Program-made: the position numbers and the translations under genes
NCBI RefSeq assembly: GCF_963921235.1
Contig: NC_086097.1
Span: 67,520,001 to 67,580,000, forward strand
DNA: 60,000 nucleotides
From: Mobula hypostoma
Lineage: Eukaryota
Direction of reading: 5' to 3'
The notes under the pieces: model-generated
Told to the model about the DNA's origin: nothing
The model's database searches: none
The model's input: only the letters and a program-made list of their open reading frames with translations
Shown here: in pieces, positions 1-60,000 of the stretch
Layout: each line of letters starts with the position of its first letter
Numbering within the stretch: position 1 is the first letter of the stretch

Positions 1-830
1 AGTTTGTCCAAACTTTCCTTGCAGCACATGCCCTGTAATCTAGGCAGCTTTGTAGTAAATAACTTCTGCACCCTCTCTATAATCTCCATATCTTTCCTAT
101 AATAGGACATCCAGAAATTAATGCAATACTTGAGGTGTAGCCTAACGGGAGGTTTATAAAGATGCAACATAATATCCTGACTCTTGAATTTAGTACCCTA
201 TGTAATAAATGTCGTGCGCTATCTTTACCACTCTATTGACTTGTATGGCTACTTTCAGGGGACTGTGGACTTGGATCCCAAGATTCCTCTGTATATCAGC
301 ACCTCAACCCCATTCTTCTCCCTTCTCCGATAACCTTTGAAACTCTTACTAATAAAGAACCTACCAATCTCCACTTTAAACATACTCAGTGACTCTCCCT
401 CCACATATTCACTACCCTCTGGCTAAAGAAATTCTTCCTCATTTCTTTTCAAAAGCAATGCTTACATCACTTGTGTTTTGAGGCTGTACTGTCTGGTCCC
501 AGATTCCCCCACTATAGGAAACACACCCTCCACATCCACTGAATCTAGGCCTTTAAATATTCAATAGATTTCCATAAGATCCCCCTTCATTCTTCCAAAC
601 TTCAGTGAGTACAGGCCTAGAGCAATCAAATGCTCCTCATAAGTTAACCCTTTCATTCTTGAGATCATTCCCACGAACCTTCTCGGGACCCTCTCCAATG
701 CCAGATGTTAGCCTTGCTGGTCTATATATCCCAGTTTTTTGTTTGCATCCCTCTTTAAATAAAGGCACAACATTTGCTACAGATGATGATGCAAATATCT
801 CAGCTAGGGCTCCAAGAAATTCTTCTTGAA
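1..830 (-). mobile_element. Degraded CR1-type LINE fragments
   Basis: Reverse-strand remnants of CR1 ORF2 (ANVVPLFKEG..YRPARLTS) and CR1 3' sequence. Confidence 0.6.
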
Positions 831-1970
831 GCAAAATAATGTACTTGTTTGGTAATGATCACTTCTCTTACATGGAGGTCTGTGATTTAGCATATTTCAT
901 ATGAAACATGTCACTTTTTGAGGATATCCTTGGCATTCCATGAATGACTCCCCTCCTCTACTCGGGAAATTAAACAACCTTTAGCTGGTACATCTTTCTT
1001 ACAGGTTCTGTTGTTCTCTTGCATCACTTTCTCTTATAGATATTCATGTTCAGTGGAGCTTTGGGTCTCATCGTGCTCTACATATAACTACAAAATAAGA
1101 GGCCAGTCATTTAAAATTGAGATACTGGGTAACTTCTTCTCAGAGGGCGGTGAGTGTCCCGAATTCTCTGTCCTGGATGAAAGCTGGATTACTAGAAGTA
1201 TTTAAAGTGGAGTTGGATAGACATTTAATAGATCACGGAATAGGAGAGTATGGAGAGGAGATGCAGAAGACAAGTTGACGTTAGCGTAGATCAGTCATGA
1301 TAGTAGTAAATGGTAGGGCAGGCTTGAAGGGCCTGATGACCTACTTCTGTTCCTATTATATTCATTGGGCACCCATCTATATTGATCCCCTCTTCCTGGA
1401 CTTGGTTCCTAGCCCTCTATGCCTAAGCGATTCTTTTTAAATGCTATTACTTTCTCTGCTAGTGAATTCTAGCTACTCACCATTCACTGGGTGAAAAAAG
1501 TCACTCTCCAATTTCCCCCCTAAATCTTTTATCCTATACTCTAAATCTGCCTCCTATAGTTTTATTCACTTCTAACAAGGTGATACTTTTTTACTGTCAA
1601 CCCTTCCTAAACCCCTCATAATTTTGTATTTATAGAACGTAGACCAGCACAGCATAGGAATAGGTCATCCGGTCCACAATGTGGTGTCAAACCAGTTTAA
1701 AAAGCAAATCAAAAACACCCAAACACTAATTCCTCCTACCTACATCATGTCCATGTTCCGCCATCTTCCTTATATCCATATACCAAACATCTCTTGAAAG
1801 CCTCTGATGTATTTGTCTCTACCACCATACCAGGCAGTGCATTCCTCAACTCTGTGAGTTAAAAAAAAAAATTACCCTTCACGTTCCCCATGAACCTAAA
1901 CCTCTCACCTTCAATGTGTACCACCTGGTAATAGACATTTCAACCCTGGGAACCCTGTCTGCTCTACCTA

Positions 1971-2158
1971 GAAGAATTCTGGAAGATAGGCCATCAACTG
2001 TTCGCTGTTGATGTTTCTGTAGCAGGCAATTTCTTTTTTACGAGGTTGAATTGCTAGCTCAACGCTCAACCCAGCACGGTTGGAAAGCATGGCTGGATTC
2101 GAACTCGGAACCTTCCGCCCCGAAGTCCAGCGCTGATGCCACTACGTCACCAGTTGGC
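1971..2158 (-). mobile_element. tRNA-derived SINE inserted in a CR1 3' fragment
   Basis: Minus-strand A box TGACGTAGTGG and B box GAGTTCGAATCC; 14-bp TSD GTCTGCTCTACCTA at 1957-1970 and 2159-2172. Confidence 0.85.
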
Positions 2159-2639
2159 GTCTGCTCTACCTATGCCTCTCATAACCTTGTAAACCTATAT
2201 CGGATCTCCCCTCCGCATCTGGTGCTCCAGGGAAAACAACCTAAGTTTATCCAGTCTCTCGTGATAGCATATGCCCTCTCAACCTGGCAGCATCCTGCTA
2301 AATCTGTTCTGCACCCTCTCTAAAGCTTCAATATCCTTACTATGGGGGTGGGAGGAACTAGAATTGTACACAATACATCTGGAGGCAGCCTAACCAGAAT
2401 TTTATTAAGTTGCAATATAACCTCTTGAACTTTGAACTCAATGACTCCATAAGCCTTCTTAGCTGCGTTATCGTCCCATATAGCCACTTACAATGAGCTA
2501 TGAACTTAGCTCCTAAGATCTCTCTGCTCAACAAAACTGTTAAGGATCTTACCCTTAACAGTGTACTGTCTCCTTCCATTTGCCCTACCGAGGTACACCT
2601 CACATTTATCTGGGTTAAACTCCATCTGCATTTTTGTCT

Positions 2640-2775
2640 ATCTTTTGAGGCTGAGTTGCTACCTTGACACTCAACCCAGCATGGACGAAAAGCTTGCAAA
2701 GAGCTGGCTGGATTCGAGCCCAGGGCCACTCACCTCAAAGTCCAGTACAGGTGCCACAACATCTCTGGCTAGCCA
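2640..2775 (-). mobile_element. Older copy of the same tRNA-derived SINE
   Basis: Shares ctcaacccagca...gctggattcga...aagtccag with the 1971-2158 copy. Confidence 0.7.
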
Positions 2776-4249
2776 TGAGTATATGTGACCACTTTTTTTT
2801 TAAAGTTGACTGCATGTTCCCAGTACTCGATGAGAAAACATGTATAATAGTTGTCTGCAGATGCCTGATGCATCCAAAACAGAATGTCCTTTCTAATTGG
2901 GTATCCAATACTTCCAAGTAATTATAACATTGTTCAAGGGGCTTTTATGCGAAATGGAGAGATGTGTGTCACTTGCAGGCTGAAGAGATTAATTTGTCAT
3001 CGTGCTTGGTACAGCATCATGGAACAAGGGCCTATTCCTGTGCTATACTGTCCCATATTCTATCCATTCAAGAAGACATTGGTGCTTTTATTATCATAAC
3101 TCTATTAGTAGTTCATTAGACTGTAGTGCCTTTAACTGGTCTTCAGAACCCTTCTTATGCTCTTTTAAATGTACTACATACAAATTGATAATTCGTTATG
3201 GACTTCTAGTGAGCGCTATCTTCCTGCTTGTGCCATTATCAGATGTTTCCCCCACACTAAGGGTCTTTTGTTATGGGATACTACACACATACTTGCTATC
3301 TAAATCTATTTTGGTTTATGTCTGTGTTGCTGTTTGGGAAGCTTTGAGGAACAAAGGTATATGATGCAAGCTGTTGGTATCATTAAACACTGCAAGATCT
3401 TTGTTTTCCTCTTATTACACAAATTCTAATAGAGAAGAAGAGCAATAGAACTTGTCGGAGTGGTTTGAGACCTTCATACAACACTGAACAGAAAGTGAAT
3501 TAAAACTATACAGCAAATGTGCTAACAAATCATCAATTTGTACATGGTCTCTAACTTTCCAGTTCTGATATCCTTAATCATTCTAAGTGGGATATACTAT
3601 ATGGGCCGGTTTTTCCTTGAGAATAATAAAGATGAACTTTAGGAATCCATGTACAACCGCTTATACATTTTTAAAAGGAGATGCCAGCATTCGGGTTATA
3701 ATGGAGGAAGGATTGACTGGTGCATGCACCTAGCAGATAGAATCATGTAAGCAATCAGTTTAGAAGAAGTCATTGTGAGTGGCAGTAAGTACATCTAAAG
3801 AAGGTATGGTTCTCTCATATTATCTCAATAAGAAACTAAATGATGAGATCAATAAGATTCCTGCAGTGTATAAAATAATAGAGATTGTGTTTTCATGTCA
3901 TCATTGTTCCTGATTTGCCCTTATTGGTATCCTTCACACTTCATTTCAATAAATACCTCCCACCTGTTCCTGTCTTCTTAAAGAAACATTTCTCTAGCTG
4001 GATTATCTAAAATGGATGTGAATATTATGCAGTAAGATATTTTCACCAGTTTAGACAATGGAGCGTTAAGTTGCCAGCAGAATGTATATCAAGGATGGTG
4101 TTAAATCCACTTAACATGTCTATTTTCTCTTATTAAACATGATTAAAATCACACTGTCCTTGGAATATGTGATAGGTTAGTACTTTTACTGCAATTATGT
4201 GGGAGATGCATGGGGCTATTTGTGATTTGGAGGGCATGTTTATAAGATT

Positions 4250-5040
4250 GTTATATTGTGTATGGTCATGCACTTTGGTAGAAGAAACAAAAGGGTTGAG
4301 TATTTTCTAAATGGAGAGAAAATACAAAAAACGGAGGCGGAAAGGGAATCCTTGTGCAGGATTCTCTAAGAGTTAATTTGCAGGTCAAGTCTGTGGTTAG
4401 GAAGCAAATGTGACATTAATATTCATTTCAAGAGGTCTAGAATATAAAAGCAAGGATATAATCTTGAGATTCTATAAAGCACTAGTGATACCTCACTTGG
4501 AGTATTGTGAGCAGTTTCTGGGCTCCTTATCTTAGAAACTGGAGAGGGTTCAAAGGAGGGTCATGAAAATGATTCCAGGGTTGAATGGCTTGTCATATGA
4601 AGAGTGTTTGATGGCTCTGGGCCTGTATTCACTAGAATTCAGAAGGATGAGGGGTGACCTCATTGAAAATTATTGAATGGTGAAAGGCCTTCATAGAGTC
4701 AATGTAGAGAGGATGTTTCCTGTGATGGAAGAATTTAAGACCAGAATCTCTAGAATAGAGGGGTGTCTTTTGGAACAGAGATGAGGAGGAATTTCTTTAG
4801 CCAGAGAGTGGTAAATCCCTTTAATTTTCTGCCACAGGCAGCTGTGGAGACAAAGTCTTTATGTTTATTTAAGGCAGAGTTTGATAGATTCTTAGTTGGT
4901 CAGGCATGAAGAAATGTGGGGAGAAGGCGGGAGATTAGGGCTGAGAGGAAAATTGGATCTGCCATGATGAAATAGCGGAGCAGACTCTATGGGCATAATG
5001 GCCTAATTCTGCTTTTATGTCTTAAAGTCTTATAGTCTTA
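4250..5040 (+). mobile_element. CR1 LINE 3' fragment
   Basis: Decayed ORF2 C-terminus (LEYCEQF, RRNFFSQRVV-like) and a tail of short repeats. Confidence 0.8.
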
Positions 5041-6261
5041 TAAAGACAGTTCAGAGTAGCCATGGCCCTCTTGTCATGAGGCTCCGGAATTTATTCATAG
5101 TGCTGTACAGTGCAAAAGTAGGCCTTTCAGCCCTTTGTAACCACAGCAGCCATTAAATACTTGTCTGTATTCTTCCTGTCTTAGTTTGTGATCTAACATT
5201 GGTTAATCAAGAGTTTGACCAAATGCTACTTAAATGTAGTGAAAATACCTGCCTCCATCACCACATAAGCAATATGTTCTAAACAGCTGGGTGGAAAAAG
5301 CTCTTTGTCAGATTCTATTTAAACCTTTTGTCTATTTTATTAAACGTGTGCCCTCAAGTTTTGGGTGTTCAGCCTATCCAATCTCTCTCAAAGGAAAAGC
5401 AACACGCCTTATTCTGGATGGTATTAAGTTTGGATAGATCCAAAGAGAATCTTTCTTTCACTCTTTTGTACCAGTAACATCTCCTTGAGACCAGGATTGC
5501 CGTTCTGTAATGGTACTTGAGGGCTTGAATTGGAACATATGGATCTAAAGTGGGAATCTACCCCTCCACACCCACCACACCATTCCATGATCATATTTAG
5601 CATTTAGACCGTGAGAAGATGAGTTATCCTTGTCAGTTAAGCAAATATTTAAAGGACCTGTATATTCTGGTTGCAGCTGAGTTGTGATCTTCCTGGTGGA
5701 TTCTGGCTGAGCTTACGAAATCTCACAATTGTCAGCATTTTACAATATCTTGTTCTATATTATCTGTTCACTCAAAGCTATATGACTGTTTTAACTATCG
5801 ATGAGCTTATATAGAGACAATATGTGAAATAATTGATTATTTTGTGTTTCATAATCATATACCCCATGTAAACCTGTTAGTCTCACAATGAAAAGCCATG
5901 GTTTACAACCTTTCATATCTCTTATCATATTGACATTTTAACTAATTTTTCTTCATATAGTCGTTCTTGAGAGGAGACTATGCATTTTTTCTACAGATAG
6001 TAGCAAGTCATTGGTGGATTGTTTTTTAAATTTTAGTGATATCAAATATAATCCCTTTTTAGAGGGCAAAGAACCTTTTTTTCTCTTTTGTCCATCAGTG
6101 CAGTTTGTGGTGAAAGGTAATATAAGGAACAGCAAATGGCTGGGGAAAAACGTTTTTCATGTTTGTTTGTCTCCCAATCTACATTACCCTTAGAACGGAT
6201 GCAGTAGAGAAGAGACAGTCACACCTCTTTGGATTTGCTAAGAGGAAACTGAGATGCATAC

Positions 6262-7107
6262 TGTTACGTACCCCGTAACTGGGTTGCCAAACCAGCAGAA
6301 ATGGACCACTTAGTTGGAGTCTGGATTACTGGAACTAAGAAAGTTTTATTAAAGAAATAAGCAACACAGTACTCTAATAGTAAGGATATAAATGCAACAA
6401 GTTAGCAATGAATAAACGCACATGTACACGGAACTATGATAATAGGATCAATCAAGCTCTATCGCATTCTAGGGGTAAATGATCAGTTTCAAGTGACGCA
6501 AAGTTCAGTTCAATTTAGTTCAGTTCAGTTCGCAGTAATCGCTGTTGTGCTGTTGGGGCGGAGAGAAGAGAGAGAGCGAAAGCGAATGAATATTCAAAAC
6601 GGATTCCAAACAGACCTTTGATATTCCTCGCAGTTAGCTTTTGGATGAGCCCTTTGTAATGTCTTCTGAGGTCACCGACTGTGACCCCTCCGTTCCAGAT
6701 ACGATCGTTCTTCTGCGGTGAACCCGGCACCCAGGCAAGGGCGGACACACACACCGGGTTCCCGCCCGACCGTATCTTTCCACCCTGTGCGTCTATGGCT
6801 GGTCCCGCGACCAGACCTCCAAAACTCCCACCAGCTTGTGGGGGCACACCGTTTCCAGGGTCTCGTTACCTCGTGGTGTCGTGTGTCTGTTGCCTTAGCG
6901 AATCTGTCCCTTTTTATCCCCCTGCTGGGGTATTGCCTGTCCATCAAACTTCAAACAGTTCAGGATTCAAAGCCACCGGTCTCTGACAATACTCAGAACT
7001 GTGTCTCCTTTTCGTTAATCCCTCTCGTCTCTCATTAACATTTCTGAATGTTCCCCCGTTGTCCTCTTATCGGCATCAATCTTCTGATAATTTGGTCTGT
7101 CGTCACA
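6262..7107 (-). mobile_element. Solo LTR (846 bp) related to the intron-2 Gypsy element
   Basis: TGTTACG...CGTCACA termini; 4-bp TSD ATAC (6258-61 and 7108-11); first ~700 bp align to 21237-21890. Confidence 0.9.
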
Positions 7108-8742
7108 ATACATAGGCCATAATCCAGTTCATACCCAGCAGTTGTATAACAGAAGTCTTTCTGAACAACAGGCTGTTCCCAGGTGCACATATTGAGACAG
7201 ACATCAAGTGCTGCTAGAAGGTAATCATTTTGGTGAAGAACGTCCTTTGGTCTCACCATAACTTGGCCTTCCAACACAGTAAGATGCCCATTAGAGAATG
7301 CTACTGAATGCACTGTGGGGAAGGACCGTGACTTTTGCATGCCACAGTATATAGCAGTAAAAGTGAGTGGGAAGTTGGATGATTGGGAAGCTTTTAAAAT
7401 CCCAACGAAAAAAGCTATAGGAAGGGAAAAGATGAAATATGAGACTGGCCAGTAGTATAAAGCAGAATACTAAAAGATTTTTCAGTTATATAAAGAGTAA
7501 AGAGCAGGAAAGGAATGGAAGATTATGGGCTGAGTGCAGGTCGGTGGGACTAGGTGAGAGTAAAGAGTGCGGTATGGACTAGAAGTGCCGAGATGGCCTG
7601 TTTCCGTGCTGTAATTGTTATATGGTTATTACTACACGTGGAAAGGCAGAGTTGAGTTGGGCAGCTTTTCAAACAATGAAAGCTTGTATCATCTTCAAAT
7701 GTGGCCACAGTGGTATGTTTGTTTGCATTCTTTTGTTTTTAAATCAAGTTTACCTAATCTAACAATACAGAACAACAACCAGCTGACTTGGACATTGCAT
7801 GGTGGAGGGGCAAGTCCAGTGTTCCACAACATTAGCGACAGGTGGAACCTCAGTATGTAGCCACTCTTGGTGCCAATTTATCTTGAGTCCACACACTGAT
7901 ACAGCCACACACGAAGATGGTCATCAGGATGAGAACAACATTGAGTACATTTTTTCGTCGTTCTTGGGGATCTCGTGCATTGTGATCCATCGGACTGGTG
8001 TTCCCTTGCACTAATGCAATGGAATTGGCAAGCTGAACGTGTACCCATTTAAACCTAATAAAGTTCACCCATTTTAGTGGAGGGGAACAGCTGCAGAATA
8101 GTACTGGTTAATTTATATTTTAAATTGAGTTTGTTAATTAGTGTTTTTAATCTGTTCATTGTTCTTTTTTAATATTTTTATAAGTTTAGGAATATCAGTA
8201 GTTTGACTGTCTTTTGGTTTATTCAGCTGTTGTATAGATTAGGCTTGTACTAACCTGCCTATTTACTGAGACTCGGATAGTGCATTGATAGTGGTAGCTC
8301 CACAAAGGATAAGCAAATAGTAAACATGAACGATAATGTTGCATGTGAGCAGCTCATCATTGGAAGCAAGATTGGGCATTTTATTTGTCAAATTATTAAT
8401 TTTCAGCACAGTGGTGTAAGGAGAGAACTGGATCAGTCATTTACATGACATTACACTCCACTGAGGCATTATTTAGGATGTTACAGGCCCACTGTACCTG
8501 TTTCTTCATTTAGTTAGTCATCAGATAATGCTAAAGCTCAATTTTCCTTTCTGTTTCAAAACATAGAATGTTAGGCCTCAAAAATAAATTTAAAACTATG
8601 TACATATTACAGTATGAGAATTGGTTTGGGAAAGGAGAGGTAGGGTTTAGGGTGAATGGCCTCCCTGATTTCACTGCTAAGGTTTTAAAATTACTCTTAG
8701 CTAGTCCCAAAATAAACACTTTTATTTGCAACACTGTGCTAT

Positions 8743-8830
8743 CACGTTCTGATGTGATTGAGGTGTTTCCTTGTACAATAACTTATTTCACTGGAGTTTG
8801 ACTATCAATGTGTACACGTTCTGCACGTAG
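8743..8830 (-). promoter_or_regulatory. Candidate intronic hypoxia-response element cluster
   Basis: Three RCGTG cores on the minus strand (8743-47, 8815-19, and CTACGTGC at 8823-30) in non-repetitive intron 1. Mammalian EGLN3 has a known HRE in intron 1. Confidence 0.45.
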
Positions 8831-10242
8831 CACTGTCATTAAACCATCAAGCATTTGGCTGGGAGCCAAAGTTTGCAGGAAACAGCTATCCTACTCCCAA
8901 ACATTACTGTTCATGATTACGTTGTAGATAACATGTTGCAAATTACAGTCAGATAATTGTATTCCAACAGCATACAAGGGCACAAAATTAATCCTTCTAG
9001 ATACTTTCAGCCATCTAGTTGTACTTTGTTTTAGGTTTGTACCCAAGTAATTCATGTTTTATTCTCAGGCTGACTGGGCATCACCCCTCACCAGTACCAT
9101 TCCAATGCTGATTAGGTCTCATTCTTGAGCTCATGCTCTCTATTTTCTTTTCCAGAAAATTTTGACTTCTCTGACAGCATGGAGTTTGCAGTGAGAAGTT
9201 GTTATTTGGTGTTAAGGATTTGTGTAGTTTTATATACTTTTAAGATTTTAAGATCATTTATACTTTAAGGAGATTTGTTATGTCACTAAATACTTCAGCA
9301 AGTTTTTACAGATGAACCTTAGAGAACATTCTTACAGGTTGCATCACTGTCTGGTATGGAGGTGCCAATGTACAGAATCATAGTCTTCAGAGGTTTGTAG
9401 ACCACTTTTTTTTAAACTGACCACTCTGTAGTAATGAGGAATTGCCTTGTATTCCTCTTGTTGAACCAAGATTTCATATTTGTGACTTTCCGATCTCTTG
9501 GCATCTTTTCCCAGTCCAAGGAAGACTGTAAGATCTCTATCCTCATTTTCCTTAGTGAGAAGGGATGCAAATCATCTGCACCAGGTAACTTGTGCACTCT
9601 TAAGTATGACCAGCCTTTCTAGGACATGCTGCCAGTGAAGTTCACCCATCCGTAGCCTCTACCATCTCTGCTTTAGTTACTGTTTAGTCAGCATCCTTTT
9701 TCTCATTAAGAATTTTAGCCTTTTCATCCCCAATTTATCTTAGCTCGCCTCTTTGCTATGTAAGGAATTTTTGCTCCCTTGTATGTTAACTGCCATTTTA
9801 TTCTTGCCAATCTTGTTTTCCTTTTCACTTCCTCCCTCAAATTTATTAATCTTGTTTTTCCTCATTACCTTTACTGATGAAGTCATAGTGGAAGTAATAC
9901 ATTCTCAATCCAGGATTGTATTTTATCTGGTTCTTAGTAATTCACCTAATGTGCATCGTGCAACATTTTTTTGTTTCCTGTTTTCTTAATCTGCCTTGTC
10001 CGTGTTCACTTAGTTCCAGGATAATTTATTTTTAAGTAATTCAACTTATAGTTGAAGTTTAATTAAGACAGTTCCTTGTAATATTAATGCCACTTGCAAG
10101 ATAATTTCTGTATGGACTCCTTGGTCCATCAAATTATTTGCACCAGGTAACTTGTTCACTCTCAAGGGGCTTTTGTTTTAGTGGCAAACTGATGCTCTGT
10201 GTTATGTCTATTTAATTCGGTGATGTTGGATTCTCGGGTAGG

Positions 10243-10832
10243 TGGTGGTAGCATCTGTTAATCTTGCGAGACCATGAATCTGCACCTGGAAGGTTTCCAG
10301 GGCGCAGGCCTGGCCAAGGTTGTATGGAAGACCGGCAGTTGCCCATGCAGCAAGTCTCCCCACTCCACGACACTGATGTTGTCCAAGGGAAGGGCAAGGG
10401 CCGATACAGCTTGGCACCAGTGTCGTCGCAGAAATTGCCAGAACGAGGTTGAAGACAAGGTTGGACTGCCTTAGGGACTCCAGCTCCGGATGCGTCCTCA
10501 GGGTTTACTCCCGTAGTCTTTCCCATGAGTTGGTATGGCTGCAAGGCAGTGGAGGTTTGAAATCAGAGTTTTCCCTCTCTTAGATGGACTGCCTTCCCAG
10601 GCTGACGAGCTGCATCTACCCGAAGCACTGGTTATAAGGTGCCAGGACCCACCTTCACCCCTTCTCCTGTCAGTAGAAACAGTTCCACCAGGCTTAGAGG
10701 CTAAGCCACATGAGAAGGCCAGGAGTTGGACTTGGTTGTCAGAGGCTATTTGAGGCACATGCTGTGAGGAGCACTTTTAGGTAGTGGGAGCTTGTCCCCA
10801 TTGCCACTTCTCGGCTTGACAACCTTGGAATC
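10243..10832 (-). mobile_element. RTE-related SINE/non-autonomous element, family A
   Basis: RTE-like 5' UTR motif (CTCGTCAGCCTGGGAAGGCAGTCCATCTAAGAGAGGGAAAACTC), (CAC)n tail, flanking duplication TTGGA(T/A)TCTCGGGTAGG at 10226-42 and 10825-41. Confidence 0.75.
10664..10832 (-). ncRNA. Probable decayed HDV-like ribozyme (no P4, hairpin in L3) at the 5' end of SINE family A
   Basis: P1 GATTCC/GGAACT (GGTTCC in the copy at 43127), J1/2 helix GGTTGTCA/TGACAACC, P2 CTCCTG/CAGGAG, P3 GCC/GGT, L3 TTCTCATGT plus hairpin GGCTTAG/CTAAGCC, J4/2 CTGA. Confidence 0.5.
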
Positions 10833-12306
10833 TCGGGTAGGAAGTTAGTGCGATATAATACAATCTCCTTTTTTTCATTGATGGGATATGTGGATGACTG
10901 GCAAGCCAATTATATTGCCCAATCGTAGTATGTGAGTGGATACAGTACATAAATATTGGGTCTGAATGGAAAAGGAGGATAGCAAGTAAGACAGATTTCT
11001 TAATAACCAAATTATTGTGACTGCCAAATTATTACACTTTTACTGATAGTGGCTTTTTTAATTGCAAGATTATTTGCTAAACCATATTCATGGTAGGATT
11101 TGGTTGCCAAATTAAAGCAGTACCCCAGGGCTGGTGAATCTTTTTCAGAGTGTGTTCAAATTGGCGATAATCTTCTTTAAAAAAAATTCTCCAGTGTGCC
11201 ATGGTAATTTTGAATCAGAATCAGGTTAATTATCACTGACATGTTATGAAATTTATATTGTGGCAATAGTACAGTGCAATATATAAAAATATTGCTATGT
11301 TACAATAAGAAAGAGAAAAAAGTAGTGCAAAAAGAGAACAAAAAGTAAGGTAGTGTTCATGGTCTGTTCAGAATTCCAAAGGCAGGAGGGAGAACACTGT
11401 TTCTAAAACATTGTGTGTGCGTCTTTAGGCTCCTCCACCTGCTCCCCAGTGATAGTAACAAGAAGAGAGCATATCCTGGATGGTGGTTCTTAACAATGGA
11501 TGTCACCTTCTTGAGACTTTGCCTTTTGAAGATGTCCTCTATGGTGCGGACGGTTGTGCCTAGGATGGAGCTGGCAGAGTTTACAATCCCCTGAAGTTTT
11601 TATCATTTAATCAGCAGAGATTATCATTGGTTAATGAATTAGTAAAAATAATTATGGACTGTTTTGTTAAGGAAGAAGGATGAATCCTGTTGCTTATTTA
11701 CAGTATGTCTATTTTTTGTTTTACTAGTAATAAAAGTATGAAGGAAATGAATTTAAATGGAGCATTTTAGAAAACCTATTCAAAACTTATTGATATTAAT
11801 GCTTTAAAGGACAATTGAAAAATAACATTTCTAATTGGTATTGTTCTCGTAACCAATTACTATCCAAATACTGATGTGTACACCAGATCTGCAAAGATTT
11901 CAAAAGATGTCATCCAATATCACATGTCTTGTAACTGTATAGGTGGTGCCAAGCTGGTTTGAGACGATTCCTGTGAAAACATCTTACTGCTCTTGGGTTG
12001 TAAAATATCATTTGCTGTTTCATATGGCAGTAAAGATAATTATTATGCATCTTTTTATTATCGGTGTGTGTTTTAAAGAATCAAAGGGCGGCACTGCAAG
12101 CTGTTTGCCAACAATTTTTTTGCGGTACCATCTTCAGCATCCATGCTATAGATTTGATGCCCCCCCCCCATCCCCACCTCCTTTTTATTAGGCCATTAGA
12201 TTATGAAGCAAGTAATATAGCTACTGTTGCACCTCTTTGGTTTGGAATCAGAGCCTAATGTTTCTCTGCATTGTTAATAGTGCATCTATATTAGGGATTA
12301 CAAACA

Positions 12307-13119
12307 CAGTGGATTCCAGTTAATGGGGCCATGGGTTAATCAGGGTGCTGCTTATTTGAGAAAACTCCTAAAGAACAAAAAAAAAATTGAGAAAATAGCT
12401 GGGATTCCCTTCATTTACTTGGGACACTATGCTGCTTAATTAGAACAGAAAACTGTTGCTGAACAGTTTCTGATTTGTGTCAGTGCATCCACGTGTGTGG
12501 CTGTTAGATAATGCACCACACTTGGACAGAACAGTTTTTAAATAGTGTAAGTTGCGTGTTTGTGTTCAAAAAGCAGTGATTTTTGTTGCTGATAGTTGAC
12601 GAGAAATGAGCAGCAAGACAATTCAGAATTGTTTTGCCCACTGCAGTTTCAAGCAGAAAATGGCACAAGTGAAAATGAAATGATTTCATTACTTCAACAC
12701 TTTAGGAACTATGAAGAATTTGAAGGTATCAACAGTCATCTTGAATGTTAAAATGAAAATGAAGATTTGGAGGATACAATTTTTGAAAACATTGTACGTA
12801 GGCAGTCCATTATCTACATGAGGTGTCTGCGCTGATTTTGTTCATTTACGATCAATCAAAAGAACATGGCAGTATGCATTAGATGAATTCCTCCATCGAT
12901 ACCTATTAGGAGCTTATACACAGTTTAATAGTACTGTAGTAGTATTGATAATGTTCTAGTTCTGTATTTCATTTAAATACACAATTTGTTACTCAGTTAA
13001 ATGGTAGTTGGTATTTTTTCTACCTCTTTAACTATCTACATGAAACTTTGGCTATTTAACCATGTGATTGGGGCAGAATGCATTGGTCTTGTTGTATCCC
13101 AATTAACCAGAGTCCACTA
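12307..13119. mobile_element. Tigger/pogo-like non-autonomous DNA transposon (MITE)
   Basis: Imperfect TIRs CAGTGGATTCCAGTTAATGGGG and CCCAATTAACCAGAGTCCACTA followed by TA. Confidence 0.65.
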
Positions 13120-14297
13120 TATTATATTGTGACAAGATCTCATCTTTTATATGAAAGCTATGTTAGCTGATTCTGGCATACTGAAACAGGTTAAAATAAT
13201 TTTGTCATAAATTTTTTGTTACGTATAGATATTGATCTGGAAGGATCATATTGAAATGGAATAATGGCTAAAAGTCTTAGTAGCTGTTTGTTGAAGCCAT
13301 TTGATTACAAAGTAAATAGCAATCTTGTCAGATCATATCAAGCAGGTAGTTAGTTCCGAGTGCTTCTCTTGTGGCTTCGTGGTTCTTCTTGTATTTGAAT
13401 GCTAGCCACCTCAAAGCAAGATCAGTAAGATTGAATAAAAAGGTAATGTTTTGGTCCCTGAACTGTGCTGACTGTCTTTGCAACACCAAGCTGTAATATA
13501 AATTATTGGAATGAAATCAATAGCTTGCAACTGCTAGCACATCCTTCAATATACACTTAAGGCATGAAATATTTGCAGATCTGTGAGGAGCATAAGTTAA
13601 CCTCATTTTATTTTGCTTACTTAACAATAAACAGAAGCAATTCTTTATGAGAGATTTGATTGGAACACGTATTTATAAAATGATCATTTCTTGTGCAGAA
13701 CTTAATTACAGGAAGTACAAAATGTTTTATGATAACTTGAGATAACCTTGCAACTCACTCCGAAAAGCAAGCAAACTATCTTGTAGAATAATTAGCATTT
13801 AAAAACAATTTTATGTGACTTTTATCATCTTGGTTTGAGGTATCAAATACTATCAAAAATTTCTGTAATATTTTTGCCAGTTGCTTTCTGACTAAAATGG
13901 TTTCTTAAATGTATAAGTACTTCTGATTAACAGCAATTGATGGACAGCCAAGCATCACCATGTTGACAGTGAAAATAAACTACAATCTTTTAAGGTGTGC
14001 TGTATATAAATCAAGTTATGCCTTGTCCTACCTCTACCAGGGTTTGTGATCTGTGAGATGGAATTTGCCTCTGCTTAGTCTGCAAAAGCAGTAATATAAA
14101 TTTAAAGTTGACTGTTTTCAGTTTACCTTTGGTATAAAACGAATCCTCTTAATTGTGGTTGCAATTTCCAATACTACTTCAACATTGCTTGAGATCAACT
14201 ATTGACACAGTGTTTAGTGTGTTTAGTCTACAAATTATTTTAAATCTTTGGGCTACAAACTATGTAAAGAAGGCTAGGTAGACATTTCCAATCCCAA

Positions 14298-14513
14298 GCA
14301 ACACACATAAAAGTTGCTGGTGAACGCAGCAGGCCGGGCAGCATCTCTAGGAAGAGGTACAGTGGACGTTTCGGGCCGAGACCTGACGAAGGATCTCGGC
14401 CCGAAACGTCGACTGTACCTCTTCCTAGAGATGCTGCCTGGCCTGCTGTGTTCACCAGCAACTTTTATGTGTGTTGCTTGAAATTCCAGCCTCTGCAGGT
14501 TTCCTGGTGTTTG
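14298..14513. mobile_element. Minimal palindromic Penelope-derived insertion
   Basis: ~85-bp near-perfect inverted arms; 15-bp TSD CATTTCCAATCCCAA (14283-97 and 14514-28); hammerhead core CTGACGA...GAAACGTC at 14383-14410. Confidence 0.85.
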
Positions 14514-14625
14514 CATTTCCAATCCCAATCTTGAACTAGAGGGTGCGCAAGAATAAGTTGGATACAATTATACCTAAAACTCAAAGAAGGATACATATTG
14601 TACTTATGAGCAGTTTAAAATAAAC

Positions 14626-15435
14626 GCGCTCACAACATGCTGGAGGAACTCAGCAGGTCGGGCAGCATCCGTGGAAACGATGAGTCGATGTTTCGGGCCG
14701 GAACCCTTTGTCAGGACTGTAGAGGGAAGGGGCAGAGGCCCTATAAAGAAGGTGGGGGGAGGGTGGGAAGGAGAAGGCTGGTAGGTTCCAGGTGAAAAAC
14801 CAGTAAGGGGAAAGATAAAGGGGTGGGGGAGGAGAAGCAGGGAGGTGATAGGCAGGAAAGGTGAAGAAGGAATAGGGGAAAACACAATGGGTAGTAGAAG
14901 GAGGCGGAACCATAAGGGAGGTGATAGGCAGCTGGGGGAGGGGGCAGCGTGACATAGGGATAGAGGAAGGGAGGGGGAGGGAATGACCGGAAGTTGGAGA
15001 ATTCTATGTTCACACCAAGGGGCTGGAGACTACTTAGACAGTATATGAGGTGTTGCTCCTCCAACCTGAGTTTGGCCTCATCATGGCAGTGGAGGAGTCC
15101 AACCTGAGTTTGGCCTCATCATATTCCGCCTCCTTCTACAACCCATTGTTTTTTCCCCTATTCTTCACCTTTCCTGCCTATCACCTCCCTGCTTCCCCTC
15201 CCCACCCCTTTATCTTTCCCCTTACTGGTTTTTTACCTGGTACCTACCAGCCTTCTCCTTCTCACCCTCCCCCCACCTTCTTTATAGGGCCTCTGCCCCT
15301 TCCCTCGACAGTCCCGACAAAGGGTTCTGGCCTGAAATGTCGACTCATTATTTCCACGGGTGCTGCCTGACTTGCTGAGTTCCTCCAGTGTGTTGTGAGT
15401 GTTGCTTTGACCCCAGCATCTGCAGAGTATTTTGT
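14626..15435 (-). mobile_element. Penelope-like element fragment with inverted terminal repeats
   Basis: ~280-bp inverted arms; 13-bp TSD GTTTAAAATAAAC (14613-25 and 15436-48); GIY-YIG C-terminal peptide EEQHLIYCLSSLQPLGVNIEFSNFR. Confidence 0.85.
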
Positions 15436-15514
15436 GTTTAAAATAAACTTAGCTGTGCACAATGTTATACCCTTCTAAAATCTGTTAAGTCAAAGCATCC
15501 AAGGCATTAAATAT

Positions 15515-17068
15515 CCAGCAACACACATGAAAGTTGCTGGTGAACGCAGCAGGCTAGGCGGCATCTCTTAGGAAGAAGTACAGTCGACGTTTCCGGCCAA
15601 GACCCTTTGTCAGGATGAACTGAAAGAAGAGCTAGTAAGAGATTTGAAAGTGGGAGGGGGAGATCCAAAATGATAGGAGAAGACAGGATGGGGAGGGATG
15701 GAGCCAAGAGCTGGACAGTTGATTGGCAAAAGGGATATGAGAGGATCATGGGACGGGAGGCCTAGGGAGAAAGAAAGGGGGAGGGGTGAAGCCCAGAGGA
15801 TGGGCAAGGAGCATAGTGAGAGGGACAGAGGGAGAAAAAGAGAGAGAGAAAAAAGAAAATATATGTATACACATAATAAATAAATAACAGATGGGGTACA
15901 AGGGGGAGGAGGGGCATTAACGGAAGTTAGAGAAGTCAATGTTCATGCCATCAGGTTGGAGGCTACCCAGATGGAATATAAGGTGTTTTTCCTCCAACCT
16001 GAGTGTGGCTTCATCTTGACAGTAGAGGAGGCCGTGGATAGACATGTCAGAATGGGACGTGGAATTAAAATGTGTGGCCACTGGGAGATCCTACTTTCTC
16101 TGGCGGACAGAGCGTGGGTGTTCAGCGAAACAGTCTCCCAATCTGCACTGGGTCTCGCCAATATATAGAAGGTCGCATTGGGAGCACCGGACGCAGTATA
16201 TCACCCCAACCGACTCACAGGTAAAGTGTCGCCTCACCTGGAAGGACTGTCTGGGGCCCTGAATGGTAGTGAGGGAGGAAGTGTAAGGGCATATGTAGCA
16301 CTTGTTCCACTTACAAGGATAAGTGCTGGGAAGATTGGTGGGGAGGGATGGGGGGGGACGAATGGACAAGGGAATTGCGTAGGGAGCGATCCCTGCGGTA
16401 AGCCGGGGGGGGGGGGAGAGGGAAAGATGTGCTTAGTGGTGGGATCCCATTGGAGGTGGCGGAAGCTACGGAGAATTATACGTTGGACCCGGAGGCTGGT
16501 GGGGTGGTAGGTGAGGACCGGGGGACCCTATTCCTAGTGGGTTGACGGGAGGATGGGGTGAGAGCAGATGTGCGTGAAATGGGAGAGATGCGTTTGAGAG
16601 CAGAGTTGATGGCATGAACATTGACTTCACAAACTTGCGCTAATGCCCCACATCCCCCTCGTACCCCATCTGTTATTTATTTATATACACACATTCTTTC
16701 TCTCTCTCTCCTTTTTCTCCCTCTGTCCCTCTGACTATACCCCTTGCCCACCCTCTGGGTTCCACCCCCCCCTTTCCTTCTCCCTGAGCCTCCTGTCCCA
16801 TGATCCTCTCATATCCCTTTTGCCAATCAACTGTCCAGCTCTTGGCTCCATTCCTCCCCCTCCTGTCTTCTCCTATCATTTTGGATCTCCCCCTCCCCCT
16901 CCCACTTTCAAATCTCTTACTAGCTCTTCTTTCAGTTCATCCTGACGAAGGGTCTTGGCCCGAAACGTGGACTGTACCTCTTCCTGGAGATGCTGCCTGG
17001 CCTGCTGCGTTCACCAGCAACTTTTACGTGTGTTGCTTGAAATTCCAGCATCCACAGATTTCCTGGTG
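15515..17068 (-). mobile_element. Penelope-like element with GIY-YIG endonuclease remnant and inverted pseudo-LTRs
   Basis: ORF 16091-16369 reads FTCESVGVIYCVRCSQCDLLYIGETQCRLGDCFAEH; ~430-bp inverted arms; 14-bp TSD AAGGCATTAAATAT (15501-14 and 17069-82). Confidence 0.92.
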
Positions 17069-18545
17069 AAGGCATTAAATATGTTTGTATTCTTGCATCA
17101 AAACAATGGTTTTAAAGCTAGTGAATAGACATTACCTTCAGGGATTGCTAGAGTTAGGAATGATCTGCCTAAATATTCAGGTCTAAAGCAGATGTTCAAT
17201 GACTTGCCACTTGCTTATATACATTTTAAAAAAAAAATCACATTCCAATTGAATGATCTTGTTTTTCAGTATACATTAGCAAGTGGATCTTAGCAGTTGC
17301 AGGAAATGAGAATTGCGTTTCAAATTATCTTTGAAACAATATTCACTTTTTGTAAATCAATTTCTACTATGCGATGAAGGAAATTTTTAACTCTGCCAAT
17401 TCATCCGATGACCACTCTGAGATGGGGTTATTTAAGTGAGGCTTGACTTGCCGTGTTGACATCTATGTTGGAGACGAGCATTATCTTTTTTTTGCTTCAA
17501 ACCTTAGAGTAATGTAATAATGACATTTCATTTGCAATTATAGTAAACATCTAAATTTTATTTTAAAATGAGCTATATTTTGGCATACATTTCTGTACTC
17601 TATTCCCATTACTTTGACCTGGCTGTTTTATCCTGAGTGGCTTCTGCTAGGAACACAAGACTGCACATTTCTTCCTTAAAGAGAAATTATTTGTATTGTT
17701 CCAAACAGCATCTCCAGAAAGCAAGCACACCAAAACGGTCAAGATAATTTAGTCCTAGAAATTCAACCATGTCACACTTGCTGTTTGTGTTACAGTACTT
17801 AAATGAAGTGTAAAATCAATTGGCATTTCCTACCATGCACTCCATCAAAGCAGCTTAGAAATTGGCTGTTCCTCTGCAGATATGCACATATAAGCACAGA
17901 CAACTGGGCATAACACATCGATTTTAGTTATTGTGCAATCCATATTTGATATCAATGCCGAAACTTCAATTCTAATTTGCACCAACGCCATAGGTCCCAA
18001 CCAAAGAAGCATCGCTGAATGGAAAAAATAAATTCTTCTAGCAGTTCTTAAGAGAGCAGATCTATCAGCACCATTGTGTTTGGACAGTGGGGGGTGGGGA
18101 ATAGTAGTTAGTTGACCTAAGCGCTCTTAAAACAATAGTTTACGACCCTGTGGCATTTGGAAAGTGGAGCAGCTTGAGGTAGAGGATGCAAGGACAGGTA
18201 CAGGAACAGATCCACCACTTTTTTTGATCCTCGTATGGACATTATGGCAGCAAAGGTGGACACTTAGAGCTAGAACAAGAAGCAATTCAAATCTACCTGT
18301 CCTCATCCTATTAAAGAAAACATATGGTCTTATGAATAAAATACTTAAAAATTGAGTCCATCAGAACAGACCTCATCCTTTTTCTATTCACATGACGTGT
18401 AGGTCCTGGCAAGTCTAAGATTAATTCCCTGTTCTGAATTCAATGGCTTGCTAGATCATTTGAGAGAACAGTAAAGAGTCAAATGCACACCTTTGTTTCT
18501 GAAAATGATTGTAAGTATCTCCAAAAAGCGTCAGTAAATCCAGTG

Positions 18546-18632
18546 ACACACATAAAAGTTGCTGGTGAACGCAGCAGGCCAGGCAGCATCTCTAGGAAGA
18601 GGTGCAGTCGACGTTTCAGGCCGAGACCCTTC
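18546..18632 (-). mobile_element. Penelope terminal-repeat fragment
   Basis: Near-identical to 14301-14385 and 15521-15607. Confidence 0.8.
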
Positions 18633-18873
18633 GAGGTTGCCATGAGGAAGTAAATCCAGTGGCTGTTTATGATAATCTAGTAGTTTATGGTGCCAACTTT
18701 TTGTTACAGATTTAATTGATTGAATTTCTTCCTCTAGCAATTCTAGTGGTACTTGAAGTAGTGATTCCAGATTATTATTCCAGGCCTCTGCATGGATTCA
18801 GCCACATGATAACTATGCCTACTGAATGCTTTGCATTATCACTGGACATTGTTATCTATTAACCTAAACCTAA

Positions 18874-19131
<258 letters not shown>

Positions 19132-19533
19132 TGAAAAATGGAGAAACTTCATATATATTTTTAATTTGCATGCAGAATACAACTTGAGGGGATTACATTT
19201 TGGATCATCAACACATGGTAGCTATAGGTTAATGGGATTTGAGTTAAATCCTATTAATTTGCTCCAATATTATCAGCTTATGTTCTGATTTCCATGTTGG
19301 TGCTGCACAGAAATATACAGAAATGCAAGCCTCTTGCATTTACTCTTGTACCACATCACGATATAGACGGGAATGAAGGAAAGCAATACTCATCCACTGA
19401 TTCCTGGTCAATGGAAGGAAGAATGGCACATTACTATAATCTAACAGCTTTCGTTTATATCCCATGGGTTCGGTTCAGAGATGAGTTTTGTTAAATGAAA
19501 TAGTTCATTGCGGGAGACTTTCAAGTCATATAT

Positions 19534-19753
19534 GAAGAAGAAGAAGAAAGCCCTTAACTCCAAGTGGAGTAATCAGGATGCCGTCATGACGGCTTTTTTT
19601 TTTAGCAGGCTTTCTTATTTTTACGAGGCCGAGTTGCTAGCTCAACGCTCAACCCAGCACGGGTGGAAAGTGTGCAAGGGAGCCAGCTGGATTCGAACTC
19701 GGGAGCCTTCGCTCCGAAGTCTGGCGCTGATGCCGCTACGGCACCAGCCAACT
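19534..19753 (-). mobile_element. tRNA-derived SINE with (CTT)n tail
   Basis: B box GAGTTCGAATCC; TSD AAGTC(A/G)TATAT (19523-33 and 19754-64); same head as 1971-2158. Confidence 0.85.
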
Positions 19754-21236
19754 AAGTCGTATATAGTCATAGAAAAGTACAACTCAGGAACAGGCCCTCT
19801 AGCCCACCTAGTCTATGCCAAACCATTTAAACTGCCCACTCCCATTGACCTGCACTGGAACCATAGCCCTTCATACCCTTACCATCCATGTACCTATCTA
19901 AACTTCTCTTAAACATTGAAATCAAGCTTGCATGCACCACTTGTGCTGATAGCTCGTTCCACACTCTCACGACCCTCTGAGTGAAGAGGTTTCCCCTCAT
20001 GTTCCTCTTTAAACTTTTCACCTTTCACACTTAACCCATACTCTCTAGTTATAATCCCACCCAATCTCAGTGGAAAAAGGCTGCTTGCATATCTATACCC
20101 TCTTAATTTTGTATTACCCGATCAAATCTCCACTTAATCTTCTACATACTAAGGAATAAAATCCTAACCTGTTCAATCTTTCCTTATAACTCCGGTTTCC
20201 CAGCCCCAGCAACATCCTTGAAAATTTTCTCTGTACTCTTTCAATCTAATTTGCATCCTTCCTGATTGATTTAGAAGACCAACAACAACAGACCCAATAC
20301 TGATTCCTGCAGCACTCCAGTAGTCACAGGCCTCCAGTCAGAGAGGCAACCATTTACTATCACTCTCTGGCTTCTCCCACAAAGCCAATGTCTAATCTGA
20401 TTTACTACCTCATCTTTAATGCTGAATGACTGAATGTTTTTCACCGACCTCCCATGCAGAGCATTGTCAAATGCCTTGCTAAAGTTCATGTAGACAACAT
20501 CCTCTGCCTTGCCTTCATCAATCTGACTGGTAACTTCCTTGGAAAAACTCTGAGACTGGTTAGACACAGCCTACCATGCATGAAGCCATTCTGACTATCC
20601 CTAGTAAATCCATGTCTATCCACGTACTCATATATCTGGTCCCTTTTAATACCTTCCATTAACTTTCCCACCACTGATGTCAGGCTCACTGGCCTATAAT
20701 TTCCTTTTTATTTTTAGAACATTTTTTAAACAGCAAAACAACATTAGCTGCCCTCCAATCCTCTGCCACTAAGGATGATTTAAATATATGCTAGGTAGGG
20801 CCTCTGTAATTTCTGGACTTGGCCTGCTGCAGGGTCCGTGGGAACATCTTGTCAGGCCCTGGGGATTTATCCACCCTAATTTGCCTCAAAGAGCAAACGC
20901 CTCCTCTGTAATCTGTATAGATTCATGAAGTTGATGCTACTTTGCCTCATTTCCATAGACTCCGTGTTCATCTCCTGAATAAATACAGATGCGAAAAAAT
21001 TTAAGATCTTCCTCATCTCCTTTGGCTCTGCACATAGATTACCATTCTGATGTTCCAGGAGACCAGTTTTGTCCCTTGCAATCCTTTTGCTCTTTAAGTT
21101 ATTGGTAAAATCCCTTGGGATTTTCCATTACCTTGTCTGCTAGGGAAACCTTATGCTATCTTTTAGCCCTCCTGATTCCTTTATTAAGTGTTCTCTTGCA
21201 TTTCTTGTACTCCATAAGCACCTTATTTGTTCCTAC

Positions 21237-22070
21237 TGTTACGTACCCCGTAACTGGGTTGCCAAACCAGCAGAAATGGATCACTCAGTTGGAGTCTGGA
21301 GTACTAGAACTAAGAAAGTTTTATTAAAGAAACAAGCAACACAGTCATCGAAAGGATAATAAATGCAACAATTCAACAATGATAACCACACATGTGCACA
21401 GAATTAAGATAACAGCATCAATCAAGCTCTATCGTTGTCTAGGGGTTAAATGACCAATTTCAAAATGACTCAAAGTTCAGTCCAGTTTGTAGTTCAGTTC
21501 GCAGTAATCGCTGCCATGGCGATGGACAAGGTGGGGGAAGAGAGACAGAATAGGAACAACTGATCATTCAGAACACTGCTTCACTCACAGACCAGCGGGA
21601 TGGCTCACAAACAGCATTTGGGCAGGTCCTTGGTGATGTCACCTGAGGTCACCGACTGTGACCCCTCCTCCAGATGCGGTCGATCCTCTGCAGTGAACCC
21701 GGCACCCAGGCAAGGGCGGACACACACCGGGTTCCCGCTGATCGTACCTTTCCACCCACTCGTGAGAAGCGTACCGCTTCCAGGGTCTCGTTACCTCGGG
21801 TGGCGTGTGTGTCTGTCTTAGCGAACCTGTCCCTTTTTATCCCCCTGCTGGGGTATCGCCTGTCCATCACTTCAAACAGTTCAGGGTTCAAAGGGGGGAG
21901 CCGCTCCAGACAGCTCTTCCTCCCACATCCCTTCATTACACATCTCCAGACGCTGCTCCATTGTTCCTTATCTCTCCTTCCCCTGAGGGCAGGTGGCAGA
22001 CCAACTGCTGATGCCACTGATGCTAGCCCAGGCCAGCAAACATCTTAATTTTATGTGTATTCTCGTAACA
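21237..22070 (-). repeat. 3' LTR
   Basis: Direct repeat of 25213-26046 (offset 3976); no differences found by eye. Confidence 0.97.
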
Positions 22071-22083
22071 CTTCCCCCCTTTA
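22071..22083 (-). other. Polypurine tract
   Basis: AAAGGGGGGAAG abutting the 3' LTR. Confidence 0.85.
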
Positions 22084-22242
22084 AGGATTTTTACCGGGAG
22101 GTAAAAATTACAAACATGACTACATTATCTGATACATACACAATATACATCTTTAACAGTTATTTAGCTAATACAGAGAATTTGAAGCTGTCAACACCTT
22201 GACAGACAGTCATCACATTTTCTGTTCCTTTTACACGTGTTA

Positions 22243-25113
22243 TTAATAACTCCTTAGACCAGGCTCCAACTCAGCAAACTTCATAGTGGCCAAAAACACT
22301 GATGAATTGCGACCAATGTAACCTCTCATTTGGTTTTGTCCCGGACCACAATAACAAGGGTCGTCCCGTTCCGACTCAGTTTTCTCTCGCAAGGGCTTAG
22401 TAGGAGGGGGACGGGTATTGACCGCAGAGTTATTGCAAAACTTCCTGCAGTACCCCACCATCTCCAAAAGCCTTCTGAGGGCCCTCTTGTCTGTCGGGGT
22501 TGGGAGGTCAGCGATAGCCTGCACTGTAGCTTGCATCACTGCCAGCTGCCCCTGTGTCACCACAATTCCCAGGTAAGTGACATTCGTGTGGCTGAATTCA
22601 TTTTTTCCAAGGTTCACTATCAAGCTGGCTTCAGACAGCCGTGTTAAATTGCCAATACACACCTCTGTGTTCATCAGCCCTTTAGTCACTGAATTACTCA
22701 AAAAATATGGGTGTTGTTTACTTGGCCGCCCTATTGTAACAGACATAACCCAACGTCCCAGTTCTTTGCATTTCCTCGGGACAATCAAACACATAGGTGC
22801 GAGTCGTTTAATTACTCCTTCTAAAGATTCGCTTTGTTCGGGGATTAAGGGAGAGACCTTATCAGTAGACCTGGCCAAAACAATAGCCTTCTCCCATCTG
22901 ACCGATCCCATCCTAATCTTTTCAAAATGGTTTTTTCCTCTTATCAGGGGGCCCCTAGCTTCATTGATTTCCACGCTAACACCGACTAGGTTTGTTAGCA
23001 TATCAAAAGCCGGTGACCGTCTCAGTTCGCGTCGGTCATGATCAATAACATTTTTCCCCCTGGGCAGCCGGTAACTCTCTTTCATGATTCCACCAACTGT
23101 TTCCTCCAGCACCGCAAAATGTCCACCGGGGGGTACCTCGTGGGCCATGTTAAAAACCTCATCCCCATAACTCTTTTGCACCACCCCCCACTCCTCATCT
23201 GCGGATGCTGTACTTGATTTCCCTTTCTTCCTTAGCACTTCCTCATCCGCACAATAGCTTGTCAAGGCTGTGTCAGAGAGAGCGGTCTCGGCAAAAACCA
23301 TCAGCCCCTCGTCTCGCTCCTGCGTCTGCACAAATTCTTTCCTGGCTACTGCTACGTCCGTCCCAGCTCCCTCACTACCTCTTATCTCACTACACCCTGT
23401 CTCATACAAGGTTGGCAGGAATGTTTCAGCCAAATTCACCATCGCGGGCGGGGCCTCCATGCTGGCAGGCTGACCCGTCAATCTCACGACTGGGAACACG
23501 ATTCCTCCGGCGATGTCATTACCGAGCAAGACTTCCACGTCTTTCATCGGTAATTCGGACCTCACCCCGATCGTGACTAGTCCAGAGACCAGGTTGCTCT
23601 GTAAATGTATCTGGTGCAAAGGGACTGACTCTGTCCCTTCCCCAACACCTTTGACCTCTACCTCCCCAGTCTGGGTCTCTGAGCTAAACTCTAATACACT
23701 CTTCAATATCAATGACTGACACGCTCCCGTGTCTCTCCAGATCCGCACTGGAACTGGTTTTAACCCCTCCTTCACTGACACCAGTCCGGCCGAGATAAAC
23801 CTCTCGCGCCCTTCCTGGACTTTTTCAGACCTGTCCTTCCCTAGCGGTTCGCTTAACAGCTCAATACAGCCATTCAAAATTTCCGCTTTTCCTTTCCCCG
23901 TCTCCTTCCTTGGGGCAAAGCACCTGGACGCAAAGTGTCCGACTTTCCCACAATTATAACAGACGACTCCAGGAGACTTCCTACCAGACTGCTCCCGGTC
24001 TACCTTATCCTTTTCACTAGTCCCCGGCTTACTTTCTGACTTTTCCGGTGGACTCTCCCCGCCGTCCTGACTACCCTTCTGGTAGCCTTTACTCGGGGCA
24101 ACCTTCATTTTATGCGTCAACGCATACTCATCCGCTAACTTAGCAGTTGCGGCTAACGTGGCTGCCTCTTTCTCATCGAGGTAGGGTCTCATACCCTCAG
24201 GGACACAACCTTTAAACTGCTCAATCAGAACCAGTTGCAGCAGTCTGTCATAATCCCCCTCTACCCCCTTCGAGGCGCACCAACGCTCACAATATGTTTG
24301 CATCTCACGAGCAAACTCCAAATACGTGCGGTCCCACCGCTTCCTCGCATTCCGGAACCTCTGCCGGTATGCCTCCGGGACCAACTCATAAATCCTGAGG
24401 ATGGCCTCTTTCACCACCTCATACCTCTGGGCATCTTCCGGGGATAAAGCTGAGTAAGCTTGTTGGGCCTTCCCTTTCAGTACACTCTGAAGTAAGACAA
24501 CCCACTTATCCCTCGGCCATTCCTGACTTATGGCCACTTTTTCGAAATGGAGAAAGTACCGATCCACATCGGTATCGTCAAATGGGGGAACCAGCCTAAC
24601 CTCCTGGGTCGCCCGGAACCCTCCACCTTGGTTCGGCACGAGCCCCTGCTCGGCCCTTATCTTTAACTTCTCCAGCTCAAATTCCCTTTCCCTCTGTTTC
24701 TCCTCTCTCTCCAACTGTCTGTCCCTCTCTCTCTCTTCTCTCTCCAACTGTCTGTCCCTCTCTCTCTCTTCTCTCTCCAACTGTCTTTCTCTCTCTTGCC
24801 TTTCTACCTCTTTCTCTTTCTCCTGCCTTTCTAACTGCCGTACCCGGAACTCGTGCTCGAGTCTCAGTTTTTCCAGCTGTACCTGTACCGCGTCTCCAGC
24901 AGGTTTTTCAATAGACACCTCCCCCAGCTCACCTTGGGGAAACACACCTTTAGATACATAGTGCTCTACAATAGCTCTGTGTATCTCCTCTCTCCTCATT
25001 GTCGACTTCACCTTAGCAAGATTCACCCGTTTGGCCACAGCTATCAATTCCGATTTCCTGGCATCCTCTAATGCCTCCAAGGTCGGCGCCTTTATAAATT
25101 CCTCAACCTCCAT
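22243..25113 (-). CDS. Gag (SCAN-like capsid, CCHC knuckle)-aspartic protease polyprotein with degenerate integrase and RT stumps, 956 aa
   Basis: FEKVA..WP..KW..LLQSVLKGKAQ / PEAYRQRFR / IEQFK capsid; CYNCGKVGHFASRC; RDTGACQS..LLGND protease; AHEVPPGGH integrase HH; PSKQHPY and VTYLGIVV..AIADLPTP..LRRLLEMVGYCRKF RT pieces. Confidence 0.9.
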   Translation of the reverse strand: MEVEEFIKAPTLEALEDARKSELIAVAKRVNLAKVKSTMRREEIHRAIVEHYVSKGVFPQGELGEVSIEKPAGDAVQVQLEKLRLEHEFRVRQLERQEKEKEVERQERERQLEREERERDRQLEREERERDRQLEREEKQREREFELEKLKIRAEQGLVPNQGGGFRATQEVRLVPPFDDTDVDRYFLHFEKVAISQEWPRDKWVVLLQSVLKGKAQQAYSALSPEDAQRYEVVKEAILRIYELVPEAYRQRFRNARKRWDRTYLEFAREMQTYCERWCASKGVEGDYDRLLQLVLIEQFKGCVPEGMRPYLDEKEAATLAATAKLADEYALTHKMKVAPSKGYQKGSQDGGESPPEKSESKPGTSEKDKVDREQSGRKSPGVVCYNCGKVGHFASRCFAPRKETGKGKAEILNGCIELLSEPLGKDRSEKVQEGRERFISAGLVSVKEGLKPVPVRIWRDTGACQSLILKSVLEFSSETQTGEVEVKGVGEGTESVPLHQIHLQSNLVSGLVTIGVRSELPMKDVEVLLGNDIAGGIVFPVVRLTGQPASMEAPPAMVNLAETFLPTLYETGCSEIRGSEGAGTDVAVARKEFVQTQERDEGLMVFAETALSDTALTSYCADEEVLRKKGKSSTASADEEWGVVQKSYGDEVFNMAHEVPPGGHFAVLEETVGGIMKESYRLPRGKNVIDHDRRELRRSPAFDMLTNLVGVSVEINEARGPLIRGKNHFEKIRMGSVRWEKAIVLARSTDKVSPLIPEQSESLEGVIKRLAPMCLIVPRKCKELGRWVMSVTIGRPSKQHPYFLSNSVTKGLMNTEVCIGNLTRLSEASLIVNLGKNEFSHTNVTYLGIVVTQGQLAVMQATVQAIADLPTPTDKRALRRLLEMVGYCRKFCNNSAVNTRPPPTKPLREKTESERDDPCYCGPGQNQMRGYIGRNSSVFLATMKFAELEPGLRSY

Positions 25114-25189
25114 TTCTGCTGTTTGTCTTTTCTTTCTTTCGGGAATTTTAACCCAATCAATTTACTCCGTCCCAAATTTAGCGTTCAAA

Positions 25190-25208
25190 ATCGCGGACGA
25201 GAACCCCA
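25190..25208 (-). other. Primer-binding site, imperfect tRNA-Pro type
   Basis: TGGGGTTCTCGTCCGCGAT, 4 nt after the 5' LTR, versus canonical tRNA-Pro PBS TGGGGGCTCGTCCGGGAT. Confidence 0.7.
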
Positions 25209-25212
25209 CTTA

Positions 25213-26046
25213 TGTTACGTACCCCGTAACTGGGTTGCCAAACCAGCAGAAATGGATCACTCAGTTGGAGTCTGGAGTACTAGAACTAAGAAAGTTTTAT
25301 TAAAGAAACAAGCAACACAGTCATCGAAAGGATAATAAATGCAACAATTCAACAATGATAACCACACATGTGCACAGAATTAAGATAACAGCATCAATCA
25401 AGCTCTATCGTTGTCTAGGGGTTAAATGACCAATTTCAAAATGACTCAAAGTTCAGTCCAGTTTGTAGTTCAGTTCGCAGTAATCGCTGCCATGGCGATG
25501 GACAAGGTGGGGGAAGAGAGACAGAATAGGAACAACTGATCATTCAGAACACTGCTTCACTCACAGACCAGCGGGATGGCTCACAAACAGCATTTGGGCA
25601 GGTCCTTGGTGATGTCACCTGAGGTCACCGACTGTGACCCCTCCTCCAGATGCGGTCGATCCTCTGCAGTGAACCCGGCACCCAGGCAAGGGCGGACACA
25701 CACCGGGTTCCCGCTGATCGTACCTTTCCACCCACTCGTGAGAAGCGTACCGCTTCCAGGGTCTCGTTACCTCGGGTGGCGTGTGTGTCTGTCTTAGCGA
25801 ACCTGTCCCTTTTTATCCCCCTGCTGGGGTATCGCCTGTCCATCACTTCAAACAGTTCAGGGTTCAAAGGGGGGAGCCGCTCCAGACAGCTCTTCCTCCC
25901 ACATCCCTTCATTACACATCTCCAGACGCTGCTCCATTGTTCCTTATCTCTCCTTCCCCTGAGGGCAGGTGGCAGACCAACTGCTGATGCCACTGATGCT
26001 AGCCCAGGCCAGCAAACATCTTAATTTTATGTGTATTCTCGTAACA
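25213..26046 (-). repeat. 5' LTR
   Basis: Direct repeat of 21237-22070; followed on the minus strand by the PBS. Confidence 0.97.
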
Positions 26047-27527
26047 CTACCTATCTACACCTGCTATGCACCCCCTTTTTTTTCTTAACCAGGGCCTCAA
26101 TATCTCTTGAAAGCCAGGGTTCCCTACATTTGTTTTCTTTACCTTTTATTCTGACAAGCACTTAAAAGCTTTGTACTCTCAAAATTTCACTTCTGAAGGG
26201 CCTGTCCCAGCCCACACTTGCCAGATCCTTTCTGATACCATCAAAATTAGTCTCTTCCAATTTAGAATCCCAACCGATAGATCAGGACTATCTTTTTCCA
26301 TATTTATTTTGAAACTAATAGTATTATAATCACTAGATGCAAAGTGTTCCCCTACACAAACTTGTGTCACCTGCCCTGCCTAATTCCCTAATAGTAGATC
26401 AAGTATCTCACATTCTCTCACTGGGGCTTCTACTTGCTGATTAAGGAAACTTTCCTGAACACATTTGACAAACTCTGTCACATTTTGTCCTTTTATAGTT
26501 TGGGAGTCACAGTCAATATGTGGAAAAGTAAAATCACCTTCTATAGCAACCTACACAAAATGCTGGAGGAACACAACAAGCCAGGCAGCACCTATGGGGG
26601 GAAAAGTACAGTCGACATACAGGACCTGCCGAAGGTACTTTTTTCCATAGATGCTGCCTGGCTTGCTGAGTTCTTCCAGCATTGTGTGTGTGTTGCTTGG
26701 ATTTCCAGCATCTGCAGATTTTTCTCTTCTTTAATAACCTTGTATTTCTTGCAACAGCTTGCGATCTGTACAAATTTGTTCCACTAAATCCCGTGGACTG
26801 TTGGGTGGTCAGTAATACAGCCCCATTAACATGGTCATTCCTTTCTTATTCCTCAGTTCCACGCATAATGCCTCACTAGACGAATTCTCCAGTCTGTCCT
26901 GACTGAGTACACCTATGACATTTTCCCTTGCTAGTAACACCACCCTCCTCCTTTAATTCCTCCCTCTCTATATAAACAACGGAATATTGAGCTGACAGTC
27001 CTGCTACTACTGCAATGAAGTGTTGCTAATATCTACAATATCATAATTTCATGTGTTGATCCAAGCCCTGAGCTTGTCTGTCTTTCCTACATTTATTTCT
27101 TGCATTGAAATATACGCAGTTCAGGACGTCAATAGAATCATATTCAATCTTTTTGATTCCTTTATCTGAGGTCTTAACAGCATCTGTCTTCACAACCTTT
27201 TCAGTTTTCAGGCAACTCTAGTTTGAACATCCCCATGTAGCACTAAAAAACCTTCCTGCTAGGATATTGGTCTTCCTCTCGTTCAGGTGCATACTGTCTC
27301 TTCTGTACAGATCCCACCTTCCCTGGAAGAGAGCCGAATGATCCAAAAATTTGACACACACTCTCCTACACCAATTCCTTAGCCATGTATTAAACTGTAT
27401 AATCTTCCTATTTCTGGCCTTATTACCATGAGCAATCCTGAGCTCACAACCCTGGAGGTCCTGCCCTTTACCTGGCACCTAACTCCCTGAACTCACTTTG
27501 CAAAGCCATGTCACTCTTCCTACCTAT

Positions 27528-28066
27528 GCAGACATCTCACCCTGCAAAAACTCATCTCAGGGAGGTAGCACCGTCAATTTGCGGGAGACTCCTGGAACTT
27601 CCGGGAGAGGTGGAATATCTGCAATAGGGTAGCTCCTTTGCAGCTAGCCAGCTAGTTGAAATAACCTTAGCTATGCTAATGAACAAATGACACCTGTTAA
27701 ACTCACCTCACATGTCTTTTACAGTCTTAACCCACCATGGGCAATAGAAAAGTCACTGTTGCAAACAGTGCAGCGAGCAACACTGTCATTATTTTGACCC
27801 CTATTAGGCAGGGATACACTTTAGGGTAGTCTGGGGTGACGTATGTTTTATATTTTCTTTTTTTGGAACACTCTGTAATGGCGCGCTCCTCTCTCTCTCA
27901 TGGTCGCTCTCTCGCTCACTCTCTCTCGTGGTCACTCTTGCGCTCGCTCTCTCTCGCTCTCAAAAAAATTGGTTTCCGGGACATTGTATATAATTTGCAG
28001 GCACCAGGGAGCCACTATTAATATGCGGGAGACTCCCAGAACTTCTGGGAGAGGTGGGATGTCTGC
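27528..28066. mobile_element. Non-autonomous DNA element with 14-bp TIRs and 4-bp TSD
   Basis: GCAGACATCTCACC...GGTGGGATGTCTGC; TSD CTAT (27524-27 and 28067-70); interrupts CR1 ORF1. Confidence 0.8.
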
Positions 28067-30482
28067 CTATGTCATTGGTACCTTCATGGGCCGTGACCTC
28101 TTGCTGTTCACCCTCTCACCTAAGAGAGGCAAATAATGATCCGGGAATCTTATTCTCGTCCACAGAACTTCCTTTTTGCTTCTCTAACTAACAAATCCTC
28201 TATCACCACAGCTTGGCTTTGCTCCCCACTTCGTTTCTGATCAGTTGGACCTGACAGCTATGACTTTCTTCTGTTACGTCATCCCCCCACCCCAACAATA
28301 TCCAAAATGGAATACTGTTGTTGTGCTGGCCATCCATCTCTTATTTGAACATGGAAAAAAGATCACAGCAGTCCCTCTGGCCCACGATATTGTGTTGATC
28401 TTTAAACCTACTGCAAGATCAGTGCAACCCTTCCCTCCCATGTAGCCCTCCATTTTCTCTTAAATGTCTCCAATGTATCTGCCTCTACCACCAGAACTGG
28501 TAATTGTTTCATGCACCCAACACTCTTGTATTTTTTTTTGAAAAGCTATCTCTGACATCCCCTCTATATTTTCCTCCAATCCCCTTAAAATTATGCTCTT
28601 ATATTAGCCATTGCTGCCCTGGGATAAAGGCATTGGCTATCTGTTCATATCAGTGCCTCTTATCATCTTATACTGGGGTCTCAGAACAAATCCCTGCAGA
28701 ACACCACTAGTCATCGACCTCTAGGCAGAATACGTTACATCTAATATCACCCTCTGCCTTCTGCCCAGCCAAATTTTCTTTGCGTCCCATGCCTTCTGAT
28801 TGTAGTTTGCACACCAGGATGAAGGGTCTCAACCCAAGCTATTGACTGTTTATTCCCCCTCACAGAAGCTGTCCTCCAGCATTTTATGTCTTGTTCTGGA
28901 TCTCTAGGATCTGCAGAATTGCTTGTGTTACTAAGTATTATAGATTCACTGATTTATATACTCATTGGCAACTTTATTAGGTGCAGGAGGTGGCTACTTA
29001 GTATATGTTCATGGTCTTTTGCTGCTGTAGCACACCCACTTCATGGTTCAGCACGTCATACATTCGGAGATGCAACCCTGTTGTAACACATGGCTATTTG
29101 AGTTACTGTTGCTCTCTTTAAAAAAAAAACCCTCCACATTTCGACTTGCATCTTACTGAGTACAACTGTTCATAGTTTCTGCCAAATACAATCATAATTT
29201 ACCCTCACTAATTTAAATTCTTTCTGTTATGTCAGATCGTTTCCCTCTCCAAGGCTGTTGTAGAGGTCAAGGAGTTGTGGTCACTATCTCACCTTCGCAC
29301 CTACTCACTGACCAAGAGATTTGTCACTTGACCAGGTTCATTGCCTTGTACCAGTATGGCCTCTCATCTAGTTGGCCTGTCTACATATCTTTTCACGAAA
29401 TCTTCCTTGATACATCTAACACATTCCGTCCCATCTAAACTTCTTGCACTAAGAAGGTGATAATCAATATTAAGGAAGTTGAAGTTATCTATGACAACAA
29501 TCCTGTTATTTTTGCACCTTTCCAAAACCTGCTCCTTATTGTCTCTTGGTATTGGTGAAGGTGGAAACTATAGAATACTCTCAATAGAGTGATTGCTCCT
29601 TTTCTGTTTCTGACTTCCACCCATACTAACTCTGTAGACAATCCCTCCATGATGTTCTTCCTTTATGCAGCTGTGATACTATCCCTGATTACCTCTTTTA
29701 CCTCTTTACAGTTACAGGCAACATGGGTTCAATTCCTGCCGCTGCTTGTGAGGAGTTTGTATGTTCTCCCTGTGACTGCGTGGGCTCCTCAGGGCTCAAA
29801 GGGCTGGCTGTATCTCAATAAATGAGTATGGGTCCTTTTTGCTCCCAAATAACTTTCTTTAAACCAGCTCTTCGTTCATGCTTCCCAACAGCATCTGCAG
29901 TTTATTTTCTCTTCTTTCTGCTGAAAACTTTGTCAATTGATTACATGTAGTGGCCTTATCAGACCATCAGATTACATGTTTAGTGCCTGTAGCTCTCAAA
30001 GAAAATGTTAATGACTTCTGAATCTGTAAGTTGTTTGAACTTTCCAGTTTGTGGTGGTCGGGCACAGTGCACATATTATGCCTGACCCAAACATCTTCCT
30101 GTTCCTATTTTGATCTCCAGGAAAAAGAAATCACAATATATTGAAAAATGTGAAAACTTGCAAACTGGCAATGTTTCCACTATCCCAGTCTATCTGTACT
30201 GGATATCTGACAGCAATTACTATGGCTGGGTAGTTTCCTGGAAGAAGCTATTCACTGTCATTTTATGCTTTGAGTATATTTTTAATTTTAATATATACAG
30301 TATTAAATGTTTTCTGCTCAACAGCATCTATTATAAGTTTAATTTGTTTACCTGCAACTAAATGTTCTAGAGTGAATCAAGTTTATGTTGGAACAGTAAT
30401 CATGATAAAAGTTCACACTAAAATTGGATGTAATTTTTCTCCTAGATTGCATAATTCTTAGCAAGTCTGTTGCACGTTTTAG

Positions 30483-30647
<165 letters not shown>

Positions 30648-31165
30648 TAACTGTAACCAGCCGTACAAAGTTTTCTTGTATCTAAAAATCCTTAGTAATT
30701 TGTTCAAATTGTTAGCTCTCAGAGAACTTAAACGTATTTTGCAGGCTTGAAGTAGAGCTGTAATACAGCAGTATTATAGTTATGACTGATTAATAATTGG
30801 TAATCTAGCTTTCATGACCATCTTATTCAGTTTCTCGATTAAGTGACTATGACATTTCTGATCTGTATATTACAATTGTAGACTTTACAGTTCTGTGAAA
30901 GCTAATTTCTACATATTGCAAAATCTTGCTTAAGCTAAGATTTTTTTTTCATTTGTGCTTTGGAAGAATTTTGATACATAAATATTCTTGTATAGTAGAA
31001 CTTTTAATGATATCTGATATTTCCCAGATTAAAGGATCACAGAAAAAAAAAGTATAAGAATGAAAGTCACATTACTCACAGATTCAGAAATGCTAATCTG
31101 CTGTGTGGGCTTCCGATAAAACGTGACATGGTCACTTCGACCAGAATTCTGGTCCTGTGACAATA

Positions 31166-32060
31166 CAGGTGTCCCCCGCTTTTCGAACGTTCGCTTTACG
31201 AAACTCACTGTTACGAAAGACCTATATTAATACCCTGTTTTCGCTTTCGGAACGTGTTTTTACTGTTACGAAAAAAATCAGCGCGCGATAAAAGGCAGCG
31301 CGCCCCCCGAGCAGCCGCTCTCCCCCAGATTCGGAACTGCATTCTCGCCGGCACTGCTTTAACACGTGCCTGTGAGCAGCTGTTTGCAAGATGAGTTCTA
31401 TGGTATCGGAAAAGCCTAAAAGAGCTCGTAAGGGTGTTACACTTAGCGTAAAACTAGACATAATTAAGCGTTTCGATCGTGGTGAACGAAGCAAGGACAA
31501 AGTGAGTTTGGCTTGTGGAAGCTGACGAAGATAATGTTGAAGTGGTTTTGGCATCCCATGACCAAGAACTGATAGATGAAGAGCTGATGCAATCGGAAGA
31601 GGAAAGGATAACAATCGAAACCGAATGCAGTAGCGAACTGAACGTGAAGCAACTGCGTGAGATTTTTGCTGCAATGATAAAGTACGACTTTAATTTTGAA
31701 AAGGTACGTAGGTTTAGGGGATATTTGCAGGATGGTTTGAGTGCTTACAAAGAACTGTATGATAGAAAAATGCGCGAGACTCAGCAGTCAAGCAAGCCTT
31801 CCACATCAGCCACAGCAGACGACGAACCTCGACCTTTGACATCGAGGCGGGCAGTCATAGGAGAAGATGAGCTGCCTGCTGTAATGGAAACAGACGACAA
31901 TGAGATGACACCCCAGTGTCCCACCACCCCAACAGCCAGGCCGCGGACAGACACCAATTTGCGGAGAATGCAGCAGTAGCTGGGAGGTACCCAGCACATC
32001 TTTAAGAAAAAAGCCGAAATAAACATGCTAATTAATTAGGTGCCACCTGACATGTAAATT
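31166..32060 (+). mobile_element. Internally deleted Tigger/pogo DNA transposon in EGLN3 intron 3
   Basis: TA-CAGGTGTCCCCCGCTTTTCGAACG terminus; CENP-B/psq HTH start (RKGVTLSVKLDIIKRFDRGE) fused to the Tigger C-terminus (LASHDQELIDEEL..AYKELYDRK). No DDE core; right TIR not found. Confidence 0.8.
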
Positions 32061-32291
32061 GGCACTTTTGGTGACTGGTCCTTTAATAAATTAAATGCTG
32101 AGGAAGGAATAGAAAACCCAGCAGGTGATTTGTTTCTATTTAAAGGCCCTTTGATTCATCATCTGGTACGGAGACAAATCACCAATATTAAAAATAGTTT
32201 GTTTTAATCTATGTGAGGAGCACAAATGATTTTTATAAAGGTAGTTAGAGAAATTAAGACAGATTTTTAAACTAAATTCACTGTATTCTAG

Positions 32292-32365
32292 ATACGCCAT
32301 AACTGTGTGGTACTTTGATGCAGAGGAGAGGGCTAAAGCAAGAACAAGGTACCAGAATCGAACAG
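32292..32365 (+). CDS. EGLN3: EGLN3 coding exon 4 (R-YAITVWYFDAEERAKARTRYQNRT)
   Basis: 74-nt exon, AG at 32290-91 and GTata at 32366. Completes the 2-oxoglutarate-binding Arg codon in phase with exon 3; the length fits EGLN3. Confidence 0.93.
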
Positions 32366-32460
32366 GTATAATATAAATCTAATTATCTTTATTAAAATTG
32401 AAAATTTGTACTTTTCTATAATCCTTCCTACATTATTAACTTACAATTTTTGTATTTCAG

Positions 32461-32492
32461 CTTCTGAACAAGGTACAACCTTTTCATCGTGA
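32461..32492 (+). CDS. EGLN3: EGLN3 terminal coding exon 5 (ASEQGTTFSS*)
   Basis: tttcAG acceptor at 32459-60 after a 95-nt intron; 32 coding nt ending in TGA, matching the short PHD3 C-terminus. Confidence 0.85.
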
Positions 32493-33449
32493 CAGTAACC
32501 ATGTTGAAACTTGACCAGTGATCCAAGTATCTGAATGTTGTTAATGCACATGGTGTTTTCAGCAACTCCAAAGACACTTCATTTCACAATAATACCATTT
32601 GATGCTTTGCTTTTGTATGATCTTTTGTCAACTTTCACATGTTAGAGATGGTACAGGCTGCTGTTTAGCCTCCTTTTCAGCAAAAATGTTTTAGCAGAAT
32701 TAATCTGCAAACCAGAATTGCACAGAATAGAATTCTATATCAGCTTTCTTAAACTTGTAAGATCTGTTCCAATGTTTCTTGCAAGAATGACATAATGTGC
32801 TTAAATATTCTCATCATTAGGTCCCAGCGGTGCACCTTATCCAAGATTGAAATGGTATTGACTAATCCATTAAAATGTTTTGCTCCCCTCTATTTAAAAG
32901 CAGTTGAATTATTATTTATGGCATTTTTTCTGTTTGACCATTTGAAGATTTGACCATTATCTACTGATTTGTTCCACATTCTCCACTATGTAAGTTAAAC
33001 TTTTACCTTCAGAATTGTTTGAATTTTCTCTATTTATATGGAAGCTGAATATCACTAAATTTCTAAAGTTACAAAAAAATAACCTTCATTGCACTTCATT
33101 GTGATTAATGCTAGTAAATCTTATTCTTTATATGCTTAAATCATAAAGAATTTATTTGCTGAGAAACATTGTAGTTAAGTAAATTGATCTTATAATTTTG
33201 TCTGAAGATGACTACAATATGATGTGAATTTTTTTTTGCTGCTGCCTTCAATAGTGAATCATGGTTCCATGGGAATTTCTGAAGTACATTGAATATAAGC
33301 TTCAAAATTATTGAGTTATCGCTGGATGCTACCTTGTTTGCTGGTCAACAATTTGGCAATCTAGCAGAGGCAGTAAACAAGTTGTATTGGAAGTTAAATT
33401 TGAGAAAATTGTAGGAGTTTTATCTCCACTCTGTTTGTTGTCTTCAGAT

Positions 33450-33455
33450 AATAAA
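33450..33455 (+). terminator. Candidate EGLN3 polyadenylation signal
   Basis: AATAAA ~960 nt after the stop in repeat-free AT-rich sequence, followed by a GT/T-rich tract at 33501-33520. Confidence 0.5.
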
Positions 33456-34019
33456 GTGGTCCCTGCAGTCAAGACAAAGATATATTTTACACAAATATGG
33501 CTGTGTGTATTTTGTTTGTCTCACTCCATCTTCTGCCCTCATTGCATTATTATCATTAAATGATTCAGTCATTAACCTTTATGTAATTCCAAATTTACTG
33601 TAAATATTTATTGCTTTCTCAGGTTGTCAATCAGCATCCTGGGGAAGAAAGTCTTATTTCTGTTGTTCTATATTTTTAGCATTCTTAGCCAACTGAGATA
33701 TTGTGTAAGTAGGATTAAAGTTATACATTTAAGATTGTTTTTACGTCATTTCCAGTACACAGCTAAAGGAGAACAAAATAATTGTTACTCCAGATCCAAT
33801 GCAGCATAAAAAAAAACACAATAAGATAAAGAACCCAATAACAAAAGTATTAAATATAAATACATTGATTTAAAAAAAAATTAAAATTTATTCATTTATG
33901 GGATGTGGATATCGCCAAGCTAAGCCAGCATTTATTGCCCATTCTTAGTTGCCTTTGAGAAGGTGGTGATGAACTGGCTTCTTGAACCGCTGCAGTCCCT
34001 GAGGTGTAGGTATACCCAT

Positions 34020-34572
34020 CTTGTTCGTCCATCGTCGACGTCGATGAAGACCTCGACACCAATATTGATGGTGTCGAGACTAGCGCGTGACTTGGATTTA
34101 AGTGAGGGAGAGTTGCGCAGCGTCAGCCTCACTCTCTCTTCCCAATTCCCATCTGGATTCATTGGCAAGACAGAGTCGAGATGGGACTAGGTGCAGTGGA
34201 TGACCAGGACGTCTTCTGTGTCTTGTCCTGCTCTACACATTCCACGATGCTTGCAGAGACCGCCTTCTTGACCGTTGGACCTTCCATTGGTCTCGTCCGC
34301 TCAATCCGCCGGAGTCTGTCTTCACATGCTGGGATAGACAACTCCCTATCTCACCGAGGGTTTGAGACCCGTCGGCTATCCTCACCTGGTTTAGCCGGCT
34401 TGTTGAAGCCGTTGCCCGGGGTGTGGCCGCTGTCGCATGCAAACAGCTACGGGGAGCCACAGGTGAGAGCTGAGTGCCAGGTGGGGACCAAAGGTGAACT
34501 AACCACCTTGAAAAGGACGCGACATGTTACTCCACCAGAGGTGCTACCCCTCCCTGACACCCCATACACCCC
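34020..34572 (-). mobile_element. SINE-like retroelement (family B, probably RTE-mobilised), full length, inserted in an older LINE fragment (~33880-35020)
   Basis: 12-bp TSD AGGTATACCCAT (34008-19 and 34573-84); CpG-rich and therefore young; no Pol III boxes seen. Confidence 0.85.
34381..34572 (-). ncRNA. HDV-like self-cleaving ribozyme forming the 5' end of SINE family B
   Basis: P1 GGGGTGT/ACACCCC, P2 CTCACCTG/CAGGTGAG, P3 GGC/GCC, L3 TCCCCGT, P1.1 CC/GG, P4 CGGCTT/AAGCCG, J4/2 GCTAA with the catalytic C at 34394. G1 is the first base after the TSD. Confidence 0.8.
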
Positions 34573-35029
34573 AGGTATACCCATAATGCTGTTAGGGAGG
34601 GAATTCCATGATTTTGACCCAGTGACAATGAAGGAACGGCAATTATGTTTTCAAGTTAGGATGGTGAGTGACTTGGGGGATTTCTAAGTGTTCCCAGCTA
34701 TCTGCTGTCCTCATCCTTCAAGATGGCAGCAGTCATGGGTCTGGAAGGTGCTGCCTTAGGAACTTAGGTGTGTTGTTGCAGTGCAACTGTTCGTTGATAG
34801 TGGAGGAATTGCATGCTTGTAGAAGGGGTACCAATCAAGTGGGCTGCCTGTACTGAATGGTATCAAGCTTCGTAAGTGTTGATGGAGCTGCACTCATCCA
34901 GGCTAGTGGCGAGTATTCCGTTACTCTCCTGACCTGAGCCTTGTAGATGGTGGATAGGCTTTGGGGAGTCAGGAGGTGAGTTACATGTCGCAGGATTCCT
35001 AGCCTTTGACCTGCTCTATAAAGTGTGTG

Positions 35030-37010
35030 TTTATAAAGTGATGCTAGGCACAGGAGTACATAAGGTGACTGACAGGAAATGATATAGTGGTGGGTTGGTG
35101 GGTGGAGGTGTTTATTAGCCTTATTGGTTGGGGAAAGTAACTGTTTTTGAGTCTCGTGGTCCAGACATAGACGCTACATAGCTTCCTCCCTGATGGGAGT
35201 GGGACAAACAGTCCATGACCAGGATGGGTGGGATTCTTCATGATGTTACTAACCCTTTCACCTAGAGTGGATAGGAGAGAACCAGTGGATGTGCTATACT
35301 TGGATTTTCAAAAGGCTTTTGACAAGGTCCCACACAGGAGATTAATGTGCAAACTTAAAGCACATGGTATTGAGGGTATGGTATTGATGTGGATAGAGAA
35401 TTGGTTGGCAGACAGGAAGCAAAGAATGGGAATAAACGGGACCTTTTCAGAATGGCAGGCAGTGACTAGTGGGGTACCGCAAGGCTCAGTGCTGGGACCC
35501 CAGTTGTTTACAATATATATTAATGACTTAGACGAGGGAATTAAATGCAGCATCTCCAAGTTTGTGGATGACACGAAGCTGGGCGGCAGTGTTAGCTGTG
35601 AGGAGGATACAGGGTGACTTGGATAGGTTAGGTGAGTGGGCAAATTCATGGCAGATTCAATTTAATGTGGATAAATGTGAGGTTATCCACTTTGGTGGCA
35701 AAAACAGGAAAACAGATTATTATCTGAATGGTAGCCAGTTAGGAAAAGGGGATGTGCAACGAGACCTGGGTGTCATTATACACCAGTCATTGAAAGTGGG
35801 CATGCAGGTACAGCAGGCGGTGAAAAAGGCGAATGGTATGCTGGCATTCATAGCGAGAGGATTCGAGTACAGGAGCAGGGAGGTACTACTGCAGTTGTAT
35901 AAGGCCTTGGTGAGACCATACCTGGAGTATTGTGTGCAGTTTTGGTCCCCTAATCTGAGGAAAGACATTCTTCCCATAAAGGGAGTACAAAGAAGGTTCA
36001 CCAGATTGATTCCTGGGATGGCAGGACTTTCATATGATGAAAGACTGGATCGACTAGGCTTATACCCGTTGGAATTTAGAAGATTGAGGGGGGATTTTAT
36101 TGAAACGTACAAAATCCTGAAAGGATTGGACAGGCTAGATGTAGGAAGATTGTTCCCGATGTTGGGGAAGTCCAAAACGAGGCGTCACAGTTTAAGGATA
36201 AAGGGGAAGCCTTTTAGGACCGAGATTAGGAAAAACTTCTTCACACAGAGAGTGGTGAATCTGTGGAATTCTCTGCCACAGGAAACAGTTGAGGCCAGTT
36301 CATTGGCTATATTTAAGAGGGAGTTAGATATGGCCCTTGTAGCTAAAGGGATCGGAGGTATGGAGAGAAGGCAGGTACAGGGTTCTGAGTTGGATGATCA
36401 GCCATGATCATACTGAATGGTGGTGCAGGCTCGAAGGGCTGAATGGCCTACTCCTGCACCTATTTTCTATGTTTCTGCATATATGTCCTCAATGGTGGGT
36501 AGGCTGGTGCCAGTTATGTGTTGGGCAGTTTTGACTACACATTGTAGAGCCTTCCTGTCCGCTGCAGTGTGGTTTCCATATCATGCAGTGATGCAGCTTA
36601 TTAGGATGTTCTATACTGTGGATCTGTAGAATGATGTGAGTATAGATGTAGATATGCCAGCTCTCTTCAGAAAGTAAAGGCATTGGTGAGGTTTCCTGAT
36701 TGTGTTCTGGGACCATGAAATTTGCAAGGTGTGCACTCCAGGGAACTTGAAGTTGCTTGCAGTTTCCACTGCTGTGCTGATGTAAAAGAGGGGTGTGAGT
36801 TCACCTGAAATTGATAACCATCGCCTTTGTCAAGTTGGTAGTGAGGAAGAGGTTATTTGCCTGTCACCAGGCCTCGCACTCATCCCTCTCCTCTCTAGGC
36901 CATCTAAACATTGTTGGCGATGAGCCTCATCAATGTTGTTTTATCAGTGAACCTGACAATGTGATTGGTATTTGGCCATGCAAACCCTATGTGGGATTTT
37001 ATGCTGTGTA
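35030..37010 (-). mobile_element. Rex1/Babar-type LINE fragment split by a CR1 insertion
   Basis: [29 protein letters not shown]-terminus and IVRFTDKTT (FADDT-like) remnant. Confidence 0.7.
35261..36476 (+). mobile_element. Young 5'-truncated CR1 LINE
   Basis: RT motifs [20 protein letters not shown] and KFVDDTKL; 3' tail TTTCTATGTTTCT. Confidence 0.93.
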
Positions 37011-37014
37011 CATA

Positions 37015-37850
37015 CAGTGGCGTGCAAAAGTTTGGGCACCCTCGGTCAAAATTTCTGTTACTGTGAATAGCTAAGAGAGTAAAAAATGAACTGATTTCCA
37101 AAAGGCATAAAGTTAAAGATGACACATTTCTTCAATATTTTCAGCAAGAAAACTTTTTTATTTCCATCTTTTACAGTTTCAAAATAACAAAAAAGGAAAA
37201 GGGCCCGAAGCAAAAGTTTGGGCACCCTGTGTGGCAGTACTTAGTAACACCCCGTGGCAAGTATCACAGTTTATAAACTCTTTCTGTAGCCAGCTAAGAG
37301 TCTTTCAATTCTTGTTTGGGGGATTTTCGTCCATTCTTCCTTGCAAAAGGCTTCTAGTTCTGTGAGATTCTTGGGCTGTCTTGCATGCATTGCTCTTTTG
37401 AGGTCTATCCACAGATTCTCGATGATGTTTAGGTCAGGGGACTGTGAGGGCCATGGCAAAACCTTCAACTTGTGCCTCTTGAGGTAGTCCATTGTGGATT
37501 TTGATGTGTGTTTAGGTTCATTATCCTGTTGTAGAAGTAATCCTCTTTTCATCTTCGGCTTTTTTACAGATGGTGTGATGTTTGCTTCCAGAATTTGCTG
37601 GTATTTAATTGAATTCATTCTTCCCTCTACCAGTAAATGTTCCCCGTGCCACTGGCTGCGACACAAACCCAAAGCACGATCGATCCACCCCCGTGCTTAA
37701 CAGTTGGAGAAGGATACTTTTCATGATACTTGCACCCTTTTTTTTCCAAACATATCTTTGCTCATTGCAGCCAAAAAGTTCTATTTTAACTTCAGTCCAT
37801 GGGACTTGTTTCCAAAATGCATCAGACTTGTTTAGATGTTCCTTTGAACC
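37015..37850 (-). mobile_element. Truncated Tc1 (DD34E) transposon with IR/DR end
   Basis: TA-CAGTGGCGTGCAAAAGTTTGGGCACCC with an inner direct repeat at ~37210; QQDNEPKH..WPSQSPDLNIIENLW with 34 residues between D and E. Confidence 0.92.
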
Positions 37851-37935
37851 CTTTGAGTAGAACTTTTTGGTTGCAATGAGCAAAGGTATGTTTGGAGAAA
37901 AAAGGGTGCAGAATATCATGAAGAGTACCCTTCTC

Positions 37936-38705
37936 TGCCTCATCTGTGTTACTGCGGATGACTCTCCTCTTCCTCACCTTCGATGCCCAAATTGCTGAAG
38001 GCTCTGGCTAAAGAATGGGCTGCGCATCCCCTACATCCAACCTCCACTGGGAGACACCTCGCTCTCCATCCAACCTACTGACAGTTGCTGACTAGCCCTG
38101 CGTACTTGGAGAGCTTCCTTTCAAAGGCCTCTTCCAAGCGATCTTCCTATGGGACTGTCAGCTCCAGCAGCACCACTTAGACTCGGACACAAGGACAATG
38201 TCTGGTCACAGGGTGGTGGCTGCAATATGATTGGGGAACTTCAGCTGCCGTTCGAGGTCCACCAACAGCTGCCAGTCCCTTGCAGAGGTCAGGATGCCTG
38301 TGGATGTTCTTTTGGCGGGTATTGGCTGCTCCCCAGCTCTTACAAGGGCAATGGTCTGCTTGGAGGGTCAGGACCGCTTCGCCCACTTAACTCCTGCGCT
38401 GACGGCTTCAGTGATGGTCTTCAGGATTAGATCATGCCTTCATCGGTACCGTCCCTCACCTCCAGGGTTCCTTGCTTGGAGTACAGTGCTCACGCAGATG
38501 ACTCTGCTTTGCCCCATGTGTACAGGTTTGATGGGCTTGGAAGCACATCATACACTGCCTAGATAAGAAATTGGATACAGTTTGGCTCGGCTTTCCAAAG
38601 CTCAGCCCAGGTTAGTTTCCTCTCAACCACATTCTCCCAACTTGTCCAAGCTCCCTGTTGCTTCATTCCCACCGCCTTGTGGGTTCTTGTCTCCTCCACT
38701 GCTTA
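37936..38705 (-). mobile_element. HERO-like non-LTR retrotransposon remnant (restriction-like endonuclease region)
   Basis: Minus-strand translation through stops: AVGMKQQGAW..KLTWAELWKAEP..YDVLPSPSNL..RYR*RHD..DWQLLVDLERQLKFPNHIAATTL*PDIV..LLELTVP*E..ERKLSKY..PVEVGCRG. Confidence 0.85.
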
Positions 38706-39320
38706 GAAAATGGAGCTCTTCTCCCACCTGACTCAGGTTTATTTCATAAATTGTTTTTAGACTTCAAAAAAACTATTAGGCAAGATAGAGAAGGAAATGG
38801 TAAACAATTGTCAAATACAGAAATAAATGCCAAAGGCAATTGAAGAGTTTTAGCTACTCTTCTAATAAAGTATCCTTGCAAGTAAAATTCTTAACTAATG
38901 ATCTTTAAGTAACCAAGCTGTTTTTGCTAATAATAATAGATCTTGTTACTGTATTGTGCGGACATTTTTAATACTTGCTTTAATAAAGCCTGCCCATTCT
39001 TTGGTAATGGGAAGTTTGGTAGCATGTTAATGCTAACCTGACATGAACGGTATGGCACCATCTGTAGTTGTGTGTAAGGATGGTGAGTGGGGAATAAAGT
39101 TATTCCTTAACTCCATTCTTAATCTTCAATATTTGACTGGATTTTTCTCATAAAATTTTCCTTCCTACTACAAGAACTAGATAATGTATGTTCACTCTGT
39201 CTTGCCCTTCCATGTCAAATTTCATCTAACTTCCACTGTCAAATATCAATGCTGTTTTAAAATGGGGATGCAGGGGTATATGAGCCAGGTGTGAATGCAG
39301 TGGAAGGGGCGGAAGAAGTA

Positions 39321-42300
39321 TAGAAACATAGAAAATAGGTGCAGGAGTAGGCCATTCGGCCCTTCGAGCCTGCACCGCCATTTATTATGATCATGGCTGA
39401 TCATCCAACTCAGAACCCAGCCTTCCCTCCATACCCCCTGACCCCTGTAGCCACAAGGGCCATATCTAACTTCCTTTTAAACATAGCTAATGAACTGGCC
39501 TCAACAGTTTGCTGTGGCAGAGAATTCCACAGATTCACCACTCTCTGTGTGAAGAAGTTTTTCCTAACCTCGGTCCTAAAAGGCTTCCCCTCTATCCTCA
39601 AACTGTGACCCCTCGTTCTAGACCTCCCCAACATCGGGAACAATCTTCCCGCATCTAGCCTGTCCAATCCCTTTAGGATCTTATACGTTTCAATCAGATC
39701 CCCCCTCAATCTTCTAAATTCCAACGAGTACAAGCCCAGTTCATCCAGTCTTTCTTCATATGAAAGACCTGCCATCCCAGGAATCAATCTGGTGAACCTT
39801 CTTTGTACTCCCTCTATGGCAAAGATGTCTTTCCTCAGATTAGGGGACCAAAACTGCACACAATACTCCAGGTGTGGTCTCACCAAGGCCTTGTACAACT
39901 GCAGTAGTACCTCCCTGCTCCTGTACTCGAATCCTCTCGCTATAAATGCCAGCATACCGTTCGCCTTTTTCACTGCCTGCTGTACCTGCATGCCCACTTT
40001 CAATGACTGGCGTATAATGACACCCAGGTCTCGTTGCACCTCCCCTTTTCCTAATCGGCCACCATTCAGTAATCTGTTTTCCTATTTTTGCCACCAAAGT
40101 GGATAACTTCACATTTATCCACATTAAATTGCATCTGCCATGAGTTTGCCCACTCACCCAACCTATCCAAGTCACCCTGCATCCTCTTAGCATCCTCCTC
40201 ACTGCTAACACTGCCACCCAGCTTTGTGTCATCCGCAAACTTGGAGATGCTGCATTTAATTCCCTCATCCAAGTCATTAATATATATTGTAAACAACTGG
40301 GGTCCCAGCACTGAGCCTTGCGGTACCCCACTAGTCACCGCCTGCCATTCTGAAAAGGTCCCGTTTATTCCCACTCTTTGCTTCCTGTCTGCTAACCAAT
40401 TCTCCACCCACACCAATACCTTACCCCCAATACCGTGTGCTTTAAGTTTGCACACTAATCTCCTATGTGGGACCTTGTCAAAAACCTTTTGAAAATCCAA
40501 ATATACCACATCCACTGGTTCTCCCCTATCCACTCTACTAGTTACATCCTCAAAAAATTCTATGAGATTCGTCAGACATGATTTTCCTTTCACAAATCCA
40601 TGCTGACTTTGTCCGATCATTTCACCGCTTTCCAAATGTGCTGTTATCACATCCTTGATAACTGACTCCAGCAGTTTCCCCACCACCGACGTTAGGCTAA
40701 CCGGCCTATAATTCCCCGGTTTCTCTCTCCCTCCTTTTTAAGAAGTGGGGTTACATTAGCCACCCTCCAATCCTCAGGAACTAGTCCAGAATCTAACGAG
40801 TTTTGAAAAATTATCACTAATGCATCCACTATTTCTTGGGCCACTTCCTTAAGCACTCTGGGATGCAGACCATCTGGCCCTGGGGATTTATCTGCCTTCA
40901 ATCCCTTCAATTTACCTAACACCACTTCCCTACTAACATGTATTTCGCTCAGTTCCTCCATCTCACTGGACCCTCTGTCCCTTACTATTTCTGGAAGATT
41001 ATTTATGTCCTCCTTAGTGAAGACAGAACCAAAGTAATTATTCAATTGGTCTGCCATGTCCTTGCTCCCCATAATCAATTCACCTGTTTCTGTTTGCAGG
41101 GGACCTACATTTGTCTTTATCAGTCTTTTCCTTTTTACATATCTATAAAAGCTTTTACAGTCCGTTTTTATGTTCTCTGCCAGTTTTCTCTCATAATCTT
41201 TTTTCCCCTTCCTAATTAAGCCCTTTGTCCTCCTCTGCTGAACTCTGAATTTCTCCCAGTCCTCAGGTGAGCCACTTTCTCTGGCTAATTTGTATGCTAC
41301 TTCTTTGGAATTGATACTATCCCTAATTTCTCTTGTCAGCCACGGGTGCACTACCTTCCTTGATTTATTCTTTTGCCAAACTGGGATGAACAATTGTTGT
41401 AGTTCATCCATGCAACCTTTAAATGCCTGCCATTGCATATCCACCGTCAATCCTTGAAGTGTCATTTGCCAGTCTATCTTAGCTAATTCATGTCTCATAC
41501 CTTCAAAGTTACCCCTCTTTATGTTCAGAACCTTTGTTTCTGAATTAACTACGTCACTCTCCATGTTAATGAAGAATTCCACCATATTATGGTCACTCTT
41601 ACCCAAGGGGCCTCTCACGACAAGATCGCTAATTAACCCTTCCTCATTGCTCAAAACCCAGTCCTGAATAGCCTGCTCTCTAGTCGGTTCCTCGACATGT
41701 TGGTTCAAAAAACCATCCCGCATACATTCCAAGAAATCCTCTTCCTCAGCACCTTTACCAATTTGGTTCACCCAGTCTACATGTAGATTGAAGTCACCCA
41801 TTATAACTGCTGTTCCTTTATTGCACACATTTCTAATTTCCTGTTTAATACCATCTCCGACCTCACTACTACTGTTAGGTGGCCTGTACACAACTCCCAC
41901 CAGCGTCTTCTGCCCCTTAGTGTTACGCAGCTCTACCCATATCGATTCCACATCTTCCCGGCTTATGTCCTTCCTTTCTATTGCGTTAATCTCTTTTTTA
42001 ACCAGCAACGCCACCCCACCTCCCCTTCCTTCGTGTCTATCCCTCCTGAATATTGAATATCCCTGAACGTTGAGCTCCCATCCCTGGTCACCCTGGAGCC
42101 ATGTCTCTGTGATCCCAACTATATCATAATCATTAATAACAATCTGCACTTTCAATTCATCCACCTTATTACGAATGCTCCTTGCATTGACACATAAAGC
42201 CTTCAGGCACTCTTTTACAACTCTCTTAGCCCTTTTTAATGCTTGCCCTGGATTTGTCGGCCTGCCACTTTTACTTTTCCCCTTTGTACTTTTTGCTTCT

Positions 42301-42731
42301 ACGCTCACTTTACACCCCTCTGTCTCTCTGCACTGGTTCCCATCCCTCTGTTGTGAACTAACCTCCTCACACCTAGCCGCTTTAATTTGATTCCCACCCC
42401 CCAACCATTCTAGTTTAAAGTCACCTCAGTAGCCCCCGCTAATCTCCCTGCCAGGATATTGGTCCCCCTAGGATTTAAGTGTAACCCGTCCTTTTTGTAC
42501 AGGTCACACCTGCGCCAAAAGAGGTCCCAATGATCCAAAAACTTGAATCCCTGCCCCCTGCTCCAATCCCTCAGCCACGCATTTATCCTCCACCTCATCG
42601 CATTCCTACTCTCACTGTCGCGTGGCACAGGCAGTAATCCCGAGATTACTACCTTTGCGGTCCTTTTTCTCAACTCCCTTCCTAGCTCCCTATATTCTTC
42701 TTTCAGGACCTCATCCCTTTTCCTACCTATG
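39321..42731 (-). mobile_element. Young CR1 LINE with the end of ORF1 and all of ORF2 (two frameshifts)
   Basis: ORF1 esterase 42410-42673; APE endonuclease (NARSIRNK, GITETWL, GDFN, SDH) 40692-42404; RT (FADD) 40066-40686; C-terminus 39410-40039; tail of TTTCTATG units. Confidence 0.96.
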
Positions 42732-43126
42732 TATATGTATTAAATGGAGCAGGAAAGTCAAGCAGGCAGAGTAGCCAGAGTAGCCAGAGATAGGTGAGGG
42801 CACACCAAAACTAGTAGGCTTAACTGCATTTATTTTAATTTTATTTTAATGCAAGAAACCTTGCAGATCTGAGACCATGGATCAGAATGTGGGAATGCAG
42901 GGAGATCCAAGGGGCAAGTTCCTTACATAAAAGATGGTGGAGGAAAAAACTTCCAGATGAATTGGTACAAGCATAGCTTTTAGAAACATTTGAGTCAGGT
43001 ACATCGATAGGGAAGGATTAGAAGGATATGGGCCAAATAGAGCAAAATGGACTAACTTAGTTGACTTAGGCATCTTTGTTGACATGTTTGAGTCAAGCTG
43101 AAAGATGTTTTTTTGTTGTATATGAT

Positions 43127-43632
43127 GGTTCCTTAAGGCTGTTATATGTAGGGGTGGTAGTGAGGATAAGTTCCCACTACGTATTAAATGTTCCCAGTGG
43201 TGTATATCTCATATAGTTTCTGACAGCCAAGACCAGCTCCTGGCCTCCATGGTGGGTTACTGACATCTTAAAATCAGTTGCTTTCGGTAGATGGGGCTTG
43301 TCAGCCATGGTTGACAGCTCATCTAGGAGAAGGCAAAAACTGATTTCAAACCTCTGCTGCCTTGTGGCTATAACCCACTCATGGGGAATGCTTTGGGAGT
43401 AATCTCCAAGAAAAAAATCCAGAGCTGTCCTATGTTGAGTTCAACGCTGTATGGAAACTCCTACGACATCACTGATGTCAAACTGTATCGGTCTTTGCCA
43501 TTCTTTTGGATTAATCAGCTGCAGGGAGGGGAACTTGCTACATTGGCAACAGCTTACTCTCCATATTGCACTGCCCTGGCTTGCGTTTCACGTAGACAGC
43601 TGGACGCAACGTCCGAGTTAACAACTTGATCA
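43127..43632 (+). mobile_element. Older, internally deleted copy of RTE-related SINE family A
   Basis: Aligns to the reverse complement of 10243-10832; starts GGTTCC. Confidence 0.7.
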
Positions 43633-45879
43633 ATAGTTCCATTTAATATACACCCTGAAATTCTTATTCTTCACAGACATCCACAAAACAGAAGAGTGCC
43701 CTAAAGAATGAATGATAGTAAAAATGTTACAACACCAACATTCCCCCCTCTCCCACGCACAAGCAGTGGCAAACCAACAGCCCTCCCCCACCTACTTACA
43801 CAAAAAAAGCATCAGCACCCACCAAAAACCAGGCAAGCAATAGCAAAGCCCCCAAGAAAGACCATGATCTGTAGTACAACAAGAACTAATCATTCACCTG
43901 ACAATCTAACATAATGAAGGGAGGGAGAAGTGTCCCCCTTTCACAGCAAGAGGGTTGATATAACAAAACTCACTGATTTGTGATGATAAAGTCTAAATTG
44001 TTCAGCCATACATAAAATTTAACAATGATAGTGACGGTTCCGCAGTAAACAGTGCTGAATTATGTGGTCTATCTGAATTTTGCCAGTTACTTGCTCATCA
44101 GAAATATTATGCTAACTGGTCTGTGGTTGGTCTATCTCTTTTTAACAATAATATCTTAACAATCTTCCATTCCCTGCCATTATGCAAAGTCAAAGCATTA
44201 CAAAATGATTGTGCAAGGGAGGAACTAGTGTAGACACAATGGTCTCATTAATTCATGTTGGTTTGGCTTACCTATTCTGTTAATATAAGAGAACTAATGG
44301 AAGATATAAACTTACGTTCTTCTCAACATTAACGCTATTACAGACATTTTCATTCCAAACAATAATAGCATGAGCAACAATTACATAGTCTATTAGATGA
44401 AGTACCAGTATGATTCAAAAGGCACCCCTCAGTGTCATGATCACTGTAGTATTTAAGAGAGAATCACAACCTGTCTTGCTTCTGAAACTTACAGCTGGTA
44501 CATCAATCAAACAAATCATTACTATTAAGCCTGGAAACCAGTTCTTATTCAGTGAGTATAGAAGTACGTACCAGGAACAGCAATAGACTTCATTACAAAC
44601 TGGTGAAGATGCAACATAGGACTGAAAGATAAATGTAGCTTACAATAGAGAGCCAAGTGATCCCATAATGATTGAATAAGATGAAAGCACTTCGATGCTG
44701 CTAGATCCATTGATGAACAGTAGTGAAAATTAAGCCCCTCCTAAAATATCCCTGACCTTATCCTCAATGATGACAAGGCTAATTTTTCCAGTGCAAAAGA
44801 AATGGTTGAATATGTTCACAAATACTTTAGCCTTGAATGCTTGATAGATTACTTTGCTGAGCTGATGATATATATCTCAGATTCTTCCTAATGTCCTCCC
44901 TAACAGAGCCTGTTTTTAACCAATTTAATTAATTCAACACAATATCAAGGCTGCAAGTCCTGAATCAGACACCAAACCCATAAAACTGAAAATATCTTCC
45001 AGAATTAGCTACACTGTTAGCAATCTTCCAGTACAATTACACACTTGGATCTATTTGACAAAATAGAAAATTATCCAGATTCATTTTGTCCACAATAGAA
45101 GTAGGACAAATGTAATCCAATAAAGTAGCACTAATTTAGTTTTCCCTTGCCTATCAGTGACAACAATGCTATCACTTGATCACCAATATCAACCTGTATT
45201 TTTCTAGAACATTTTGGAACTAGATCTCCTTACATTACTGGTACAAAAGGCTGAATTATAAACTGAGGTGAGAGTGACTGCAATATGGCCTTGAGTCAAC
45301 ATGAGATCTAAAGTTGTCATGTTTACTAATGATTGCATAAAGTCCCTTTCATTTTGCATCTCTGCAGAAAATAAAGCATATTGAATCTACATCCATGCAT
45401 AAGATTTAGACAATATTTGTGTCACACAAATGTCAGGCAATGGTCTTTTAAAACAGCGAATCTTACCACGCCCTCTTGGCATTCAATTTACATTTCCATT
45501 TCTAACTGTCCTACCAATATCCTGGGGGTTATCTTGATCAAAAATTTAATAGACAAACAGATAAATGCCGTGGCTACAAGTGCAGTTAAGAAATTGATCT
45601 TCTTTATGGAATTATCTTGATTACTTGATTAGTATTGCTCCAACACAAGCAGCAGATAAAACATCCCATCCATGACGACAAACATTCAATTCATTCATCA
45701 ATGGCATGCCACAAGTACAACTTATACACTCTAAGAATTGTACTGCAGTTTTCTAGTAAAATTATTTTGACTTTTCCCAAAACAACTATCAGCCAAAAAG
45801 CAGAGTGGTGAGCAGGTGCATGACAACACAACTTCAAATTTCCCTTCAATTTACAAATCATTATGTGGGCCTATTGAAT

Positions 45880-46230
45880 ATTGAACGACCTCGATAGACT
45901 GGACGTGGAAAGGCTGTTTCCTATAACAGGGGAGTGTAGGACCAGAGGATACAGTCTCAAAATAGAAGGATGTCCCTTTAGAACAGAGATGAAGAGGAAT
46001 TTCTTTAGTTTAGCCAGAGGGTGGCAAATCTGTTGAATTTATTGCCACAGACAGCTATGTTGGTAAAGGCAATGAGTATATTTAAAGTGGAGGTTGATAG
46101 GTTTCTGATTAGTAAGGGCATCAAAGGCTACAGGGAGAAAGCAGGAGAATGGGGTTGAGAGGGATAATAAATCAGCCATGGTATCATGGCTAAGTGGCTT
46201 AGTTCTGCTCCCAGGTCTTATGGTCTTATG
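45880..46230 (+). mobile_element. CR1 3' fragment
   Basis: Similar to 4670-5040. Confidence 0.75.
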
Positions 46231-47107
46231 GGTCAGTATCATCAGGAGTTAAGGAAATTCTCCACCATTGTCTCAAAGCAATTGAAGATTGGTAATTGCA
46301 AGATGTCAAATTCCATAAATGCATCTTAATAGCTTTTATAATATAGAACTGTAAACTTAAACTCATTGAAGAACCATGAACAAATTTTTTCAACCAAAGT
46401 TTAGGACATAAAGTTATCATCTGTTTTTCACAATAAGAAAGTGTTCTAAGTACTAAGGTTTGCAGGCGCAATTTAAAACTGTGAGAAACTCACAGACACA
46501 TAATGATAGATTTTAAATTATTTTTAATCATTCTTTTCTAATGAGAATTATTAATGGTGTTGTGATAGATTTCAGTAATCCATCTACTGATGTTTGCAGA
46601 GAAATGAGTGAAGAATCACGGTACAAACACAAATAGATAGAGCACTGAATTATGGAGTTTGTCTGAGATATTGATCTGGAACTCAATATATAAAGGAGAT
46701 AATTAAAATGCTACTTCAAGCATGGAATGGAAGCAACAACAGTATATTTTAATTACATTGAATAGTGAACATTTCAATTTACACCCTGTTGATGATCCAA
46801 GATGCTCTGGCTCTATGAATTAAACAATATTCTGTAGGTTTATATTGCAGATGAAATTTGTAAATGAAAGCTGTTGTTGTTCAAGAGCACAAGAACTATT
46901 CTGACATCTGCTATTTATTTCATGTTCATCATTTTATAGGAAGTCAGACTGAAATAAAACACTCCTCCTTTCTTTACTAATTTTACAGTTAAGAAACTGA
47001 TTTTTATAAAGATGATCTATTAAGTTGTAGAAATACAATAGGACCTATCTACTGACCCAGAGATGAATGATTCGCTGCTCTTGTAATATGCATCTAGGCG
47101 GAGCCTT

Positions 47108-50100
47108 AGAATCACAGTCTTAGAACACTACAGCACAAAAACAGGCCCTTCGGCCCACCTAGTCCATGCTGAACTATTATTTTGCCTAGTCCCATCGACC
47201 TGCACCTAGACCATCACCCTCCATACCACTCCTATCCATGTACCTCTCCAAATTTCTCTTAAATTATTTTAAAACTAGTTACCTGAACTGTGTCCCCCTG
47301 ACTATGATAATTTCACAGTACCAAGGCCTAGTGGATGAGGTGGCAGGCTTGCCATCATATTCAAAAACCATTTTTGGTCTGTCGGCAACTTTTCATGTTT
47401 TGAGGTTCATATGCTTAAAATTTGTCGTACAGATCCTGTCCTTTGTGTTACCAATTATGACCCTCCTAAACCCAATGCCTGCTTTCTCCTGGAATTCATC
47501 CTCTATTATACTGAAGTATGACGGGATTGTCGTCACTGGTGATTTCAATATTCATATTAATGGTTTCTCAGATGTGAACTCTATAGTAGCTGAATTCATG
47601 AACTTATTGGACAGCCTAGACCTCACCCAACATGGCACTAAGCCCACCCATCGATTTGGAAATACACTTGATTTAGTAATAACAAAAGGGTTAAATTTTA
47701 TTAATGTCTCTCTATCTGATACCACTATGTCTGATTATTTTTCTGTACTTTTTGATGCCCTCCTGCCTGGAACCAAGACTATAAAAGAAGTTACAGTTAA
47801 GAAATGTCTTCTTGAGGCTGCAACACAGCTTAAATTCCCTGAACTGGCTAGTTTACCTGACTGCTCAGTAAATGAAATAGTTGATTCTTTCAACAATATC
47901 TTGACAAATATATCAAACACTTAGGGTTGAAAAGAAATTACTTAGTAAAACATCACCATGGTTAAACAATTCTGTCCACAAACTCGAGATCATGCAGAGT
48001 AGCTGAGAGAAAATGGAGGAAAACTGGACTAGAAATCCACCATAACATTTTCAAGGAAAAACTAGACTCCTTTAATGCTACTATATGTGCTGCAAAACAT
48101 TTTCCAAGATTATTACAGAAAATAGCAGCTACTCAAGAATATTGTTCTCAACTATAAACCAACTGTCAAACCTGCCCCAACCTATAATGTTCTCAGTCAA
48201 GCATCTGCCACAAAATCTGAGGAATTTGCATTGTTTTTTTTATCAACAGAATTACTCCGATTAGGGAGAGTATAGCTACAGATACTGGTAACTTCTACAG
48301 ACAACCTCTTAAAAAGATGACAACTATGTCAAAATTTACAAATATTTTCTGATTCAGAACTCTACAGTTGTATCAAAGAGTAAACTGTCTACTTGCTGTC
48401 TCGACCCTAAGCCTACATCACTTTTTAAGGATTCTTTTAATAGTGTTTTAAATTCAAAATGAAAATTATTAGCATATCCCTTGAAATTGGAGTTTTTCCA
48501 GATGCCTTCAAAACTACGCTGTCAAACCTCTACTTAAAAAGCCAAATCTTGATAGTGAGGTACTAACTAATTCCAGCCCTATATCAAATTTTCCTATCCT
48601 GGGTAAGATTCGTGAGAAAACTATTTCAACCAACTCAACAATTTTCTGAATGAGAACAATATTCTAGAAACGTATCAGTCAGGTTTTTGATCAAACCACA
48701 GCCTGGAAATGGCCCTTACCAAGATTGTCAGTGTCCTTAGGCTCAGCATTGATGCCAACAGGTTCTCAGTTCTAATTCTTCAAGATATAAGTGCCACCTT
48801 CTACACAATTGTCCACAACATTTTCCTAGGTGCCTTGAGAACTGGGTTGGCCTCTCTGGTCATCACCATCATTATGTGCCACGTTGAATGACGTGGGCGA
48901 TCATAGTCTCTATGATTGTTTCTGGCAATTTTTTTCTACAGAAGTGGTTTGCTGTTGCTTTCTTCTGGGCAATGTAGTGTAGTGTCCTTCTTTGGTCTTT
49001 CTGATAGTGCCCTTATTTGGTTTCATTCATATACTCTTAGAGAGAAATTTTTTTGTCTGTCTTGGAGATCAATTTTCTAAACGATACAATGTACCTTTTG
49101 GTATTGCTCAGGGAAGTCCCCAACTTATACGTGCTCCCCTTAGGAGACATCATTAGAGAGCATAAGCTTGATTTTCATAGTTATGCAGATGACACACAAC
49201 TGTATATCTTGGCTGAGCCTGACAATGATAACACCCTATCTTCTCTGACTTCTGTTATTGCCGCAATAAACAAATGGATGAGCAATAATTTCCTAAAATT
49301 AAGTGAAGATGAACTGAAATACTTCTGTTGGTCCCAAAGCCAAAAGAGATAAACTTCTTGATAAACGTGGGAACTTGGCACCCTTGTAAAATCAGAACTA
49401 ACTAATCTGGGTGTTATCTTTGATTCTGATTTGAATTTTAGATCCTACATAAAGAAAGTGACCAGAGCAGCATTTATACACTTAAGAAATATTGCAAAGG
49501 TGTATCTGTTTCTGTCACGTAATGATGCTGAAAAACTAATTCACTCCTTTATATTGAATGTACTGGATTACTGCAATGCACTTCTTACTGGCCTTCCAAA
49601 CAGATCTGTTGACAAACTTTAACTCATTCAGAATGCACTGCTGGAGTTTTAACCAAAACCATTACGAGGGAGTATATCGTTTCCATACTACTTACTCTCC
49701 ATTGAGCTGCTGTATATTTTAGAATTGATTTTGAAGTTCTCTTCTTCTTTAAACTCTTAACAGTATGGGACTAGAGTACATCACAGAATCATTTTCGTTT
49801 TATAATCCTGCTCGAGTTCTTCTGCCAGTATCTTAAATTTAAACAATCTCTCTTAAAAGATAAGCTTTTTTGAACTACGCCCCTAAACTGTACAATTAAA
49901 TATCTGAACCAATAAGGGATGGAGACTCCATTGACACTTTTAAATACCAGCTCAAAATCTATTTATTTAATCTCACTTTTAACTAACATCTTTTTGTCTT
50001 TTATTTCCTTGTTTATTTTTTATTTTGTTTTTATGTTTGTATTTGGTCCCATTGTAAAGCACTTTGAACTACATCATCTGTATGAAAAATGTTCTATAAA

Positions 50101-51610
50101 TAAATTATTATTATCAAATGTTGAAATCAAACACAAATCTACCACTTCTGCTGACAGCTCGTTCCGCACTCTCATCATCCTCTGGGTGAAGTGTCGTCTC
50201 ATGTCTCCTTAAACATTTCACCTTTAACCTTTACCCATGACCTCTAGTTATAGTCTCACCTAACCTCACAGGAAAAAAGCCTGCTTGCATTTAAGCTAGC
50301 TATATTACTCATACACATGGTTTTGTGTACCTCTATCAAAACTCTTCCCTCATTCTCCTATGCCTTAATGAATCAAGTCCTGATCTATTCAACCTTTCCC
50401 TGTAGCTCAAGTTCTCAAGCCCTGGCAACATCCAGGACTCTTTCAATCTTATTGATATCGATCCTGTAAATAGGTAATGTGAACTGCACACAATATTCCG
50501 AATTTGGCCTCACTAATGTCTTATCCAGCTTCAGTGTACTATACCAACTCCTGTACTCAGTACTTTGATTTATGAAGGCCAATGTGCTAAAGGCTCTCTT
50601 TACGGCCCTATCTATTTGTGATGGCATTTTCAAAGAATTATGATTCTGTATTCTCAGGTCCTTCTGTTCTACTGGTCTCCTCAGTGCTCGATCGCTCATC
50701 ATGCAGGTCCTACCCTGATTTGTTCTCGCAAAGTGCAACATTTCACACTTGGCTGAATTAAGTTTCATCTGCCATCCCATTTTTCTAGTTGGTCCAGAAC
50801 ATTGTGCAAGCTTTGCTAGCTGTCTTCGCTGTCTACTACATTCCCAATCTTGATGTCATCAGCAAATTTGCTGATCCAATTTACCACATTATCATCCAGA
50901 TTGTTGATATAGATGACAAACAACAATGGACCCAGCACAGGTCCCTGCAGCACACCACTTGTCACAGGTCTCCAGTCAGAGAGCCAACCATGTACTACCA
51001 TTCTCTGGCTCTCCACGAAGCCAGTGTCTGATGCAATTTACTACCTTCTCGAATGCCAAGCAACTGAACCCCCTTGGCTGATCTCCTACGCAGGACCTTG
51101 TTAAAGGCTTTGCTAAAGCCTATGTAGACAACATCCACTGCCTTGTCTTCATCAGCTTTCCTGGTGGCTTCCTCAAAATACTCTATGAGATTGGTTAGGC
51201 ACAACCTACCACTCACAAAGCAATGTTGACTAACCCTACCCAGTCCCTGTCTATCCAAATTCTTTATATATCCGGTCTCTCAGAATACCTTCCAATAACT
51301 TACCCATTACTGATGTCTGGCTCACTGGCCCATAATTCTCCAGCTTGTTTTTTTTAAGAACCTTCCTGAAACAATAGAGCAACATTAGCAATCCTCCAAT
51401 CCTCCAGCAACTTATCTGTTGCTAAGGATGTTTTAAATATTTCGGCTAGGGCCACTGCAATTTCTGTAGTACAAATGCTGAGGGAACACCTTGGCAGGCC
51501 CTGTGGATTTATCCACCTTAATTTGCCTCAAGACAGCATACAGCTCCTCCTCTGTAATCTGCATATGGTCCATGAGCTCACTGCTGTTTTGTCTCTCTTT
51601 TGCAGACTTG
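47108..51610 (-). mobile_element. CR1 LINE (47108-47265 and 50114-51610) hosting the L2
   Basis: SGVLQGPVLGPLLFVIYIN..KFADD remnants; the 3' end resumes across the L2. Confidence 0.8.
47270..50112 (+). mobile_element. Decayed L2-clade LINE nested in a CR1
   Basis: APE (VTGDFNIH, PTHRFGNTLDLV), RT (FHSYADDTQLY), C-terminus (AEKLIHSFI..LDYCNALL); tail ATAAATAAATTATTATTAT. Confidence 0.88.
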
Positions 51611-51824
51611 TGTTTGTCTTCCAGGAACATGCAAACTTTGTACTAAAGGGAGGCTGGTTACATATATATTTGCATAGTTCAGTGCAGTGTAGTACCACCA
51701 ATAGTGGAATTGGTCTGCTGGATCCACAGCTGTTGAGGACATGTCTCTACCTTAGTAGTTATTAAAGCTGTCACTGAAAATAGATGTCCATGAATGTCTT
51801 TACCATTCAAAAACACCTGAATGA

Positions 51825-52630
51825 TCATCTCAGATGGAGACGAGAAGCTGTACAGGAGTGAGCTAGATCAGCTGGTTGGTGTCTGAAACGATAACCTTGC
51901 ACTCAATGTCAGAAAGACCAAGGAATTGATTATGGACTTCAGAAGGGGAAGTCAAGGGAACATGGGCCTCGTTGAGGGATCAGCAATGGGAAAGGTAAGC
52001 GCTTTTAAGTTCCTTGGTGTTAATATCTCTGAAGATCTATCCTGAGCCCAACATATCGATGCAATTACAATGATGGCGCATCAGCAGCCATACCTCATTA
52101 GGAGTTTGAGGAAATTTGATATGTTACCAAAGACTACAGATGTACTGGGGGGACCATTCTAACTGGTTGCACCACTGTCTGGTGTGGAGGAGCCACAGCA
52201 CAGGGTCAGAAAAAGCTGCAGAAGGTTGCAAATTCAGCCAGCTCCATCATGGGCACTAGCCTCCCCAGAGGACATCAACAAAAAGCGATGCCTCAAAAAG
52301 GTGGCATCTATTATTAAGGAACCTCATCACCCAGGACACTCCCTCTTCTCATTGGCTACCATTAGGAAGGACGCACAGGGGCCTGAAGGCACACACTCAA
52401 CGTTTTAGAAACAACTTCTTCCCCTCTGCCATCAGATTTCGGAAAGGACATTAAACCAATCCATGATCACAACCTATTTTTGCTTTCTTTTGGCACTGCT
52501 TATTTAATTTAATATACTGTGTATATAAATAAATATATTATAATTTAGTTTTTTATGTATTAGACTTTACTGCTGCCATAAAACAAATTTCATGACATAT
52601 ATCAGTGATATTAAACCTGATCCTGATTCT
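51825..52630 (+). mobile_element. Rex1/Babar LINE 3' fragment
   Basis: LNVRKTKELIMDFR and ASIIKEPHHPGHSLF motifs; tail CTGATCCTGATTCT. Confidence 0.75.
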
Positions 52631-52789
52631 AAAAATATCAAAAAGGTAAGTCCTATTTATCTATAGTTTGAGATGCTAAGGCTGCCAATTTTTCTTTCTA
52701 TGAGTGAGTAGGTCTTTCTTTAGTCCATTTCTTACTCATATTTTATATAATTACCATACTCATTAATATTGTCCAATTATTCTTCTTTA

Positions 52790-53080
52790 TAGGTAGTTCT
52801 CGAGTTGCAAACAACTGCTATATGGGCACTTTTATATACAAACTAGCCCCGCAGATATTATTAAATTCAAATATCTGACATATGTGCAATACAGAACAAC
52901 ACAACTAGTTTTCTCCCCTTCGCCTTTAGTAATTGTTTTTTCCTTATCTGTCTTGTGTGCTTTTGATGCCATTTATTACAATTCTGTGGAGGTATGGACA
53001 CCATAGTGAGTGACTTTGTGTACTTCTGGACTTATGGACAAAAGTAACCTAAGAGCGTCTGCAACCCAAGCACTGTCTAT
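52790..53080. mobile_element. Possible Tigger-like MITE
   Basis: Degenerate TIRs TAGGTAGTTCTCGAGTTGCA and TGCAACCCAAGCACTGTCTA flanked by TA. Confidence 0.45.
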
Positions 53081-56000
53081 ATTTCCCAGGCAACCTACCA
53101 GGACATGTAGGTATCTTGCTAGTGATTATTGAATGAGAGCATACAGAAAAAGTCAAAAGATCAAATTGTGTATGAAATTTAAAAGTATTTCAACACCCAA
53201 GCTATGCGCAAGATAAAATATGACCTTGGTTATTATCTCCAATGCTGATATATTTTTAAAACAGCTGCTGTTTCATATTTAGCTTTTTATCAGAGTGCGA
53301 TTTTCATTCTAGCCTGTTAACACATCTTATACACTGTACCACATCTATACCAATAGATCAATATTATCCAAGAGATAAAAAAACTCAATACCATGCAATT
53401 GTAAGTGGTTGGATTTTGTAATGTGTTGTGTAATGTAAACTGAACTCAATGACAGGATGTGATCTTACTCTCGGAAGCGGAGTATGATTCCTTAGAGAAA
53501 GACATATCGCTTCATCGTCTGATATAGTACAGATAGGAGAGAATTGCAAACAATAACAAGTCTTTTAACTCACTTTGGGATCCATTGAAGCATTTCTCAG
53601 AGTCATCCATATTTTGCTCTTTAGAACACTTGTTGTATGGCCACCATTATCTAAAATCTCAGGATCCATGCCAGGGTTCCTGAGGAGAATCATGAGGCAG
53701 CTTATGACTGGGAAGATCTCACACCCCACAGTCAATAAGTCATCTGAAGCAGTAACCAGCCGCATACCTGTGAGAGTCATCACAGCTCAGTAAACAAGTT
53801 GAACAGTGAGCCTCATCTGTTTGTTCAGATTTAGTTGCTTTTTAGTCATTCTTTGGGGACAGAGTGAGCTTAGGGTTCAAGGTAGGGTTTAGGGATAGGG
53901 ATATGGGGATAAATACAGGTCAGGCCGCAGTCTAAGCCTCCACTCCTCACTTGTGACATGGACATGGTGCTCAGATATTGGATGTTGTATGTTGGATGTT
54001 GGGTAAGCCATCAGCGAGTCTAGAGTTTGAGGCTTGGAGCTTGATGATTAGTGGGTCCTGGGGTTGGTGCCAAGGATTGAGGCCCGAGGAGGGCTGATTG
54101 GAAGTCCGGACATTGAGGCCAGATGGCTGGAACCCTGAGCCCATGAATCTCTGTGAGCCTGCTGGGGAAGCCGGAGCCCAATGTCAGCAAATCCAAGTCC
54201 GTGTCAGCTGTGGCTGGAGGCTGAAGACTGTCCATCTTGGGACTGCAGGACTGTGTGTGCGCACTGGGAGGGAGGAACGGGGCTTGTTTCGCTCCTCTTG
54301 TTTTGTTGCTCGTGTTCTGTGTTGTTCTGCCGAGTATTTTTGGCACTGAAATGTGTGGCAACACTTGAGGGCTGGTCCCTGCACACTCTTGGGTGTGTTG
54401 GTTGTCAACACAAATGATGCATTTCACTGTATGTTTTGATGTACACGTGATAAATAAATTTGAATCTTGCATCTTGAAATATATTAATCAGTTATATTTT
54501 GCATTACATTTCATCTGTATTATTACATCCATCCATTTCACAGGCCTATCCATACCTGTTACTACATACAGCTCTGATCACCACGTAACCTCTCCCCACT
54601 GTACCACTGCCTCAGAAACCAGGCCCAGAACTACTCAGCTACTCGGAGTGCTCAGTGTTACAAACATGTGGCCCATCACATTTCAGGCATCTCAGGCATC
54701 TAGTCTTATCACTTTAGCTATCCAATATACCAAGAAATATCATGCAAGGAAGATATTCAATGCCGTATTTTAAATGTATTCAATAATGTTAAATTATTTG
54801 TCAATTTATAAATTAGGACTTATGGTCTTAGATCAAGCCACAATTTAGTGTTACAGTGTCTCCATCAAGTGGTTCAAAAGGAAATTGGCACATAGATTAG
54901 TGTCTGCATGAACAAGTAAAAAATTGAAAAACATCAGTTGAAGTACATGAAGATATTCGACCATTTCTGCAACACCTGCAGTGCATAGTTTACAGATCTA
55001 AAGAAAATAGCATTTTCATGAATGTGAAATAAACTGGCATTAGACTGTGAAATGAACAGGCTGAATAAACTAAGTACTGAAATAAACATCGGTATTCTTG
55101 GTGTGCTAATAATTATAATTTGTTAAACAAGTCAGATCACTTTGATTTGAAAAATACTAAATTACATTGAACATTGTATACAAAATAACATAAATATTAT
55201 AATCTTTAAGACATTTTTGAAGTTCTATACAGAGAAGTCAGCAAATGGTTGTTTGAGTGATAACTTTTTTGAGTACTTATATAAATCACTTCCTTCGTCT
55301 CTCACAATGACATTGTCAGGAAAATAACAAGTGGAGTTAAATAGCAAGATTCATAAAAAAGTAAATGAATAAAAATGACCAAAAGGAATAGCAGTTAAGA
55401 AACAGTAAGAAATTGACCGCAGAAAAATGAAGACCTGAAAGAACAAGAAGACAAAGTCTACGAAGTAAAGGAAAATATAACTACACATGTACAGGTATTG
55501 TATGATGTATGGGGATGCAGTGCTATTTTGAACACTGTGACCCAGCACAGGTACTTAACAGTATTGACCATCCAGTGTGAAAGTGATCTTCTCATCCTAT
55601 TTCTCACCTTATACTACAACCAGATTACTCCTAAAGAAATGCAACAAAAACAGCAACTGTGAAACAAACAATGAGCTCCTTAAAATCTAATGTTTCCACA
55701 TTTAAAAAATTGTGCACTCTACTGGAAATAAGAGTTGTTCTGAATGAAGCTAAGTACCTGGGTTTTCATGCAGCAGAAACAAGACTAAAATACTGAAGAA
55801 GATGAAAGTTTGAATAACAAAAGAAAAGCAGAAAATGCTGGTGAGTCACCATCTCTGGAGACATAAATACCAATAGTTAGTTCTTGGAAAGAGTTGGACA
55901 AGTTTTTTTTAATCAAATGAAGAAAAGGGAATGCAACAAAGAAAGAAAGCAAGTCTGGCAGGGTTGCGGTCAAGACTTGTTAAAAGACAAAAGGGGAGAT

Positions 56001-57249
56001 GGTGCAAAGCAGTAGGATGGCAACAAGATATATTAAAGCACAGATCTGGAGTCACCAGCAGAGTTATTACCTGTGGTTACGATCTGTAATTGCTCAGCTC
56101 ATTGTTAAATTCAAATACTATAAAGTGCCAAATCAAAAGATGAAGTTTTATTCCTTCCTTTGCACTTCATTACTCAAGTGGGGGGATAAAGCTCAGTATG
56201 AGAGTGAGGCAGAAAATTAAAATGAGACTGAAAGCTTTGTGTTACACAGTTGTTCATTAAAATCATCATCTAATCTGACTTTATTCTTTGCAGTGTAGAG
56301 GAAACTGCAGTTTGTGTTTGCACCTGAAATGGACATTTAGGGTCTTAGACAATTTGAAAGGAGGGAGAGTGCAGCTGTATCTATCTATTATAGAGGTGTG
56401 AGTGCATCCTTATAGTATACAAATTAGTGTCTCATATCAACTAGTGGCTTCCATTGTGGTGATGTATTGAGGATTATAGAAATAGGGAAGATGTGAAATA
56501 TTCAGCAGACCAGCCAGCAACTGTGCAGGGAGAAGCAGAATTAAACTTTCTGCTGGATGACTTGTCATTAGGGACTTTTGTAATATAATAAGGCTTGGTA
56601 ATTCAAATCATAACCCACTCCAATGTGCAATAAGATTAACATTCAATCTCATGCAAATATGCAAAAGCTTTTAAAATATACCCACCAAATCTCTGCACTT
56701 TGCTCACAGGTTACATCAAATTATTCTCTGAGCCGCTGGGATTGTTAATGAGTTACATAGTACAATCAGGTAAACTGAATTCATTACCCATCAGATCTGT
56801 GAAATTCCAGCTACAGGCACCATACATTACAGTTAATGCAGCTGCAGCAAAGGAGCTCTACTCAGATCTATGAAGGATGGGGGTATACTTACTGTTAACA
56901 CAACCATGATCCATGAAAGTACGTGGACTTCAGAGAGCAATGGATGGAGAGTCCCACTTACTTCTCTTTTACTGGCACCGGACGACCAGCTCCCTCATCA
57001 GTGGTGCTGATGGGAGCTGCTTTGAAATGCAGAGCTTGAAATCACAGAAGTCATTGATTGTTAAGTTTAGCGGCAGATTTAAAAAGTGAAAGGGGCCAAA
57101 AAGGGTTCTCTGTGAGCATGAGGTCACTTGAGTTATTAGGCACTTGGCAAGGGCCAATAACAAGAAGTTAGGTTTTTTAGCAGAGCAGCCAATATGGGAG
57201 CAACTATTGTTGCAGAGGGCCAGTGTTAGAGTGGGAGCTTGAGGATTTG

Positions 57250-59050
57250 GGTAAAGAAGCTTTGGCAAGAAGAGGCAGAGGCTAGGTTGATGTTTTTGTC
57301 ATGTTTTTTTTCTATCTTTGTCTATTAGTGTCTATCTAGAGTACTGAGGAAGGATTCCAAGTCAGCAGTGTGCTCCTCATGTCTGTAGTCACCCTGACTG
57401 CTACATCGAAGAATTGCATCTGGGCCCAGCTCCTTACAGACTGTGTTAGGGAACTGGTGCTGGGGATGGATCATTTGAGAGAATGAGGAGGTGGTAGTTT
57501 AGAGCTACAAGGAGGTAGTTGCAACCTAAGTTGCAGGAAGCAGGTAAGCTGTATGACTGTCAGGAGAGGGAAAGGGAATAGGTTGACCATGCGGAACATG
57601 CCCTTGGCTGCCCCCCTCAATAACAAGCATATCACTTTGGATAGTGTTGGGGGATGGCCTTCCAGGAGAAAGCCGCAGCGACCAGGTCTCTATCACTGCG
57701 TCTGATTCTGTGGCTCAGAAGGGAAGGTGGGCAAAGAGGAAAGCAACAGAGTAGGGGATTCACTAGTAATGGGAACAGACAGGAAATTCTGTGGATGTGA
57801 CTGGGATCCTCAGATGCTATGTTGCCTCCCAGGTGCAAGGGTTAAGAATGTCTCAGATCAGGTCCACACCATTCTAAAGGGGGAGGTTGAGCAACCGGAA
57901 GTTGTGTTACATATTGGTACCAACAACATAGGTATGAAAAGGGATGAGGTCCTGAAGAGAGAATATAGGAAGCTGAAAAGCAGAATCTCAAAGGTAGTAA
58001 TCTCTGGTTACTGCCTGTGCTACATACTAGCGAGGGTGAGAATAGACAATTTTATTTATTTATTCAACATCACAGAACAGGCCCTTATTGTCCAATCAGC
58101 TGCACCACCCAGCAACCCACATGTTTAACCCTAGCCTAATCACAGAACAATTTGCAATGACCAGTTAACCTACTAACCAATATGTCTTTGGATAGTGTGA
58201 GGAAACCACATACTTATGGGAAGGACGCACAAACTTCTTACAGAGCACTGCCAAATTGAACTCTGAAATCCAATAGCGTCATGCGAACTGCTGTGCTAAT
58301 GAGGCACCTCATTTGGCGGATGAATGTGCAGCTGAAGAATTGATGCAGGGGCCAGAGATTCAGATTGTTTGGGATCACTCCTGGGGAATGTACGACCTGT
58401 AAAAAAGGGATGTGTTACACCTTGCAGGCTGATTTGCTAGAGCTGTTGGGGAGGTTTTAAATTAGGTTAGCAAGGGGATAAGAACCAGAGTGATAGTTCA
58501 GAGGGTGGGCCAGTTTGTGTGCAGATAGATGCAGTATGTGGAGAGACTGTGAGGAAGGATAGACAGTGGACAGGGCAAAGTTTCAGTCAGTTGCATGGGT
58601 TGAAATGTGTCTAGTTTAACTACAGGTCCCTTAAGTTTACCATTGCCTTGGACAGAGATAGGAGCAGACAGTAAGGGAAAGTACCTAATTGGGGAGGGGG
58701 GAATTATGGTGCTATTAGGCAGGAACTTGGGAGCGTAAATTGGGAATGGATGTACTCATGGAAATGCACAGTGGAAATGTGGAGGTTGTTTAATAAACAC
58801 TTGCATGGGATTCTGGATTGGTTTGTCCCATTCAGGCAGGGTAAGGATCGCAGGGTGGAGGAACTATGTAGATCTAGTCAAGAGGAAGAAAGAAACTTTC
58901 TTACGGTTCATAAAGCAAAGATCAAACAGGGCTCTAAAGAATTATGAGGTAGTCAGGAAGGAGCTAAAGAATGGACTTAGAATTGCTGGGAGGGGGCATG
59001 AGAATGACTTGGTGAATAGTATGAAGGAAATCCCCTAGGCAATCTATAAA
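57250..59050 (+). mobile_element. Decayed CR1 5' region (ORF1 esterase) and ORF2 pieces
   Basis: VGDSLVMGTDRKFCG..CCLPGARV..VVLHIGTNNIG SGNH motifs in ORF 57727-58128. Confidence 0.8.
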
Positions 59051-60000
59051 TACATGAAGATGTGAGAGCATGCTTCAGGAGGTTGAACCCATGGAAAACA
59101 TCAGGCCAGATGGTGTAACTGGCTGAAATCTGAAGACTTGTGCTAATCAGCTGGCTGGAGTGTTTACTGACATCTTCAATTTCTTGTTTCGGCAGTCTTA
59201 GGTACCCACCTGCTTCAATGACTATCGTCCAGTAGCACTTATGCACTGTACTAAAGTGCTTTGAGAGGTGGGTCTGTGGTAATTGGCTTAATAGTATAAA
59301 GCGTCTCTTTGCAGTGTAATAAATTATTGCTGAATACTCTGGCAGCCTGTAATTTCAAGCATGTAAACTTTGGAGTGCAGACAGCGTCAGGATGAAATAT
59401 ATGAGGAAGAAATGCAGCAAGTCCCCCTGTGGTAGCATAGCAGCTCAGAAATAATACACAAAATGGAAAACATTTTCTCTATTAAGACACACATATTGTG
59501 GAGGAAGTTTTCAATAATGAGATGCACAACATTGGAAGCTCAGAATGAAAAGGAATTCATAAGCTGAGAACCCTGGCTATTCCAACGTCAAGATGGGAAG
59601 CTTTTAAATAACCCAAGCATGTCATTTAAACTGATTTCCAGCATCTTCCTTGCTTTGTTGATTGACACTTCCTACTTACATTAATTTAAAAACACATCAA
59701 TGTACTGCAGTCACGACTGAAAATGCATTTATTATCCAAGAGTAATACACTTGTTATCAAAGTGCTGCCTTTTTATTTATGTTGGCCACTAAATCAGATT
59801 TCTTCTCGTACCTTGTTTTTAAATTGTCCTTGGTCCCTCATAGTGAAAACATAGAAACAAAATGCTCACAAATAATTCAGATCAGCATTCAAATCAATTA
59901 TCCTGTTGCATTTTTTTGCATATTCGTGCGCCGATAATTTTTATTTCCAGACAATGTAAAATAAAAGTAAATGAATATAAGTTGCTTTTAAATTAAACCA

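Follow-up and report, generated by a model that had tools for sequence, protein, structure and literature searches.

The LTR element at 21237..26046 of the window (the whole 60,000-nucleotide stretch of DNA analysed) raises the question of why an element with a dead Pol carries one long reading frame that runs on, still open, through the remains of that Pol.

Element structure and Pol remnants

The element has the structure of a provirus, with a TG...CA LTR pair, a TSD and a polypurine tract (Table 1), in a window without any N. Both LTRs agree at 834 of 834 positions and the 4-bp TSD CTAC is perfect on both sides, as the sequence-only reading had described. For the claim of a very recent insertion, the 0 differences in 834 bp bound the age only from above (95% upper limit about 0.36%, by arithmetic). 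Minority family alleles in both LTRs (e.g. 21301 and 21616 in X1) argue against an assembly collapse in which the LTRs were polished to the majority sequence of the family; gene conversion from one LTR to the other may be the source of the identity. No listed contig bridged the insertion site, where the comparison covered the left flank. The PBS-like stretch may resemble a tRNA-Pro site.

Table 1. Features of the element and its surroundings in the window
Feature	Position	Strand	Remarks
Solo LTR, related older subfamily	6262..7107	-	own 4-bp TSD ATAC; 660/765 aligned bases identical
TSD CTAC, left copy	21233..21236	+	
3' LTR, 834 bp	21237..22070	-	single AATAAA at 21325-21320
Polypurine tract	22071..22082	-	adjoins 3' LTR
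RNase H end, out of frame	22194..22278	-	yields off-frame residues 946-956, continues beyond stop
Single ORF P0001, 956 codons	22243..25113	-	stop 172 nt ahead of 3' LTR
RNase H remnant, residues 921-945, in frame	22279..22353	-	after 86-codon deletion
RT remnant, residues 802-920	22354..22710	-	~127-codon core deletion, dead catalytic motif, another 18-codon deletion, decayed thumb
Junction left by loss of the integrase core and C-terminus (696-729, unalignable), then decayed IN-RT linker (730-801)	22711..23028	-	in frame
Decayed integrase N-terminal region, residues 590-695	23029..23346	-	HH kept, CC lost; in frame
Aspartic protease, residues 436-545	23479..23808	-	conserved; DTG at 23725-23733
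CCHC zinc knuckle, residues 385-398	23920..23961	-	
Capsid including SCAN domain, residues 165-335	24109..24621	-	conserved
Gag E/R-rich coiled-coil repeat, 33-nt units	24664..24864	-	unit number differs in frame among copies
PBS-like stretch, begins TGG	25191..25208	-	4 nt past 5' LTR
5' LTR, 834 bp, TG...CA	25213..26046	-	no mismatch to 3' LTR over 834 bp
TSD CTAC, right copy	26047..26050	+	

The single 956-codon ORF and the clean capsid, CCHC and protease motifs reported earlier were recovered: Pfam places a SCAN/capsid domain (PF02023) at residues 246-335 (E 1e-12) and zf-CCHC at 384-398, and the protease motifs DTG (461) and LLGND line up with intact relatives. RT, RNase H and integrase gave no Pfam match up to E 1 in P0001, and an ESM Atlas search of the tail returned nothing beyond RT/RNase H leads, none of them above 0.81. 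Alignment shows that the integrase retains its HH and has lost its DDE core as well as the two zinc cysteines, and that a CIGN stretch occupies the RT catalytic-motif column, with ~127 codons of the RT core deleted; the kept HH, the missing DDE core and the place of CIGN had been read correctly from the sequence. RNase H had been called absent, but ~25 of its codons persist in frame. The view that Pol is kept fully in frame holds for all three Pol-homologous blocks found by profile search (3/3 in the ORF frame, 0 in the other five frames) and fails for the last ~35 ancestral Pol codons, which lie in another frame (tblastn match 22277-22194, frame -2). Compensated frameshifts in the tail were considered and rejected, as the other frames hold no Pol homology save the last ~30 codons. 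P0001 lacks the set of an intact DDE integrase, RT catalytic motifs and RNase H that would define an autonomous element.

Copies of the family and evolution of the tail

The remnants run in the order IN-N, linker, RT and RNase H, as in full-length relatives, and follow a SCAN-type capsid and protease in one ORF, in keeping with the Gmr1-like affiliation proposed from the position of integrase before RT. The element belongs to a non-autonomous Gmr1-like (Ty3/Gypsy) family that is present in devil rays in high copy number, with annotated relatives in Mobula hypostoma and M. birostris. A tree of 10 tails from the two Mobula species arranges the copies as a ladder, one subfamily following another, with the large Pol deletions common to them; the structure is no one-off, and the same deletions recur in many dispersed copies across species. 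Contigs from organisms B and C span the deletion joints without gaps, 127 contigs have unlike flanks at one LTR end, and high-depth contigs of run X5 differ from the window by 0-2. Run X5 is RNA by guess only, so its coverage was not taken as evidence of transcription, nor was summed contig depth taken as copy number.

The expectation that the ORF would be open in other copies was borne out in part. A P0002 cluster (10 members, loci or isoforms) comprises the only Mobula family proteins seen open end to end, but most annotated copies are broken somewhere, either ending early (P0003, P0004, P0005, P0006, P0008, P0009, P0010, P0011, P0131, P0268, P0275, P0276 and P0288) or starting late (P0131 and P0268-P0271). 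Two of them, P0004 and P0005, have the same late frameshift around residue 857; a second shared frameshift, at an A-run around residue 729, occurs in P0006 and P0276; given these shared frameshifts, some truncated forms may have propagated. A single frameshifted clade of P0004 and P0005 was weakly rejected (p-AU 0.038), and their common break is therefore recurrent or recombined. The proteins were gathered by length-filtered searches favouring open frames, and the window was itself chosen for its open frame. No intact helper was found at 525-1673 aa; only broken intact-type fragments (P0013 and P0274) were seen.

Lineage-specific changes were counted in this family and in intact-type Mobula relatives, with Hypanus as outgroups. 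The counts (family versus intact-type) were similar for capsid (3 versus 4) and protease (14 versus 10; combined 17 versus 14), and far apart for integrase-N (38 versus 3, p 1e-8) and RT/RNase H (39 versus 6, p 5e-7); the NC linker was faster too (13 versus 3). By this comparison, capsid and protease are evolving normally and the Pol tail is racing. The earlier view of a conserved Gag-PR is upheld, as is that of a semi-autonomous Gmr1-like lineage with Pol deletions shared across copies and species. The tail diverges more than Gag-PR in six of six copy comparisons (p<0.05 in five), changing 2-4 times quicker, and its changes are spread uniformly over 10 windows along its length (chi2 3.4, df 9), with no conserved sub-block. 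Among 31 listed ORF variants, the tail has 18 missense, 7 silent and 0 stop, a neutral ratio, and Gag-PR has 2 missense and 4 silent; these counts come from listed variants and are not true dN/dS on the copies' DNA, the variants shown amounting to 40 out of 391 substitutions and 12 out of 62 small indels.

Across 99 polarised residue changes in the tail (at least 119 base changes) there are 0 stops, where ~4.6 would be expected under the lineage's own mutation spectrum (P 0.01). A stop-avoiding mutation bias was rejected as the cause: even with the A-to-G-rich spectrum taken into account, 0.038 stops per missense are still expected. All nine deletions of 4 or more codons keep the frame (P 5e-5 to 8e-4 for an in-frame null of 0.33-0.45), in a count that omits three one-codon insertions because of the concern over compensated frameshifts and in which the junction at 696-729 is not alignable. 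The sole frameshift of the tail lineage falls 11 codons ahead of the stop. Tail residues drift while the propagating lineage lacks both stops and upstream frameshifts, and the selection to keep the frame open that had been suspected is supported by both the stops and the deletions. Stingrays possess a parallel family that displays the same pattern in two genera; its filler is open too but of another kind, being a decayed duplicate of that element's capsid-protease.

Explanations for the open tail

The reading that we favour, at a probability of about 0.62, is that this non-autonomous family provides Gag-PR in cis, borrows RT and integrase, and has its RNA selected for translation nearly to the 3' end, whatever the peptide. 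The family would have spread by way of a long succession of master copies, each element's own RNA yielding Gag-protease that would co-assemble with a helper Gag-Pol supplying RT and integrase. An early stop would create a long untranslated 3' stretch and expose the RNA to nonsense-mediated decay; alternatively, it would impair a packaging that is coupled to translation, as has been reported for IAP 1Δ1. The data favour neither mechanism over the other. Published work describes the IAP 1Δ1 fusion as acting in cis (PMC6466679, PMC7411935) and RSV RNA with a premature stop as degraded and packaged less (PMC5035971). Under selection for translation nearly to the 3' end, in-frame deletions would be the only way for the tail to shrink, and a break would be tolerated nowhere but close to its end. 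Why the tail persists instead of being simply deleted is left unexplained by this reading. A broader version, which we hold tentatively, is that non-autonomous LTR RNAs of rays obey a general rule of translation almost to the 3' LTR, with any filler serving, be it decayed Pol or the stingray capsid-protease copy.

The persistence of ~400 codons over many subfamilies, with an RT thumb still recognisable and 29 of 45 conserved RT columns kept, would be expected if the tail were a repurposed protein (a tether for the helper's RT/IN, a regulator of protease activation or a dominant-negative decoy) on which selection acted loosely but genuinely at the protein level. This idea, already raised in the sequence-only reading, is unlikely, for the rapid, uniform drift leaves no conserved sub-block, the missense/silent ratio among the listed variants is near neutral, 24 of 49 conserved integrase-N columns are broken, in-frame deletions continue to erode the tail, and the stingray filler is unrelated. 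Retention would also follow if the tail RNA held needed cis-signals for packaging or dimerisation, the open frame being a weak side-constraint or the product of lucky template-switch deletions at in-frame microhomologies. Identical short words in the element's coding sequence lie in frame in 37-50% of cases, two motifs that resemble each other meet at the RT deletion joint, and microsimilarity-driven switches are documented in PMC5131818; nevertheless, 9/9 in frame has P 8e-4 even at 0.45 per event, the missing stops are left unaccounted for and the uniform drift gives no hint of a conserved RNA block, making this account improbable.

Chance plus ascertainment is another account: long ORFs were the basis on which both the window and the database proteins were chosen, many copies are broken, and one of many decaying families might have stayed open by chance and been picked for its openness. 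With a joint probability of ~1e-5 or lower, X5 contigs nearly identical to the window and the same pattern in a second family from two stingray genera, we regard this as very unlikely. Least probable of all is that the host keeps a Gag-PR-junk polyprotein to poison autonomous Gmr1 particles. The co-option of the Gmr1 capsid as SCAN in amniotes (bioRxiv 10.1101/2025.03.03.638093) and the lack of an intact helper at the lengths searched agree with such domestication, but identical LTRs, a fresh TSD, >100 insertion flanks and many decayed copies mark a selfish replicating family and not a fixed gene.

Comparison with other non-autonomous elements

Gmr1-like Ty3/Gypsy elements share with the ray element the SCAN-type capsid, the PR-IN-RT-RNase H order, a single fused Gag-Pol ORF, LTRs and a PPT (PMC8220671, PMC11117352, bioRxiv 10.1101/2025.03.03.638093); their ORF is ~1500-1630 aa, whereas that of the ray element is 956 aa, non-autonomous, with integrase core, RT core and most of RNase H deleted. 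The closest known systems are mouse IAP 1Δ1 and plant TR-GAG. IAP 1Δ1 is likewise non-autonomous, with a deletion giving an open Gag-Pol fusion ORF, and outnumbers or out-inserts its helper; its fusion is reported to be cis-acting, an action that we infer for the ray family (PMC6466679, PMC7411935). IAP 1Δ1, however, belongs to the betaretrovirus-like ERVs and carries a single deletion of 1.9 kb, which cuts Gag, whereas the ray family has Gag and protease whole, at least nine successive in-frame deletions and a tail that has drifted ~40% in residues across species. Plant TR-GAG elements, often Copia-derived, are non-autonomous LTR elements as well, which transpose and retain just one ORF, for Gag, and the excerpts seen describe in them no protease with a decayed-Pol tail (PMC8704663); in the ray ORF, protease and a 410-codon tail follow Gag, unlike an element with only Gag. 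In LTR-mediated retrocopies, template switching between microsimilar stretches exchanges or deletes internal portions of the ORF and the products stay mobile as non-autonomous elements, as here, but the ray element is without foreign cargo and its filler is its own Pol (PMC5131818).

The ladder of subfamilies offers a natural graded record of open-frame selection without protein selection, in which residues drift near-neutrally and stops are purged, and genome copies alone allow testing whether vertebrate parasitic LTR elements are shaped by RNA surveillance or by packaging coupled to translation. Neither a transposon's long open frame nor a RefSeq 'gene' built on it is evidence of domestication. 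If the general rule for rays were true, junk frames would stay open for millions of years and in-frame host-gene fusions would be pre-selected, so that chimeric genes could arise with no selection on the protein. As a minor observation on annotation, one RefSeq 'gene' built on a copy of the family bears the name of an unrelated host gene.

Structure and reading frame of the element

The two LTRs of the element are identical over 834 bp, start with TG and end with CA, and a 4-bp target-site duplication (CTAC) borders the element on both sides, in agreement with the sequence-only reading; the window sequence contains no N. A polypurine tract adjoins the 3′ LTR, and a PBS-like stretch starting with TGG, which presumably matches a tRNA, lies 4 nt past the 5′ LTR. 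The absence of differences over 834 bp corresponds arithmetically to an LTR divergence of at most about 0.36%. Because substitution rates are slow in cartilaginous fish, this identity need not imply an age of a few thousand years. Despite the identical LTRs, the window alleles at 22251, 22368 and 24231, all missense, are rare among the contigs of sequencing run X1.

Features of the window (CR1-like and Tc1-like are presumed family labels)
Feature	Position	Strand	Remark
LTR retrotransposon	21237-26046	-	LTR pair and target duplication
Single ORF, 956 codons	25113-22243	-	Stop 172 nt short of 3′ LTR
Insertion target, old LINE-like fragment	20271-21236 and 26050 onward		High-copy in all four runs
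Solo LTR, related older subfamily	6262-7107	-	Has its own 4-bp TSD, ATAC; very close to the element's LTR at one end (93% over 119 nt), different at the other
SINE-like copy cluster	14290-18633		Inverted orientation
SINE-like arms	14290-14381/14394-14485		Just 12 nt apart
SINE-like arms, another pair	14629-14828/15200-15399
CR1-like LINE RT fragments, inverted pair	35263-36476/39322-40537		Complementary at 93-96% for about 1.2 kb
Tc1-like transposase fragment	37271-37696		Between the inverted CR1-like pair
CR1-like endonuclease-RT, near-complete	42425-39410	-	Three pieces

Pfam matched SCAN and a CCHC knuckle in the ORF and no Pol domain, and matches to solved structures were confined to the knuckle, to SCAN and to the region of the RT thumb. 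A profile built from 43 natural full-length relatives recovered three Pol blocks, each of them in the same frame as the ORF. The sequence-only reading of a dead Pol kept fully in frame and lacking RNase H requires correction at two points: about 25 RNase H codons remain in frame, and the final ~35 Pol codons are out of frame, so that the last 11 residues of the ORF are off-frame. Since Pol is destroyed, an autonomous element was rejected. The order of the domains, the SCAN capsid and the presence of just one ORF point to derivation from the Gmr1-like clade, as characterized in PMC8220671, PMC11117352 and bioRxiv 10.1101/2025.03.03.638093; the element is not a TR-GAG as outlined in PMC8704663.

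A family of copies with common deletions

The element is a member of a repeatedly amplified family and not a one-off. A search with its tail returned seven proteins, six of them Mobula hypostoma RefSeq models from the family, and five of these six extend to one or both large deletion joints, which contigs from organisms B and C span without gaps; the same deletions are present in other copies. The divergent Mobula tail P0131 retrieved 26 proteins, including further M. hypostoma and M. birostris tails as well as intact-type Pol fragments, and 127 run X1 contigs exit the LTR end at 21237 into differing flanks. A tree of ten tails (three of seven inner branches starred, two open) forms a ladder of P0131, P0269/P0270, P0271, P0268, P0005 and P0004, with the window element and P0002/P0003 at the tip. 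Its base already carries the large deletions in integrase, RT and RNase H, and the smaller ones accrued stepwise. The retrotransposon ORFs P0002, P0011, P0273 and P0274 are named in RefSeq after unrelated host genes (MACC1, PISD, TRIC-A and HSPB1-associated protein among the names), which suggests intronic insertions annotated as isoforms.

The expectation that the ORF is open in other copies held in part. Among the family proteins seen, in searches that favour long ORFs, only the P0002 cluster (10 members) is open throughout. The remaining ones have an early end or a late start, a pattern that decay of copies once inserted would be expected to produce. The relatives P0004 and P0005 have a common frameshift near residue 857, but their grouping as a clade was weakly rejected (p-AU 0.038), and this break therefore recurred or recombined; copies may be able to do without the final hundred codons. 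P0006 and P0276 are both broken at an A-run close to residue 729, probably through recurrent slippage. No complete helper was present among the 120 matches listed of 584 (525-1673 aa), and the intact-type Mobula pieces P0013 and P0274 are broken as well.

Unequal constraint and maintenance of the frame

Lineage-specific changes were counted against intact-type relatives from Mobula, taken as sisters, with Hypanus serving as outgroup. Window-unique and sister-unique changes numbered 3 versus 4 in the capsid and 14 versus 10 in the protease, consistent with the proposed retention of Gag-protease, and 13 versus 3 in the NC linker, 38 versus 3 in integrase-N and 39 versus 6 in RT/RNase H. The tail differs about 2 to 4 times more than Gag-protease in all six copies spanning both (p<0.05 in five). 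Judged by these comparisons, Gag-protease is conserved and the tail is not.

The frame of this freely drifting tail is nevertheless guarded, with stops and upstream frameshifts depleted. Its 99 polarised residue changes require at least 119 base changes, for which the lineage's own coding-strand spectrum predicts 4.6 stops; none is present (P 0.01). This is a lower bound, as columns differing three ways and the junction that defies alignment were omitted. The frame is also preserved across nine deletions, each between 4 and about 127 codons long and flanked on both sides by in-frame homology (P 5e-5 to 8e-4 for a null in-frame probability of 0.33-0.45, a range that takes microhomology into account). 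A tenth is a frameshift 11 codons ahead of the stop, and a 14-codon in-frame deletion segregates in organisms A and B. These counts support the earlier suggestion of selection for an open frame.

The reading preferred here, at a probability of roughly 0.62, is that RT and integrase would be supplied in trans, that Gag-protease translated from the element's RNA would aid packaging of that same RNA, and that selection would act on translation extending near the 3′ end. The present stop leaves about 0.9 kb untranslated before the poly(A) signal; a stop after the protease would extend this to about 2.1 kb and, before the deletions, by over 3 kb more. According to PMC5035971, a premature gag stop in RSV causes RNA decay and poorer packaging. 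In IAP 1Δ1, the known system that the element would most resemble in its working, a deletion created a Gag-Pol fusion that acts in cis (PMC6466679 and PMC7411935).

That the tail is instead a loosely selected protein is unlikely, given that its changes are even across 10 windows (41/261 columns; chi2 3.4, df 9) and that its 18 missense and 7 silent variants match a neutral split (Gag-protease has 2 and 4), in a small, filtered sample of 31 ORF variants within 40 shown of 391. A need for RNA signals, with frame-keeping incidental, is harder still to credit in view of the missing stops. Chance would gain from the search bias towards long ORFs and is very improbable, and domestication is the least probable of all.

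The observed element and its family are considered real; the listings retrieved from the open-access literature contained no account of this family of rays, nor of any Pol tail that drifts neutrally while its frame is kept.

A parallel stingray family

Two proteins of stingrays, P0028 from Hemitrygon and P0035 from Hypanus, carry a Gmr1 Gag-protease and after it an open stretch of about 300 codons. Roughly 200 codons at the start of this stretch form a decayed second copy of the protein's own SCAN-NC-protease and not Pol. The two proteins differ at 52/400 Gag-protease and 72/295 tail positions and have an identical end point. Together with P0017 and P0076, they represent a separate non-autonomous Gmr1-like family common to the two genera.

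Follow-up and report, generated by a model that had tools for sequence, protein, structure and literature searches.

What gives a short, dispersed element its exact 5′ end, and could a self-cleaving RNA do so if it carries a helix inside L3? The question arises from the window (the whole 60-kb stretch of DNA analysed here), in which an earlier note, made from the letters alone, described on the minus strand a self-excising element headed by an HDV-like ribozyme. Table 1 collects the features; element nucleotides (nt) are counted from G1, its first base.

Table 1. Features of the element and of its predicted RNA, with a related composite family
Feature	Position	Strand	Remarks
Bipartite non-autonomous RTE element (SIDE)	34020..34572	minus	553 bases; one copy of a high-copy family
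Upstream TSD copy, 12 bp	34573..34584	minus	Perfect repeat; empty-site joints in contigs from other organisms
Downstream TSD copy, 12 bp	34008..34019	minus	Perfect repeat
P1 5′ strand, 7 bp	34566..34572	minus	G1 = G34572; cleavage predicted 5′ of this base
P1 pairing	34572-34566 with 34424-34418	minus	
Second P1-compatible strand	34557..34563	minus	Element nt 10-16; overlaps P1.2
J1/2 peripheral domain	34474..34560	minus	Closed by helix P1.2
P1.2	34560-34553/34481-34474	minus	
P2 5′ strand	34460..34467	minus	P2 is 34467-34460/34388-34381
P3 5′ strand with the canonical L3 core of 7 nt	34449..34458	minus	U20, C21, C22 and G25 equivalents
P3 pairing	34458-34456/34427-34425	minus	
L3 core	34455-34449	minus	
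Hairpin H1 inserted in L3	34429..34447	minus	Loop contains a palindromic hexamer
P3 3′ strand, P1 3′ strand, GG of P1.1	34416..34427	minus	P1.1 GG is 34417-34416
P4 hairpin	34396..34411	minus	
J4/2, then P2 3′ strand	34381..34395	minus	Predicted catalytic C34394
Hairpin H2, candidate kissing partner of H1	34311..34345	minus	Loop ~34329-34321, complementary to H1 loop
Remaining RTE 5′ UTR	34066..34310	minus	Common to parent LINE
11-bp hairpin	34078-34052	minus	Deletion junction in loop
RTE 3′ end (~42 nt) and short repeat tail	34020..34065	minus	
Second composite family	L061, ~1000-1700; L076, 1409-2110; further G000 matches	minus (L061)	

An internally deleted RTE LINE

The element is nested in an older repeat and lies antisense to an EGLN-type gene, exons of which are visible on the plus strand of the window, upstream of the element, near 18940, 30590 and 32310. 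The earlier note placed it antisense past the EGLN3 poly(A) signal; the orientation stands and an AATAAA is present at 33450, but the identity of this signal is doubtful, as it directly follows a candidate splice acceptor. A pyrimidine tract and CAG precede the AATAAA (33446-33456), which may instead open a further exon. The location is incidental, and we rejected a functional link with the EGLN-type gene because the element is on the wrong strand and is only one of more than 1000 insertions.

A search of the same genome returned 3,950 candidates, and the 40 that were scored comprise the query and 39 copies at 94-95% identity. An exact pattern for the sequence on both sides of the L3 insert occurs at 1,298 places and its reversed control at none, so that the family has at least 1,298 copies. 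The family is young, with a mean divergence from the majority sequence of 2.7% in 80 distinct copies, 55 of which have a TSD score of at least 7. Its tails are short AAC, AC or AAG repeats and, together with the TSDs and the 5′ truncation of some copies, provide the marks of target-primed reverse transcription. Parts of the element are also present in contigs from four sequencing runs of other organisms, and in three the empty site is seen, with the host repeat continuous across it; a local search among the collected loci found no empty site. In one copy (L074) the 5′ segment at nt 3-43 is inverted, a typical trace of twin priming, and at G000:C9 (~202.31-202.35 Mb) a single insertion and its flanks have been multiplied four times in a tandem array (L004, L010, L021 and L022). 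To judge by the character of the repeats that flank the element, the host is probably a cartilaginous fish.

The short element corresponds to ~517 nt of the 5′ UTR of an RTE LINE followed by its last ~42 nt. At the parent LINE locus (L067/L091), the same head precedes a broken coding region with endonuclease (APE) and reverse transcriptase (RT); the ends of L091 match element nt 1-517 (92%) and 519-558 (82%), with APE and RT in between, and this LINE has its own TSD. Among the best 40 matches to the first 915 nt of the LINE, in a ranking that favours full length, 28 begin at nt 1-7. Its Pfam domains are RVT_1 and, slightly below the cut-off and on a 64-aa piece, Exo_endo_phos; a turtle protein is 82% and a ray protein 80% identical to the RT piece, and relatives of full length have ~1,060 aa. 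The single APE and RT coding region is of the RTE type, and we take the clade to be RTE on motifs plus architecture rather than on a tree of named references.

Only the two LINE ends are kept in the short element, whose longest sense ORF has 47 codons. A pol III head was also sought within it, and the lack of any tRNA, A/B box or Rfam match led us to reject a canonical SINE (pol III, with a tRNA, 7SL or 5S head). Given that the element matches the two ends of the LINE and has neither a tRNA head nor a B box, it is a bipartite non-autonomous RTE element, that is, an internally deleted LINE or SIDE. Thus, of the promoter-less SINE of ~550 bp first proposed, the absence of A and B boxes holds, but the class changes from a SINE with its own head to a SIDE derived from an RTE LINE. 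From the comparison of the two sequences, the predicted ribozyme and its L3 hairpin are inherited from the autonomous LINE.

The arms of the 11-bp hairpin at the deletion junction derive from the LINE 5′ UTR and 3′ end; the deletion may have been guided by pairing between the two ends of the LINE RNA; alternatively, the hairpin may be a later product. There is also a second composite family, in which the same ribozyme head and 5′ UTR are combined with a tRNA-like SINE head of ~130 nt (with A and B boxes) and an RTE tail. As 39 of its 40 scored matches cover nearly the entire junction query, this family has been amplified as a unit. The tRNA-like head alone, with another 3′ continuation, is found on the minus strand of the window (19618-19748, 2035-2158 and 2653-2760).

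The HDV-like fold and the hairpin in L3

In this copy, P1, P1.1, P2, P3 and P4 are nested in the right order of a double pseudoknot, and G1, the U20/G25 equivalents and a C in J4/2 are all present. The initial description of the fold withstood re-examination: G34572 directly adjoins the 12-bp TSD as G1 of a 7-bp P1, all helices lie where they had been placed, with C34394 in J4/2, and L3 carries an extra stem-loop of ~19 nt (34447-34429) within an insert of 21 nt. A second P1-compatible strand, 9 nt inside the element, had been overlooked and was revealed by our HDV descriptor. L3 is 28 nt long, outside the 7-8 nt expected of HDV ribozymes, and we take this as a variant feature.

The custom descriptor (a 7-bp P1 starting with G, P2, P3, P1.1, J4/2 and an L3 of 7-70 nt) matched only this element on both strands of the whole window; with 2000 dinucleotide shuffles of the element, it gave five matches anywhere and none at the element start. 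An Rfam search gave no match at the locus, nor in any of 15 relatives, those with a canonical L3 included. Nested MFE folding, a method blind to pseudoknots, found a stability no better than that of shuffles (z -0.72). Misfolds in which the P3 strand pairs with the P1 3′ strand or with P4 are predicted, and these count against the ribozyme reading.

To place the fold among its relatives, we assembled 88 related RTE loci from metagenome and genome collections and scanned 85 upstream of the ORF, many of which appear to be without the element's 5′ end. Ten convincing HDV folds were obtained; four further descriptor matches (L107, L129, L165 and L185) were judged to be chance and set aside, and three decayed or cut-off loci (L160, L117 and L119) were added by eye. 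The resulting covariation table holds ten hand-aligned sequences from different RTE families, with near-duplicates removed, and is read as plain counts with no phylogeny-aware statistic. Pairing is present in 62 of 63 cells of P1, where six of seven positions show double changes; in 27 of 30 of P3, where two of three do; and in 61 of 70 of P2, where all seven do, seven of the nine P2 misses being due to a single row aligned one base off. The covariation in relatives that the earlier note put forward as a check is thus present for P1, P2 and P3 in this hand-set table.

L3 has 7 nt in seven of the ten sequences; the relatives with this length are L111, L117, L143, L157, L167 and L170, among others. 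Because L111 and L117 share the J4/2 layout of the element and have a 7-nt L3 with no hairpin, the L3 hairpin is an insertion after the seventh L3 base. It recurs in L120, whose fold is intact apart from it and shows compensatory changes in P1 and P2, and in L160, where the fold is decayed and the catalytic C replaced. In L110 (~240-545), which has a homologous 5′ UTR, P3, L3 and P1 form one long hairpin; the H1 loop and H2 are kept and the HDV pseudoknot is lost. Given these losses in L160 and L110, the hairpin form is intact in only two lineages, that of this genome and L120. An APE tree unites L120, L160, L117 and L129 in one clade (99%) with differing 5′ UTRs, a pattern suggestive of an exchange of UTRs or of recurrent gain and loss; its backbone is weak, and we claim no order of gain and loss.

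Several observations from the same searches may be recorded here. In the RTE relatives L127 (~245-400), L161 and L164, the 5′ end opens with a different conserved pseudoknot-like structure that has no fit to the HDV descriptor and no Rfam match. Related families in other organisms have the same P2/P3 with different L3 inserts, according to a low-agreement consensus (loose ends at 34453, other letters at 34451-34452). RTE LINE sequences in bacterial MAG records (L187-L194) are most likely animal host contamination. In viral contigs, a 16-nt UTR motif gave 15 matches without further similarity, and an RTE protein search gave none.

The hairpin itself, H1, has a 5-bp stem and a 9-nt loop. Among the 100 matches listed, the L3 insert is complete in 99 and has a 7-nt deletion in one, and none is without it. 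Bases 26-27 of HDV are exposed and dispensable, and an insertion after the G25/U26 equivalents is therefore plausible; H1 would be a tolerated 21-nt insertion that leaves the catalytic residues intact. Nine positions of the H1 loop are complementary to that of H2, which lies 111 nt downstream. Both hairpins are also found in L120, L160, L110, L148, L116 and L129, giving seven distinct sequences; in L148, L116 and L129 the distance between H1 and H2 is 43-45 nt, and there H1 is not part of a ribozyme. Ranked against 600-775 local windows, H2 comes first as a partner in four of the seven.

One may ask whether H1 is simply a neutral passenger insertion and its complementarity to H2 the by-product of a repeated palindromic word, which would be compatible with an active ribozyme. 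We consider this rather unlikely. Close relatives do differ as a passenger might, L117 having no hairpin in a clade with L120, L160 and L129, and a permutation test for cognate H1-H2 pairing was not significant (the sum was reached by 524 of 5040). However, the H1 stem varies around a conserved loop wherever the two hairpins occur together, including the three sequences outside any ribozyme, and the stem is kept in 74 of 75 genomic copies. On balance, the chances that the H1 loop pairs with H2 to make an extra tertiary contact seem about even to us, and any role for such a contact is conjecture. We also put forward, tentatively and as a possibility only, that H1 and H2, through pairing of their loops, form a conserved module of RTE 5′ UTRs and that, in some lineages, H1 has come to lie in the catalytic L3 of a working HDV-like ribozyme, where a third pseudoknot would couple cleavage either to the synthesis of RNA ~60 nt beyond the ribozyme or to RTE protein loading. 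If so, H1 in L3 would represent a peripheral domain at a site new to the HDV fold, and descriptors with L3 fixed at 7-8 nt would not see it.

Copy ends and the origin of the 5′ terminus

The position of the 5′ end can be judged from 30 loci picked by their last 121 bases alone, a set unbiased for 5′ ends. Twelve of them, the query copy included, start at nt 1, and 20 start at nt 1-4; the ten truncated copies start at nt 18-438. The pile-up at G1 anticipated by the earlier note is thus seen, and full-length copies do not extend upstream of G1 as a family, since nothing is shared between copies in the upstream 60 bases. Among the 80 distinct copies, which come from three sets, two of them biased to complete 5′ ends, 40 start at nt 1. 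Since 5′ ends do not accumulate at nt 10, we rejected the alternative P1 strand there as the main cut site.

A T occupies position -1 in 29 of the 40 copies that start at G1, compared with 13 of 40 with other starts (p 0.0007). The R2 reverse transcriptase adds an A on run-off from an RNA end, and the T fits such run-off at a true RNA end with an added A. A transcript starting one nt earlier, with a templated T, would explain it equally. The best leader base for HDV is U at -1 (PMC1874588).

The earlier start would be expected if an internal promoter, initiating at G1 or one base before it, set the 5′ end and the HDV fold were inherited but slow or dead, possibly because the L3 insert blocks P1.1. 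Such an arrangement has a precedent in L1Tc, whose first 77 nt hold both promoter and ribozyme (PMC3383444), and it would accommodate the frequent T at -1, the retention in L110 of both hairpins and not of the pseudoknot, and a subfamily of nine copies that has been amplified with an A-C mismatch at P1 position 6, most of its starts still lying at G1 or close by. Nevertheless, we judge it improbable, as the 5′ end coincides with G1 of a 7-bp P1, P1 and P2 show compensatory changes between the element family and L120, both of which bear the hairpin, and the core is more conserved than the body. In 51 copies not selected on the core, non-CpG change amounts to 0.68% in the core and 1.25% in the body (p 0.007); with the tail-selected loci only, the difference falls short of significance (p 0.13). 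All core pairs are kept in just 25 of the 40 copies that start at G1.

We therefore favour, and regard as likely when taken together, read-through transcription, self-cleavage at G1 and mobilisation in trans via the tail. An RTE-clade LINE would have lost its whole ORF and retained its 5′ UTR and 3′ tail, and the copies would be transcribed by read-through from host promoters. The HDV-like double pseudoknot (nt 1-192) would then cut the RNA 5′ of G1, as the fold, the covariation and the end mapping suggest, with a possible additional contact between H1 and H2 ~110 nt downstream. Finally, the tail would recruit the APE/RT protein of the parent LINE for target-primed reverse transcription into new sites.

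The loop core of H1 is usually palindromic, and self-pairing and pairing with H2 are hard to tell apart. That a working ribozyme uses this loop to dimerise two RNAs instead of pairing with H2 is nonetheless very improbable: the self-duplex energy is as good as that of H1-H2 in six of the seven distinct sequences, and L3-mediated CPEB3 dimers are reported in crystals (10.1101/2022.09.22.508989), but in L129 the palindrome is destroyed by a double change from G-C to A-U (self -4.1 kcal/mol) that preserves pairing with its own H2 (-11.9 kcal/mol; in a second comparison, -10.9 with its own H2 and -3.2 to -6.1 with the other six), and in L160 the H1-H2 pairing is lengthened to 10 perfect pairs.

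RTE UTRs are in use as gene-writing templates (PMC13708176), and a defined 5′ structure with a candidate long-range pairing would thus offer practical leads. If the ribozyme is active, a helix is tolerated by the HDV fold within the loop from which its active site is built, and searches with a fixed L3 undercount such ribozymes in animal genomes. The natural pair of a 7-nt and a 28-nt L3 in related RTEs is suited to direct comparison.

Comparison with known systems

Ribozyme-headed deleted LINEs and RTE ribozymes are an already published strategy, and Ruminski 2011 reportedly deals with HDV-like ribozymes in non-LTR elements, RTE among them. The comparisons below refer to passages of the cited papers. 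Within the literature covered in this way, we found no description of an L3 insertion or hairpin or of a kissing loop, nor of this family in sharks; an L3 insertion may be shown in the figures or supplement of Ruminski 2011.

The closest parallels in architecture are other deleted LINEs. Drosophila R2 SIDEs, as well as R2/R1 hybrid SIDEs, are ribozyme-processed deleted LINEs, for which Eickbush and Eickbush (2012, PMC3414825) use the term SIDE and not SINE. Like the present element, R2 SIDEs are non-autonomous, with a 5′ HDV-like ribozyme, a LINE 3′ end and no pol III transcription; in contrast, they are rDNA-specific and of low copy number, whereas the element belongs to the RTE clade, is dispersed in more than 1000 copies in a 3.5-Gb animal genome and carries the L3 insertion. 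The bipartite RTEs RTESINE1/2, WALLSI3 and MAR4_MD, which usually retain the LINE 5′ end and have been linked to ribozymes (Kojima 2018, PMC5786205), likewise join an RTE LINE 5′ UTR to ~40 nt of the 3′ end, a likeness in described architecture, and no ribozyme structure is given for them in the portion of that paper considered here.

Other systems share single aspects. The trypanosomatid NARTc, RIME and SIDER are also short non-autonomous elements with HDV-like 5′ ribozymes, theirs being active in vitro, but they belong to the Ingi clade and have a compact 77-nt ribozyme that doubles as a promoter (PMC4035085). The twister T-variants of Perere-3 are likewise of the RTE clade, with a TSD that adjoins the ribozyme cut site, although they represent another ribozyme class (PMC8501958).

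As for the fold, RTEs and some SINEs are known to use HDV-like ribozymes (reviewed in PMC6765202). The ribozymes of RTE and other non-LTR elements (PMC6765202, PMC5786205) and drz-Agam-2-1 (PMC4908430) resemble that of the element in their 5′ double pseudoknot, structured J1/2 and long P2. Peripheral domains have been described in J1/2 (PMC4908430) and in J1/2 and L4 (PMC3774820). Thus, whereas these known ribozymes have their inserts in J1/2 or L4/P4 and an L3 of 7-8 nt, the element has its insert in L3, and this hairpin is probably a new structural variant of the HDV-like ribozyme.
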